Source: a virus
Taxonomy: Duplodnaviria; Heunggongvirae; Uroviricota; Caudoviricetes
Length of the DNA: 4,166 bases
IMG/VR virus record: IMGVR_UViG_2645727555_000033
Strand: one strand, 5' to 3'
Part shown: piece by piece, positions 1 through 4,166 of the stretch
Layout of the letters: each line of letters begins with the position of its first letter
How positions within the stretch are numbered: position 1 is the first letter of the stretch
Position numbers and translations under genes: made by a program
Notes under the pieces: model-generated
Databases searched by the model: none
The model's input: the letters and a program-made list of their open reading frames with translations, nothing else
Told to the model about the DNA's origin: nothing

Positions 1-1230
1 ATGAGCAGAGCACTTAACAAACTGAGCGATACACAGCTGAGGAAAATCAACGGCACACCCGCCCAAAAAACAGCCTTTCTTAATGACGGTGGAAACCTGA
101 GCGTCAGGCATTCAACCAGTGGCCTTTTAACCTGGTATTTCACTTACAGGGCCGGAACGGGAAGGGGGGCACCACCGGAACGCATTAAGCTGGGAAATTA
201 TCCTGATCTGAGCCTGAAATCAGCCAGGGAAAAAGCCGCCCAGTGTCGCGCATGGCTGGCAGAGGGGAAAAATCCACGTCATGAGATGAATTACACCGTA
301 CAGGAAGCGTTAAAGCCCGTAACGGTTGGTGATGCGCTCACCTACTGGCTTGAGTCGTACGCAAAGGAAAACCGTGTGGATTATGACCCACTGAAAAAGC
401 GGCTAAATAATCACGTAATACAGCACATTGGCCCTATGCCGCTGGATAAATGCGAGCTACGGCACTGGCTGGCCTGTTTTGATCGGGTGGCAAAGCAAGC
501 CCCTGTTTCCGCCGGGTTCCTGCTACAGACATGCAAGCAGGCGCTTAAGTTCTGCCGGAAGCGGCGCTATGCAATCAGCAACGTTCTTGATGATATGAGT
601 GTGGCGGACGTTGGGAAAAAACCGGATATAAGCGAGCGTGTCTTAAGCAACAAAGAACTTGGCGAATTATTGCAGGCACTGGACAAAAAAATATTCTCCC
701 CCTACTACATCGCGCTAATCCGCCTCCTGATTGTGTTCGGATGCCGGACGGTCGAACTTAGGTTATCGGAGATCGGCGAGTGGGATTTTACCGAAATGCT
801 CTGGACTGTTCCGAAGGAGCACAGCAAAACGAAGGTAGCCATATTCCGGCCCATACCGGAAGCAATACTGCCGTTCGTCACGCAGCTGGTGGAGCAGAAC
901 AGGCACACGGGCTTATTGCTGGGGGAAGTGAAACAGGAAACAAGCGTGTCGCAGTACGGCAGATTAGCGCACAGGAGGCTAAATCACCCTCACTGGTCAC
1001 TACATGACATCCGGCGCACCTTTACAACGATGCTGAACGATTTAGGCGTGGATCCTCACGTCGTGGAGCAGCTTACAGGCCACCAGATGCCAGGAATGCA
1101 GCGAGTTTATAATCATTCCCGTTATCTGGATGCTAAACGCAATGCGCTGGATATGTGGATGGAGCGGTTAGGGATACTGGCGGGAACACATGAAAACGTA
1201 ACCGCACTACCAGTAGCCAGAAGAAAATAA
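1..1230 (+). CDS. int: Site-specific tyrosine recombinase / integrase, P4-like family (409 aa)
   Basis: ORF 1-1230 starts with ATG at position 1 and ends with TAA. The N-terminus (LNDGGNLSVRHSTSGLLTWYFTYR...IKLGNYPDLSLKSAREKA) resembles the arm-DNA-binding domain of P4-type integrases. The C-terminus carries the catalytic signature of tyrosine recombinases: box I Arg (FGCRTVELR), box II H-x-x-R (HDIRRTF) and the terminal nucleophile tyrosine region (VYNHSRYLDAKRNALDMW). The internal small ORFs on both strands are overlapped by this gene and treated as spurious. Confidence 0.9.
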   Translation: MSRALNKLSDTQLRKINGTPAQKTAFLNDGGNLSVRHSTSGLLTWYFTYRAGTGRGAPPERIKLGNYPDLSLKSAREKAAQCRAWLAEGKNPRHEMNYTVQEALKPVTVGDALTYWLESYAKENRVDYDPLKKRLNNHVIQHIGPMPLDKCELRHWLACFDRVAKQAPVSAGFLLQTCKQALKFCRKRRYAISNVLDDMSVADVGKKPDISERVLSNKELGELLQALDKKIFSPYYIALIRLLIVFGCRTVELRLSEIGEWDFTEMLWTVPKEHSKTKVAIFRPIPEAILPFVTQLVEQNRHTGLLLGEVKQETSVSQYGRLAHRRLNHPHWSLHDIRRTFTTMLNDLGVDPHVVEQLTGHQMPGMQRVYNHSRYLDAKRNALDMWMERLGILAGTHENVTALPVARRK

Positions 1231-1247
1231 TTTTTTTCGTGTTTTTT

Positions 1248-1271
1248 CAGTATGCGCATACTGGATATGCG
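1248..1271. repeat. Perfect 16-bp palindrome CAGTATGCGCATACTG plus a third TATGCG half-site
   Basis: Read directly: cagtatgcgcatactg at 1248-1263, preceded by T-runs (1231-1237 and 1242-1247) and followed by a further TATGCG at 1266-1271. No U-run follows the palindrome on either strand, so it looks like a protein-binding site rather than an intrinsic terminator. Confidence 0.5.
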
Positions 1272-1285
1272 AACAGATACAACGT

Positions 1286-1325
1286 GCAACAATGAGCAAC
1301 AATGTGGAACAACTACGAACAAGAG
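1286..1325. repeat. Four tandem degenerate 10-bp repeats (GCAACAATGA / GCAACAATGT / GGAACAACTA / CGAACAAGAG)
   Basis: Read directly: head-to-tail decamers at 1286-1295, 1296-1305, 1306-1315 and 1316-1325 with a conserved core (G/C)(C/G)AACAA. The 10-bp period matches one helical turn, which suggests iteron-like or regulator-binding sites. Confidence 0.5.
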
Positions 1326-1514
1326 GCGAAAAAGCGTACGGATTTATAAGTGGCTGATTTCTAATGTGTTACTGGTTTTTTATACACTAGCGAATCACTC
1401 TTTAAAGAGCGAGAAAAAAGGCATGGAACAATATTTTATGCCTTTGTATTAACATGAATTTAAAAGATTTTATTCTTACTGTTTCATTTTCTGTAAATCA
1501 TACATCCTCAGTAT

Positions 1515-1543
1515 TTGCCATTCATCACTCTAGCGGGAACAAT
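1515..1543 (+). promoter_or_regulatory. Candidate sigma70 promoter for alpA
   Basis: TTGCCA (1515-1520), a 17-bp spacer, then AACAAT (1538-1543). The predicted start is about 45 nt upstream of the alpA GTG. This is a pattern match only; other promoters in the AT-rich 1440-1590 region are possible. Confidence 0.25.
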
Positions 1544-1594
1544 ACGACACAATAAGACACCTGATGACTCTTTAAGAAACGAAAGGGGGCAATA

Positions 1595-1783
1595 GTGTTA
1601 AGCACTGATCGGTTTATACGTGAAAAAGAATGCAAAAAACTAACCGGCCTTAGCCGTACGTGTCGCTACCGCCTGGAAAAGGCCGGACAATTCCCATCAC
1701 GTCGTAAACTTGGCGGTCGTTCCGTTGGCTGGTCTTTATCCGAGGTTCTGGCCTGGAAGGATAGCTGCAAGGCAGTTCATTAA
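1595..1783 (+). CDS. alpA: AlpA/Vis-family phage transcriptional regulator (wHTH, excisionase-like), 62 aa
   Basis: GTG start at 1595 preceded by a strong Shine-Dalgarno AAGGGGG (1583-1589). The protein MLSTDRFIREKECKKLTGLSRTCRYRLEKAGQFPSRRKLGGRSVGWSLSEVLAWKD has the AlpA pattern (TGLSRSTIYRL..G.FP....LG.RSVGW...EV..W). Its position directly downstream of a P4-type integrase is typical. Confidence 0.8.
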   Translation: MLSTDRFIREKECKKLTGLSRTCRYRLEKAGQFPSRRKLGGRSVGWSLSEVLAWKDSCKAVH

Positions 1784-1789
1784 TCACGC

Positions 1790-1808
1790 TGGCGGCACAC
1801 AGCCGCCA
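1790..1808. repeat. Perfect palindrome TGGCGGC-acaca-GCCGCCA just after the alpA stop
   Basis: Read directly: 7-bp arms with a 5-nt spacer. It is not followed by a U-run on either strand, so it is more likely a binding site or stabilising hairpin than a terminator. Confidence 0.45.
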
Positions 1809-1931
1809 CACATCAATCATCTGAACACAGAGCTATAACCATGAAGATTGAATATACGCCAGAACGTGGGCGGGGATTCGTTCGCCCTGGTGAAACTGAA
1901 AAACAACAAAATTGGGGTTTTTCAGGCATAA

Positions 1932-2000
1932 CAAAAAGCGCCCAGTTACCTGAGCGCCTTTGTGAACGATTAACCTGCTGCACAAAAAATAAATATGAGC
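1932..2000 (-). ncRNA. Candidate small RNA of about 65-70 nt (extended -10 promoter plus intrinsic terminator)
   Basis: On the minus strand there is a perfect extended -10 element TGATATAAT (plus coordinates 2015-2007) with no good -35 box. About 45 nt downstream of the predicted start sits a GC-rich hairpin GCGCTCAG-GUAA-CUGGGCGC (plus 1957-1938, 7 of 8 stem pairs, GNRA-type loop), followed immediately by UUUUU (plus 1937-1933). No ORF with a ribosome-binding site lies between promoter and terminator. Confidence 0.3.
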
Positions 2001-2053
2001 ATTGGAATTATATCAACTGTGTGAAGAAGCGCCACAATTGCCGGATTACAGGC

Positions 2054-2080
2054 AAAAAAATGCGACCTATGATGGTCGCA
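2054..2080 (-). terminator. Rho-independent terminator of the minus-strand cassette
   Basis: On the minus strand: stem TGCGACC, loop AUCAUA, stem GGUCGCA (plus 2080-2061), followed by UUUUUUU (plus 2060-2054). It lies about 75 nt downstream of the stop of the 61-aa ORF. Confidence 0.6.
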
Positions 2081-2156
2081 AAAATATGATATACATGTTG
2101 ATTACACTATGCATCGACAACGATGCCACATTTTTGGCTGGTTGGCAAATCTGTCA

Positions 2157-2342
2157 TCAGGGCGGACAACAACGCCACGATCTCATCTTTCTTGGGCAAT
2201 TTTTAAGAAAATCCTCAAGGGCAAATCTTTTTGGCCTTGCTTCCTGTTCATGGTCAGGCATTTCATCCATTTCTCTTAATTTTTTTTCTACCTGTCTTTC
2301 AAGTATGGATAATGCGATTTCCCGTAATTCTTCGTTGTTCAT
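2157..2342 (-). CDS. Hypothetical small protein (61 aa), highly charged with a Cys-rich C-terminus
   Basis: ATG at 2342 is preceded by a strong Shine-Dalgarno (ACAGGAGTAGACA-ATG) and an in-frame stop just upstream. Protein: MNNEELREIALSILERQVEKKLREMDEMPDHEQEARPKRFALEDFLKNCPRKMRSWRCCPP. A terminator follows downstream. I do not recognise a family. Confidence 0.5.
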   Translation of the reverse strand: MNNEELREIALSILERQVEKKLREMDEMPDHEQEARPKRFALEDFLKNCPRKMRSWRCCPP

Positions 2343-2363
2343 TGTCTACTCCTGTAAAGAAAT

Positions 2364-2390
2364 GCGCCGTAGTTCCTCACACCACGGCGC
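2364..2390 (-). promoter_or_regulatory. Intercistronic hairpin between the 34-aa and 61-aa ORFs (possible attenuator)
   Basis: GCGCCGT, a 13-nt loop, then ACGGCGC (2364-2370 and 2384-2390). On the minus strand it is followed by AUUUCUUUAC and then the Shine-Dalgarno of the 61-aa ORF. It sits about 10 nt after the stop of the upstream 34-aa ORF. Confidence 0.3.
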
Positions 2391-2399
2391 TGATAGTTT

Positions 2400-2504
2400 T
2401 TATCCTTTGGGTTCTATGCCGCGTTGCTGTAATTCTTTGCGGATTATTCGCTTTATCCAGGCAGCAAGAGAATCATCGCCGTCCTGTTGTTGTGCCTTTT
2501 CCAT
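2400..2504 (-). CDS. Hypothetical 34-aa ORF (leader-peptide-like or small protein)
   Basis: Translated by hand from the minus strand: ATG at 2504 to TAA at 2402-2400, giving MEKAQQQDGDDSLAAWIKRIIRKELQQRGIEPKG. It is below the size cutoff of the supplied ORF track. The Shine-Dalgarno is weak (GGGAAAAG). Its position immediately upstream of a hairpin and the 61-aa ORF is the main support. Confidence 0.3.
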   Translation of the reverse strand: MEKAQQQDGDDSLAAWIKRIIRKELQQRGIEPKG

Positions 2505-2572
2505 CTTTTCCCGTAAGTCAGGATCTAAACGGAACTGGAACGGAGGATTACCACGCCTTTCGTTTTTGTGTG

Positions 2573-2628
2573 TTGACACGTTAATTACACCTCATGTAAT
2601 GTATTTATGTGTAATGACACATTACACA
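2573..2628 (+). promoter_or_regulatory. Promoter/operator region: consensus -35 TTGACA with four TGTAAT/ATTACA half-sites
   Basis: TTGACA at 2573-2578; a possible -10 TAATGT at 2597-2602 (18-bp spacer). Half-sites: ATTACA 2584-2589, TGTAAT 2595-2600, TGTAAT 2610-2615, ATTACA 2621-2626. The last two lie inside a perfect 9-bp inverted repeat TGTGTAATG-aca-CATTACACA (2608-2628). The operators overlap the spacer, -10 and predicted start, a classic repressor-controlled layout between divergent transcription units. Confidence 0.45.
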
Positions 2629-2646
2629 CAATCAACACAAAAAGCA

Positions 2647-2679
2647 AAGCCCCGCACTGTAGGAGCAGTAACGGGGCTT
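2647..2679. other. Hairpin presenting a Shine-Dalgarno copy (UAGGAG) in its apical loop
   Basis: 8-bp stem AAGCCCCG/CGGGGCTT (2647-2654 and 2672-2679) plus an inner 4-bp stem ACTG/CAGT, with loop TAGGAG (2660-2665). The heptamer TAGGAGC (2660-2666) is repeated exactly as the real ribosome-binding site of the first operon gene (2698-2704). On the minus strand the hairpin is followed by a U-rich run (CUUUGCUUUUUGUG), so it could also act as a minus-strand terminator. Confidence 0.4.
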
Positions 2680-2708
2680 CTAACCAACAACGTAAACTAG
2701 GAGCCGTT

Positions 2709-2903
2709 ATGGTTGCCGTAAATCATATACCACACCTTGTACACACACAAACGGCCTTTGTGTGGCGTTTTCTGGCACTGAGTGCCGGAGAATCTCAAAT
2801 CATCCACGTAACCGCCTGGAGGGAACGCGAAGCGCGTAGCCGTTGCCCGTCCGGTTGTGTTGCTGTATTCGCCGCCCGTATTCGTCAGGGGGTAGGCTTA
2901 TGA
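2709..2903 (+). CDS. Hypothetical small protein (64 aa), first gene of the plus-strand operon
   Basis: ATG at 2709 with Shine-Dalgarno TAGGAG five nt upstream. Its TGA stop overlaps the next start (ATGA at 2900-2903). Codon usage looks enterobacterial. Protein: MVAVNHIPHLVHTQTAFVWRFLALSAGESQIIHVTAWREREARSRCPSGCVAVFAARIRQGVGL. The longer track ORF from 2607 has no ribosome-binding site and is rejected. Confidence 0.45.
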   Translation: MVAVNHIPHLVHTQTAFVWRFLALSAGESQIIHVTAWREREARSRCPSGCVAVFAARIRQGVGL

Positions 2904-3133
2904 GTCAGGAAATCACACTACAACAGGCAGCAGAACGCGCCCACCAAATCGAAGTTATTTGCGCACTGGCAGAGGATTACCCTGGCATGATGACCGACAG
3001 CGAATCAGGGGCAATCATCGGCTTACTTAAACGCCTTAGCGGTGAGGTCTGCGTATTCCTGAGCGATGAACAGGAAAGAAGAACGCTTATTTCTAACGAA
3101 AAAAAATGCGGAGGGGTACACCATGTGCAATAA
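2900..3133 (+). CDS. Hypothetical small protein (77 aa)
   Basis: ATG at 2900 with a G-rich Shine-Dalgarno (GGGGGTAGG), coupled to the upstream stop by ATGA overlap. Protein: MSQEITLQQAAERAHQIEVICALAEDYPGMMTDSESGAIIGLLKRLSGEVCVFLSDEQERRTLISNEKKCGGVHHVQ. Confidence 0.6.
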   Translation: MSQEITLQQAAERAHQIEVICALAEDYPGMMTDSESGAIIGLLKRLSGEVCVFLSDEQERRTLISNEKKCGGVHHVQ

Positions 3134-3350
3134 AACCACACCGGACGCAGCCGCCGCCGCACTCACTACGCTGATGCACGCGCTTATTGATATTGAATGC
3201 ACGGCAGAGCTTGCACAAAAGGAAGAACGGGAGGAATACACATTGTTCGCCCTGGAATGTATCCGATACACCGCCACGCGGTCGCTGAATGACGCTAAAA
3301 ATATTCTTGTTGCTGATTGTGAAAATGGGGAGGGGGGGGGTTATGCGTGA
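3123..3350 (+). CDS. Hypothetical small protein (75 aa); its 3' end carries a G9 tract
   Basis: ATG at 3123 preceded by GGAGGGG, overlapping the end of the previous gene by 11 nt. Protein: MCNKTTPDAAAAALTTLMHALIDIECTAELAQKEEREEYTLFALECIRYTATRSLNDAKNILVADCENGEGGGYA. The last codons run through GGGG-A-GGGGGGGGG (3327-3340). Confidence 0.5.
   Translation: MCNKTTPDAAAAALTTLMHALIDIECTAELAQKEEREEYTLFALECIRYTATRSLNDAKNILVADCENGEGGGYA
3332..3340 (+). repeat. G9 homopolymer tract at the junction of the third and fourth operon genes
   Basis: Read directly: nine consecutive G at 3332-3340, preceded by GGGGA. The tract encodes the C-terminal Gly residues of the upstream ORF and also serves as the ribosome-binding site of the downstream ORF, whose ATG is at 3343 in the +1 frame. 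Confidence 0.9.
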
Positions 3351-3564
3351 TGATCGTTTTAATTCCCTGAAACAAGAATTTTCCGGCGTTCCTGATGATG
3401 CGGCTGATGCGCTTTCGTCAATATCTGAAATTATGCGGGTGGCTTTTTTCTTTCTTTTCACTGATGAGCACAGAGGTACAGGGCTAAATATTCTTGATAT
3501 TGCCGCTAACTATGCTGATTTCGTGACAGAAGCTGTTTTAAGAAAAACAACGGACGGGGATTAA
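3343..3564 (+). CDS. Hypothetical small protein (73 aa)
   Basis: ATG at 3343 immediately after the G-rich tract, overlapping the upstream stop by 8 nt. Protein: MRDDRFNSLKQEFSGVPDDAADALSSISEIMRVAFFFLFTDEHRGTGLNILDIAANYADFVTEAVLRKTTDGD. It may instead be the C-terminal half of a single fused gene (see findings). Confidence 0.5.
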   Translation: MRDDRFNSLKQEFSGVPDDAADALSSISEIMRVAFFFLFTDEHRGTGLNILDIAANYADFVTEAVLRKTTDGD

Positions 3565-3565
3565 T

Positions 3566-3799
3566 ATGCGTGATATTTATCTTGAAACAATAGACCGCGC
3601 ATTTCTTGCACTTTCTCACAGTGAAAATATGTTGGAAATATTTCGCATATGGCTTGAAACACGTGGCGACAATGAACGCGACAAACAAAAATCAAGAATT
3701 GCCACGGCATTAATAACGATTCTTGAGCCTGTAATAATGGAACTGCAAGAAATAGATCTATTGCACGACAGATATAAAGAACAGCACACCGGAGAATAA
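3566..3799 (+). CDS. Hypothetical small protein (77 aa)
   Basis: ATG at 3566, two nt after the upstream TAA, with ribosome-binding site GGGGA. Protein: MRDIYLETIDRAFLALSHSENMLEIFRIWLETRGDNERDKQKSRIATALITILEPVIMELQEIDLLHDRYKEQHTGE. It shares the start context ATGCGTGAT (MRD) with the previous gene. Confidence 0.6.
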   Translation: MRDIYLETIDRAFLALSHSENMLEIFRIWLETRGDNERDKQKSRIATALITILEPVIMELQEIDLLHDRYKEQHTGE

Positions 3800-3804
3800 A
3801 AATA

Positions 3805-4104
3805 ATGAAACTTAAATATCCTGGCTTAACTGCCAGTGGCAAAACTCGCACTAAATTCATGCGCGGGGATATTTACCGCGATAAGTACGGCGGCACGGTA
3901 ATGATTAAGGGCGTGGAGGAACGGCGCGTAACTTACCGCCGTGAAGGCTACGAATATGATTGCGTGATGCCTGTTTATCAGTTCGAACGTGATTTTACGC
4001 TGGTGCAGGCAGCGCAACGAAGCAAGCCCACCAGCAGGGAGAAAGCACGCACCAATATTCAGAAGATGAAAAACATGATTAACGGATTCAGGGGCAAGAA
4101 ATGA
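3805..4104 (+). CDS. Hypothetical small basic protein (99 aa)
   Basis: ATG at 3805 with Shine-Dalgarno GGAGAA; its stop overlaps the next start (ATGA at 4101-4104). Protein: MKLKYPGLTASGKTRTKFMRGDIYRDKYGGTVMIKGVEERRVTYRREGYEYDCVMPVYQFERDFTLVQAAQRSKPTSREKARTNIQKMKNMINGFRGKK. It may belong to a prophage-associated family of unknown function, but I cannot confirm that without a search. Confidence 0.6.
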   Translation: MKLKYPGLTASGKTRTKFMRGDIYRDKYGGTVMIKGVEERRVTYRREGYEYDCVMPVYQFERDFTLVQAAQRSKPTSREKARTNIQKMKNMINGFRGKK

Positions 4105-4166
4105 AAAGCGCACCGAACTTAAAAAAACAGCCTTACGACAAGATGACCGAAGTCATTATTTTTGCG
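4101..4166 (+). CDS. 5' fragment of a further operon gene (continues beyond the window)
   Basis: ATG at 4101 coupled to the upstream stop; translation MKSAPNLKKQPYDKMTEVIIFA reaches the window end without a stop. Confidence 0.4.
   Translation, partial: MKSAPNLKKQPYDKMTEVIIFA

Follow-up and report, generated by a model that had tools for sequence, protein, structure and literature searches.

Gene content and host element

The window, by which we mean the whole stretch of 4,166 nucleotides that was analysed, carries a tyrosine integrase gene in its left part (1-1230, plus strand), followed on the same strand by alpA (1595-1783; Pfam Phage_AlpA, E = 5.7e-17), the PICI activator gene. Farther to the right lies an Icd-like gene (2709-2903, plus strand; NCBIfam phage_ICD_like, E = 1.4e-16), and past it come small overlapping rightward ORFs and a DUF4222 gene (RgdR-like, recognised with Pfam). 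Embedded within this rightward, alpA-driven transcription unit is a leftward cassette of two genes. One of them, at 2400-2579 on the minus strand, has a GTG start and a GAGG Shine-Dalgarno sequence and encodes an RHH-like protein of the YlcI/YnfO family; its match to NCBIfam YlcI_YnfO_N (E = 5e-4) falls under the curated NCBIfam cutoff, and PGAP calls its counterpart in several relatives of the window (L001 and L004-L007). The second gene of the cassette, orf61 (2157-2342, minus strand), was taken from the ORF list and has an AGGAG Shine-Dalgarno sequence 7 nt before its ATG. A 62-aa ORF of the orf61 type, a putative counterpart, occupies the equivalent place in L002, L004, L005 and L007. To the left of the cassette, and convergent with alpA, lies the minus-strand promoter and terminator pair that is our main subject here.

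Near-identical or related copies of the window are held by about 1,500 complete E. coli genomes. These relatives adjoin roxA, tqsA, allE or tRNA-Pro and have primase, RepA or DUF927 genes downstream. The relative in O157 Sakai is 'prophage Sp7', which has capsid, portal and terminase genes and is the same element as EcCIEDL933, the prototype capsid-forming PICI (cf-PICI) (bioRxiv 10.1101/2022.09.08.507074). The features by which PICIs and cf-PICIs are recognised are all found in the window or its relatives, namely an int-alpA left end, DUF4222, a primase or rep gene and a site that prophages do not use. Judged by this gene content, the window comes from an E. coli PICI/cf-PICI satellite of the Sp7/EcCIEDL933 family, of which it covers the left end, and not from a P4. 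The initial annotation had drawn an analogy with the immunity RNAs of P4-type satellites; we find no similarity to P4 CI or P1 c4, and the analogy is abandoned here.

Satellites of both kinds, PICIs and cf-PICIs, occur widely in E. coli, pathogens of the O157, O55, O111 and O145 types among them, and influence how phages transfer genes. Gram-negative PICIs have been described as transcribed rightward only. What keeps them silent is recognised as an unsolved question, and a global repressor is not known in this group (PMC6092414). A leftward small RNA that faces alpA, and that lies beside an unrecognised RHH gene, would be a concrete and easily mutated candidate for the control of silencing.

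A predicted promoter and terminator on the minus strand

The extended -10 element TGATATAAT is read directly at 2015-2007 on the minus strand, where the plus strand reads ATTATATCA. It is the perfect TGnTATAAT, matching the sigma-70 extended -10 consensus, that the initial annotation had picked out. The sequence TGNTATAAT occurs once in the window against a chance expectation of 0.13, and at least one copy was present in 25 of 200 shuffles (about 1 in 8). Taken alone, the -10 motif is only mildly unusual. By reading, there is no good -35 element, the best being TTGTGG at a spacing of 19 nt; extended -10 promoters tolerate a poor -35. A palindrome upstream of the -10 element (GTGGCG-CTT-CGCCAC) was considered as an RNA helix and rejected, as only one of its arms varies and 81% is paired.

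Homologues of the core of the unit were sought with a degenerate DNA pattern, by which about 200 loci were fetched; the homologue sequences are phylogenetically related, and their counts overstate independence. Homologues bear three non-homologous 5' modules, which define classes P, O and Q. In class P, TGATATAAT is exact in 56 of 58 distinct homologues, and its distance to the core and terminator is constant in 32 of 33 distinct variants, the remaining one being 1 nt longer. Class O, the O157 type, has an unrelated 5' part in which TTGCCC-N17-TATCAT is nearly invariant, and class Q has a -10 box that reads GCTATAAT or GCTAAAAT. Each module sets its -10 hexamer 25-37 nt upstream of the common core. 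That three unrelated 5' modules should each place a -10 box before one core is difficult to account for unless transcription starts there. The conservation of the -10 element also exceeds the constraint on its neighbourhood, for the frame on the plus strand (see below) is without amino-acid constraint there and the other classes bring different -10 boxes to the same place.

The hairpin lies at 1957-1938 on the minus strand (DNA GCGCTCAG-GTAA-CTGGGCGC). As RNA it reads GCGCUCAG-GUAA-CUGGGCGC, a stem of 8 bp including one U.G that closes a GUAA loop, and it is followed by the U-tract UUUUUGUU at 1937-1930 (DNA TTTTTGTT, with T5 at 1937-1933 and then GTT). Direct reading bears out the initial annotation on the hairpin, its loop and the U5. 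A G+C-rich stem-loop and then U5GUU on the minus strand have the form of an intrinsic terminator. The consensus terminator scan did not list this hairpin, probably because its greedy stem extension, through the G.U and three A-U pairs, consumed the T-run.

Across homologues we collected 280 instances of the hairpin, which comprise 18 sequence variants. As minus-strand RNA, all major variants form an uninterrupted 8-bp stem, with a mean of -14.9 kcal/mol, whereas the plus-strand RNA has a C.A mismatch, reaches -10.3 kcal/mol and has no U-run. A run of T5-T7 follows the hairpin in nearly all of the 280, and three class-Q instances are interrupted (for example TTTCTCTTTT). The seventh pair alternates between C-G and A-U, and the fifth passes from C-G through U-G to U-A; several double changes separate the two main hairpin types, and the U.G pairs keep the stem intact solely as minus-strand RNA. 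The initial annotation had proposed covariation in homologues as a check on the hairpin, and such compensatory changes are found and are specific to one strand. Five different downstream contexts start directly past the T-run, and these mosaic junctions indicate that a functional unit ends with the hairpin. On the other side, the upstream context of two loci (L022 and L134) switches about 40 nt before the -10 element. In these alignments the stretch from promoter to terminator behaves as a self-contained mosaic module.

It is possible to read the same features without a separate RNA gene. The hairpin and T-run would then be a final or back-up terminator, possibly bidirectional, and any short RNA would be a by-product or a 3'UTR fragment. 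The hairpin does lie at the junction of the convergent alpA and RHH-orf61 units as well as at mosaic boundaries, and the plus strand has an A-run upstream and CUUUGUG downstream, which would give it weak bidirectional potential, although the C.A mismatch breaks the plus-strand hairpin and no U-run follows it. Class O fits this reading, as its elements are without T1, the terminator of the RHH-orf61 operon. Their leftward operon transcripts must end at the hairpin, so the class-O RNA might be no more than the 3' end of such a transcript.

In class P, however, the operon is already ended by T1, which the consensus terminator scan placed on the minus strand with its stem at 2080-2061 and a T7 at 2060-2054, 45 nt upstream of the -10 element. 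T1 covaries; at helix pair 30-44, 41 sequences have C-G and 13 have G-C, and at pair 27-47, 54 have G-C and 2 have U-A. The class-P -10 box sits between two minus-strand terminators, by position the arrangement of a small transcription unit of its own. A terminator by itself also leaves aside the near invariance of TGATATAAT and its spacing, on which the plus frame imposes no amino-acid constraint, and the -10-like hexamers that classes O and Q supply of their own. We consider it unlikely that the locus is a terminator and nothing else.

With a transcription start at G2000, 7 nt past the -10 element, and a 3' end in the U-run, both placed by inference, the predicted small RNA would be about 68 nt long (2000-1933, minus strand). 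Folding, also proposed in the initial annotation, gave -23.8 kcal/mol for a 70-nt minus-strand RNA (z = -4.75), and 1 of 200 shuffles folded as well. The body of the predicted RNA is unstructured and U-rich. Across classes P and O, conservation is highest in a single-stranded core, GUGCAGCAGGUUAAUCGUUCAC (1986-1962, minus strand), of which class Q has a diverged form; in the window the core occurs once when up to 3 mismatches are allowed. Among the variants compared there is no conserved minus-strand ORF inside the unit, and the 10-codon minus ORF of the window, MLIFIFCAAG, is missing from the others. A 5' hairpin in class P (CUGC...GCAG) was dropped, as by reading it is without compensatory support. 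The antisense RNA of a type I toxin-antitoxin pair was likewise rejected; a small hydrophobic toxin ORF is absent, and the opposed plus frame is long and not hydrophobic.

The unit is not an artefact of the pattern used to find it. In an independent sample of 69 loci, fetched through the AlpA protein alone and without the RNA pattern, it is present in all 69; the pattern is exact in 61, four class-O loci and one class-P locus have one substitution, and three belong to the third class. Searched against one genome per species, the core pattern found 1 locus, in Shigella flexneri only, and it found more than 120 viral contigs and 85 metagenome contigs. A blastn search of the unit against 50,697 phage records gave no homologue. 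Rfam 15 returned only chance-level matches for the window (E up to 10) and three relatives (E up to 1), such as a terminator-driven match to sau-6072 (E = 0.11). The known sRNAs of O157 and EPEC islands (Esr41, the EcOnc list and the Pas sRNAs) lie at other loci, and we found no published mention of the unit in the literature searched. Our comparisons indicate that the promoter and terminator are a real pair, conserved in hundreds of related E. coli satellites. They would most likely make an RNA of about 68 nt antisense to the rightward genes of the satellite, and we judge an independent small RNA gene to be moderately probable.

The rightward frame opposite the unit

Along its whole length, the unit is complementary to an early stretch of a rightward frame that lies downstream of alpA, is conserved and looks translatable. 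The window holds a truncated copy of this frame, an entry of the ORF list at 1841-2089 (plus strand) that continues at 2002-2700 in another frame. In 153 distinct loci, the plus frame that crosses the core is stop-free over a median of 1.0-1.2 kb, with a maximum of 2.4 kb, and the other two plus frames are open for a median of 45 nt. Within the two minus-strand genes, the plus frame is the shadow frame in which wobble positions coincide. Its openness there is not significant alone (synonymous shuffle, P of zero stops 0.07-0.84), so the case for openness rests on the non-genic segments, that is, the hairpin, the small RNA, the promoter and T1, which were tested apart. In these segments the conserved plus frame is stop-free in 60 of 65 class-P and 27 of 27 class-O sequences, and the other frames have 1-5 stops on average. 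Indels between T1 variants are multiples of 3.

Could this be an ordinary plus-strand protein gene, whose coding sequence happens to produce promoter- and terminator-like motifs? Most relatives keep the frame open for about 1 kb, and it has been annotated repeatedly; PGAP labels it as hypothetical or as Icd-like or BRO-N pseudogenes, and ECs_1576 covers it in Sakai. The pattern of variation speaks against a conserved product. Variable sites of the core and promoter fall at plus codon positions 2 and 1, mainly at position 2 and least at position 3, so the plus frame does not explain the conservation of the nucleotides. Where the minus-strand RHH protein is conserved, at 61% identity and 76% positives, the plus-strand shadow translation is radically altered, with 66% positives. 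The hairpins covary in a way that keeps their pairing and includes U.G pairs valid on the minus strand only. Searches of the plus ORF with Pfam and NCBIfam gave no family except for the in-frame Icd-like end. An ordinary protein gene is, to our minds, very improbable. Instead, selection on these sequences appears to oppose stops rather than to keep a protein sequence, and a frame that is stop-free and indifferent to sequence predicts selection on translation as such and not on a protein product.

The initial annotation had held that the region lacked a convincing gene, and that a conserved, translated 82-aa plus-strand ORF would make the promoter and terminator motifs coincidental. The first statement does not survive, since the ATG at 1841 belongs to the remnant of a Rha-type antirepressor gene and the plus frame runs on for about 1 kb in relatives. 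The second needs correction. The frame is indeed conserved as an open one, but the motifs are not coincidental; the choice between the two is a false dichotomy because variable sites fall on plus codon position 2 and the hairpin is intact as minus-strand RNA only. What stands of the small-RNA candidate, as far as sequence can tell, is a self-contained conserved unit. Its setting is unusual, within a leftward cassette that is absent from the PICI literature and opposite a frame that seems to be selected merely to stay open.

The beginning of the plus frame differs between relatives. In the window, the first 17-30 codons from ATG 1841 are the antirepressor remnant, and this gene is intact (266 aa) in L277, L279 and L280. 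In L007 the plus frame is fused to a BRO-N domain. Elements of the L005 type have GAGG-N9-ATG directly behind alpA, and about 10 nt separate this ATG from the predicted 3' end of the small RNA. In L279, GGAGGA-N8-ATG overlaps the stop codon of the antirepressor gene, at about 20 nt from the predicted 3' end, and opens a plus frame of 598 codons that reaches the end of the Icd-like gene. The plus ATG of the window lies 90 nt upstream of the predicted 3' end. An A7 run at 2054-2060 (plus strand) is the site where the plus frame of the window is shifted, and the alignment has A8 in L001, which is 95% identical. Either the frameshift is genuine, or the homopolymer was missequenced. With a distant ATG and a frameshifted frame, the proposed plus-strand target may be defective in the window itself. 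There is also a warning for annotation in these loci, as calls of 'hypothetical', 'Icd-like pseudogene' and 'BRO-N pseudogene' hide minus-strand genes and the predicted RNA gene.

Proposed role and candidate partners

We propose a model in which the extended -10 element (2015-2007) would start an RNA near 2000 that ends at the intrinsic terminator (1957-1930). The RNA would act in cis, antisense to the 5' part of what we call the 'transit' ORF. Pairing would block the loading or the transit of ribosomes, or would provoke cleavage by RNase III, and the untranslated rightward message would be lost to decay or to Rho-dependent termination. Interference from convergent transcription might contribute as well. 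In this way the leakiness of the Icd-like and replication genes would be damped until a helper phage strongly induces alpA, at which point the RNA would be out-titrated. In EcCICFT073, AlpA activates rightward expression past alpA (PMC6092414), and in P. aeruginosa AlpA works as a processive antiterminator (PMC7969949, PMC9371919). The predicted RNA may in this manner help to keep the satellite silent. We see an evenly balanced case for the combined statement, that an independent minus-strand small RNA gene acts as a cis-antisense regulator of alpA-driven rightward expression; the cis-antisense mechanism specifically is a tentative proposal, possible but doubtful.

It is tempting to speculate more broadly. 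Gram-negative PICIs may hold an embedded leftward immunity cassette, made up of the RHH protein, orf61 and the antisense RNA. Rightward expression would need uninterrupted translation of a sequence-indifferent 'transit' ORF, and the small RNA would gate induction. We think this generalisation somewhat unlikely. If it were true, the gating RNA would be a cis-antisense counterpart of the c4/icd/ant polarity switch of P1.

In function, the predicted RNA would resemble classical cis-antisense RNAs as known from plasmids, IS elements and phages. CopA of plasmid R1 is a short constitutive antisense RNA with an intrinsic terminator that opposes the 5' part of the tap leader ORF; the translation of tap, and not its product, is needed for expression of repA downstream, and a small repressor protein is encoded nearby. 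The RNA predicted here would likewise be short, end at an intrinsic terminator and oppose the 5' part of an ORF, and a small RHH protein gene lies near it. Unlike CopA, which is rich in stem-loops, it is largely unstructured, and by Rfam scan the two share no sequence or structure. The opposed ORF is also much longer than a leader, with about 300-600 codons spanning the whole leftward cassette, and coupling or polarity in it is a conjecture of ours.

Similar parallels can be drawn with RNA-OUT of IS10 and sar of P22, cis-encoded RNAs of about 70 nt that have a strong promoter, belong to a mobile element and are both convergent with the start of a gene and complementary to it (the transposase gene and the antirepressor gene ant, respectively). 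The immI region of P22 adds a further likeness, as its Arc and Mnt are RHH proteins and the opposed upstream gene in relatives of the window is an antirepressor of the Rha or BRO-N type. In contrast to RNA-OUT and sar, the predicted RNA spares the start codon, its 3' end falling 8-25 nt past the ATG in some contexts and 90 nt past it in the window, and neither RNA was matched by Rfam in the window or three relatives. OOP of lambda, a 77-nt antisense RNA with a strong terminator that acts through RNase III, is convergent with cII, the gene of the key activator in the choice between lysogeny and lysis, much as the unit here is convergent with alpA. OOP differs in that the RNA here does not overlap the activator's coding sequence; it and alpA are 150 nt apart in the window and about 25 nt apart in the L005 type.

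The c4 RNA of P1 and P7 and the CI RNA of P4 are immunity RNAs that work through translation-dependent polarity in an icd operon, and here too an Icd-like gene lies downstream. These RNAs are processed from the strand of their own target and act on separate complementary sites, whereas the RNA predicted here would come from the other strand, with about 750 nt between it and the start of the Icd-like gene (2709), and belongs to a PICI and not to P4. The Rfam C4 covariance model has no match in the window or three relatives, and there is no complementary run of at least 8 between the core and the Icd-like leader (2600-2720). A different parallel is offered by AgvB and AsxR, anti-sRNAs of E. coli O157 (PMC4104026), which are short, carried on prophages or islands, conserved in their 3' part and variable in the 5' part, likewise the case here. 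They differ in lying at lambdoid moron sites and in sequence, and the Sp7 locus is absent from the Hfq-bound list of that study. By these comparisons the predicted RNA belongs to none of the described families, and the defining features of c4 and CI are missing from it.

A cis-antisense role by itself leaves the conservation of the 20-nt core unexplained, and a trans-acting RNA has to be considered. The core or the variable 5' region might base-pair, with or without Hfq, with mRNAs of the host, of the helper phage or of the satellite elsewhere. The architecture would be typical, with an unstructured AU-rich body, a single-stranded core beside the terminator and a U-tail, and the conserved 3' half with a variable 5' part is reminiscent of prophage anti-sRNAs (Tree et al.). 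Against this, a scan of the window for ungapped core complements of at least 9 Watson-Crick pairs found none elsewhere, and complementary 10-mers in 133 elements gave no conserved target. An RNAduplex scan of whole elements was discarded, as its long duplexes were non-specific and did not recur from one element to another.

The initial annotation had suggested looking for targets of the AU-rich 5' segment. One such lead, to which we give low statistical weight, is that the commonest class-P 5' region is perfectly complementary over 13 nt to the start region of kil in the CFT073 icd helper prophage; by our estimate, chance would yield about 0.05 such matches per query, and five queries were tried. 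A 12-nt complement to the start region of the primase gene was set aside, since it holds for one variant of the small RNA only and does not covary with the variants. The class-O locus of O157 Sakai (Sp7, ~1,596,844) is absent from the 63 orphan Hfq-bound sRNA peaks obtained by Hfq-CRAC (Tree et al. 2014, PMC4104026), and this absence argues solely against strong Hfq binding under those conditions. We hold a trans-acting RNA to be distinctly unlikely, less so than a plus-strand protein gene. The combination of a terminator, a U-tail and an adjacent AU-rich single-stranded region is nonetheless present, as in Hfq-dependent sRNAs, and a single-stranded core conserved in this way speaks for some partner that it recognises by sequence.

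Matches to the 5' region of the predicted small RNA and a palindrome next to its promoter

The predicted small RNA (window 2000-1933, minus strand) occurs in three classes (P, O and Q) that share a core and carry unrelated 5' modules; the window belongs to class P and the O157 type to class O. The 5' region of the commonest class-P variant is perfectly complementary over 13 nt to the start region of kil in the CFT073 icd prophage, where the matching stretch, AAAAAAUGGAUCA, spans the kil start codon (L217, 13597-13609, minus strand). About 0.05 such matches would be expected by chance per query, and the window's own variant of the RNA is without this complement. In certain elements of class O (L008, L121, L166 and L216), the 5' part of the RNA (CACACACACAAACGGC) repeats 14-15 nt of a plus-strand hairpin, CACACAAACGGCCTTTGTGTG, that lies within the Icd-like coding region (window 2741-2764), a likeness that is a low-complexity, CA-rich match.

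Directly upstream of the -10 element lies a palindrome, GTGGCG-CTT-CGCCAC (window 2019-2034; columns 74-88 of A4, the alignment of the window with its relatives), in place of which some loci carry TGGTC-ATTTC-GACCA. Variation within the palindrome is confined to the 3' arm, at one plus-strand codon, for which the relatives encode A, T, K, E or V. An RNA helix is unsupported here, as the 3' arm alone varies. The palindrome may act as an operator, or it may mark a site of hypervariability.

Variable cargo and a long open frame on the plus strand

Between alpA and the small RNA, the opening 17-30 codons of the frame that starts with the ATG at 1841 (M..YTPE.GRGFVRP) correspond to the N-terminal end of a Rha-type antirepressor of 266 aa. 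The window retains a remnant of this gene at 1841-1930; the gene is intact in some relatives (L277, L279 and L280), and a BRO-N domain gene occupies the slot in others. The antirepressor-like cargo of this slot is therefore variable and often deleted.

One plus-strand frame (window 1841-2903; also L001, L002, L004, L005, L007 and L279) is free of stops for about 1 kb, and at most 2.4 kb, in most of the 153 distinct relatives. It runs antisense to the small RNA, to the terminator T1 downstream of the leftward cassette, to orf61 and to the RHH gene, and often enters the Icd-like gene in frame. Amino-acid conservation is absent from this long frame, and its PGAP labels differ, being hypothetical protein, Icd-like pseudogene or BRO-N pseudogene. 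The T7 tail of T1 is, on the plus strand, an A7 run (window 2054-2060), compared with A8 in the 95%-identical locus L001. Since the run differs by one base, the long frame of the window is split into 82 aa and 232 aa; this could be a genuine frameshift or a homopolymer sequencing error.

Hairpins and repeats near the flanking genes

Seven nucleotides past the alpA stop, the hairpin TGGCGGC-ACACA-GCCGCCA (window 1790-1808) lacks a U-run and is retained in relatives, with loop and stem partly changed. It could serve as a pause, a processing signal or a termination signal bypassed by AlpA. Within the leftward cassette, a 10-bp terminator-like hairpin, GCGCCGTGGT...ACTACGGCGC followed by ATTTCTTTAC (window 2364-2390, minus strand), sits between the RHH stop codon and the orf61 Shine-Dalgarno sequence, and expression of orf61 may therefore be attenuated.

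The leader of the Icd-like gene contains an 8-bp terminator-like hairpin on the minus strand, AAGCCCCG / CGGGGCTT followed by TTGCTTTTTGTG (window 2636-2679), with a possible -10 element upstream of it on that strand. At the equivalent place, L007 gives a weak SymR-like Rfam match (E = 0.005). This unit may be a second antisense RNA, facing the start region of the Icd-like gene. Between the divergently oriented RHH and Icd-like genes lie nested inverted repeats built on TGTAAT/ATTACA (window 2584-2631), with 12-nt arms at 2605-2616 and 2620-2631 and 6-8-nt arms at 2584-2602; these repeats resemble operators for the RHH protein.

Follow-up and report, generated by a model that had tools for sequence, protein, structure and literature searches.

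In the phage-inducible chromosomal islands of Gram-negative bacteria, AlpA activates itself and overexpression of AlpA induces the island, and the existence of a repressor in these islands has been called "unclear" (PMC6092414). The searchable literature contained no later description of a repressor in Gram-negative islands, and none of ribbon-helix-helix (RHH) repressors there. In Gram-positive islands the Stl/Rpr repressors are encoded divergently from the replication/packaging operon, and in the immI region of phage P22 RHH repressors of about 55 aa (Arc, Mnt) act at palindromic operators over closely spaced divergent promoters. In phage P4, eta follows an alpA homolog, and "Eta translation prevents termination", in the words of a statement in PMC10111431 that cites Forti 1999.

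Here we analysed a stretch of 4,166 nt (the window), in which int and alpA are followed by a minus-strand cassette and then by an operon leading from an icd-like gene via replication to capsid genes. It belongs to a phage satellite of E. coli, a phage-inducible chromosomal island, of which it covers the left, regulatory end: in the 99.4%-identical genome FORC_042 the order is int, alpA, cassette, icd-like, RepA helicase, capsid and portal, with the island adjoining pepT/roxA, and a second carrier of the same module is a classical PICI-type island. A search of the whole window with Rfam gave two sub-threshold chance matches only, and no C4, isrK or CI-type RNA. Of 5426 complete E. coli genomes, 1503 contained the piece comprising the intercistronic hairpin and the following Shine-Dalgarno sequence (2326-2397), with as many as 7 places in one genome. 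Most of the related loci are islands of E. coli, and phylogenetically the loci are not independent of one another. Loci obtained with a loosened hairpin pattern, from random GC-rich genomes, were left out of the counts. On balance we favour the reading that the minus-strand unit is the immunity (repressor) module of the island, consisting of an RHH protein and a fast-evolving passenger gene, placed inside a stop-free antisense ORF. The features on which this reading is built are the following.

1841 to 2700, plus strand: long eta-like ORF antisense to the whole module, recognised by a frame that is open across modules.
2054 to 2080, minus strand: intrinsic terminator of the minus-strand unit (stem 2080-2061, then U7, the T7 run 2060-2054).
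2157 to 2342, minus strand: gene for a 61-aa protein of an orphan small-protein family, from family clusters, motif and AF2 model.
2351 to 2399, minus strand: conserved junction of a 9-nt spacer, a 27-nt GC hairpin (2390-2364) and then AUUUCUUUACAGG, from terminator scan, folding and conservation.
2400 to 2579, minus strand: gene for a 59-aa RHH (Arc-like) putative repressor with a GTG start at 2579, from family, fold and conservation.
2563 to 2631, both strands: predicted operator cluster of TGTAAT/ATTACA palindromes, from a repeat search.
2573 to 2602, plus strand: candidate icd-ward promoter, with TTGACA (2573-2578), N18 and TAATGT (2597-2602).
2588 to 2593, minus strand: Shine-Dalgarno sequence GAGGTG of the RHH gene, 8 nt ahead of the GTG, as read from the sequence.
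2647 to 2679, both strands: GC hairpin between the operators and icd, from RNA folding and an inverted repeat.
2709 to 2903, plus strand: icd-like gene, first of the replication/packaging operon (NCBIfam phage_ICD_like, E = 1.4e-16; operon context from FORC_042).

The original prediction had described a self-contained unit of a 34-aa leader-like ORF (2504-2400), a hairpin with a U-rich run (2390-2364), a 61-aa ORF with a Shine-Dalgarno sequence (2342-2157) and a terminator (2080-2054). The last three elements are present as described, with a 10-bp stem in the hairpin, AGGAG (2353-2349) 6 nt ahead of the ATG of the 61-aa ORF, and a GC stem followed by U7 at the terminator. The 34-aa ORF turned out to be the C-terminal part of the 59-aa RHH gene (2579-2400), and the unit is not self-contained, since the predicted operators overlap the icd-ward promoter and a long plus-strand ORF spans all of it in antisense orientation. 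The proposed repressor or immunity function fits the upstream gene, which encodes a 59-aa RHH protein with predicted allele-specific operators over divergent promoters rather than a 34-aa leader, and the suggestion of an accessory cargo module suits the 61-aa gene, the slot of which is variable or empty in other genera.

The 59-aa protein belongs to the RHH (Arc/MetJ/CopG) class, with a beta-strand and two helices over about 45 residues. It matched the Arc-like repressor family PHROG_228 (E = 2e-6), and a profile search of the PDB gave P22 Arc over residues 9-54 (full length) with a marginal E-value of 0.026. The AF2 model has an extended segment (residues 12-19) and two helices (20-33 and 38-52) with a pLDDT above 90 in the helices, and its Foldseek matches were almost all RHH proteins, but with E-values above 1. 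The allele in the window belongs to a separate Arc-like branch, whose C-terminus reads ...QQRGIEPKG. Homologs 80-98% identical were found in Escherichia, Serratia, Yersinia, Xenorhabdus and Mannheimia, in all of which the gene is divergent from an icd-to-primase operon. This cross-genus conserved form is likewise 59 aa long with a GTG start, and a strong Shine-Dalgarno sequence is found at the equivalent start in all RHH alleles.

The palindromes upstream of the RHH gene are located at 2584-2601 and 2605-2631 (12-nt arms, 3-nt gap), with a degenerate copy at 2563-2583. TGTAAT palindromes are kept together with this RHH allele in Serratia, Yersinia and Xenorhabdus, and in about 20 further RHH alleles a triplicated palindrome specific to the allele occupies the same places. 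The palindromes, predicted operators known from sequence alone, co-vary with the beta-strand allele of the RHH protein, examples of which are NPPFQFRL and NKQIALRV. One predicted operator lies in the spacer of the candidate icd-ward promoter and one directly downstream of it, and the -35 box overlaps codons 1-3 of the RHH gene. The same layout (TTGA[CA]N, N16-18, TAnnnT, with an allele-specific palindrome right after the -35 box) was seen in 14 of the 20 RHH allele groups. A promoter scan with a strict rule flagged neither the icd-ward promoter nor that of the repressor, and the RHH gene has no convincing -35 box of its own. The hairpin at 2647-2679 is followed on the minus strand by UUUGCUUUUU after the stem, which makes it terminator-like upstream of the RHH promoter, and on the plus strand it lies within the 5' leader of icd.

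Because the RHH protein is conserved at 80-98% identity, is divergent from the icd operon, and has allele-specific palindromes positioned as operators at the icd-ward promoter, it is most likely the autoregulated immunity repressor of the island, with the icd-like operon as its presumed target; DNA binding and repression would follow from the class of the protein and the operator layout. The RHH protein could instead regulate a self-contained moron cassette locally, or control replication copy number in the manner of CopG, with induction governed by AlpA alone. AlpA overexpression is enough for induction (PMC6092414), some islands have two tandem RHH modules of which the distal one lies beside an icd remnant only, and at some loci a P4 CI-RNA/Ash region could supply immunity. 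Such a role is nevertheless unlikely, as the palindromes of the proximal module are consistently inside the spacer of the icd-ward promoter, and what the genera have in common at this position is the RHH gene, with variable cargo behind it. Published AlpA-driven induction needs no repressor, and the RHH protein might merely fine-tune expression.

Between the two genes of the unit, the minus strand has a hairpin whose 10-bp stem includes 7 GC pairs and whose loop measures 7 nt; after it comes AUUUCUUUAC. It passed the rule of a terminator scan, and folds with a dG of -22.1 kcal/mol (z -3.3) on the minus strand versus -15.4 (z -1.7) on the plus strand; a bidirectional terminator was considered and rejected, as folding of the plus version is weak and no U-run adjoins it. 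With 5 U in 8, the tail AUUUCUUUAC is an interrupted U-tract, which makes this an atypical terminator that may not terminate. In all 62 collected instances, most of which were collected by a pattern with a fixed hairpin stem and hence form a biased sample, the hairpin is separated from the upstream stop codon by exactly 9 nt and from the downstream ATG by exactly 21 nt. The 52-nt junction is near-invariant among 48 distinct junctions, whereas the flanking genes fall to about 0.6 identity, and the hairpin variants retain G.U pairs which are valid solely in minus-sense RNA. Recent recombination rather than an RNA function is a possible cause of this near-invariance. Taken together, the junction hairpin probably acts as a leaky terminator or stabilises the mRNA.

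A terminator-like hairpin between two ORFs also recalls a leader-peptide attenuator, in which expression of the 61-aa gene would depend on a short upstream ORF and on translation-coupled termination at the hairpin; this corresponds to the layout in the original prediction, and the fixed 9-nt spacing means that a ribosome at the stop codon could affect folding of the hairpin. This is very improbable for the present locus, as the upstream ORF is a conserved 59-aa protein of DNA-binding type rather than a leader, the 34-aa reading has no comparable ribosome site, and folding gave a single stable hairpin and no alternative anti-terminator structure.

The 61-aa protein has the family core P-x3-F-A-L-E-x-F-L, which is preserved in the minus frame through synonymous codon changes (e.g. 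CTT/TTG for Leu). A single-sequence word-index search returned 2 proteins, and the family emerged only with an alignment from related loci; it then comprised 137 clusters, all from Escherichia or Shigella and with no Pfam match, and only 27 representatives among 1.84 billion proteins. The AF2 model is all-helical with a pLDDT of 78. Structure and profile searches, which had been proposed for both peptides and gave the RHH assignment for the upstream one, returned no meaningful match for the 61-aa protein in Pfam, NCBIfam, PHROGs or PADLOC, and Foldseek found none for its model in the PDB; a match of a sister allele to Cas8g (0.0006) was treated as noise. Searching a phage collection by tblastn gave no match either, and a search for related loci with the small-protein alignment led only to contigs already collected. 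In Yersinia the slot behind the repressor is occupied by a 57-aa gene of membrane type and in Serratia and Xenorhabdus it is empty, while the alleles of repressor and small gene are shuffled and those of the 61-aa family are mosaic. From these comparisons, the 61-aa gene is exchangeable cargo behind the repressor, the product of which is perhaps directed at the helper phage or modulates the repressor. The unit ends at the terminator (2080-2054), which has the 7-bp stem (5 GC pairs) and U-run of an intrinsic terminator (dG -14.8, z -2.6). A reading of the unit as an integron-like cassette was rejected.

The gene order and sizes are similar to those of operons with an RHH antitoxin, and there are weak RHH-driven matches of the 59-aa protein to VapB (E = 0.012) and to a HicB-like antitoxin (E = 0.2), with one source labelling the homologs "predicted HicB family". 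This would be in line with a type II toxin-antitoxin pair, a toxin-antitoxin pair having been one of the resemblances named in the original prediction, with the RHH protein as autoregulating antitoxin and the 61-aa protein as toxin. We regard this as highly unlikely: only about 7 residues follow helix B, so the RHH protein lacks a toxin-binding extension, and the pair is not obligate, as the RHH protein occurs alone in Serratia and Xenorhabdus and with another partner in Yersinia, and alleles of both genes are freely shuffled. Furthermore, searches with the 61-aa protein gave no match to a toxin family, a defence model or a solved fold, and the predicted operators are on the icd-ward promoter rather than on the module's own promoter alone.

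The plus strand of the module carries a long ORF which shares wobble positions with both minus-strand genes. In the window it is split by the A7 run (2054-2060) into 1841-2089 and 2086-2700, overlapping at ATGA, and it is continuous, at 286 aa, where the run is A8. It starts 57 nt after alpA with a weak ribosome site, and its TAG stop (2698-2700) is inside the Shine-Dalgarno sequence of icd. The antisense plus frame is stop-free in 52 of 53 distinct modules, with open stretches of 200-765 codons; these begin at the codon after the alpA stop or overlap alpA, and end at or within icd or continue into it. The same open-frame pattern from alpA to icd was found in Serratia and Yersinia. Where the minus strand is non-coding, no stop occurred in 280 codons or in 353 codons, versus 18-25 in the other plus frames, while for the coding parts the combined probability of an open antisense frame by chance is about 1e-6.8; the same antisense frame of control genes had at most 249 open codons. 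The distribution of stops thus indicates that the plus frame is under selection to remain open. Outside the minus-strand CDSs, the N/S of the plus ORF in local alignments was 2.2, against 0.48 in icd, so that, as judged from substitutions, it evolves almost neutrally at the amino-acid level.

Such a persistently open frame raises the question whether the plus strand alone is coding and both minus ORFs are its shadows, as PGAP calls a hypothetical or Icd-like protein on the plus strand in several genomes and the ORF continues in frame into icd at many loci. There is little to recommend this alternative, given the near-neutral N/S and the lack of a Pfam match for the window-type 286-aa ORF, including to the P4 Eta/Ash domain (PF10554), although longer plus ORFs of other islands do carry Phage_ASH. 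The minus-strand RHH gene is backed by family, fold, operator layout and cross-genus conservation, and its discriminating substitutions are 18 that are synonymous in the minus frame and nonsynonymous antisense, versus 4 of the opposite kind; PGAP itself annotates both minus genes in strain E110019. The original prediction had pointed to conservation on the plus strand as the sign of an antisense feature; such a signal exists in the form of a frame held open, and the amino-acid constraint lies on the minus genes. We infer that, next to the minus-strand repressor module, the plus ORF is the equivalent of phage P4 eta, the translation of which would prevent termination of alpA-driven read-through.

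In the quiescent island, the RHH protein would bind the TGTAAT palindromes at 2563-2631. With these in the spacer and downstream of the icd-ward promoter and next to its own promoter, it would silence the icd, replication and packaging operon and autoregulate its own gene. The hairpin 9 nt past its stop codon probably ends or stabilises most repressor transcripts, read-through past the hairpin would express the 61-aa gene, and transcription would cease at the 2080-2054 terminator. A helper phage switching on alpA would give read-through along the plus ORF, which begins shortly past alpA and reaches the ribosome site of icd, and ribosomes on the plus ORF would shield the pyrimidine-rich read-through transcript (the plus strand is C/T-rich over 2175-2475) from Rho, so that the operon is reached; the same transcription would also pass head-on through the repressor genes. 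More tentatively, and as a possibility we hold with less conviction, Gram-negative islands may have a protein master repressor, a tiny RHH protein with many immunity alleles, encoded antisense within a drifting open eta-like ORF, and their switch may be a head-on contest between repressor transcription and Rho-shielded translated read-through.

If so, one stretch of DNA is used on both strands, with one selected for a protein and the other just for translatability. The module is a concrete candidate for a repressor of Gram-negative islands, with more than 20 alleles that each have their own predicted operators, and is carried by about one in four complete E. coli genomes, with the putative repressor found across Enterobacterales. 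The overlap explains why annotation pipelines sometimes report one long "hypothetical/Icd-like" protein on the plus strand and sometimes a pair of small genes on the minus strand. Should the antisense ORF exist solely to be translated, it would show with unusual clarity how selection in nature can act on translatability rather than on a protein, and the P4 eta mechanism would then apply to far more satellites. The rapidly diversifying 61-aa family without known relatives could reasonably be searched for a new helper-phage interaction.

When compared with the described systems, the YlcI/YnfO family (NF041551) of the lambdoid prophages DLP12 and Qin shares the RHH pattern and the module architecture, and sister alleles at the same island position are annotated as such, but the RHH protein of the window scores 20 bits (E = 5e-4) against a cut-off of 30 bits, from its separate Arc-like branch; our search for literature on YlcI/YnfO function gave nothing relevant. 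The arrangement is reminiscent of lambda cI-rexAB, with a variable accessory gene that immediately follows the repressor and is presumably active while the element is quiescent, although the cargo here is a soluble helical protein of 57-75 aa with no known exclusion phenotype. As with Stl/Rpr, the predicted repressor is divergent from the replication/packaging operon and would hold the island quiescent, but Stl proteins are large helix-turn-helix proteins with a fold unrelated to RHH, and induction of Gram-negative islands is reported to go via AlpA (PMC6092414). The immI region of P22 has an RHH repressor of similar size and a similar operator layout, although the operators are predicted here, and the repressor is likewise first in a small operon with a second gene behind; this second gene encodes the Ant antirepressor of about 300 aa in P22 versus a 61-aa orphan here. 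The module of the window also resides in a satellite island and would act on an operon of icd-like, replication and packaging genes. Arc itself is the best match among solved structures and fits the fold well, although the sequence similarity is marginal. Finally, the P4 immunity region (eta/kil, CI RNA) differs in that its embedded factor is a same-strand RNA rather than an opposite-strand protein repressor, and the window has neither C4, isrK or CI-type RNA nor an Ash domain. The two have in common a long ORF between an alpA-type gene and the replication genes, with the immunity determinant embedded in it. Eta translation in P4 is required against premature termination of read-through, according to PMC10111431 citing Forti 1999, and the same would apply here; some related islands carry a Phage_ASH region inside the same plus ORF.

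The hairpin, the 61-aa ORF and the terminator of the minus-strand cassette were all borne out, but one of its genes had been mis-delimited in the original prediction: the 34-aa ORF called there is the tail of a conserved 59-aa ribbon-helix-helix (RHH) protein, and with that the attenuator reading is unsupported. Other genera conserve the 59-aa form, GTG start included. The features of the region are as follows.

Features of the window (coordinates, strand, description)
1-1230, plus: integrase gene (int)
1595-1783, plus: alpA (Pfam Phage_AlpA, E = 6e-17)
2080-2054, minus: canonical terminator
2342-2157, minus: 61-aa gene, AGGAG 6 nt 5' of its ATG
2390-2364, minus: hairpin, 10-bp stem with 7 GC pairs, 7-nt loop
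2579-2400, minus: RHH gene, 59 aa, GTG start 8 nt after the Shine-Dalgarno sequence GAGGTG
2563-2583: degenerate palindrome copy (repeat search)
2584-2601: TGTAAT/ATTACA palindrome (repeat search)
2605-2631: TGTAAT/ATTACA palindrome, 12-nt arms, 3-nt gap (repeat search)
2573-2602, plus: candidate icd-ward promoter by sequence pattern, TTGACA (2573-2578), N18, TAATGT (2597-2602)
2709-2903, plus: icd-like gene (NCBIfam, E = 1.4e-16)

A megablast search of complete E. coli genomes with positions 1800-2900 gave a counterpart in E. coli FORC_042 (99.4% identity, adjoining pepT/roxA). In that genome the integrase, AlpA-type regulator, cassette region, icd-like gene and small genes are followed by RepA helicase, SSB and PerC, and then by capsid, protease, portal and head-completion genes; this gene order is that of a capsid-forming phage-inducible chromosomal island, i.e. 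a phage satellite. Elsewhere in the window, closely spaced short direct repeats between int and alpA (1270-1325; two copies of GCAACAATG, followed by GGAACAAC and CGAACAAG) might be bound by integrase, as arm-type sites, or by AlpA. A GC hairpin without a U-run on either strand (GGCGGC-ACACA-GCCGCC, 1791-1808) directly follows the alpA stop, in the untranslated 57 nt preceding the start of a long plus-strand ORF, and a G-rich run (GGGGAGGGGGGGGG, including G9; 3327-3340) lies directly 5' of the ATG at 3343 in an overlapping gene junction; judged by its sequence, this homopolymer is prone to slippage and falls at a ribosome site.

The 59-aa protein matches the PHROG "Arc-like repressor" family (E = 2e-6), and a profile of this protein and its sister alleles matched P22 Arc over its full length (E = 0.026). 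Its AlphaFold model is extended at the N-terminus and has two helices of high confidence (20-33 and 38-52), and nearly all Foldseek matches of the model were RHH proteins (NikR, CopA_SO, Arc, CopG, PutA, AmrZ, ParD). Its score against the YlcI/YnfO family was 20 bits, under the curated cut-off of 30 bits; its sister alleles from the equivalent island position carry that annotation. Homologs with 80-98% identity were found in Shigella, Citrobacter, Serratia, Klebsiella, Pectobacterium, Pantoea, Yersinia, Proteus, Xenorhabdus and Mannheimia. The location of the gene is conserved in Serratia, Yersinia and Xenorhabdus: it is encoded on the opposite strand, with alpA (or a Bro-N/AntA-type gene) on one side and an operon running to a primase gene on the other, and the TGTAAT/ATTACA palindromes are kept alongside the protein in these genera. 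By family and predicted fold the protein is a ribbon-helix-helix repressor, with repression itself the probable function.

The 62 instances of the module analysed here come from 50 viral-database contigs and from E. coli genomes, and represent approximately 20 different RHH alleles at loci which are not mutually independent. Each allele comes with its own palindrome, in about three copies at equivalent positions (for example CTGGATTCCAG, GGTGTTGAACACC, GGTGTAAGACAC, TGTGCGCACA and GGTAATTACC). On the icd-ward strand, TTGA[CA]N, N16-18, TAnnnT was present in 14/20 allele groups, with the allele-specific palindrome directly after the -35. The candidate -35 overlaps codons 1-3 of the RHH gene, which may be why divergent alleles keep the "MST" start. 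The strongest evidence for a sequence-specific repressor is that the recognition strand co-varies with the operator, and we infer that the RHH protein binds these sites and represses both the icd-ward promoter and itself. No convincing -35 was identified for the repressor's own promoter. Of the functions originally proposed for the cassette, a repressor or immunity function is the best supported, through the family and fold matches and the operators co-varying with the alleles. Upstream of icd, the loop of a hairpin (TAGGAGCAGTAACGG, 2660-2674) is an 80% repeat of the sequence around the ribosome site and start of icd (TAGGAGCCGTTATGG, 2698-2712); it could serve as decoy or pairing target, reminiscent of the way RNA controls icd translation in P1/P4-type immunity.

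The 61-aa protein belongs to a family of small proteins of 57-80 aa, in which N- and C-terminal segments are interchangeable around a common core (P-x3-F-A-L-E/D-x-F-L/V-x-K-Y/C-P/S-R). This core is kept through synonymous minus-frame changes (Leu CTT/TTG, Phe TTT/TTC, Ala GCC/GCG/GCT), and the ORF is therefore genuinely coding; nonsynonymous changes are frequent inside allele groups, 28 versus 19 synonymous. A profile search with the family gave 137 clusters, all Escherichia/Shigella "hypothetical proteins" without Pfam domains, and an exhaustive HMM search found only 27 representatives among 1.84 billion. The AlphaFold model (pLDDT 78) consists of a long helix (3-27), a linker and two short helices bearing the core motif, and had no match among solved structures, nor did the protein match defence-system models or phage families. 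The suggested toxin-antitoxin pair is unsupported, and a toxin role is unlikely: besides this lack of matches, the RHH protein has only ~7 residues past helix B and so no toxin-binding extension, it occurs elsewhere with another partner or with none, alleles of the two genes are shuffled, and the operators also sit on the icd-ward promoter. In Yersinia the slot behind the RHH gene is occupied by a 57-aa membrane-type protein, and in Serratia and Xenorhabdus by nothing comparable. As the slot content differs or is absent in other genera and the 61-aa protein has no family match, we regard the 61-aa gene as exchangeable cargo, putatively expressed with the repressor. The Yersinia protein (loci L179-L181, 3205-3378) has a hydrophobic N-terminal segment (MPNKLLWIAVVVTALYF...) and ends in ...SSIEPKG, an echo of the RHH C-terminus; it may be membrane or exclusion-type cargo. 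A further family member (MTNEELQAIALSMLERQ...KYPRRLKSGKTRPPG) is located beside transposase fragments in a degraded island remnant of E. coli O157:H7 EC4115 (L003, ~3000-3200), without adjacent RHH gene or integrase.

The hairpin between the two genes has a predicted folding energy of -22.1 kcal/mol (z = -3.3). In 62/62 instances, most of them found with a pattern fixing the lower stem so that hairpin sampling is biased, 9 nt separate the RHH stop from the hairpin and 21 nt the hairpin from the ATG that follows, and therefore the two genes always share the same frame. Natural variants retain G.U pairs which exist only in minus-sense RNA, and the plus-sense hairpin folds much worse (-15.4 kcal/mol, z = -1.7). 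Since the U-tract is interrupted, the hairpin is probably a leaky terminator or a 3'-stabilising hairpin, which would set a high repressor:cargo ratio. Among 48 distinct junction sequences identity was 0.83-0.96 from ~40 nt upstream to ~60 nt downstream of the hairpin start, dropping to ~0.6 deeper into both genes, and the 13 nt 3' of the stem (ATTGCTTTACAGG), which are outside the search pattern, were nearly invariant. This block may in addition act as a recombination linker, given the shuffling of the repressor alleles on one side against the cargo alleles on the other. Some islands (L002 5233-6358, L027, L028, L036, L037, L039, L045, L051 and L055) have two tandem modules ~570-740 nt apart; the distal one carries a remnant of the icd 5' region, which suggests module gain via inter-island recombination.

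The whole module lies antisense to a long plus-strand ORF, annotated by PGAP as "hypothetical" or "Icd-like (pseudo)" in several genomes, while in strain E110019 the two minus genes are annotated instead. The plus frame sharing wobble positions with both minus genes was stop-free over the entire module in 52/53 distinct module sequences. The open stretch covers 200-765 codons, usually starting one codon past the alpA stop or overlapping alpA, and ends within a few nt of the icd start or continues in frame through icd; at frame changes consecutive long ORFs overlap, tiling the alpA-icd interval. In single loci, minus-noncoding stretches had 0 stops in 280 and 0 in 353 codons, versus 18-25 stops in the other two plus frames, and for the minus coding parts synonymous-codon resampling gave a combined probability of ~1e-6.8 for having no antisense stops. 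As control, the equivalent antisense frame of 157 genes from the same islands was open for a median of 101 and a maximum of 249 codons. In Serratia and Yersinia, too, a long ORF (276-423 codons) runs antisense across the RHH gene. The plus frame outside the minus genes showed 552 nonsynonymous and 256 synonymous changes (ratio 2.2), compared with 40 and 84 (ratio 0.48) in the icd in-frame part, and changes in the common N-terminus of the ORF (MKIEYTPERGRGF...) were also mostly nonsynonymous. Frame-discriminating substitutions inside the RHH gene favoured the minus over the plus frame by 18 to 4, so the minus strand appears selected for its proteins, whereas the plus strand, open beyond expectation yet with no conserved protein, appears selected to stay translatable.

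In the window the plus-strand ORF ends at a TAG (2698-2700) inside the icd ribosome site, and is interrupted at an A7 run (2054-2060), where FORC_042, E110019 and the IMG/VR contig L047 have A8 and a continuous 286-aa ORF. The run is also the U-tract of the minus-strand terminator, and the A7/A8 difference, which shifts the plus-strand frame, may just as well stem from a mutation as from a sequencing error in the homopolymer. The first part ends in a TGA (2087-2089) overlapping the ATG (2086-2088) of the continuation, making coupled re-initiation at this ATGA possible; the 82-aa ORF originally noted downstream of alpA is present, as this first part rather than as a separate ORF. Beyond the cassette terminator, the minus strand has a perfect extended -10 (TGATATAAT, 2015-2007) with a strong terminator ~45 nt further on (stem ~1957-1938 and U5, dG -20, z -3.6). 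The predicted transcript of ~65-70 nt from 1933-2015 is a possible small antisense RNA to the plus-strand ORF after alpA; the motif also occurs downstream of the small gene in eight other loci, and Rfam gave only a sub-threshold sRNA match (24 bits).

AlpA stimulates its own promoter in E. coli islands, and its overexpression alone leads to excision and replication, while the existence of a repressor was called unclear (PMC6092414). From sequence patterns we infer a switch in which the RHH protein would repress the icd-ward promoter in the quiescent state; helper-induced alpA expression would lead to transcription through the eta-like ORF, shielded by translating ribosomes, and read-through would reach the operon and meet repressor transcription head-on. 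The plus strand at 2175-2475 is C- and T-rich (GC skew down to -0.2 at 2175-2399, AT skew ~-0.3), and such RNA is the kind Rho loads on. The published precedent is satellite phage P4, whose eta ORF follows an alpA homolog and contains the immunity determinant CI RNA; translation of eta there averts termination, according to a passage in PMC10111431 citing Forti 1999. The plus-strand ORF of some related islands contains a Pfam Phage_ASH domain (P4 Eta/CI region); the window form lacks this domain, and an Rfam search of the window found no C4, isrK or CI-type RNA. The 765- and 577-codon ORFs of L040 and L023 span Phage_ASH and continue in frame into the icd-like gene, so RNA-type and protein-type immunity determinants may coexist in one island. 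RHH immunity regions and P4 eta-type translated ORFs are both known kinds of system, whereas a many-allele protein repressor antisense inside a stop-free, neutrally drifting ORF appears undescribed in the literature searched; the E. coli satellites with this combination form a very common family.

What the first reader, a model, noticed from the sequence alone, without database searches (positions are those of the whole stretch)
2573..2628. Operator array of four TGTAAT/ATTACA half-sites overlapping a consensus -35 promoter
A perfect TTGACA box is followed by two palindromes built from the same hexamer: ATTACA-N5-TGTAAT at 2584-2600 and TGTGTAATG-aca-CATTACACA at 2608-2628. Half-site centres are 11, 15 and 11 bp apart. 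They cover the spacer, the -10 and the predicted start of the operon promoter, as expected for a dimeric repressor controlling the small-gene operon. The cognate binding protein is unknown; candidates are AlpA or the 61-aa product of the divergent cassette.
Basis: seen in the sequence. Interest (0 to 1): 0.5.

Follow-up and report, generated by a model that had tools for sequence, protein, structure and literature searches.

The report
Operator sites of a satellite repressor
Four copies of a short DNA word sit on the promoter that starts a phage satellite's replication genes, and comparison with relatives points to them being landing sites for a small, often unannotated repressor encoded next door, which may be an overlooked off switch of these islands.

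Summary
TTGACA (2573-2578) is followed by four TGTAAT/ATTACA half-sites at exactly the stated coordinates. Such a cluster is rare by chance (2 of 1000 shuffles) and is conserved across Enterobacterales and Orbaceae.

The window is the left end of a cf-PICI/PICI-type phage satellite. The operator reading is supported, but not the proposed binding proteins. The best candidate is the 59-aa ribbon-helix-helix, Arc-like protein encoded at 2579..2400 on the minus strand. Its start codon overlaps the TTGACA box.

The main evidence is comparative. Seven specificity types of this small protein each carry a different repeated motif in the same layout: -35, motif, -10, motif. The protein's N-terminal half and the array diverge together, while the flanks stay 85-89% identical. 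AlpA and the 61-aa ORF do not track the array.

Half-sites 2 and 4 are most strongly conserved as GTAATGT and probably double as -10 elements of two facing promoters.

Next to the array lies a conserved antisense RNA of about 77 nt (2714..2636, minus strand). It has compensatory base changes, covers the ribosome-binding site of the first, Icd-like gene, and has no Rfam family.

The same module is present in EcCICFT073 and in an O157:H7 island of the cf-PICI type. No binding or transcript data exist.

The parts
2573..2578 (+). -35 box TTGACA of the rightward (operon) promoter. It lies inside codons 1-3 (GTG TCA ACA) of the minus-strand 59-aa gene.
   Evidence: Sequence. Each base is kept in at least 81 of 85 relatives. 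Third-codon positions 2574, 2571 and 2568 are at least 90% conserved, against 40-60% at 2565, 2562, 2556, 2553 and 2550. The equivalent box TTGACG scores 10/12 with TATAGT in EcCICFT073.
2584..2590 (.). Half-site 1, ATTACAC, in the promoter spacer. On the minus strand it flanks the Shine-Dalgarno GAGG (2593..2590) of the 59-aa gene.
   Evidence: I14, I18. Conserved in 74-84 of 85 per position.
2595..2602 (.). Half-site 2, TGTAATGT. It holds the candidate -10 of the rightward promoter: TGTAAT with a 16-nt spacer, or TAATGT (2597-2602) with an 18-nt spacer.
   Evidence: TAATGT is better conserved (82, 82, 65, 81, 82, 83 of 85) than the leading TG (59, 70 of 85). The pattern TAnnGT is kept in the variants listed, apart from a few exceptions such as CAATGT in L056. 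The consensus scan did not call this promoter because the -10 is non-consensus.
2608..2616 (.). Half-site 3, TGTGTAATG, the left arm of the 9-3-9 palindrome, at about +1 of the rightward promoter.
   Evidence: TGTGT is kept in 82-85 of 85, but 2613 is A50/G27/C7 and 2616 is G67/T17.
2619..2628 (.). Half-site 4, ACATTACACA, the right arm. On the minus strand TAATGT (2624..2619) is the candidate -10 of a leftward promoter for the 59-aa gene.
   Evidence: ACATTAC is kept in at least 79 of 85, while 2626-2628 reach only 40-56 of 85. T, A and the final T of the minus-strand hexamer also survive in Gilliamella variants (TAACAT, TAATAT). It forms an inverted repeat with 2595-2602 (I9; 91.7% complementary across 64 sequences).
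2642..2647 (-). Candidate -35 (TTGCTT, read 2647..2642) of the leftward promoter. It overlaps the U-tail of the antisense RNA terminator. This is inferred.
   Evidence: A TTG directly after the hairpin is near-invariant (positions 2645-2647, 83-84 of 85). TTGCTT-17-TACACT occurs in type 2 and TTGATT-16-TACAAT in the O157:H7 island. The assignment is not clear in EcCICFT073.
2400..2579 (-). Gene for a 59-aa ribbon-helix-helix (Arc-like) protein, the proposed cognate repressor. GTG start; ATG at the same position in Xenorhabdus relatives.
   Evidence: ORF. PHROG 228 'Arc-like repressor', E=2.1e-6. NCBIfam YlcI/YnfO, E=5e-4, below its cutoff. The AF2 model has two helices after an extended N-terminus, pLDDT 78.5. 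Foldseek hits are nearly all RHH proteins (19 of 21; NikR, CopA_SO, Arc, CopG, PutA), but with E>=2. 117 homologues were found, and the beta-strand RRGNPPFQFRLDP is invariant in 65 of 66 type-1 variants. The gene is not annotated in the closest RefSeq genome.
2364..2390 (-). Terminator-like hairpin directly after the 59-aa gene. It separates that gene from the 61-aa ORF (2342..2157).
   Evidence: 10 pairs, 7 of them G-C, followed by a T-rich tail.
2636..2714 (-). Conserved antisense small RNA of about 77 nt, complementary to the leader, Shine-Dalgarno and start codon of the first operon gene. Hairpin 1 spans 2714..2682 with the anti-SD CUCCUA in its loop. A conserved UUGGUUAGA follows. The terminator hairpin spans 2680..2646, with a U-tail at 2645..2636.
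   Evidence: RNAalifold on 64 sequences: 23 pairs, 13 with compensatory changes. 95.7% of cells are paired, 0 of 500 shuffles reach this, and slid controls give 36-46%. Strand test: minus strand 95.7% paired with 219 G.U cells, plus strand 81.9% with 16. The window RNA folds at -30.5 kcal/mol, z -3.3. The covariance model finds it in every specificity type tested (types 1, 2, 3, 5, 6 and 7) but not in P4. There is no Rfam family at E<=1 apart from a chance-level rnk leader hit.
2722..2727 (-). -10 element TATGAT (read 2727..2722) of the antisense RNA promoter, inside codons 5-7 of the Icd-like gene.
   Evidence: The TAnnnT hexamer is kept at this aligned position in 63 of 64 relatives, although the overlapping genes differ.
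2699..2711 (+). Shine-Dalgarno AGGAG (2699-2703) and ATG (2709-2711) of the first operon gene, the presumed target of the antisense RNA.
   Evidence: Sequence. Complementary to loop 1 of the antisense RNA.
2709..2903 (+). Icd-like gene, first gene of the rightward operon. The operon continues through small ORFs and DUF4222 to the RepA helicase and the packaging genes of the island.
   Evidence: NCBIfam phage_ICD_like, E=1.4e-16. Island map in the nearest genome.

Best explanation
The array is the operator set of a small ribbon-helix-helix (Arc/Mnt-like) repressor. That repressor is encoded immediately to its left on the opposite strand (59 aa, 2579..2400). The whole unit sits in the control region of a cf-PICI/PICI-type phage satellite.

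Proposed mechanism (inferred):
- Dimers, or dimers of dimers, of the repressor bind the TGTAATG-type half-sites. The 11-bp spacing places paired half-sites one helical turn apart.
- The sites cover the spacer, the -10 and the start of the rightward promoter (TTGACA, 16-18 nt, TGTAATGT). Binding therefore keeps the Icd-like/replication operon silent in the integrated state.
- Half-sites 2 and 4 (GTAATGT on either strand) probably double as the -10 hexamers of two facing promoters. Occupancy of the second palindrome would then also limit the repressor's own leftward promoter.
- A constitutively made antisense RNA (2714..2636, minus strand) adds a second lock. It pairs with the leader and ribosome-binding site of the first operon gene.

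Shown here:
- The sequence anatomy.
- Conservation of the array.
- Co-variation of motif identity with repressor type.
- RNA covariation and the strand that carries the RNA.

Inferred only:
- Protein binding and its stoichiometry.
- Transcription start sites.
- Direction of regulation.
- How induction by AlpA or the helper phage overcomes the block.
For: 1. The protein is Arc-like. It matches PHROG 228, E=2e-6. Foldseek neighbours are nearly all RHH proteins (19 of 21). The best PDB profile hit is the RHH regulator ArtA.

2. The array is conserved far above its surroundings in 85 distinct relatives.

3. Motif and protein change together. Seven specificity types share the layout -35 | repeat | -10 | repeat, each with its own repeat:
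- Type 1, PPFQFRLD: TGTAAT.
- Type 2, KQIALRVE: TGATTAC-N9-GTAATCA, with the complementary variant TGACTA..TAGTCA in L125.
- Type 3, PPYQMRLP, O157:H7 island: GGTAAT and ATGGTAATTACCAT.
- Type 4, QYQIRLA: TTGTAATTACAA, twice.
- Type 5: GTGCGCAC.
- Type 6: TGTAAG/CTTACA.
- Type 7, EcCICFT073: the 12-nt direct repeat TGGGCCACACCT flanking the -10 of TTGACG-18-TATAGT.

4. Mosaic pattern. Against the O157:H7 island, the repressor's N-terminal half is 51% identical and the array 53%. The C-terminal half is 85% and the antisense RNA/leader 89% identical.

5. The array tracks the RHH type, not AlpA or the 61-aa ORF.

6. There is no complementary covariation inside the palindromes, so they are DNA signals and not RNA hairpins.

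7. Synonymous sites under TTGACA are conserved.
Against: - There are no binding, footprint or transcript data.
- Foldseek E-values are not significant (>=2). The monomer model shows no beta-strand. Pfam gives no hit and the NCBIfam hit is below its cutoff.
- Within type 1 the DNA-contacting strand is invariant, so no fine co-variation test is possible.
- The best-conserved half-sites (2 and 4) could be conserved purely as -10 elements.
- Five of the seven types share a GTAA core, which could instead point to a common factor.
- Several types rest on one or two loci.
- The window's -10 is non-consensus and the promoter scan did not call it.
- The leftward promoter is not evident in EcCICFT073.
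- Relatives were collected with the protein as query, so shared ancestry inflates the raw conservation.
Confidence: 0.7

Rival explanations
1. The four sites are bound by some other protein: a host factor, a helper-phage protein, or another island protein. The 59-aa protein would have a different job.
For: Five of the seven specificity types share a GTAA(T) core. This could reflect one common reader. No binding data exist.
Against: Types 5 and 7 have unrelated repeats (GTGCGCAC, TGGGCCACACCT) in the same positions. The motif changes together with the N-terminal, DNA-binding half of the adjacent protein, while the flanks stay 85-89% identical.
Confidence: 0.1
2. There is no dedicated operator. 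The repeats are only overlapping core promoter elements (two facing -10 hexamers plus a -35) and the ribosome-binding region of the 59-aa gene. Symmetry arises because two promoters face each other.
For: GTAATGT at 2596-2602 and its mirror at 2619-2625 are the best-conserved parts and fit TAnnnT. Half-site 3 is variable at 2613-2614.
Against: Non-critical -10 positions, such as the G of TAATGT, are kept in 59-64 of 64 sequences. That is more than sigma-70 recognition requires. Half-site 1 (74-84 of 85) has no promoter role. Other types place type-specific repeats in the spacer and after the -10, outside the hexamers.
Confidence: 0.1
3. AlpA (1595-1783) is the cognate binding protein.
For: AlpA is a DNA-binding regulator and the known activator of Gram-negative PICIs (PMC6092414). 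It is encoded nearby.
Against: The O157:H7 island has a nearly identical AlpA (61/62) but a different motif. Islands with 35-56% identical AlpA keep the TGTAAT array. AlpA activates its own promoter in EcCICFT073 (PMC6092414), yet no TGTAAT lies in 1231-1594.
Confidence: 0.05
4. The 61-aa product (2342..2157) is the binding protein, or the 59-aa and 61-aa pair is a toxin-antitoxin module that autoregulates through the palindromes.
For: RHH antitoxins commonly autoregulate through palindromic operators. There is a weak VapB-antitoxin hit, E=0.012.
Against: The 61-aa ORF is found in 9 of 123 related loci and not always downstream. A terminator-like hairpin separates the two genes. The 61-aa ORF has no family hit in any library.
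Confidence: 0.03

Closest known systems
Immunity I region of phage P22 (Mnt and Arc repressors plus sar antisense RNA controlling ant)
   Same: Small ribbon-helix-helix repressors act on short symmetric operators laid over promoters in a compact bidirectional control region. A small antisense RNA is complementary to the ribosome-binding region of a regulated gene (overview in PMC2629481; operator details from general knowledge). The 59-aa protein matches the PHROG family 'Arc-like repressor'.
   Different: There is one repressor, not two. The controlled genes are an Icd-like gene and a satellite replication/packaging operon, not an antirepressor. The antisense RNA is not matched by any Rfam family (Rfam's sar family, per my recollection, is in the library searched). 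The host element is a phage satellite, and there are at least seven swappable specificities.
pMV158/pLS1 copy-number control (CopG ribbon-helix-helix repressor plus antisense RNA II)
   Same: Dual control of a replication operon by an RHH transcriptional repressor and a countertranscript that covers the initiator's translation start (from general knowledge). CopG is among the structural neighbours (2cpg).
   Different: copG is co-transcribed with repB, whereas here the repressor gene is divergent. That system is on a plasmid, not an integrated satellite. No sequence homology was shown.
P1 immI (c4 RNA-icd-ant) and P4 immunity (CI RNA, seqA/seqC); Rfam C4, isrK, c4-a1b1
   Same: An Icd-like first gene of an operon is put under control of a small RNA that targets its leader. 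C4/isrK-type RNAs do occur deeper in the operons of some related islands (L129, L153) and were reported in Gram-negative PICIs (PMC10111431).
   Different: C4 and CI are processed from the sense transcript. The RNA here is on the opposite strand by the G.U test. It gets no C4 or isrK hit, and its covariance model finds nothing in P4. P4 has no homologue of the 59-aa protein.
Stl/Rpr master repressors of Gram-positive PICIs (SaPIs)
   Same: The position is the same: between the int side and the replication module, divergent from the operon it would silence (PMC6092414).
   Different: No sequence or fold relation was detected or tested. How this protein would be inactivated by a helper phage is unknown. 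Gram-negative PICIs are described as controlled by the activator AlpA, with a global repressor 'unclear' (PMC6092414).

Membership tests
Ribbon-helix-helix (Arc/MetJ/CopG) repressor-operator systems | The protein belongs to the RHH sequence and fold class: an N-terminal beta-strand followed by two helices, forming an obligate dimer. | tested here: met
   PHROG 228 'Arc-like repressor', E=2.1e-6. The AF2 model has helices 20-33 and 38-52 after an extended segment. 19 of 21 Foldseek hits are RHH proteins with rmsd 0.6-1.6 A over 30-39 columns in most (the remaining few 1.9-8.9 A), though E>=2. The best PDB profile hit is the RHH protein ArtA, E=0.28. Weak points: no Pfam hit, NCBIfam below cutoff, and the dimer was not modelled.
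Ribbon-helix-helix (Arc/MetJ/CopG) repressor-operator systems | The operator is made of short repeated subsites, inverted or direct, about one helical turn apart, overlapping a promoter. | tested here: met
   There are four half-sites with centres 11, 15 and 11 bp apart over the spacer, -10 and start. Equivalent repeats occur in seven types.
Ribbon-helix-helix (Arc/MetJ/CopG) repressor-operator systems | Operator sequence co-varies with the DNA-reading beta-strand of the cognate protein. | tested here: met
   Different beta-strands go with different repeats. The N-terminal half and the array diverge together while the flanks are conserved. No test is possible within type 1, where the strand is invariant.
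Ribbon-helix-helix (Arc/MetJ/CopG) repressor-operator systems | Direct, sequence-specific binding of the protein to the sites, and repression. | not testable with these tools
   Needs EMSA, footprinting and reporter assays.
P22 immI-type module (RHH repressor(s) plus antisense RNA) | A small antisense RNA with its own promoter and terminator, complementary to the ribosome-binding region of a regulated gene. | tested here: met
   Covariation and strand test. The TAnnnT -10 is conserved in 63 of 64 sequences. There is a terminator hairpin with a U-tail. Expression itself was not tested.
P22 immI-type module (RHH repressor(s) plus antisense RNA) | The regulated gene is an antirepressor (ant), and the RNA is homologous to sar. 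| tested here: not met
   The first genes are Icd-like and small ORFs. Nothing in Rfam, sar included, matches the region.
C4 / P4 CI immunity RNA family (Rfam RF01695, RF01394, RF03163) | A match to the C4, isrK or c4-a1b1 covariance models on the operon strand. | tested here: not met
   No hit in the window at E<=1. Positive controls P4, L129 and L153 score 62-77 bits for C4.
Type II toxin-antitoxin with RHH antitoxin | A conserved toxin gene co-transcribed with the RHH gene. | tested here: not met
   The 61-aa ORF is present in 9 of 123 loci. A terminator-like hairpin lies between the two genes. The 61-aa ORF has no toxin family hit.
cf-PICI / Gram-negative PICI satellites (context of the window) | int and alpA, a unidirectional replication module, then PerC and packaging genes, at a PICI attachment site. 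| tested here: met
   The nearest genome shows int, an AlpA-type HTH, Icd-like, DUF4222, RepA helicase, SSB, PerC, capsid, protease, portal, HNH, TerS and TerL next to roxA. EcCICFT073 uses the same site and layout. Only the left 4.2 kb lies in the window.

The most novel reading that the evidence does not exclude
The small RHH protein with its operator array, together with the adjacent antisense RNA, is the so far undescribed repression and immunity system of Gram-negative PICIs and cf-PICIs. It is present in the prototype EcCICFT073 and in an O157:H7 island of the cf-PICI type. Its seven or more exchangeable specificity cassettes would define satellite immunity groups. Induction by AlpA or the helper phage would work by overriding or bypassing it.
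Probability: 0.35. Interest if true: 0.75.

Novelty: new variant of a known kind. Interest (0 to 1): 0.55.

Why it matters
Gram-negative PICIs and cf-PICIs are described as switched on by the activator AlpA. [quoted passage not shown]

This work points to a concrete candidate off switch at the head of the replication operon. It has three parts: a conserved, often unannotated Arc-like protein, type-specific operators over the operon promoter, and an antisense RNA over the first gene's ribosome-binding site.

It also makes the question directly testable, because the same module is present in the laboratory model EcCICFT073 and in an O157:H7 island of the cf-PICI type.

Two practical consequences follow:
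- Annotation: in RefSeq, the closest genome (FORC_042) and an O157:H7 genome carry a long spurious plus-strand ORF or pseudogene here, and the small gene is missed.
- Classification: the specificity cassettes offer a way to sort satellites into putative immunity groups.

Tried and rejected
- Pfam gave nothing for the 59-aa and 61-aa ORFs. NCBIfam gave only a sub-threshold YlcI/YnfO hit.
- Rfam at E<=1 gave only two chance-level hits: sau-6072, and an rnk leader hit driven by the terminator.
- I tested whether the hairpin RNA is a P4 CI/C4-type immunity RNA. It is not. There are no C4 or isrK hits in the window, although P4 and two related loci score strongly. My covariance model finds nothing in P4.
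- I tested whether the palindromes are RNA hairpins under selection. There is no complementary covariation in 64 sequences.
- I tested the palindrome alone for rarity. It is not rare. My first cluster statistic was polluted by homopolymers and was redone with non-overlapping copies.
- The promoter consensus scan did not call the window's rightward promoter. It did call the equivalent promoter in EcCICFT073.
- The toxin-antitoxin reading, AlpA and the 61-aa ORF were rejected as cognate partners.
- The Foldseek and PDB sequence searches gave the right fold class without statistical significance.
- tblastn against phage genomes found the protein only in a Pasteurella PICI-like record and three distant hits, and not in P4.
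- Literature searches found no description of this protein, its operators or this antisense RNA. Search terms covered YlcI/YnfO/DUF3950, RHH with PICI, Icd-like with antisense RNA, and cf-PICI regulation.
- The leftward promoter assignment could not be generalised to EcCICFT073.
Full report
**Observation.** TTGACA lies at 2573-2578. ATTACA-N5-TGTAAT lies at 2584-2600. The perfect 9-3-9 palindrome TGTGTAATG-aca-CATTACACA lies at 2608-2628. Hexamer centres are 11, 15 and 11 bp apart. The repeat finder adds that three of the four units are 7-mers (ATTACAC/GTGTAAT). It also shows that TGTAATGT (2595-2602) is mirrored by ACATTACA (2619-2626).

**Is it more than chance?** TGTAAT occurs 9 times in the window against 2.5 +/- 1.5 expected. 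Four non-overlapping copies of one hexamer within 45 nt were reached in 2 of 1000 dinucleotide shuffles. A 9-nt-arm palindrome alone is not unusual: 48 of 300 shuffles had one.

**Context.** The window is the left end of a phage satellite of the PICI/cf-PICI kind. The closest E. coli genome shows, next to roxA, this gene order: integrase, an AlpA-type HTH protein, an Icd-like gene, small ORFs, DUF4222, a RepA helicase, SSB, PerC, then capsid, protease, portal, HNH and terminase genes. AlpA, DUF4222 and the Icd-like protein are confirmed by Pfam and NCBIfam.

Between alpA and the rightward operon lie two minus-strand ORFs: 59 aa (2579..2400) and 61 aa (2342..2157). The 59-aa ORF starts with GTG at 2579, so its first three codons are the complement of the TTGACA box. 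Its Shine-Dalgarno GAGG (2593..2590) lies in the spacer of the first palindrome.

**The 59-aa protein is Arc-like.**
- It matches PHROG 228 'Arc-like repressor', E=2.1e-6.
- It matches NCBIfam YlcI/YnfO weakly, E=5e-4, below that model's cutoff.
- An AlphaFold model built on 21 homologues has an extended N-terminus followed by helices 20-33 and 38-52, with pLDDT 78.5.
- Its Foldseek neighbours in the PDB are nearly all ribbon-helix-helix domains (19 of 21): NikR, CopA_SO, VapB, Arc, CopG, PutA and MazE9, most at rmsd 0.6-1.6 A over 30-39 columns. The E-values are at least 2, as expected for so small a domain.
- The best PDB profile hit is the RHH regulator ArtA, E=0.28.
- The fold class is therefore well indicated but not statistically proven by structure search alone.

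**Conservation of the array.** With the protein as query I collected 123 loci from genomes and viral contigs. They come from Enterobacterales, Orbaceae and others. In 85 distinct sequences:
- Every base of TTGACA is kept in at least 81.
- ATTACAC is kept in 74-84.
- TAATGT (2597-2602) is kept in 65-83.
- TGTGT (2608-2612) is kept in 82-85.
- ACATTAC (2619-2625) is kept in at least 79.
- The palindrome spacer 2591-2594 and positions 2631-2638 are only 30-65% conserved.

Third-codon positions 2574, 2571 and 2568 of the minus-strand gene are at least 90% conserved. Further third positions are 40-60% conserved. This argues for DNA-level selection on the -35 box.

The perfect 9-3-9 palindrome is not the conserved unit. 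Positions 2626-2628 and 2613 vary freely. The palindrome arms also show no complementary covariation: 0 to 1 complementary double changes per pair in 64 sequences. The symmetry therefore acts at the DNA level and is not an RNA hairpin under selection.

**Who binds?** Within this first type the beta-strand RRGNPPFQFRLDP is invariant in 65 of 66 protein variants, so no fine co-variation test is possible. More distant relatives supply that test. All share the same layout: the -35, then a repeat copy directly after it, then the -10, then a second copy at or after the -10.

| Type | Beta-strand or protein | Repeat |
|---|---|---|
| 1 (window) | PPFQFRLD | TGTAAT |
| 2 | KQIALRVE | No TGTAAT; TGATTAC-N9-GTAATCA, with the complementary variant TGACTA..TAGTCA in one locus |
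| 3 (O157:H7 island next to roxA) | Unannotated 57-aa protein, PPYQMRLP | GGTAATT and the palindrome ATGGTAATTACCAT |
| 4 | QYQIRLA | TTGTAATTACAA, twice |
| 5 | More distant YlcI/YnfO-annotated protein | GTGCGCAC |
| 6 | More distant YlcI/YnfO-annotated protein | TGTAAG/CTTACA |
| 7 (EcCICFT073) | 59-aa YlcI/YnfO protein | 12-nt direct repeat TGGGCCACACCT, flanking the -10 of a near-consensus TTGACG-18-TATAGT promoter |

Against the O157:H7 island, the repressor's N-terminal half and the array are 51% and 53% identical to the window. The C-terminal half is 85% identical and the downstream leader 89%. This is the mosaic pattern expected for a specificity cassette made of a DNA-binding segment plus its sites.

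The O157:H7 AlpA is 61/62 identical to the window's, yet the motif differs. Islands whose AlpA is 35-56% identical keep the TGTAAT array. No TGTAAT lies upstream of alpA. The 61-aa ORF is found in only 9 of 123 loci, and a terminator-like hairpin separates it from the 59-aa gene.

**Promoters (inferred).** The conservation pattern favours TAATGT (2597-2602, 18-nt spacer) over TGTAAT (16-nt spacer) as the rightward -10. TA and the final GT are kept in nearly all variants, while the leading TG is not. The simple consensus scan did not call this promoter.

The mirror element reads TAATGT on the minus strand (2624..2619). It keeps T, A and the final T even in Gilliamella. It lies 17 nt downstream of a near-invariant TTG (2647..2645). 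The equivalents in other types are TTGCTT-17-TACACT and TTGATT-16-TACAAT.

I therefore propose two facing promoters whose -10 hexamers are half-sites 2 and 4. Each palindrome would then control one of them. This part is the least secure, and it is not evident in EcCICFT073.

**A second regulator next to the array.** The hairpin at 2646-2680 is a terminator on the minus strand.
- An alignment of 64 sequences gives a three-helix consensus with 13 of 23 pairs showing compensatory changes.
- 95.7% of cells are paired. No shuffle out of 500 reaches this, and slid controls give 36-46%.
- Read as minus-strand RNA the helices are 95.7% paired with 219 G.U cells. Read as plus-strand RNA they are 81.9% paired with 16. 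The RNA is therefore antisense to the operon.
- A TAnnnT hexamer (TATGAT, 2727..2722) is kept in 63 of 64 sequences inside different coding genes. This places the start near 2714.
- The RNA of about 77 nt carries the anti-Shine-Dalgarno CUCCU in the loop of its first hairpin. It covers the SD and ATG of the Icd-like gene.
- It has no Rfam family and is not the P4 CI/C4 type. A covariance model finds it in every specificity type tested (types 1, 2, 3, 5, 6 and 7), including EcCICFT073.

**Comparison with the known.** Functionally the module resembles the P22 immI region, which has RHH repressors Mnt and Arc plus the sar antisense RNA (PMC2629481). It also resembles pMV158 CopG plus RNA II (general knowledge). 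The Icd-like first gene recalls P1 immI. In position it corresponds to Stl/Rpr of Gram-positive PICIs.

The papers I could read describe AlpA as the activator of Gram-negative PICIs. They call a global repressor 'unclear' (PMC6092414). For immunity functions they mention only Bro-network proteins and C4/isrK-type RNAs (PMC10111431). None mentions this protein, its operators or this antisense RNA.

**Verdict.** The operator reading is supported by strong comparative evidence but no experiment. The cognate protein is most likely the adjacent Arc-like 59-aa protein, not AlpA or the 61-aa ORF.

The mechanism is conventional. Its setting is new and directly testable: a conserved, poorly annotated repressor-plus-antisense-RNA module with exchangeable specificities at the head of the replication operon of Gram-negative phage satellites.

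Noticed in passing
window 2636-2727, minus strand: A conserved antisense small RNA gene lies here: a -10 TATGAT, an anti-SD hairpin, a conserved UUGGUUAGA, and an intrinsic terminator. It covers the leader and ribosome-binding site of the Icd-like gene. It has compensatory base changes, a G.U strand signature, and no Rfam family.
   Followed up: yes
window 2002-2700 plus strand; L001 10840-11700; L187 2108-2701: A long plus-strand ORF runs antisense to the 59-aa and 61-aa genes and across the control region. RefSeq annotates it as a 286-aa hypothetical protein in FORC_042 and as an incomplete 'Icd-like' pseudogene in O157:H7. The Arc-like gene is left unannotated there. The translation looks like a shadow ORF (Cys/Ser-rich, no family hit).
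   Followed up: partly
window 2660-2674 and 2698-2712: A direct repeat, TAGGAGCAGTAACGG versus TAGGAGCCGTTATGG. In this variant the terminator loop of the antisense RNA also reads CUCCUA, so the RNA shows two anti-Shine-Dalgarno loops. Most relatives have GUGUUCCCGCAC there instead.
   Followed up: partly
window 3327-3340: A G-rich run, GGGGAGGGGGGGGG (nine G at 3332-3340), sits at the junction of ORFs 3123-3350 and 3343-3564. The two ORFs match the two halves of one PHROG (phrog_2512, positions 1-75 and 78-146). The nearest genome annotates a single 465-nt gene there. This may be a frameshift, a slippage tract or a sequencing error.
   Followed up: partly
L129 1096-1656 and L153 460-1245 (operon strand): Some related islands carry duplicated C4/isrK (P4 CI-type) immunity RNA units deeper in the same operon, in addition to the RHH and antisense RNA module. 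The window has none.
   Followed up: partly
L129 1732-2311; L130 374-998: In a Salmonella relative, a BrnT/BrnA toxin-antitoxin pair is inserted beside the RHH control region, on the operon side of the antisense RNA (upstream of the RHH gene and on the same strand as it). Other relatives carry Doc-type toxin or TIR-domain genes next to the module (L191, L192). This suggests the site is an accessory-gene hotspot.
   Followed up: no
window 2061-2080 and 1931-1985, minus strand: Two terminator-like hairpins on the minus strand lie inside the plus-strand 82-aa ORF (1841-2089), downstream of the 61-aa ORF. One gave a chance-level Rfam hit (sau-6072). This raises doubt about whether the 82-aa ORF is a real gene.
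   Followed up: no
L194 7715-7755 (E. coli CFT073, NC_004431 1380714-1380754): The model PICI EcCICFT073 has a near-consensus promoter, TTGACG-18-TATAGT, bracketed by a perfect 12-nt direct repeat TGGGCCACACCT. It lies next to a 59-aa YlcI/YnfO-annotated gene and the same antisense RNA. This is an experimentally convenient version of the module.
   Followed up: partly

Follow-up and report, generated by a model that had tools for sequence, protein, structure and literature searches.

What is a hairpin doing just upstream of the first gene of an operon when part of it repeats, letter for letter, the ribosome-binding site of that gene? The question arises from the 4166-nt stretch of DNA analysed here (the window), where an initial annotation had found the heptamer TAGGAGC twice, once as the apical loop of a two-tier hairpin in a leader and once as the ribosome-binding site of the first operon gene. 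Two ideas came with that annotation: that the loop copy is a decoy Shine-Dalgarno (SD) sequence, titrating ribosomes or serving as the target of an anti-SD RNA or protein, and that the same hairpin, read on the minus strand, could end antisense transcripts. Using folds of both strands, comparison with homologous regions and searches against known RNA families, we arrive at a reading that develops the second of these ideas. The hairpin is probably the terminator of a cis-antisense RNA of about 77 nt, which would lie over the start codon, the ribosome-binding site and the leader of an icd-like gene.

Genetic context of the hairpin

Its gene content identifies the window as the left end of an integrated PICI/cfPICI/P4-like phage satellite. 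A tyrosine integrase (1-1230) and an AlpA-family regulator (1595-1783), both identified through Pfam, are followed by two small leftward ORFs, the second of which (2400-2579, minus strand) is a divergent gene for a small Arc-like (ribbon-helix-helix) repressor (phrog_228, E = 2.1e-6) that also resembles YlcI/YnfO weakly (20 bits, cutoff 30). Beyond this ORF lies a divergent control region, followed by a rightward operon that opens with a gene of the Icd-like family of host cell-division inhibitors (2709-2903, plus strand; NF033153, 60.3 bits against a cutoff of 25). RefSeq gives the same annotation to the icd-like gene of a 99% identical locus in E. coli E110019, which adjoins roxA and goes on to genes for a RepA helicase, SSB, PerC, a major capsid protein, a prohead protease and a portal protein. 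The cfPICI layout has capsid, protease and portal genes without tail genes. Integrase and AlpA, the divergent control region and, in E110019, the replication, capsid, protease and portal genes are all features of Gram-negative PICIs and cfPICIs. A search of 50,697 phage records (megablast and blastn) gives no match to the element or to the cassette described below, which argues for a satellite or island and against a known phage.

The operon probably has its promoter at 2573-2600 on the plus strand, where inspection finds TTGACA (2573-2578), a 16-nt spacer and TGTAAT (2595-2600); the -10 hexamer reads TATAAT in one homologous locus (L042), and the position of the promoter would put the transcription start near 2607. 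A perfect inverted repeat turned up by repeat search, GTGTAATG-ACA-CATTACAC (2609-2627), is a probable operator, with a related site at 2563-2583; the upstream modules of the homologues each have a palindrome of their own. Given this rightward promoter, the hairpin probably does fall within the mRNA leader, as was first supposed, and a leader that begins at about 2607 probably holds the complement of the whole small RNA predicted below. A consensus sigma-70 scan of both strands between 2300 and 2950 calls no promoter, so the operon promoter and the antisense promoter proposed here rest on inspection and conservation.

The hairpin and the repeated heptamer

The repeat is real. TAGGAGC occurs exactly twice in the window, at 2660-2666 and at 2698-2704, both times on the plus strand, where chance would give 0.28 occurrences; two or more matches are found in 5 of 200 shuffled sequences. 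The second copy makes a plausible SD, as had been claimed, 4 nt upstream of the ATG (2709) of the Icd-like ORF, and we treat it as the true SD of the icd-like gene and, from its sequence, as the predicted target of the loop of an antisense stem-loop, SL1, introduced below. The similarity extends weakly to 15 nt (2660-2674 against 2698-2712, 12 of 15 identical). This longer repeat could be read as a duplicated translation start region, a reading we do not find persuasive because the extra matches lie in bases that are constrained by the hairpin stem and are common to other alleles.

The two-tier hairpin is equally real: it occupies 2647-2679 in both the MFE and the centroid folds of the plus strand and has the form AAGCCCCG...CGGGGCTT, with an inner stem ACTG/CAGT. 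The plus strand from 2605 to 2720 folds to -34.2 kcal/mol (z = -3.25), a value as good as which was found in none of 200 shuffles, and the hairpin alone gives -19.0 kcal/mol on the plus strand and -20.0 kcal/mol on the minus strand. The proposal that the heptamer forms the apical loop stands for its core only. In the plus-strand MFE fold AGGA (2661-2664) is unpaired, whereas T2660 and G2665 pair within the inner stem, so that the heptamer is displayed only in part. The U-rich tract that was said to follow the hairpin on the minus strand is indeed there (TTTGCTTTTT). On the plus strand there is no U tract and no terminator is called, on which grounds we reject a plus-strand terminator or attenuator at the hairpin. 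A role as a 5'-terminal, mRNA-stabilising hairpin is unlikely too, given the roughly 40 nt between the inferred transcription start and the beginning of the hairpin.

Homologous regions and the strand under selection

Homologous regions were gathered through the Icd protein, not through the RNA, and were then anchored on the conserved motif. The sources in IMG/VR are 80 loci found with the Icd of the window, 80 with a second Icd class and 24 with the Icd of Rahnella, to which several annotated E. coli and plasmid loci were added. The comparison covers about 110 related sequences and more than 100 distinct homologous regions; collection by icd homology and anchoring on the motif could miss relatives that lack the cassette, other than those with a C4-type RNA, and the breadth of the sample across species comes from the IMG/VR loci and one Rahnella plasmid. 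A scan of genome contigs has at least one relative among the matches listed. Similarity between elements begins at about 2634-2647 of the window, in the A-rich tract just 5' of the hairpin. Left of this tract the repressor gene, the operators and the promoters are replaced in the homologues by unrelated modules, which assigns the hairpin to the conserved icd module. The base of its stem is kept, with a clean compensatory switch from AAGCCCCG/CGGGGCTT to ACGCCCCG/CGGGGCGT.

The pairs themselves tell us on which strand the structure has been kept. A helix that is selected as RNA tolerates G·U pairs, and the complementary strand then has C·A mismatches in their place. Over 28 hairpin alleles, the minus-strand folds contain 410 pairs, 69 of them G·U, and the plus-strand folds contain 345 pairs, 13 of them G·U. 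The minus strand is the more stable one in 26 of the 28 alleles (mean 5.75 kcal/mol), and for an earlier allele set the summed energy is -408 kcal/mol on the minus strand against -315 kcal/mol on the plus strand. The G·U excess on the minus strand argues that the hairpin has been selected as minus-strand RNA, and we conclude from these alignments and folds that the minus-strand RNA is the selected molecule.

Covariation establishes the structure itself. When 27 alleles of the hairpin are aligned with MAFFT, 97.5% of the cells are paired and 8 of the 12 pairs have changed on both sides; not one of 500 shuffles reaches any of these measures, and slid controls stay at or below 55%. RNAalifold, applied to 44 diverse sequences, returns two hairpins with 20 pairs in all, 12 of which show compensatory change. 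An example from SL1, the hairpin other than the one first described, is the pair 14-26, which is UA in 28 sequences and AU in 10.

A predicted antisense RNA and its parts

From the two-hairpin fold and its covariation we predict a cis-antisense RNA of about 77 nt on the minus strand (2639-2715), made up of SL1, a second stem-loop SL2 and a U tract. Its 5' end is taken from a -10 element and its 3' end from the U tract, such that the model starts 7 nt after the hexamer and ends within the T tract. The architecture is conserved without exception in our sample: the 62 E. coli-type and the 23 distant versions, the latter reaching down to 42% Icd identity and including the Rahnella plasmid, all have SL1, SL2 and the T-rich tail within 76-82 nt, and every one of them is 1-18 kcal/mol more stable on the minus strand than its complement.

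SL2 (2646-2680, minus strand) is the hairpin of the initial annotation. It has a GC-rich stem and a 6-nt loop CUCCUA, and fold and covariation lead us to read it as the stem of an intrinsic terminator. The U-rich tail that follows, UUUGCUUUUU (2639-2648, minus strand), is A-rich on the plus strand and marks the boundary of the conserved module; a GC-rich minus-strand stem of -20 kcal/mol followed by UUUGCUUUUU has the anatomy of a Rho-independent terminator. A T-rich tail comes after the hairpin in all alleles, including that of a locus (L114) in which the hairpin is unrelated in sequence. In many alleles the U tract is interrupted by G or C, as in UUCGUCGUUU, and termination efficiency is therefore uncertain. 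It is nevertheless the earlier suggestion that the minus-strand hairpin and U tract could end antisense transcripts, and not the suggestion of a decoy, that the comparative evidence favours.

SL1 (2682-2714, minus strand), predicted from folds and covariation, lies about 35 nt upstream of SL2 on the minus strand. Its stem joins the complement of the start-codon region to UGGUU, and its 12-nt loop, GCUCCUAGUUUA, contains an anti-SD sequence. Across versions, UGG(U)U is always the stem partner of the sequence complementary to the start-codon region; the loop is 7-12 nt long and has CUCC or CCUC (anti-SD) in most groups, mostly with a 7-nt loop. A covariance model (R1) built from the RNAalifold alignment recovers 2639-2715 on the minus strand with 71.5 bits, as expected from its construction, and in each locus matches only at the expected place and strand. 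Run on loci that have a C4-type RNA before icd, the model finds no match.

A promoter-like element inside the icd-like gene

In this model the promoter of the RNA would lie within the icd-like gene, and conservation points to a candidate. The predicted -10 element, TATGAT (2727→2722, minus strand), sits inside the first icd-like codons, and of 109 distinct contexts 108 have a hexamer of the form TAnnnT at the corresponding position, as TATGAT, TATGCT, TATAAT, TATAGT, TATTAT, TAGACT, TACACT or TACTAT. The codon beneath it varies between His, Ser, Cys, Tyr and Asn (CAT, TCT, TGT, TAT, AAT, AGT). That the first T, the A and the final T are kept while the codon changes is hard to explain by protein coding alone. 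When contexts are taken without pre-selection for the hexamer, TATG[AC]T is present in 81 of 89; seven of the remaining eight have TATAAT, TATAGT or TATTAT after TGG, and the eighth is an unrelated sequence. The distant set has TAGACT, TATGCT, TACACT and TACTAT, and some variants of the element improve to TGGTATAAT.

The predicted -35 element, TTGTGT (2745-2750, minus strand), is separated from the -10 element by a 17-nt spacer and is likewise proposed from conservation. TTGTGT-N17 is invariant in 49 distinct E. coli-type sequences, among them a paralogous icd class that is otherwise unalignable. Read along the minus strand, these 49 sequences show a series of invariant islands. The first, GTTTGTGTGTG, holds TTGTGT; 17 variable bases further on comes TATG(A/C)T, followed by CCATAA, which is complementary to the start codon, and the last island, TGGTTAGA, abuts the hairpin. 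Group F does not conserve the -35 element and has TGnTATGAT in its stead, nor is it kept in the Rahnella-type set; in both, the promoter may be of the extended -10 type, may depend on an activator, or the start may lie elsewhere. TTGTGT-N17-TATGAT matches the consensus at only 8 of 12 positions, the sigma-70 scan of 2300-2950 is negative, and the HTQT/His residues that Icd itself conserves could account for part of the conservation.

Alternative readings

If the promoter inside icd is real, its product need not be a short free RNA. The main alternative is that it is an establishment-type promoter, like PRE of lambda, for the Arc-like repressor, with the hairpin as an attenuator or partial terminator and repressor mRNA as the main product. 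The predicted promoter does always face a divergent gene for a small repressor, which is Arc-like here, YlcI/YnfO in L083 and HicB-like in Rahnella. The imperfect U tract of many alleles makes read-through plausible, and the poor -35 of distant relatives is what activator-dependent promoters have. Against this, the hairpins are strong (-19 to -28 kcal/mol) and have T-rich tails. What travels together is, moreover, the cassette and icd, whereas the repressor modules are mutually unrelated and each has promoter-like and operator sequences of its own; in the window, a candidate repressor promoter (TTGCTT at 2647→2642, a 17-nt spacer and TAATGT at 2624→2619, minus strand) sits downstream of the minus-strand terminator. 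A tandem copy of the cassette also persists beside a remnant of icd. We consider read-through into the repressor gene unlikely as the main purpose of the promoter.

A second possibility keeps the hairpin on the mRNA and dispenses with antisense RNA: the plus-strand structure would serve stability, processing or the binding of a protein such as an antiterminator. The hairpin does fold on the plus strand (-19 kcal/mol in the window) within the leader, and a conserved GCTTCTAACCAAC just 3' of the hairpin bears what we take to be a faint likeness to boxA. But 26 of the 28 alleles fold less stably on the plus strand, where C·A mismatches replace the G·U pairs of the minus strand, and a distance of about 40 nt from the inferred 5' end does not suit a 5'-terminal protective stem. 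An mRNA structure leaves both the conserved T-rich tail and the TAnnnT hexamer on the other strand unexplained, and we regard this reading as very unlikely.

The decoy reading, in which the leader hairpin shows ribosomes, or an anti-SD RNA or protein, a second SD, has in its favour that the identity of the heptamers is real and mildly unlikely by chance (12 of 15 nt over the longer repeat), that the hairpin is probably in the mRNA leader, and that a few alleles have related loops such as TTGGAG. It fails on comparison. The apex is hypervariable and is the least conserved part of the hairpin, with at least 28 alleles among the homologues, most of them not SD-like; on the plus strand the loops include TAGGAG, TTGGAG, CTGGGAA, CCGGAAA, TCGTTAC, TCATTAC, TTTGCGG, CTCGCAA, CTATGAA and GCGCTAA, and in L114 a wholly unrelated hairpin sequence takes the same place and is again followed by GTTTGC. 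Nor do loop and SD covary: the TAGGAG loop is combined with any of three true SDs, TAGGAGCC, CGAGGAGCC or TCGAGGCAGC, and about ten different loops accompany the SD TAGGAGCC, so the identity between loop and SD is specific to particular alleles. With only AGGA unpaired in the plus-strand MFE fold, and with the asymmetry between G·U and C·A pointing to selection on the other strand, a decoy function is extremely unlikely, and to judge from the alleles compared here the RBS-like loop is an accident of one allele combination.

That the hairpin is instead a palindrome acting at the DNA level, as a protein site or a recombination hot spot at the junction of the immunity and icd modules, is scarcely credible, for although homology breakpoints fall at its 5' edge, modules are inserted and duplicated there and apex alleles reassort with both flanks, such a palindrome would not favour G·U over C·A on one particular strand (69 against 13), and protein sites seldom tolerate the full replacement of sequence with pairing kept that L114 shows.

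Comparison with known regulatory RNAs

The antisense reading, which we prefer, places the cassette close to several known kinds of antisense RNA without making it a member of a known family. A search of the whole window on both strands against Rfam (E <= 1) finds no C4, isrK, sar or other family; what it returns are chance-level matches to sau-6072 (24.3 bits, cutoff 50) and rnk_pseudo (24 bits, cutoff 55).

The nearest functional relatives would be C4 and CI. Both are encoded on the same strand as icd and upstream of it, are cut from the leader transcript and pair with their targets through short loops. The RNA predicted here is like C4 of P1/P7 and CI of P4 in being a small RNA that would mask the translation start of icd, a gene that heads an early or immunity operon. 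It is unlike them in lying opposite icd, in being fully complementary and in having a predicted promoter and terminator of its own. A processed leader RNA of the C4/CI kind can be rejected for the window: no model matches, the window contains no complement of TAGGAGC, and the selected strand is the wrong one, since C4 lies in the leader on the strand of icd and both the G·U asymmetry and the T-rich tail point to the opposite strand. Repression of the c4-icd-ant operon of P1 is complete only with the C4 antisense RNA (PMC8198154), and Icd of P1 blocks growth and Z-ring formation through FtsZ (PMC11897509). Upstream of a homologous icd in E. albertii (L002), C4 (Rfam RF01695, clan CL00128, gathering score 45 bits) scores 77.7 bits and isrK 61.6 bits, both above their Rfam thresholds, and as the window has neither, icd seems to be guarded by one RNA in one branch of these related elements and by another RNA in a second branch.

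A close parallel in layout is sar, from the immI region of Salmonella phage P22. This cis-antisense RNA of about 69 nt is made from a promoter that faces that of the operon, covers the RBS of the early gene ant and stops at an intrinsic terminator; the Arc repressor is encoded in the same region. The cassette resembles it in its predicted facing promoters, in a predicted short antisense RNA over the RBS and in the Arc-type repressor next to it. The two are unrelated in sequence, the target is icd-like and not ant, and arc shares an operon with ant in P22, whereas the Arc-like gene of the window is transcribed divergently. Structure on the antisense strand with covariation, as for RNAs of the sar and SymR type, is what we find (12 of 20 pairs over the two hairpins, 8 of 12 in SL2).

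A wider class, in which we include lambda OOP and the RNAs of type I toxin-antitoxin systems such as SymR/symE, is similar in that a short cis-encoded RNA of about 77 nt with an intrinsic terminator overlaps the 5' or 3' part of an mRNA. The targets of SymR and OOP are harmful or tightly controlled small proteins, and Icd of P1 is growth-inhibitory (PMC11897509). Here the resemblance is of design, not of sequence, and the icd-like gene heads a long replication and packaging operon, unlike a stand-alone toxin gene. SL2 itself is like any ordinary Rho-independent terminator in its GC-rich stem of 13-16 pairs, its loop of 3-7 nt and its T-rich tail on the minus strand; it differs in combining a hypervariable apex with a near-invariant base and flanks, which neutral drift of a terminator does not predict. 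Cis-antisense RNAs with an intrinsic terminator are thus a known kind, to which the present candidate would add one absent from Rfam and from annotation. Searches of the literature for Icd-like proteins with antisense, for PICIs with antisense RNA and for the sequence strings found no report of it.

Possible mechanism and the variable apex

That the RNA is produced, where exactly it ends and how it affects icd are points we infer from this arrangement. Transcription would start near 2715, from the promoter inside the icd-like gene, and run leftwards for about 77 nt, ending just before the operator and promoter region of the divergent Arc-like repressor gene. The product would pair with the leader, SD and AUG of the operon mRNA, to which it is fully complementary, and so block translation of the Icd-like protein. 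By analogy, expression of the downstream replication genes might also be lowered, through cleavage of the duplex or through loss of transcription that is coupled to translation. In a quiescent satellite, leaky transcription would in this way be silenced. Every helix of the minus strand is mirrored on the mRNA, and the leader hairpin may thus have a part of its own, for example as the pairing partner. It is likely, as the initial annotation had suggested, that the operon is controlled post-transcriptionally, but by way of an antisense RNA and not of a decoy site.

The antisense model does not by itself say why the apex of SL2 should vary so much. Within one leader group the mean pairwise identity is 72% in the apex against 95% in its surroundings. 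The alleles are not simply a part of the upstream immunity module, to which they are only partly linked: the TAGGAG allele is present with at least six upstream modules and at least five leader types, and apex alleles reassort with both flanks. Diversifying selection on a determinant of kissing-loop pairing is possible on this pattern. More speculatively, and with considerable doubt on our part, the hypervariable apex of SL2 and its mirror image in the leader might together set the specificity of the pairing, which would make these RNAs allele-specific antisense 'immunity' RNAs. Alleles would then diversify and reassort so that co-resident satellites avoid silencing one another, much as plasmid incompatibility groups are set by the loops of antisense RNAs; such satellites reach up to 6 copies per E. 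coli genome. Were this so, it would amount to a previously unrecognised regulatory layer in Gram-negative PICIs.

Significance and distribution

The silencing of Gram-negative PICIs is poorly understood, and whether they have a master repressor at all has been described as unclear (PMC6092414). The cassette is part of the regulatory switch of PICI/cfPICI/P4-like satellites. Provided that the RNA is made, icd is kept off in two ways, by sense-encoded, processed C4/CI RNAs of the P1/P4 type and by a true cis-antisense RNA. It is a concrete candidate for a small RNA, with predicted ends, promoter and target, that can be tested cheaply. It also carries a warning for annotation, because a look-alike of a ribosome-binding site in a hairpin loop can be a by-product of one allele of an antisense terminator.

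The cassette is common. A 95-nt query has matches in 975 of 5426 complete E. coli genomes, with EDL933 (ATCC 43894), Nissle 1917 and ATCC 25922 among the carriers; the match in ATCC 43894/EDL933 lies at 1682586-1682679 of NZ_CP194055.1 and that in Nissle 1917 at about 1312117-1312162 of NZ_CP007799.1. The cassette is present on a Rahnella plasmid as well.

Association of the predicted antisense cassette with icd and other genes

In some of the homologous loci gathered for comparison, the antisense cassette (the predicted minus-strand RNA gene that, in the window, lies over the start codon, ribosome-binding site and leader of icd) occurs twice in tandem: in L032, at about 680-800 and again at about 1430-1500, and likewise in L035, L054, L068, L069 and L078. 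In these elements the first cassette is joined to a truncated icd remnant and has an inserted repressor module after it, and RefSeq annotates them as 'Icd-like (x2)'. The alleles at the apex of the predicted terminator hairpin always differ between the two copies.

In some genomes, namely in L084 (2784-2861) and in several matches from E. coli (H48, H49, H54, H60), what lies downstream of the cassette is a gene annotated as 'ash family protein' or fragments of a pseudogenised icd, and thus the association of the cassette with icd is, in annotation, frequent but not exclusive. A homologous icd can be preceded by other RNAs: in the E. albertii locus L002 (1247-1435) we find isrK (61.6 bits) and a C4 antisense RNA (77.7 bits) upstream of icd and on the same strand. 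This is the P1/P4-type solution, in contrast to the antisense cassette found in the window.

A hairpin within the icd coding sequence

On the plus strand, codons 12-22 of icd contain a perfect 8-bp hairpin at 2744-2775, CACACAAA-CGGCC-TTTGTGTG, followed by GCGTTTTCTG. The hairpin overlaps the predicted -35 element of the antisense promoter and could serve as a terminator for operon transcripts that are not being translated. Its conservation does not extend to the other icd classes.

Probable operator region and leftward repressor operon

Between 2563 and 2627, the half-site TGTAATG/CATTACA is present three times together with a related site, and this set overlaps the -35 element (TTGACA) of the probable rightward promoter; the Arc-like repressor probably uses these repeats as its operators. 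Where homologues carry unrelated upstream modules, each such module has its own palindrome in the matching position.

Two terminator-like sites lie on the minus strand, in the same orientation as the Arc-like repressor gene. One is a hairpin, GCGCCGTGGTGTGAGGAACTACGGCGC followed by ATTTCTTT, at 2364-2390, in the gap that separates the Arc-like gene (2400-2579) from the leftward ORF after it (2157-2342), and it may act as an internal attenuator of this small leftward operon. The other, at 1931-1985, is strong on this strand and consists of a GC hairpin (GCGCCCAG..CTGAGCGC) flanked by an A tract and a T run; it would end the leftward repressor operon. The only Rfam match at this site is a chance-level look-alike, sau-6072, whose 24.3 bits fall short of the cutoff of 50. 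The 1931-1985 hairpin lies inside a plus-strand ORF (1841-2089) that has no family match and is unannotated in the identical RefSeq locus.

A G-rich run before a downstream ORF

Directly upstream of an ATG at 3343 is the run GGGGAGGGGGGGGG (G4-A-G9) at 3328-3341, a homopolymer that is long enough for slippage and that would also be the ribosome-binding site of the ORF starting there.

Follow-up and report, generated by a model that had tools for sequence, protein, structure and literature searches.

The early region most similar to the one described here belongs to EcCIEDL933 (O-island 51, CP-933C) of E. coli O157:H7, comprising z1835-z1843 with rgdR as ECs1581. EcCIEDL933 has been published as a capsid-forming phage-inducible chromosomal island (PICI) whose induction requires alpA, and the dependence of induction, replication and transfer on a helper phage and alpA has been published for EcCIEDL933 and EcCICFT073 only. 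RgdR is encoded by every E. coli PICI analysed (PMC6092414) and was studied experimentally as an activator of type III secretion (PMC3378721; see also PMC10877973 for RgdR), with activation of LEE1 and repression of motility as its published phenotypes.

In the satellite P4, as in our locus, an early operon runs from the immunity region into the replication gene. The P4 left (alpha) operon is arranged in the order PLE, seqA, CI RNA, kil/eta, epsilon, orf151, cnr, and alpha; its first translated gene is Icd-like, and a string of small ORFs precedes the primase/helicase gene, which are features of our locus as well. The ORF downstream of the CI RNA, which has been reported as Kil, matches the Icd-like family NF033153 (1.6e-21), and the Rfam families C4 and isrK are also detected in P4. 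Matches to C4 and isrK in Gram-negative PICIs, together with the eta/kil logic, have already been published (PMC10111431). The two systems nevertheless differ: the P4 alpha protein is a 777-aa primase-helicase, whereas the island Rep is a 466-aa AAA_25 helicase; homologues of the C4/CI RNA and isrK/seqA elements of P4 occur in relatives of our locus, but not in the locus itself; and a divergent ribbon-helix-helix (RHH) gene is present here and absent from P4. No sequence similarity was found between O2-O6 (see below) and P4 epsilon, orf151, or cnr, and thus the functional analogy is positional only. Similarly, the immI region of P1 (c4, icd, ant) contains an Icd-family leader ORF that overlaps the next gene, as in our locus, such that regulation at the ribosome-binding site of the leader would be passed downstream in both. 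However, our locus contains no c4 gene, a/b target repeats or Ant-like antirepressor, and its operon ends in a replication gene.

The window, by which we mean the whole 4,166-nt stretch analysed here, contains the following features.

1-1230, left end: int, with Arm-DNA-bind_3 and Phage_integrase domains
1595-1783, oriented as int and downstream of it: alpA (PF05930, 5.7e-17)
2157-2342, minus strand: 61-aa ORF of unknown function, downstream of the RHH gene
2400-2579, minus strand: divergent 59-aa RHH protein (Arc/CopG/YlcI-like), candidate repressor (phrog_228 Arc-like repressor, 2.1e-6)
2573-2600, plus strand: candidate operon promoter, TTGACA (2573-2578), 16-nt spacer, TGTAAT (2595-2600)
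2595-2631: operator-like repeats from a repeat search, TGTAATG at 2595-2601 and 2611-2617, inverted copy at 2620-2626
2633-2718, minus strand: conserved structured RNA element, hairpin at 2646-2680 and U-rich tail at 2645-2636
2722-2750, minus strand: candidate promoter of a leftward RNA, TTGTGT (2750-2745), 17 nt, TATGAT (2727-2722)
2709-2903, plus strand: O1, Icd-like protein of 64 aa, first gene of the operon (NF033153; phrog_29966/1743)
2900-3133, plus strand: O2, 77-aa orphan, optional cassette (phrog_1478, 3e-28, a family of unknown function)
3123-3350, plus strand: O3, 75-aa orphan (phrog_5146; N-terminal half of phrog_2512)
3343-3564, plus strand: O4, 73-aa orphan (phrog_24341, 2.8e-41; C-terminal half of phrog_2512)
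3566-3799, plus strand: O5, 77-aa orphan, predicted helical hairpin
3805-4104, plus strand: O6, RgdR homologue of 99 aa (DUF4222, PF13973; RGD at residues 20-22)
4101-4166, plus strand: O7, first 22 codons of a replication initiator/helicase gene encoding 466 aa in relatives (phrog_2850)

Positions 2709-4166 very probably cover the promoter-proximal section of an early operon, that of a PICI of the EcCIEDL933/O-island 51 family of E. coli. The operon is the conserved early/replication operon of Gram-negative PICIs, which runs into the replication gene. Features characteristic of PICIs include a tyrosine integrase at the left end followed by a co-oriented alpA, and an own RepA-type replication initiator downstream of the block of small ORFs. 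The satellite setting next to int and alpA, proposed in an initial annotation of this DNA, was confirmed by the integrase domains, the PF05930 match and synteny with L165, an island inserted between roxA and phoQ of an E. coli assembly, whose left end is about 99.9% like the window (positions 1-2891, 99.93% identical; positions 2873-4166, 99.85%). L165 is arranged in the order roxA, int, alpA, two minus-strand small ORFs, O1 to O6, AAA_25 helicase, SSB, PerC, capsid, protease, portal, head closure, connector, HNH, TerS, and TerL, a layout that is also seen in FORC_042 and O157 O-island 51. Since the window stops 66 nt inside rep, the island type depends on near-identical relatives; L165 and L001 carry capsid, protease, portal, connector, HNH and terminase genes beyond the region corresponding to the window, and judging from these sequences the island is almost certainly a capsid-forming PICI. 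The O4-O6-rep block is also shared with classical PICIs bearing other integrases.

O-island 51 shares with the window's island the integration site between roxA and phoQ and the order int, alpA, leftward RHH pair, icd-like gene, small ORFs, and DUF4222/rgdR, followed by a RepA-type helicase, SSB, PerC, and head and packaging genes, with identities of 91% for O1, 92% for O5, and 80% for RgdR. By contrast, the cassettes differ, in that the window carries O2 and split O3/O4, whereas O157 carries F9 (phrog_340) and a fused O3-O4. The RHH allele of O157 O-island 51 is also unlike that of the window, and operator specificity presumably differs accordingly; the RgdR allele of the window has A10, a residue shared with CFT073 C1493, and differs from that of O-island 51.

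Re-reading of the sequence reproduced all of the ORF coordinates and junctions given in the initial annotation: ATGA overlaps at 2900 and 4101, overlaps of 11 nt at 3123 and 8 nt at 3343, and two short gaps (1 and 5 nt). A G-rich Shine-Dalgarno-like stretch lies 5-12 nt before every start from O1 to O7, that of O4 being the G-tract at 3325-3339. Seven small ORFs had been counted; six of these (O1-O6) are small ORFs indeed, whereas O7 is the opening of the helicase gene. Its letters are identical to the start of the gene annotated as “helicase RepA family protein” in L001 and L165, and the helicase gene of the relatives matches AAA_25 (PF13481) at 2.4e-43. The same-strand gene chain recurs in 103 distinct related operons, in which 377 of 528 junctions overlap and a further 129 have gaps of 0-10 nt, and the recurrence of these tight junctions supports the earlier view of a single, translationally coupled operon. 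O1 and O6-rep are invariant across the 103 operons, with the ATGA junction between O6 and rep in 97 of them, and 95 contain O5. What fills the slot between O1 and O6 varies: O2, O3, O4, a fused O3-O4, F7, F9, F10, or F11. The O2 class occurs in 35 of the 103 operons, with other cassettes elsewhere, and O3 is fused in frame with O4 in 19. O2-O5 thus constitute a mosaic, exchangeable cassette slot between the invariant O1 and O6-rep. The pN/pS ratio is 0.42-0.68 in the proposed frames (0.42 for O2, 0.68 for O3, and 0.46 for O4) and about 0.9-1.4 in four other frames; in the phase-matched antisense frame, which has wobble positions in common with the proposed one, it is 0.50-0.68.

The initial annotation had found no assignable motif in any of the ORFs, which holds for O2-O5, proteins without known function, but not for O1 and O6. 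O1 matches NF033153 (Icd-like) at 1.4e-16 and 60.3 bits (cut-off 25), and by its sequence resembles a phage cell-division inhibitor. As in immI- and CI-type loci, this Icd-family ORF is the first translated gene and overlaps the next gene via the ATGA at 2900. Its 3′ codons stem from a second icd copy; a 438-nt deletion across a 19-nt repeat, with the junction mapped to 2873-2891 against L165, removed the C4 RNA and the second icd copy from the window, both of which L165 retains. Besides L165, 21 other loci have the C4 RNA, and Rfam places C4, c4-a1b1, and isrK between the two icd copies of relatives; in L165, the loop of the C4 RNA and the Shine-Dalgarno region upstream of the second icd copy are complementary. 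Neither Rfam RF01695 at E up to 1 nor nhmmer detected the C4 cassette in the window. A complete Rfam scan of the window at E up to 1 returned two chance-level matches only, with no C4, isrK, or c4-a1b1; repeated a/b (seqA/seqC) target sites, as represented by c4-a1b1 and isrK, are likewise absent from the window. A terminator-like hairpin inside O1 (2744-2764) was considered as an attenuator and rejected; it is invariant in one clade, missing in others, and without covariation support. Searches of a phage collection by tblastn with O1 and O6 gave one weak match each; both families reside in satellites rather than in deposited phages.

The single promoter placed at 2573 in the initial annotation is plausible, with 11 of 12 consensus matches, although it has no A at -11 and was omitted from the list of a consensus scan because position 2 of its -10 is G. 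Relatives carry strong sigma-70-like promoters at the same place, with different operator repeats. In the window, the operator-like repeats lie within the palindrome TTATGTGTAATG/CATTACACACAA and overlap the -10 of the rightward promoter. The divergent RHH gene has a GTG start with GAGG 10 nt before it, matches NF041551 (YlcI/YnfO) at 5e-4, which is under the family cut-off, and has a homologue in O157 OI-51 and a minus-strand gene call in L165. We infer that the RHH protein binds the repeats at 2595-2631 and represses the operon; to our knowledge, no repressor has been established in Gram-negative PICIs. A terminator-like site on the minus strand (2080-2061) follows the 61-aa ORF. Two further candidates were set aside. 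A long plus-strand ORF at 2002-2700, considered as an Eta-like gene, was given as a 286-aa protein in the annotation of FORC_042 and as an Icd-like pseudogene in that of O157. It has no family match, neither the window nor L165 keeps the frame intact, and it runs antisense to the RHH gene in matched phase; we judged it to be most likely spurious. A comparison of the sequence upstream of alpA with the operon promoter, made to find shared AlpA-type sites, gave just one 10-nt inverted match.

On the minus strand, a conserved structured RNA element upstream of the divergent RHH gene is antisense to the start codon, Shine-Dalgarno site, and leader of O1. In 33 of 35 variants, folding is much better for the minus strand than for the plus strand, the other two being ties, and RNAalifold predicts 13 pairs, of which seven show compensatory changes. 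When read on the minus strand, 97.5% of the alignment cells pair, a value reached by none of 500 shuffles, compared with 84.2% on the plus strand; a covariance model gave minus-strand matches only (36 of 36), with 87.8 bits for the window. The element therefore has a strand-specific conserved secondary structure with covariation, and it corresponds to no Rfam family. The candidate leftward promoter, located within O1 codons 5-14, has 8 of 12 consensus matches with a weak -35, and no other promoter-like site occurs on that strand from 2765 to 2576. Its -10-like motif is found in 68 of 68 icd-like genes preceded by the hairpin and in none of 16 preceded by C4, counts in which the clades are not independent. 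The possibility that the C4 RNA of the same island targets the leader hairpin was rejected, since L165 has the same hairpin and a C4 loop of other specificity: the loop of the hairpin, CACTGTAGGAGC, matches the b2 site of the C4 type of another island, not that of the near-identical L165.

These features suggest a model in which one mRNA from about 2607 would carry the Icd-like O1, O2-O5, rgdR (O6), and the replication helicase gene (O7 onwards). Through the overlapping stops and starts, translation of each gene would hinge on the preceding one, so that control at the promoter or the O1 ribosome-binding site would be passed down to the replication gene. With C4 and the second icd copy gone, control would remain with the divergent RHH protein, acting on the repeats that overlap the -10, and probably also with an antisense RNA transcribed leftward across the O1 start; AlpA, published as a requirement for inducing related PICIs, would act additionally. 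In a bolder reading, possible rather than probable, the leftward RNA, about 78 nt in length, would start within the icd-like ORF near 2715, pair with the icd-like start codon and Shine-Dalgarno site, and end at the covarying hairpin at 2646-2680, whose apical stem and loop are hypervariable. It would block translation of the leader ORF and, via coupling, that of the chain down to the replication helicase, while RNA extending beyond the hairpin would provide the mRNA for the divergent RHH repressor with its leader. Such an RNA may be an alternative to C4, as icd-like genes in the islands are preceded by either element, and its variable loop would define the immunity type among co-resident satellites. 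In the main model, after helper induction, O1 would deliver a cell-division block or killing (Icd/Kil-like); O2-O5 would most likely be small adaptors that bind host or helper proteins, in the slot held by epsilon and orf151 in P4; RgdR would be a small basic nucleic-acid- or RNA polymerase-binding protein co-made with Rep; and the replication initiator would be the last of the four functions delivered. It is tempting to combine an undescribed RNA-plus-protein switch governing the operon, a miniature CarD-like RgdR with its Tudor-like barrel on the RNA polymerase beta lobe, and O2-O5 as effectors against the helper phage or host; we regard this joint proposal as tentative and possible rather than probable. 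The RHH gene, the operator repeats, and the strand-specific hairpin nevertheless provide a testable model of island silencing and of differences between immunity types.

Control by an RHH repressor combined with an antisense RNA is found in pMV158 (CopG/RNAII) and R1 (CopB/CopA, with the tap leader peptide coupled to repA). The proposed logic is similar in that an RHH repressor would act at the promoter, a structured countertranscript would cover the ribosome-binding site of a leader ORF, and translational coupling would lead from the leader to the rep gene. However, there is no sequence relationship, the island countertranscript is a predicted one, six ORFs rather than one lie between the controlled start and rep in the window, and the leftward RNA of the island would double as the leader of the RHH mRNA. 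The coliphages 186 and P2 have face-to-face lytic and lysogenic promoters; similarly, the predicted promoters at 2573-2600 and 2750-2722 face each other about 110 nt apart, with the repressor gene beyond the rightward promoter. The island differs in that its putative repressor is an RHH rather than a CI/C-type HTH protein, both promoters are predicted, and a terminator-like hairpin lies within their overlap.

O6 matches PF13973 (DUF4222) at about 5e-25 and 87.2 bits (cut-off 27) and shares 79.8% identity with the DUF4222 protein encoded in O157 O-island 51 (locus L162 of strain TB21-1), which we take to be the O157 RgdR. It retains the RGD tripeptide and K35 (FMRGDIY...MIKGVEE), which are important for RgdR activity (PMC3378721). 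On the other hand, the closely related RgdR variant of ED1a is inactive, and therefore activity of O6 cannot be assumed from its sequence. A structure model (mean pLDDT 72.5) predicts a Tudor/SH3-like barrel as the RgdR core and a C-terminal helix, which would offer a possible mechanism, RNA polymerase binding, for the unexplained global effects of RgdR on LEE and motility in EHEC. The Tudor-like match is to a very common small-barrel fold; a fold search of O6 against viral models returned uncharacterised and DUF1653 proteins only. A scan of genome contigs with O6 yielded only two loci, and a PDB sequence search with O1, O2, O5, O6, and the RHH protein gave no significant match.

O2-O5 are orphan helical-hairpin proteins of 73-77 aa that are nearly confined to Escherichia/Shigella satellites. 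Their only family matches are to PHROG families without known function; Pfam, NCBIfam, and PADLOC searches gave no match above noise, and no PDB sequence relatives were found. Where named, nearly all of the 75 O4 homologues carry E. coli or Shigella labels, and every homologue is described as “hypothetical”; only 10 cluster representatives of O5 were found among 1.84 billion proteins, and a fold search with the O5 model returned generic helical hairpins only. Literature searches for functions of the small ORFs (EcCICFT073 c1488-c1492) and for OI-51 sRNAs found nothing.

Alternatively, O2-O5 and RgdR may be accessories of satellite replication that act in copy number, helicase loading, or origin remodelling in a Cnr-like role. 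Their genes lie directly upstream of the helicase gene and are coupled to it, and the O6-rep pair is invariant; P4 cnr (DUF5375) occupies the equivalent position, and an identical RgdR allele accompanies the same rep gene across different island types. RgdR also binds DNA non-specifically in vitro (PMC3378721), yet its LEE1 and motility phenotypes were obtained without satellite replication. Given that none of the proteins resembles Cnr or known loaders, and that O2-O4 are dispensable in many relatives retaining the same rep, we consider this explanation unlikely.

The initial annotation proposed this block as the most likely place for an undescribed system; a stand-alone system of that kind is not supported by our results, as the block is a known PICI early operon with an Icd-like O1, an RgdR homologue as O6, and the start of a helicase gene as O7. 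O7 belongs to a well-characterised housekeeping family and O1 and O6 do so in part, whereas O2-O5 do not, and the narrower question is whether a stand-alone system for phage interference, defence, or anti-defence is made up of these four, either by themselves or together with O1 and O6. Satellites do carry interference and defence genes, and the O1-O6 slot resembles a hotspot shaped by an arms race, being a site of at least eight swappable families of small ORFs, which are orphan and of narrow host range. However, the accessory hotspots described for PICIs and P4 lie elsewhere than the position of O2-O5; PADLOC defence profiles matched none of the ten proteins at E up to 0.1; the short hairpin products contain no enzymatic or sensor domain; and the genes sit within a replication operon, to which their translation is coupled. 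Moreover, if the operon is repressed, expression would occur post-induction only, which is a poor fit with constitutive defence. Such a system is thus improbable, and the operon, which is largely explained as the early operon of a well-known E. coli satellite family, is not to be treated as a new defence system.

It is also doubtful that O2-O5 have little protein function and serve mainly to relay ribosomes to rgdR-rep and to shield the mRNA from Rho-dependent termination, a role that would leave their sequences free to drift and recombine: translation of P4 eta does prevent termination (PMC10111431), the taxonomic range is very narrow, and fusions (in-frame O2-O3, O3-O4, and O4'-O5), truncations and cassette swaps are frequent in relatives while tight junctions are kept, which together with pN/pS values only moderately below 1 indicates relaxed constraint; however, these values are clearly under those of out-of-phase frames, each cassette family retains its own conserved core (e.g., the O4 N-terminus and the invariant columns of O5), and most islands keep four or five cassettes even though a shorter relay would suffice, as in the O1-F10-O6 operons.

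The four orphan proteins and a set of alternative cassettes occupy a defined, exchangeable slot in an element that is mobilised between species. Similar two-helix patterns had suggested paralogy among O2-O5, which was rejected on the basis of BLASTP and all-against-all hhalign comparisons (probabilities <5%). The sole exception in the all-against-all comparison of the cassettes is a mosaic segment shared by O3 and F9.

The segment 2709-4166, in which the initial annotation had placed a possible undescribed system, is instead the early operon of a phage-inducible chromosomal island (PICI) with Icd-like, RgdR and replication genes; the operon is real, and it adds a new mosaic to the known early operons of PICIs. 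Its chain of plus-strand ORFs, as first described, was confirmed by the six-frame ORF list and the sequence:

2709-2903, + strand: O1, 64 aa
2900-3133, + strand: O2, 77 aa
3123-3350, + strand: O3, 75 aa
3343-3564, + strand: O4, 73 aa
3566-3799, + strand: O5, 77 aa
3805-4104, + strand: O6, 99 aa
4101-4166, + strand: O7, open at the window end

The junctions from O1 to O7 are -4, -11, -8, +1, +5 and -4 nt, in agreement with the earlier reading, and a G-rich Shine-Dalgarno-like stretch lies upstream of every start. Of the seven ORFs said to be small, O7 is not, being the first 22 codons of a helicase gene; in related islands, a 466-aa "helicase RepA family protein" gene (AAA_25, PF13481, 2.4e-43; phrog_2850) begins with exactly these codons. 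The same ORF chain recurs in 103 distinct related operons (IMG/VR and genome loci), in which 377 of 528 junctions overlap and 129 of 528 have gaps of 0-10 nt. pN/pS is 0.42-0.68 in the proposed frames, and four others give about 0.9-1.4; for the phase-matched antisense frame, which necessarily has its wobble positions in common with the coding frame, the value is 0.50-0.68. This recurrence, the tight junctions and the pN/pS values show that the ORF arrangement is no chance product.

The operon is made up of one gene of a known phage family (O1), a variant of a published regulator (O6), one replication gene (O7) and four orphan helical proteins (O2-O5). O1 matches the NCBIfam model of Icd-like host cell division inhibitors (1.4e-16, 60 bits, cut-off 25), as does the 65-aa ORF located directly downstream of the CI RNA in P4 (1.6e-21). 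Two PHROGs matched by O1 are labelled "transcriptional repressor," probably because the P4 record has an old CDS, "cI, 137 aa, transcriptional repressor," that encloses the Icd-like ORF. O6, 99 aa long, belongs to DUF4222 (5.1e-25) and has RGD at residues 20-22 and K35; it shares 79.8% identity with the DUF4222 protein that the O157 strain TB21-1 encodes in O-island 51, which is taken to be RgdR. RgdR (ECs1581) is an activator of LEE1 and type III secretion and a repressor of motility, and it binds DNA non-specifically (PMC3378721, PMC10877973); every E. coli PICI analysed is reported to encode it (PMC6092414). The O6 model (mean pLDDT 72.5; near 88 in the core, residues 21-70) shows an SH3/Tudor-like barrel of five strands, with a basic helix (77-96) after it. 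Its fold matches include the PcrA Tudor domain, CarD, the Spt5 KOW domains and CdnL, and the viral models that it matches are all uncharacterised or DUF1653 proteins. The model suggests that RgdR may contact RNA polymerase in the manner of CarD; the SH3/Tudor fold is, however, a very common one. A promoter-like site within O5 (3710-3738; TTAATA, 17 nt, AATAAT, with TG ahead), about 60 nt upstream of rgdR, is kept only in the main O5 clade; this candidate promoter could explain RgdR expression in uninduced cells.

Related DNA was found by megablast in 1527 of 5426 complete E. coli genomes. In FORC_042, the matching DNA forms the left end of an island flanked by roxA and phoQ, with the gene order int, alpA, small ORFs, RepA helicase, SSB, PerC, major capsid, prohead protease, portal, head closure, connector, HNH, and small and large terminase. 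Such a gene set characterises capsid-forming PICIs, the type defined with EcCIEDL933 (10.1101/2022.09.08.507074). In the O157:H7 strain TB21-1, this site is occupied by the O-island 51 version. Looking up exact copies of O6 led to the same island in assembly GCA_050143165.1 (L165), with which the window aligns over 1-2891 at 99.93% and over 2873-4166 at 99.85% identity, and the island type of the window is assigned on the basis of this near-identity. The identical RgdR allele and the same O4-O5-rep block are also present in three classical PICIs (L163, L164, and L166) equipped with other integrases and a Terminase_2 gene; thus, the block is common to satellite types through recombination.

O2, O3, O4 and O5 are each assigned to a PHROG of unknown function, and no relatives were identified in Pfam, NCBIfam or PADLOC or by PDB sequence search; nothing was found in favour of a defence or anti-defence role for the module. 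Profile comparisons gave no evidence that the four are paralogous. None of the listed relatives (75 for O4; 120 of 517 for O5) has a name other than "hypothetical," and where an organism label is given it is almost always E. coli or Shigella; an exhaustive HMMER search with O5 retrieved only 10 cluster representatives among 1.84 billion proteins. The best of five O5 models (pLDDT 88; the others 62-74) is a helical hairpin; its fold matches, namely designed hairpins and EsxA/EsxB, are generic. O1 and O6-rep are constant throughout the 103 operons and O5 occurs in 95 of them, with varying sets of O2, O3, O4 and other cassettes in between; alternative families in this slot are F7 (phrog_3672), F9 (phrog_340), F10 (phrog_15327) and F11. 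An in-frame O3-O4 fusion (phrog_2512) occurs in 19 of the 103, an O2-O3 fusion is among the combinations, and natural O4'-O5 fusions and truncated forms exist. Whether O3 and O4 are split or fused is set by a 7-nt length difference in the G-tract at 3325-3339, GGGGAGGGGGGGGG, which is the Shine-Dalgarno site of O4; FORC_042, differing by 7 nt at this tract, encodes one fused 154-aa O3-O4 protein instead of separate overlapping ORFs. The 9-G run within the tract could vary in length by slippage. The varied cassette content, fusions and truncations indicate that the slot is plastic while its tight coupling is preserved. Such plasticity fits accessory effector genes, and weak constraint on the proteins as well.

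Rfam searches at gathering thresholds, applied to the relatives and P4, located C4 antisense RNA, c4-a1b1 targets and isrK between O1 and a second icd-like copy in the relatives, and C4 and isrK in P4; hits of the C4/isrK type in Gram-negative PICIs have already been reported (PMC10111431). In two relatives (L133 and L145), the hypervariable loop of C4 shows complementarity to the Shine-Dalgarno region of icd copy two, an arrangement like that of P1 immI. No C4, c4-a1b1 or isrK was detected in the window. Compared with L165, the window is missing a 438-nt stretch that takes in the C4 gene, the c4-a1b1 targets and the greater part of the second icd copy. The deletion breakpoints fall within a repeat of 19 nt, GCCCGTATTCGTCAGGGGG, that the two icd genes share at their 3' ends (window 2873-2891). 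Because the deletion took most of the second icd-like gene, O1 is a chimera of the two copies. The P4 left operon has the same order (immunity region, icd-like gene, small ORFs, and replication gene) but no sequence similarity to the window operon beyond O1.

The control region lies outside 2709-4166 but governs the operon. Its minus-strand features are as follows:

2633-2718, - strand: RNA hairpin element (hairpin 2646-2680), ahead of the RHH gene and antisense to the leader and start of O1
2400-2579, - strand: ribbon-helix-helix (RHH) protein, 59 aa; phrog_228 (Arc-like repressor) 2e-6; YlcI/YnfO 5e-4, below the model cut-off
2157-2342, - strand: orf61, an ORF of 61 aa

The strand-specific hairpin, together with the proposed RHH switch, and the predicted Tudor-like fold of RgdR are the most novel defensible elements here. 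The hairpin sits between the rightward promoter and O1, and on the minus strand its stem measures 13-19 bp, including 1-6 G·U pairs, with a U-rich tail. It folds well on this strand only; on the other, the G·U pairs are A·C mismatches. In an alignment of 22 variants, 13 pairs are predicted, seven of them with compensatory changes, and pairing holds in 97.5% of cells (as high in 0 of 500 shuffles) versus only 84.2% on the plus-strand reading; the apical stem and loop are hypervariable among relatives. The loop of the window hairpin shows complementarity to the C4 loop of an L145-type island. A covariance model found the hairpin once ahead of the first icd-like gene in 33 of 36 searched sequences, the exceptions being P4, L003 and L049; every hit was on the minus strand, and no Rfam family matched the element. 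Three islands with a different integrase and no detected alpA (L004, L069, and L133 at 2329-2415, - strand) contain an extra, weaker copy directly ahead of an RHH gene, which suggests that the switch module may have been duplicated.

Between 2765 and 2576, the minus strand has a single promoter-like site, TTGTGT-17-TATGAT (2750-2722), inside O1. The -10-like motif of this site accompanies 68 of 68 hairpin-preceded icd-like genes versus 0 of 16 C4-preceded ones, in clades that are not independent. We propose, as a hypothesis, a leftward RNA that would be antisense to the O1 start and able to read on into the RHH gene. Such an arrangement may be likened to plasmid control by CopG and a countertranscript, and to the face-to-face promoters of phages 186 and P2. 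A terminator-like hairpin in the 5' part of O1 (2744-2764; CACACAAA/TTTGTGTG, then GCGTTTTCTG) is without covariation evidence, since one O1 clade keeps it unchanged and others lack it.

TGTAATG occurs three times over the rightward -10 (2595-2631), twice in direct and once in inverted orientation, and the copies make up a palindrome. Relatives have different repeats at the same place, namely GTGGCTGACAC three times or the inverted repeat GTACGTACGTAAC, and these differing operator-like sequences suggest that repressor specificities may differ as well. The RHH and 61-aa ORFs are called in L165 and have homologues in O157 O-island 51, where PGAP leaves them unannotated and calls, across this DNA, a long plus-strand ORF or pseudogene instead. 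In the window, a 232-aa ORF (2002-2700, + strand) is antisense to the RHH gene in the wobble-sharing phase and runs across the promoter and hairpin. In some relatives it is open as 286 or 314 aa and in frame with O1, which recalls eta/kil of P4, in which Kil is a truncated Eta made from the region downstream of the CI RNA (PMC10111431). It is probably spurious as a gene, having no family matches and a broken frame in the window.

Between int and alpA, four tandem repeats of about 10 bp (CAACAATGAG, CAACAATGTG, GAACAACTAC, and GAACAAGAGG; 1288-1327) are candidate sites for AlpA or for arm-type binding by the integrase. The alpA-orf82 and convergent RHH-orf61 units are separated by terminator-like hairpins, which occur on both strands (1931-1985 and 2061-2126). 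One of these hairpins lies inside orf82 (1841-2089) and casts some doubt on that ORF, and their presence makes transcription of the operon by simple read-through from the alpA promoter unlikely.

What the first reader, a model, noticed from the sequence alone, without database searches (positions are those of the whole stretch)
3123..3564. G9 tract where loss of a single G fuses two adjacent small genes
Nine consecutive G (3332-3340) sit exactly where the third operon ORF ends and the fourth begins. In the sequence as given, the upstream ORF terminates at 3350 and the downstream one starts at 3343 in the +1 frame. Deleting one G makes the upstream frame read GAG GGG GGG GTT ATG CGT and continue straight into the downstream gene, giving one protein of about 146 aa. 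Adding one G truncates the upstream ORF after a short extension. A run of this length is prone to slipped-strand mispairing. This is therefore one of three things: a phase-variable or frameshift-controlled switch, a recently split gene, or a homopolymer sequencing error hiding a single larger gene.
Basis: seen in the sequence. Interest (0 to 1): 0.65.

Follow-up and report, generated by a model that had tools for sequence, protein, structure and literature searches.

The report
Slippery G-run joining two satellite genes
A run of G bases at the overlap of two tiny genes in an E. coli phage-satellite island changes length between strains, so the two proteins are made separately in some strains (as here) and fused in others; this is a real, heritable mutational hotspot and not a sequencing error, but nothing shows that it is a fast regulated switch.

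Summary
G9 lies at 3332-3340, within GGGG-A-GGGGGGGGG. ORF3 (3123-3350) and ORF4 (3343-3564) overlap by 8 nt (ATGCGTGA), and removing one G gives a 146-aa fusion.

The window is an exact piece of an E. coli contig. The same G4AG9 allele is found in at least 10 independent assemblies, so it is not a read error.

In 151 homologous loci the junction reads GAAAAT-Gn-TTATG:
- G8 (split) in 65.
- G7 (fused) in 34.
- G9 (split, 12-aa out-of-frame tail) in 32.
- G10 or G11 in 7.
- Interrupted runs in 13.

Protein databases hold hundreds of contigs with G7, G10 and G13 fusions. O157:H7 carries the fused form and O55:H7 the split form of the same island.

Tract length is already randomised between elements that differ by 0.5% or less. 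Yet it is uniform within clades such as O157:H7 and across Nissle re-assemblies. It therefore changes on an evolutionary timescale, not a culture timescale.

Distant relatives have the two halves as separate, independently shuffled modules with the same stop/start overlap and no G-run. Split is therefore the ancestral state and the fusions are derived.

Best reading: an over-long G-rich ribosome-binding and glycine-codon run that slips during DNA replication, in a capsid-forming PICI satellite. All three frame states are tolerated. Adaptive phase variation remains possible but untested.

The parts
3327..3340 (+). G-rich tract GGGG-A-GGGGGGGGG (G4AG9, 14 nt). It encodes the Gly/Glu-Gly-Gly-Gly tail of ORF3 and supplies the Shine-Dalgarno sequence (GGAGG at 3329-3333) and spacer for ORF4. 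Its length is polymorphic among homologues.
   Evidence: Census of 151 loci: G7 34, G8 65, G9 32, G10 5, G11 2, interrupted 13.
3123..3350 (+). ORF3, 75 aa, predicted helical hairpin (phrog_5146, or the N half of phrog_2512). Function unknown.
   Evidence: The exact protein is on about 25 contigs.
3343..3564 (+). ORF4, 73 aa, predicted helical hairpin (phrog_24341, or the C half of phrog_2512). It keeps its own ATG in every allele, including the fused ones.
3343..3350 (+). 8-nt stop/start overlap ATGCGTGA, the translational-coupling junction. The same ATGCNTRA overlap is found in relatives that lack the G-run.
   Evidence: L153 has ...GGGAGAAACTGTGTGATGCATAA. L172 has ...CAGGGGGGTAAACATGCGTGA.
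2900..3133 (+). ORF2, 77 aa (phrog_1478). It is a facultative upstream module of the same operon. An A8 run at 3099-3106 behaves in a similar way but varies less.
3566..3799 (+). ORF5, 77 aa (phrog_2196), the next gene of the operon.
1..1783 (+). Island context: tyrosine integrase (1-1230) and AlpA regulator (1595-1783) of a roxA-adjacent capsid-forming PICI-type satellite.
   Evidence: Pfam; neighbours: DUF4222, AAA_25 helicase, SSB, PerC, Phage_capsid.

Best explanation
The G-run is the over-extended, G-rich ribosome-binding region of ORF4. It lies inside the last (glycine) codons of ORF3, in a translationally coupled, overlapping gene pair of the early operon of an E. coli capsid-forming PICI satellite.

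Because it is a homopolymer of 7-13 G, replication slippage changes its length by single bases. That moves the locus among three heritable states:
- 3n+2 (G8, G11, and this window's 14-nt G4AG9): ORF3 stops 5 nt after ORF4's ATG, giving two proteins by coupled translation. This is the ancestral arrangement.
- 3n (G9, G12): ORF3 gains a 12-aa out-of-frame tail that overlaps ORF4.
- 3n+1 (G7, G10, G13): one ORF3-ORF4 fusion of about 145-154 aa.

Shown: the polymorphism, its recurrence between near-identical elements, the intactness of both halves in all states, and the modular, separate ancestry of the two halves.

Inferred:
- The mechanism is DNA slippage rather than RNA or ribosome slippage.
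- The rate is roughly 10^2.5 to 10^3 times the per-site substitution rate. That is an evolutionary hotspot, not a culture-scale switch.
- All three states are tolerated because the two products are autonomous helical-hairpin modules joined by a flexible Gly linker.
- The run is kept at 7 or more G because the 5' Gs serve as ORF4's Shine-Dalgarno sequence.
For: Tract census: 151 loci have G7 to G11 plus interrupted forms. The Illumina metagenome subset shows the same spread (G8 27, G7 10, G9 12).

Fused proteins: junctions are ENGGVM, ENGGGVM and ENGGGGVM. Single clusters stand for 152, 212, 258 and 129 contigs.

Rate of change:
- the tract differs in 14% of pairs with identical flanks and in 73% of pairs that differ by 0.5% or less. 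That is already the level seen between unrelated pairs.
- 7 of 16 clusters at 0.3% divergence or less are mixed.
- the same 69-aa ORF3 body occurs with G4AG9, G4AG7, G11 and G10.
- O55:H7 (G8, two genes) and O157:H7 (G7, one 154-aa gene) differ by only 9 substitutions in 7.1 kb.

Stability within clades: all O157:H7 rows have the same length, and more than 20 Nissle and ATCC 25922 assemblies do too.

Both halves stay functional: ORF4 is intact (73 or 77 aa) in essentially every state.

Separate ancestry:
- distant relatives are separate 72-77-aa proteins that start at ORF4's Met.
- ORF3-like occurs without ORF4, and ORF4 occurs behind another gene with a G6 Shine-Dalgarno sequence and the same ATGCGTGA overlap.

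Structure: AF2 gives two helical hairpins with a low-confidence linker at residues 70-95.

Against RNA-level slippage, (PMC5574713): G/C runs are not prone to transcriptional slippage in E. coli.

Lower bound: no G5 or G6 allele was found among 151 loci, although the search pattern allowed them.

Control: the A8 tract is far less variable, 36 A8 against 3 A7.
Against: - No read-level data, so within-culture heterogeneity and the true switching rate are unknown.
- Some complete-genome differences may be long-read homopolymer errors. Two assemblies of strain 97-3250 differ only at this tract and at an A8/A7 run.
- The search pattern fixed the flanks, so conservation of the tract itself cannot be judged without bias. 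The whole junction block of about 75 nt is conserved.
- The claim that all states are tolerated rests on allele frequencies. G7 and G9 are nearly symmetric around G8, which could also reflect balancing or fluctuating selection.
- Protein function is unknown: no Pfam, NCBIfam, PADLOC or fold match.
- The AF2 model is of low confidence (pLDDT 64).
Confidence: 0.6

Rival explanations
1. True contingency locus. The tract is maintained by selection as a stochastic switch that diversifies the satellite population between separate and fused forms of two early proteins, for example to change helper-phage interaction. Slippage might be especially frequent during the island's own burst of replication.
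For: - All three frame classes are at high frequency, with no dominant stabilised allele. Only 13 of 151 tracts are interrupted.
- No contraction below G7 was seen.
- Switching recurs between near-identical elements.
[quoted passage not shown] 2021, Cell Rep 35:109214, listed in the reference list of PMC10877375).
Against: - Length is uniform within O157:H7 and across independent re-assemblies of Nissle and ATCC 25922.
- The inferred rate is only about 10^2.5 to 10^3 times the per-site substitution rate, comparable to other 7-8-nt homopolymers in the same island (T8/T7, A8/A7).
- Neither state switches a gene off. ORF4 keeps its own start everywhere.
- No phenotype is known.
Confidence: 0.2
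2. Programmed recoding. From the split allele, a fraction of ribosomes (+1 shift on G GGG GGU) or of RNA polymerases (slippage on G9) produces the ORF3-ORF4 fusion, so both products are made from one DNA sequence.
For: - ORF4 is in the +1 frame.
- A G-run is a possible P-site re-pairing site, and it is itself Shine-Dalgarno-like, as in the prfB +1 site (my own knowledge).
- Fused versions are evidently functional enough to persist.
Against: - The tract length is not conserved; it occupies all three frames. That is the opposite of a fixed recoding site.
- ORF4 has its own ATG and Shine-Dalgarno sequence in all alleles.
- There is no slow or stop codon at the shift site. The next codon is GGT.
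- No stable downstream RNA structure: z = +0.55.
- Transcriptome data show no slippage at G/C runs in E. coli (PMC5574713).
Confidence: 0.07
3. Recently split (decaying) gene. A single ancestral gene of about 146 aa was broken by a frameshift in this lineage.
For: - PHROGs has a 154-position family (phrog_2512) that covers both halves.
- More than 100 fused clusters exist.
Against: - All fused forms use the same G-run junction and retain ORF4's Met.
- The 50%-identity representatives of each half are mostly separate 72-77-aa proteins.
- The halves recombine independently with other partners.
- Both ORFs are intact, with no decay, in split alleles.
- G-less relatives have the same overlap architecture.
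Confidence: 0.06
4. Homopolymer sequencing or assembly error in this record, hiding a single larger gene.
For: - Homopolymers are error-prone.
- Two assemblies of strain 97-3250 differ only at this tract and at an A-run.
- Some assemblies break at the tract.
Against: - The identical G4AG9 is found in 10 of 10 independent contigs from NCBI, ENA and Logan sources, including a complete genome.
- The exact ORF3 protein is on about 25 contigs.
Confidence: 0.03

Closest known systems
Simple-sequence (homopolymeric-tract) contingency loci, i.e. slipped-strand phase variation (Neisseria, Haemophilus, Campylobacter, Bordetella; e.g. PMC5084427, PMC1891110)
   Same: A poly-G run in coding sequence. Length changes of one base shift the reading frame. 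Strain-to-strain length polymorphism covers all three frames.
   Different: - The host is E. coli, which has proficient mismatch repair and is not known for this mechanism.
- Change does not switch a gene on or off; it toggles two intact genes between separate, tail-extended and fused states.
- The apparent rate is evolutionary: clades are uniform.
- No phenotype is known.
Hypermutable polyG tracts in Campylobacter phages (Sorensen et al. 2021, Cell Rep 35:109214; reference seen)
   Same: The poly-G tract is carried by a mobile viral element rather than by a host surface gene.
   Different: Those tracts sit in receptor-binding protein genes, switch at high frequency within lysates, and have a demonstrated host-range phenotype. 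Here the genes are early-operon proteins of unknown function in a satellite, and no within-population variation has been shown.
Translationally coupled overlapping genes with the Shine-Dalgarno sequence inside the upstream gene (general bacterial and phage operon architecture)
   Same: An 8-nt ATGCGTGA stop/start overlap, with a G-rich Shine-Dalgarno sequence in the last codons of the upstream gene. The same architecture is seen in relatives without the run.
   Different: The Shine-Dalgarno and spacer region is a pure homopolymer of 7-13 G. This makes the frame relation between the two genes unstable.
Programmed frameshift or transcriptional-slippage sites (prfB, dnaX, IS3/IS1 A-runs, phage G/GT tail chaperone)
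   Same: A slippery run lies at the boundary of two ORFs in different frames, and a fusion product is possible.
   Different: - Recoding sites have a fixed, conserved slippery sequence, and the downstream ORF usually lacks its own start.
- Here the run length varies, ORF4 has its own start, and there is no stimulator.
- The run is G, not A or T.
Capsid-forming PICIs of E. coli (EcCIEDL933 type; Fillol-Salom 2018, PMC6092414; bioRxiv 10.1101/2025.02.11.637232)
   Same: The genetic context matches: int, alpA, small early genes, DUF4222, helicase/primase, SSB, PerC and an HK97-type capsid gene, next to roxA.
   Different: None of the papers I read mention the tract or the fusion/split polymorphism.

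Membership tests
Homopolymeric-tract contingency locus (slipped-strand phase variation) | Homopolymer of 7 nt or more inside or just upstream of a coding sequence | tested here: met
   G9 (G4AG9) lies inside the last codons of ORF3 and 2 nt upstream of ORF4's ATG.
Homopolymeric-tract contingency locus (slipped-strand phase variation) | Tract length polymorphic between strains, including between near-identical backgrounds | tested here: met
   G7 to G13 plus interrupted forms. Seven of 16 clusters at 0.3% divergence or less are mixed. O55:H7 has G8 and O157:H7 has G7.
Homopolymeric-tract contingency locus (slipped-strand phase variation) | High-frequency (about 10^-5 per generation or more), reversible switching within a clonal population | not testable with these tools
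   No reads are available. Indirect evidence points to a slower rate: uniform length in O157:H7 genomes and in more than 20 Nissle and ATCC 25922 assemblies. One same-strain discrepancy (97-3250) is confounded with sequencing error.
Homopolymeric-tract contingency locus (slipped-strand phase variation) | Length change alters expression and produces a selectable phenotype | tested here: inconclusive
   The frame consequences follow directly from the sequence: separate, tail-extended or fused. No gene is switched off and no phenotype is known.
Programmed ribosomal frameshift or transcriptional slippage site | Slippery sequence conserved in sequence and length among homologues | tested here: not met
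   Length varies from G7 to G13 and occupies all three frames.
Programmed ribosomal frameshift or transcriptional slippage site | Downstream ORF depends on the shift (no initiation signals of its own), and/or a stimulatory element is present | tested here: not met
   ORF4 keeps ATG plus a G-rich Shine-Dalgarno sequence in all alleles. No stable RNA structure, z = +0.55. G-runs are not slippage-prone for E. coli RNA polymerase (PMC5574713).
Capsid-forming PICI (phage satellite) | Integrase plus alpA plus a replication module (primase/helicase) in a 10-15-kb island | tested here: met
   Pfam finds integrase and AlpA in the window. AAA_25/RepA helicase, SSB and PerC lie in the same contigs. IMG/VR contigs are 7-14 kb.
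Capsid-forming PICI (phage satellite) | Own HK97-type capsid and packaging genes but no tail genes; helper-dependent transfer | tested here: inconclusive
   A PF05065 Phage_capsid gene lies directly downstream in L162 and L163. The rest of the island was not examined, and helper dependence is not testable here.
Split (pseudogenised) gene | Homologues outside the lineage are a single ORF, and the split copies show decay | tested here: not met
   Distant relatives are separate 72-77-aa proteins and independent modules. Both ORFs are intact in split alleles.

The most novel reading that the evidence does not exclude
The poly-G run is a genuine, selected contingency locus of a phage satellite in E. 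coli. Slippage may be boosted during the island's own primase/helicase-driven replication. It would stochastically convert two early proteins between free subunits and a covalent fusion, and so diversify how the cf-PICI interacts with helper phages, for example in induction, interference or host range. This would be a fusion/fission switch rather than the classical on/off phase variation.
Probability: 0.12. Interest if true: 0.75.

Novelty: new member of a known kind. Interest (0 to 1): 0.4.

Why it matters
About 17% of complete E. coli genomes (905 of 5426) carry this junction. These include O157:H7, other STEC, Nissle 1917, CFT073 and ATCC 25922.

The tract explains why annotation of these islands flips between two 'hypothetical proteins' and one larger protein, and why PHROGs holds both split and fused families. 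It may also explain why some assemblies break at this point.

The tract is a natural experiment in gene fusion and fission. The same two small modules exist free, tail-extended and fused, at comparable frequencies, in otherwise near-identical satellites.

If the states differ in function, this would be a rare case of slipped-strand variation in E. coli, and the first in a PICI-type satellite. If they do not differ, it is a clean example of a tolerated hotspot created by an over-long G-rich ribosome-binding site. It is also a caution for homopolymer-sensitive sequencing.

Tried and rejected
Searches and tests that gave nothing:
- Pfam, NCBIfam and PADLOC gave nothing for ORF2-ORF5 or for the fused protein.
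- Foldseek of the AF2 model against the PDB returned only generic helical bundles (ferritins) at E > 0.7. This is meaningless at pLDDT 64.
- Folding RNA from 3300-3420 found no structure better than shuffles, so there is no frameshift stimulator.
- All-against-all BLASTP of ORF2-ORF5 found no significant paralogy. The best hit was ORF3 against ORF4 at E = 0.18 over 11 aa.
- Searches for polyG or phase variation in E. coli prophages or PICIs found no description of this tract, nor did three satellite papers I read.

Technical failures:
- The search for related loci with the mixed alignment failed because it had no conserved stretch.
- With fused proteins only, the search for related loci found one Shigella flexneri locus in genome contigs. 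The family therefore looks confined to E. coli and Shigella, but the search patterns could only catch fused forms. I could not read that locus in Python.
- The first MAFFT run timed out.

Ideas considered and dropped:
- G-quadruplex formation. The tract is a single 14-nt run, which could form only weak two-tetrad structures, and this cannot be tested here.
- A function on the minus strand. The 122-aa antisense ORF at 3093-3461 has no support.
- Using the uniformity of G4AG9 across L162-L171 as evidence of stability. Those loci were selected by the exact protein, so the sample is biased.
Full report
**1. The observation**

The window reads ...GAA AAT GGG GAG GGG GGG GGT TAT GCG TGA... The nine G lie at 3332-3340 and are preceded by GGGG-A, so the G-rich stretch is 14 nt (G4AG9).
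- ORF3 (3123-3350, 75 aa) ends ...ENGEGGGYA*.
- ORF4 (3343-3564, 73 aa) starts at an ATG 5 nt before ORF3's stop. The two genes overlap by ATGCGTGA, and ORF4 is in the +1 frame.
- Deleting one G gives a continuous 146-aa ORF.
- Adding one G replaces the YA tail with LCVMIVLIP*.

A G9 run is not expected by chance. One was found against 0.03 expected, and 4 of 200 shuffles had any.

**2. Context**

The window carries these features:
- A tyrosine integrase (1-1230).
- An AlpA regulator (1595-1783).
- An Arc/YlcI-like gene on the minus strand (2400-2579).
- An Icd-like gene (2709-2903).
- A chain of small genes: ORF2 at 2900-3133, ORF3, ORF4, ORF5 at 3566-3799, and a DUF4222 gene at 3805-4104.

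The window is an exact substring of E. coli contig DF970526.1. In longer contigs the operon continues with an AAA_25/RepA helicase, SSB, PerC and then an HK97-type capsid gene, and the island sits next to roxA. This is the layout of the capsid-forming PICI satellites of E. coli (PMC6092414; bioRxiv 10.1101/2025.02.11.637232). The junction sequence is present in 905 of 5426 complete E. coli genomes.

**3. Not a sequencing error here**

The exact ORF3 protein, whose tail can only be encoded by G4AG9, is on about 25 contigs. All ten contigs fetched carry GGGGAGGGGGGGGG. They come from NCBI assemblies including the complete genome CP182026.1, an ENA metagenome and a Logan assembly.

**4. The tract is length-polymorphic, in all three frames**

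I searched IMG/VR and the metagenome collection with a pattern that fixes only GAAAATGGGG and ATGCGTGATGATCG. I added eight complete genomes, which gave 151 loci. The counts were:

| Allele | Loci |
|---|---|
| G8 | 65 |
| G7 | 34 |
| G9 | 32 |
| G10 | 5 |
| G11 | 2 |
| G8 followed by a single T | 1 |
| Interrupted runs (G5TG2, G4TG3, G4TTG2, G4AG7, G8TG2, G10AG) | 12 |

The SPAdes (Illumina) metagenome subset shows the same spread: G8 27, G7 10, G9 12.

The frame consequences are exactly as predicted:
- G8 and G11 give ...GGGYA* plus a separate ORF4.
- G9 and G12 give ...GGGLCVMIVLIP* plus ORF4.
- G7 and G10 give a fusion of 142-170 aa.

A protein search with the fused translation returned more than 100 fused clusters of 144-152 aa. 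Their junctions are ENGGVM (G7), ENGGGVM (G10), ENGGGGVM (G13) or ENGGGM. Single clusters stand for 152, 212, 258 and 129 contigs. PHROGs holds all three kinds of family: phrog_5146 (ORF3 alone), phrog_24341 (ORF4 alone) and phrog_2512 (154 positions, both halves). A spread sample of complete genomes gives a similar mix: about 17 G7, 11 G8, 10 G9, 1 G10 and 1 of 12 nt among 40 full-length rows.

**5. How fast it changes**

Evidence for frequent change:
- Among pairs of loci with identical flanks of 450 nt on each side, 14% differ in tract length. Among pairs that differ by 0.5% or less, 73% differ, which is already the value seen for unrelated pairs.
- Seven of 16 clusters at 0.3% divergence or less contain mixed lengths.
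- The same 69-residue ORF3 body occurs with G4AG9 (25 contigs), G11 (30), G4AG7 (5) and G10 fusions.
- The roxA island of O55:H7 CB9615 has G8 (genes of 79 and 77 aa). That of O157:H7 strain 2159 has G7 (one 154-aa gene). The two differ otherwise by 9 substitutions and one T8/T7 indel in 7.1 kb.

Evidence for stability:
- Every O157:H7 row in the spread sample has the G7 length.
- More than 20 assemblies of Nissle 1917 and ATCC 25922 derivatives have the same match length.

Taken together, the tract changes roughly 10^2.5 to 10^3 times faster than a single nucleotide site. Using the E. coli base-substitution rate of about 2x10^-10 per site per generation (recalled from memory), that is about 10^-7 per generation. 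This is far below the 10^-2 to 10^-5 of classical phase variation. It is similar to other 7-8-nt homopolymers in the same island (T8/T7, A8/A7).

One caution: two assemblies of strain 97-3250 differ over 6.1 kb only at this tract (G10 against G9) and at an A8/A7 run. That looks like long-read homopolymer error, so part of the variation in complete genomes may be noise. The A8 run at 3099-3106, used as an internal control, is much less variable: 36 A8 against 3 A7.

**6. Which state is ancestral**

In the library clustered at 50% identity the family has only 40 representatives. The more distant ones are separate proteins:
- N-half only, 72-76 aa (P0184, P0188, P0199).
- C-half only, 75-77 aa (P0186, P0190, P0197, P0205).

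The C-half proteins align from query residue 73, which is exactly ORF4's Met. Two N-half relatives end ...VGHA* and ...KLCDA*, with no glycine run.

The modules also occur apart:
- In L153 an ORF3-like gene is followed directly by an ORF5-like gene, with no ORF4. The junction is GGGAGAAACTGTGTGATGCATAA, which has the same 8-nt ATGCNTRA overlap and an ordinary GGGAG Shine-Dalgarno sequence.
- In JE86-ST05 (L172) ORF4 follows a different 121-aa gene. The junction is CAGGGGGGTAAACATGCGTGA, with a G6 Shine-Dalgarno sequence, a 5-nt spacer and the same overlap.
- About 12% of complete-genome hits align only from ORF4's ATG onwards.

ORF3 and ORF4 are therefore independent modules. The overlapping, coupled, split arrangement is ancestral. 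Every fusion goes through the G-run and keeps ORF4's Met. Both halves are intact in all states, so nothing is decaying.

The window's 14-nt tract belongs to the 3n+2 class, which is the ancestral arrangement. Its A creates a canonical GGAGG 9 nt upstream of the ATG.

**7. Mechanism**

Transcriptional slippage is unlikely. In E. coli transcriptomes all slippage insertions in homopolymers were in A or T runs, and G/C runs were 'not prone to slippage' (PMC5574713).

A programmed +1 ribosomal shift is also unlikely:
- The tract length is not conserved.
- ORF4 has its own start.
- The A-site codon after the run (GGT) is common.
- No RNA structure follows (z = +0.55).

DNA replication slippage fits the heritable, clade-specific alleles.

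The run probably exists because ORF4's Shine-Dalgarno sequence lies in ORF3's last codons. With only TT between the run and the ATG, at least about 7 G are needed to place 4-5 G at a workable distance. Consistent with that, no G5 or G6 allele was found although the pattern allowed them. This step is inference.

The AF2 model of a fused homologue has low confidence (pLDDT 64, pTM 0.44). It shows two helical hairpins (residues 9-67 and 92-142) joined by a low-confidence segment at 70-95 that contains the Gly linker. This is compatible with fusion being structurally harmless. The near-symmetry of G7 (34) and G9 (32) around G8 (65) fits stepwise drift with weak frame selection.

Interrupted (stabilised) tracts were found only in non-fused classes: 0 of 13 against about 3.4 expected, P about 0.02, and the cases are not independent. 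This is a faint hint that the split state is preferred when the tract becomes fixed.

**8. Function**

The function of ORF3 and ORF4 is unknown. There are no hits in Pfam, NCBIfam or PADLOC, and no meaningful fold match. There is no significant paralogy among ORF2-ORF5.

**9. Comparison and novelty**

Mechanistically this is a homopolymeric slipped-strand tract. It works like a contingency locus, but it fails or cannot be tested on the defining feature of high-frequency switching within a clone. It also toggles fusion and fission rather than on and off.

It is not a programmed recoding site, because two defining features were tested and not met. It is not a split pseudogene.

The nearest viral precedent is the set of hypermutable polyG tracts in Campylobacter phage receptor-binding genes (Sorensen 2021, reference seen). 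I found no description of this tract in the PICI and satellite literature that I could search.

I rate it a new member of a known kind, with moderate interest (0.4). It is real, widespread and neat. Its most likely reading is a tolerated mutational hotspot. The more exciting reading, a satellite-encoded fusion/fission switch, has roughly 0.12 probability and can be tested directly by amplicon sequencing and isogenic alleles.

Noticed in passing
window 3099-3106 (A8 near the end of ORF2, 2900-3133): A second homopolymer behaves in a similar way. A7 alleles fuse ORF2 to ORF3 (3 of 39 loci that have ORF2). Triple fusions of ORF2, ORF3 and ORF4, 217-221 aa long, exist; P0089 is on 52 contigs. Each junction from ORF2 to ORF5 steps the frame by +1.
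   Followed up: partly
window 2900-3133; loci L010-L028 and others: ORF2 is a facultative module. In 93 of 132 related loci the Icd-like gene is followed directly by ORF3.
   Followed up: partly
L153 2501-2951; L172 329-1134: ORF3-like and ORF4 are shuffled independently. ORF3-like occurs without ORF4, and ORF4 occurs behind an unrelated 121-aa gene. An 8-nt stop/start overlap ATGCNTRA recurs at these module junctions.
   Followed up: yes
window about 3310-3420: A block of about 75 nt around the junction is at least 90% conserved, while the bodies of ORF3 (two subtypes) and the tail of ORF4 (two subtypes...LRKTTDGD or ...ARYRRKFPEDVSHA) are mosaic. This suggests the junction acts as a recombination boundary between modules.
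   Followed up: partly
proteins P0125, P0130 (cluster of window 3123-3347): 'Partial' ORF3 proteins ending at ...ADCE, on 19 and 7 contigs, show that many draft assemblies break exactly at the tract. Possible causes are repeats (up to 4 related islands per genome) or read problems or heterogeneity at the G-run.
   Followed up: no
L173 and L174 (strain 97-3250, two assemblies): Over 6.1 kb the two assemblies of one strain differ only at this tract (G10 against G9, annotated as one gene against two) and at an A8/A7 run. This is either long-read homopolymer error or real change between stocks.
   Followed up: partly
L175 (O55:H7 CB9615) and L176 (O157:H7 2159); window 1231-1237: This is the same roxA-adjacent island. 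There are 9 substitutions, a T8/T7 change just after the integrase stop (T7 in the window) and G8/G7 at the tract. The fused 154-aa gene appears to be fixed in O157:H7.
   Followed up: partly
L162-L164 3320-3781, compared with the window at about 2903: Close relatives that carry the same G4AG9 allele have an extra 153-aa ORF between the Icd-like gene and ORF2. The window and L165 lack it.
   Followed up: no
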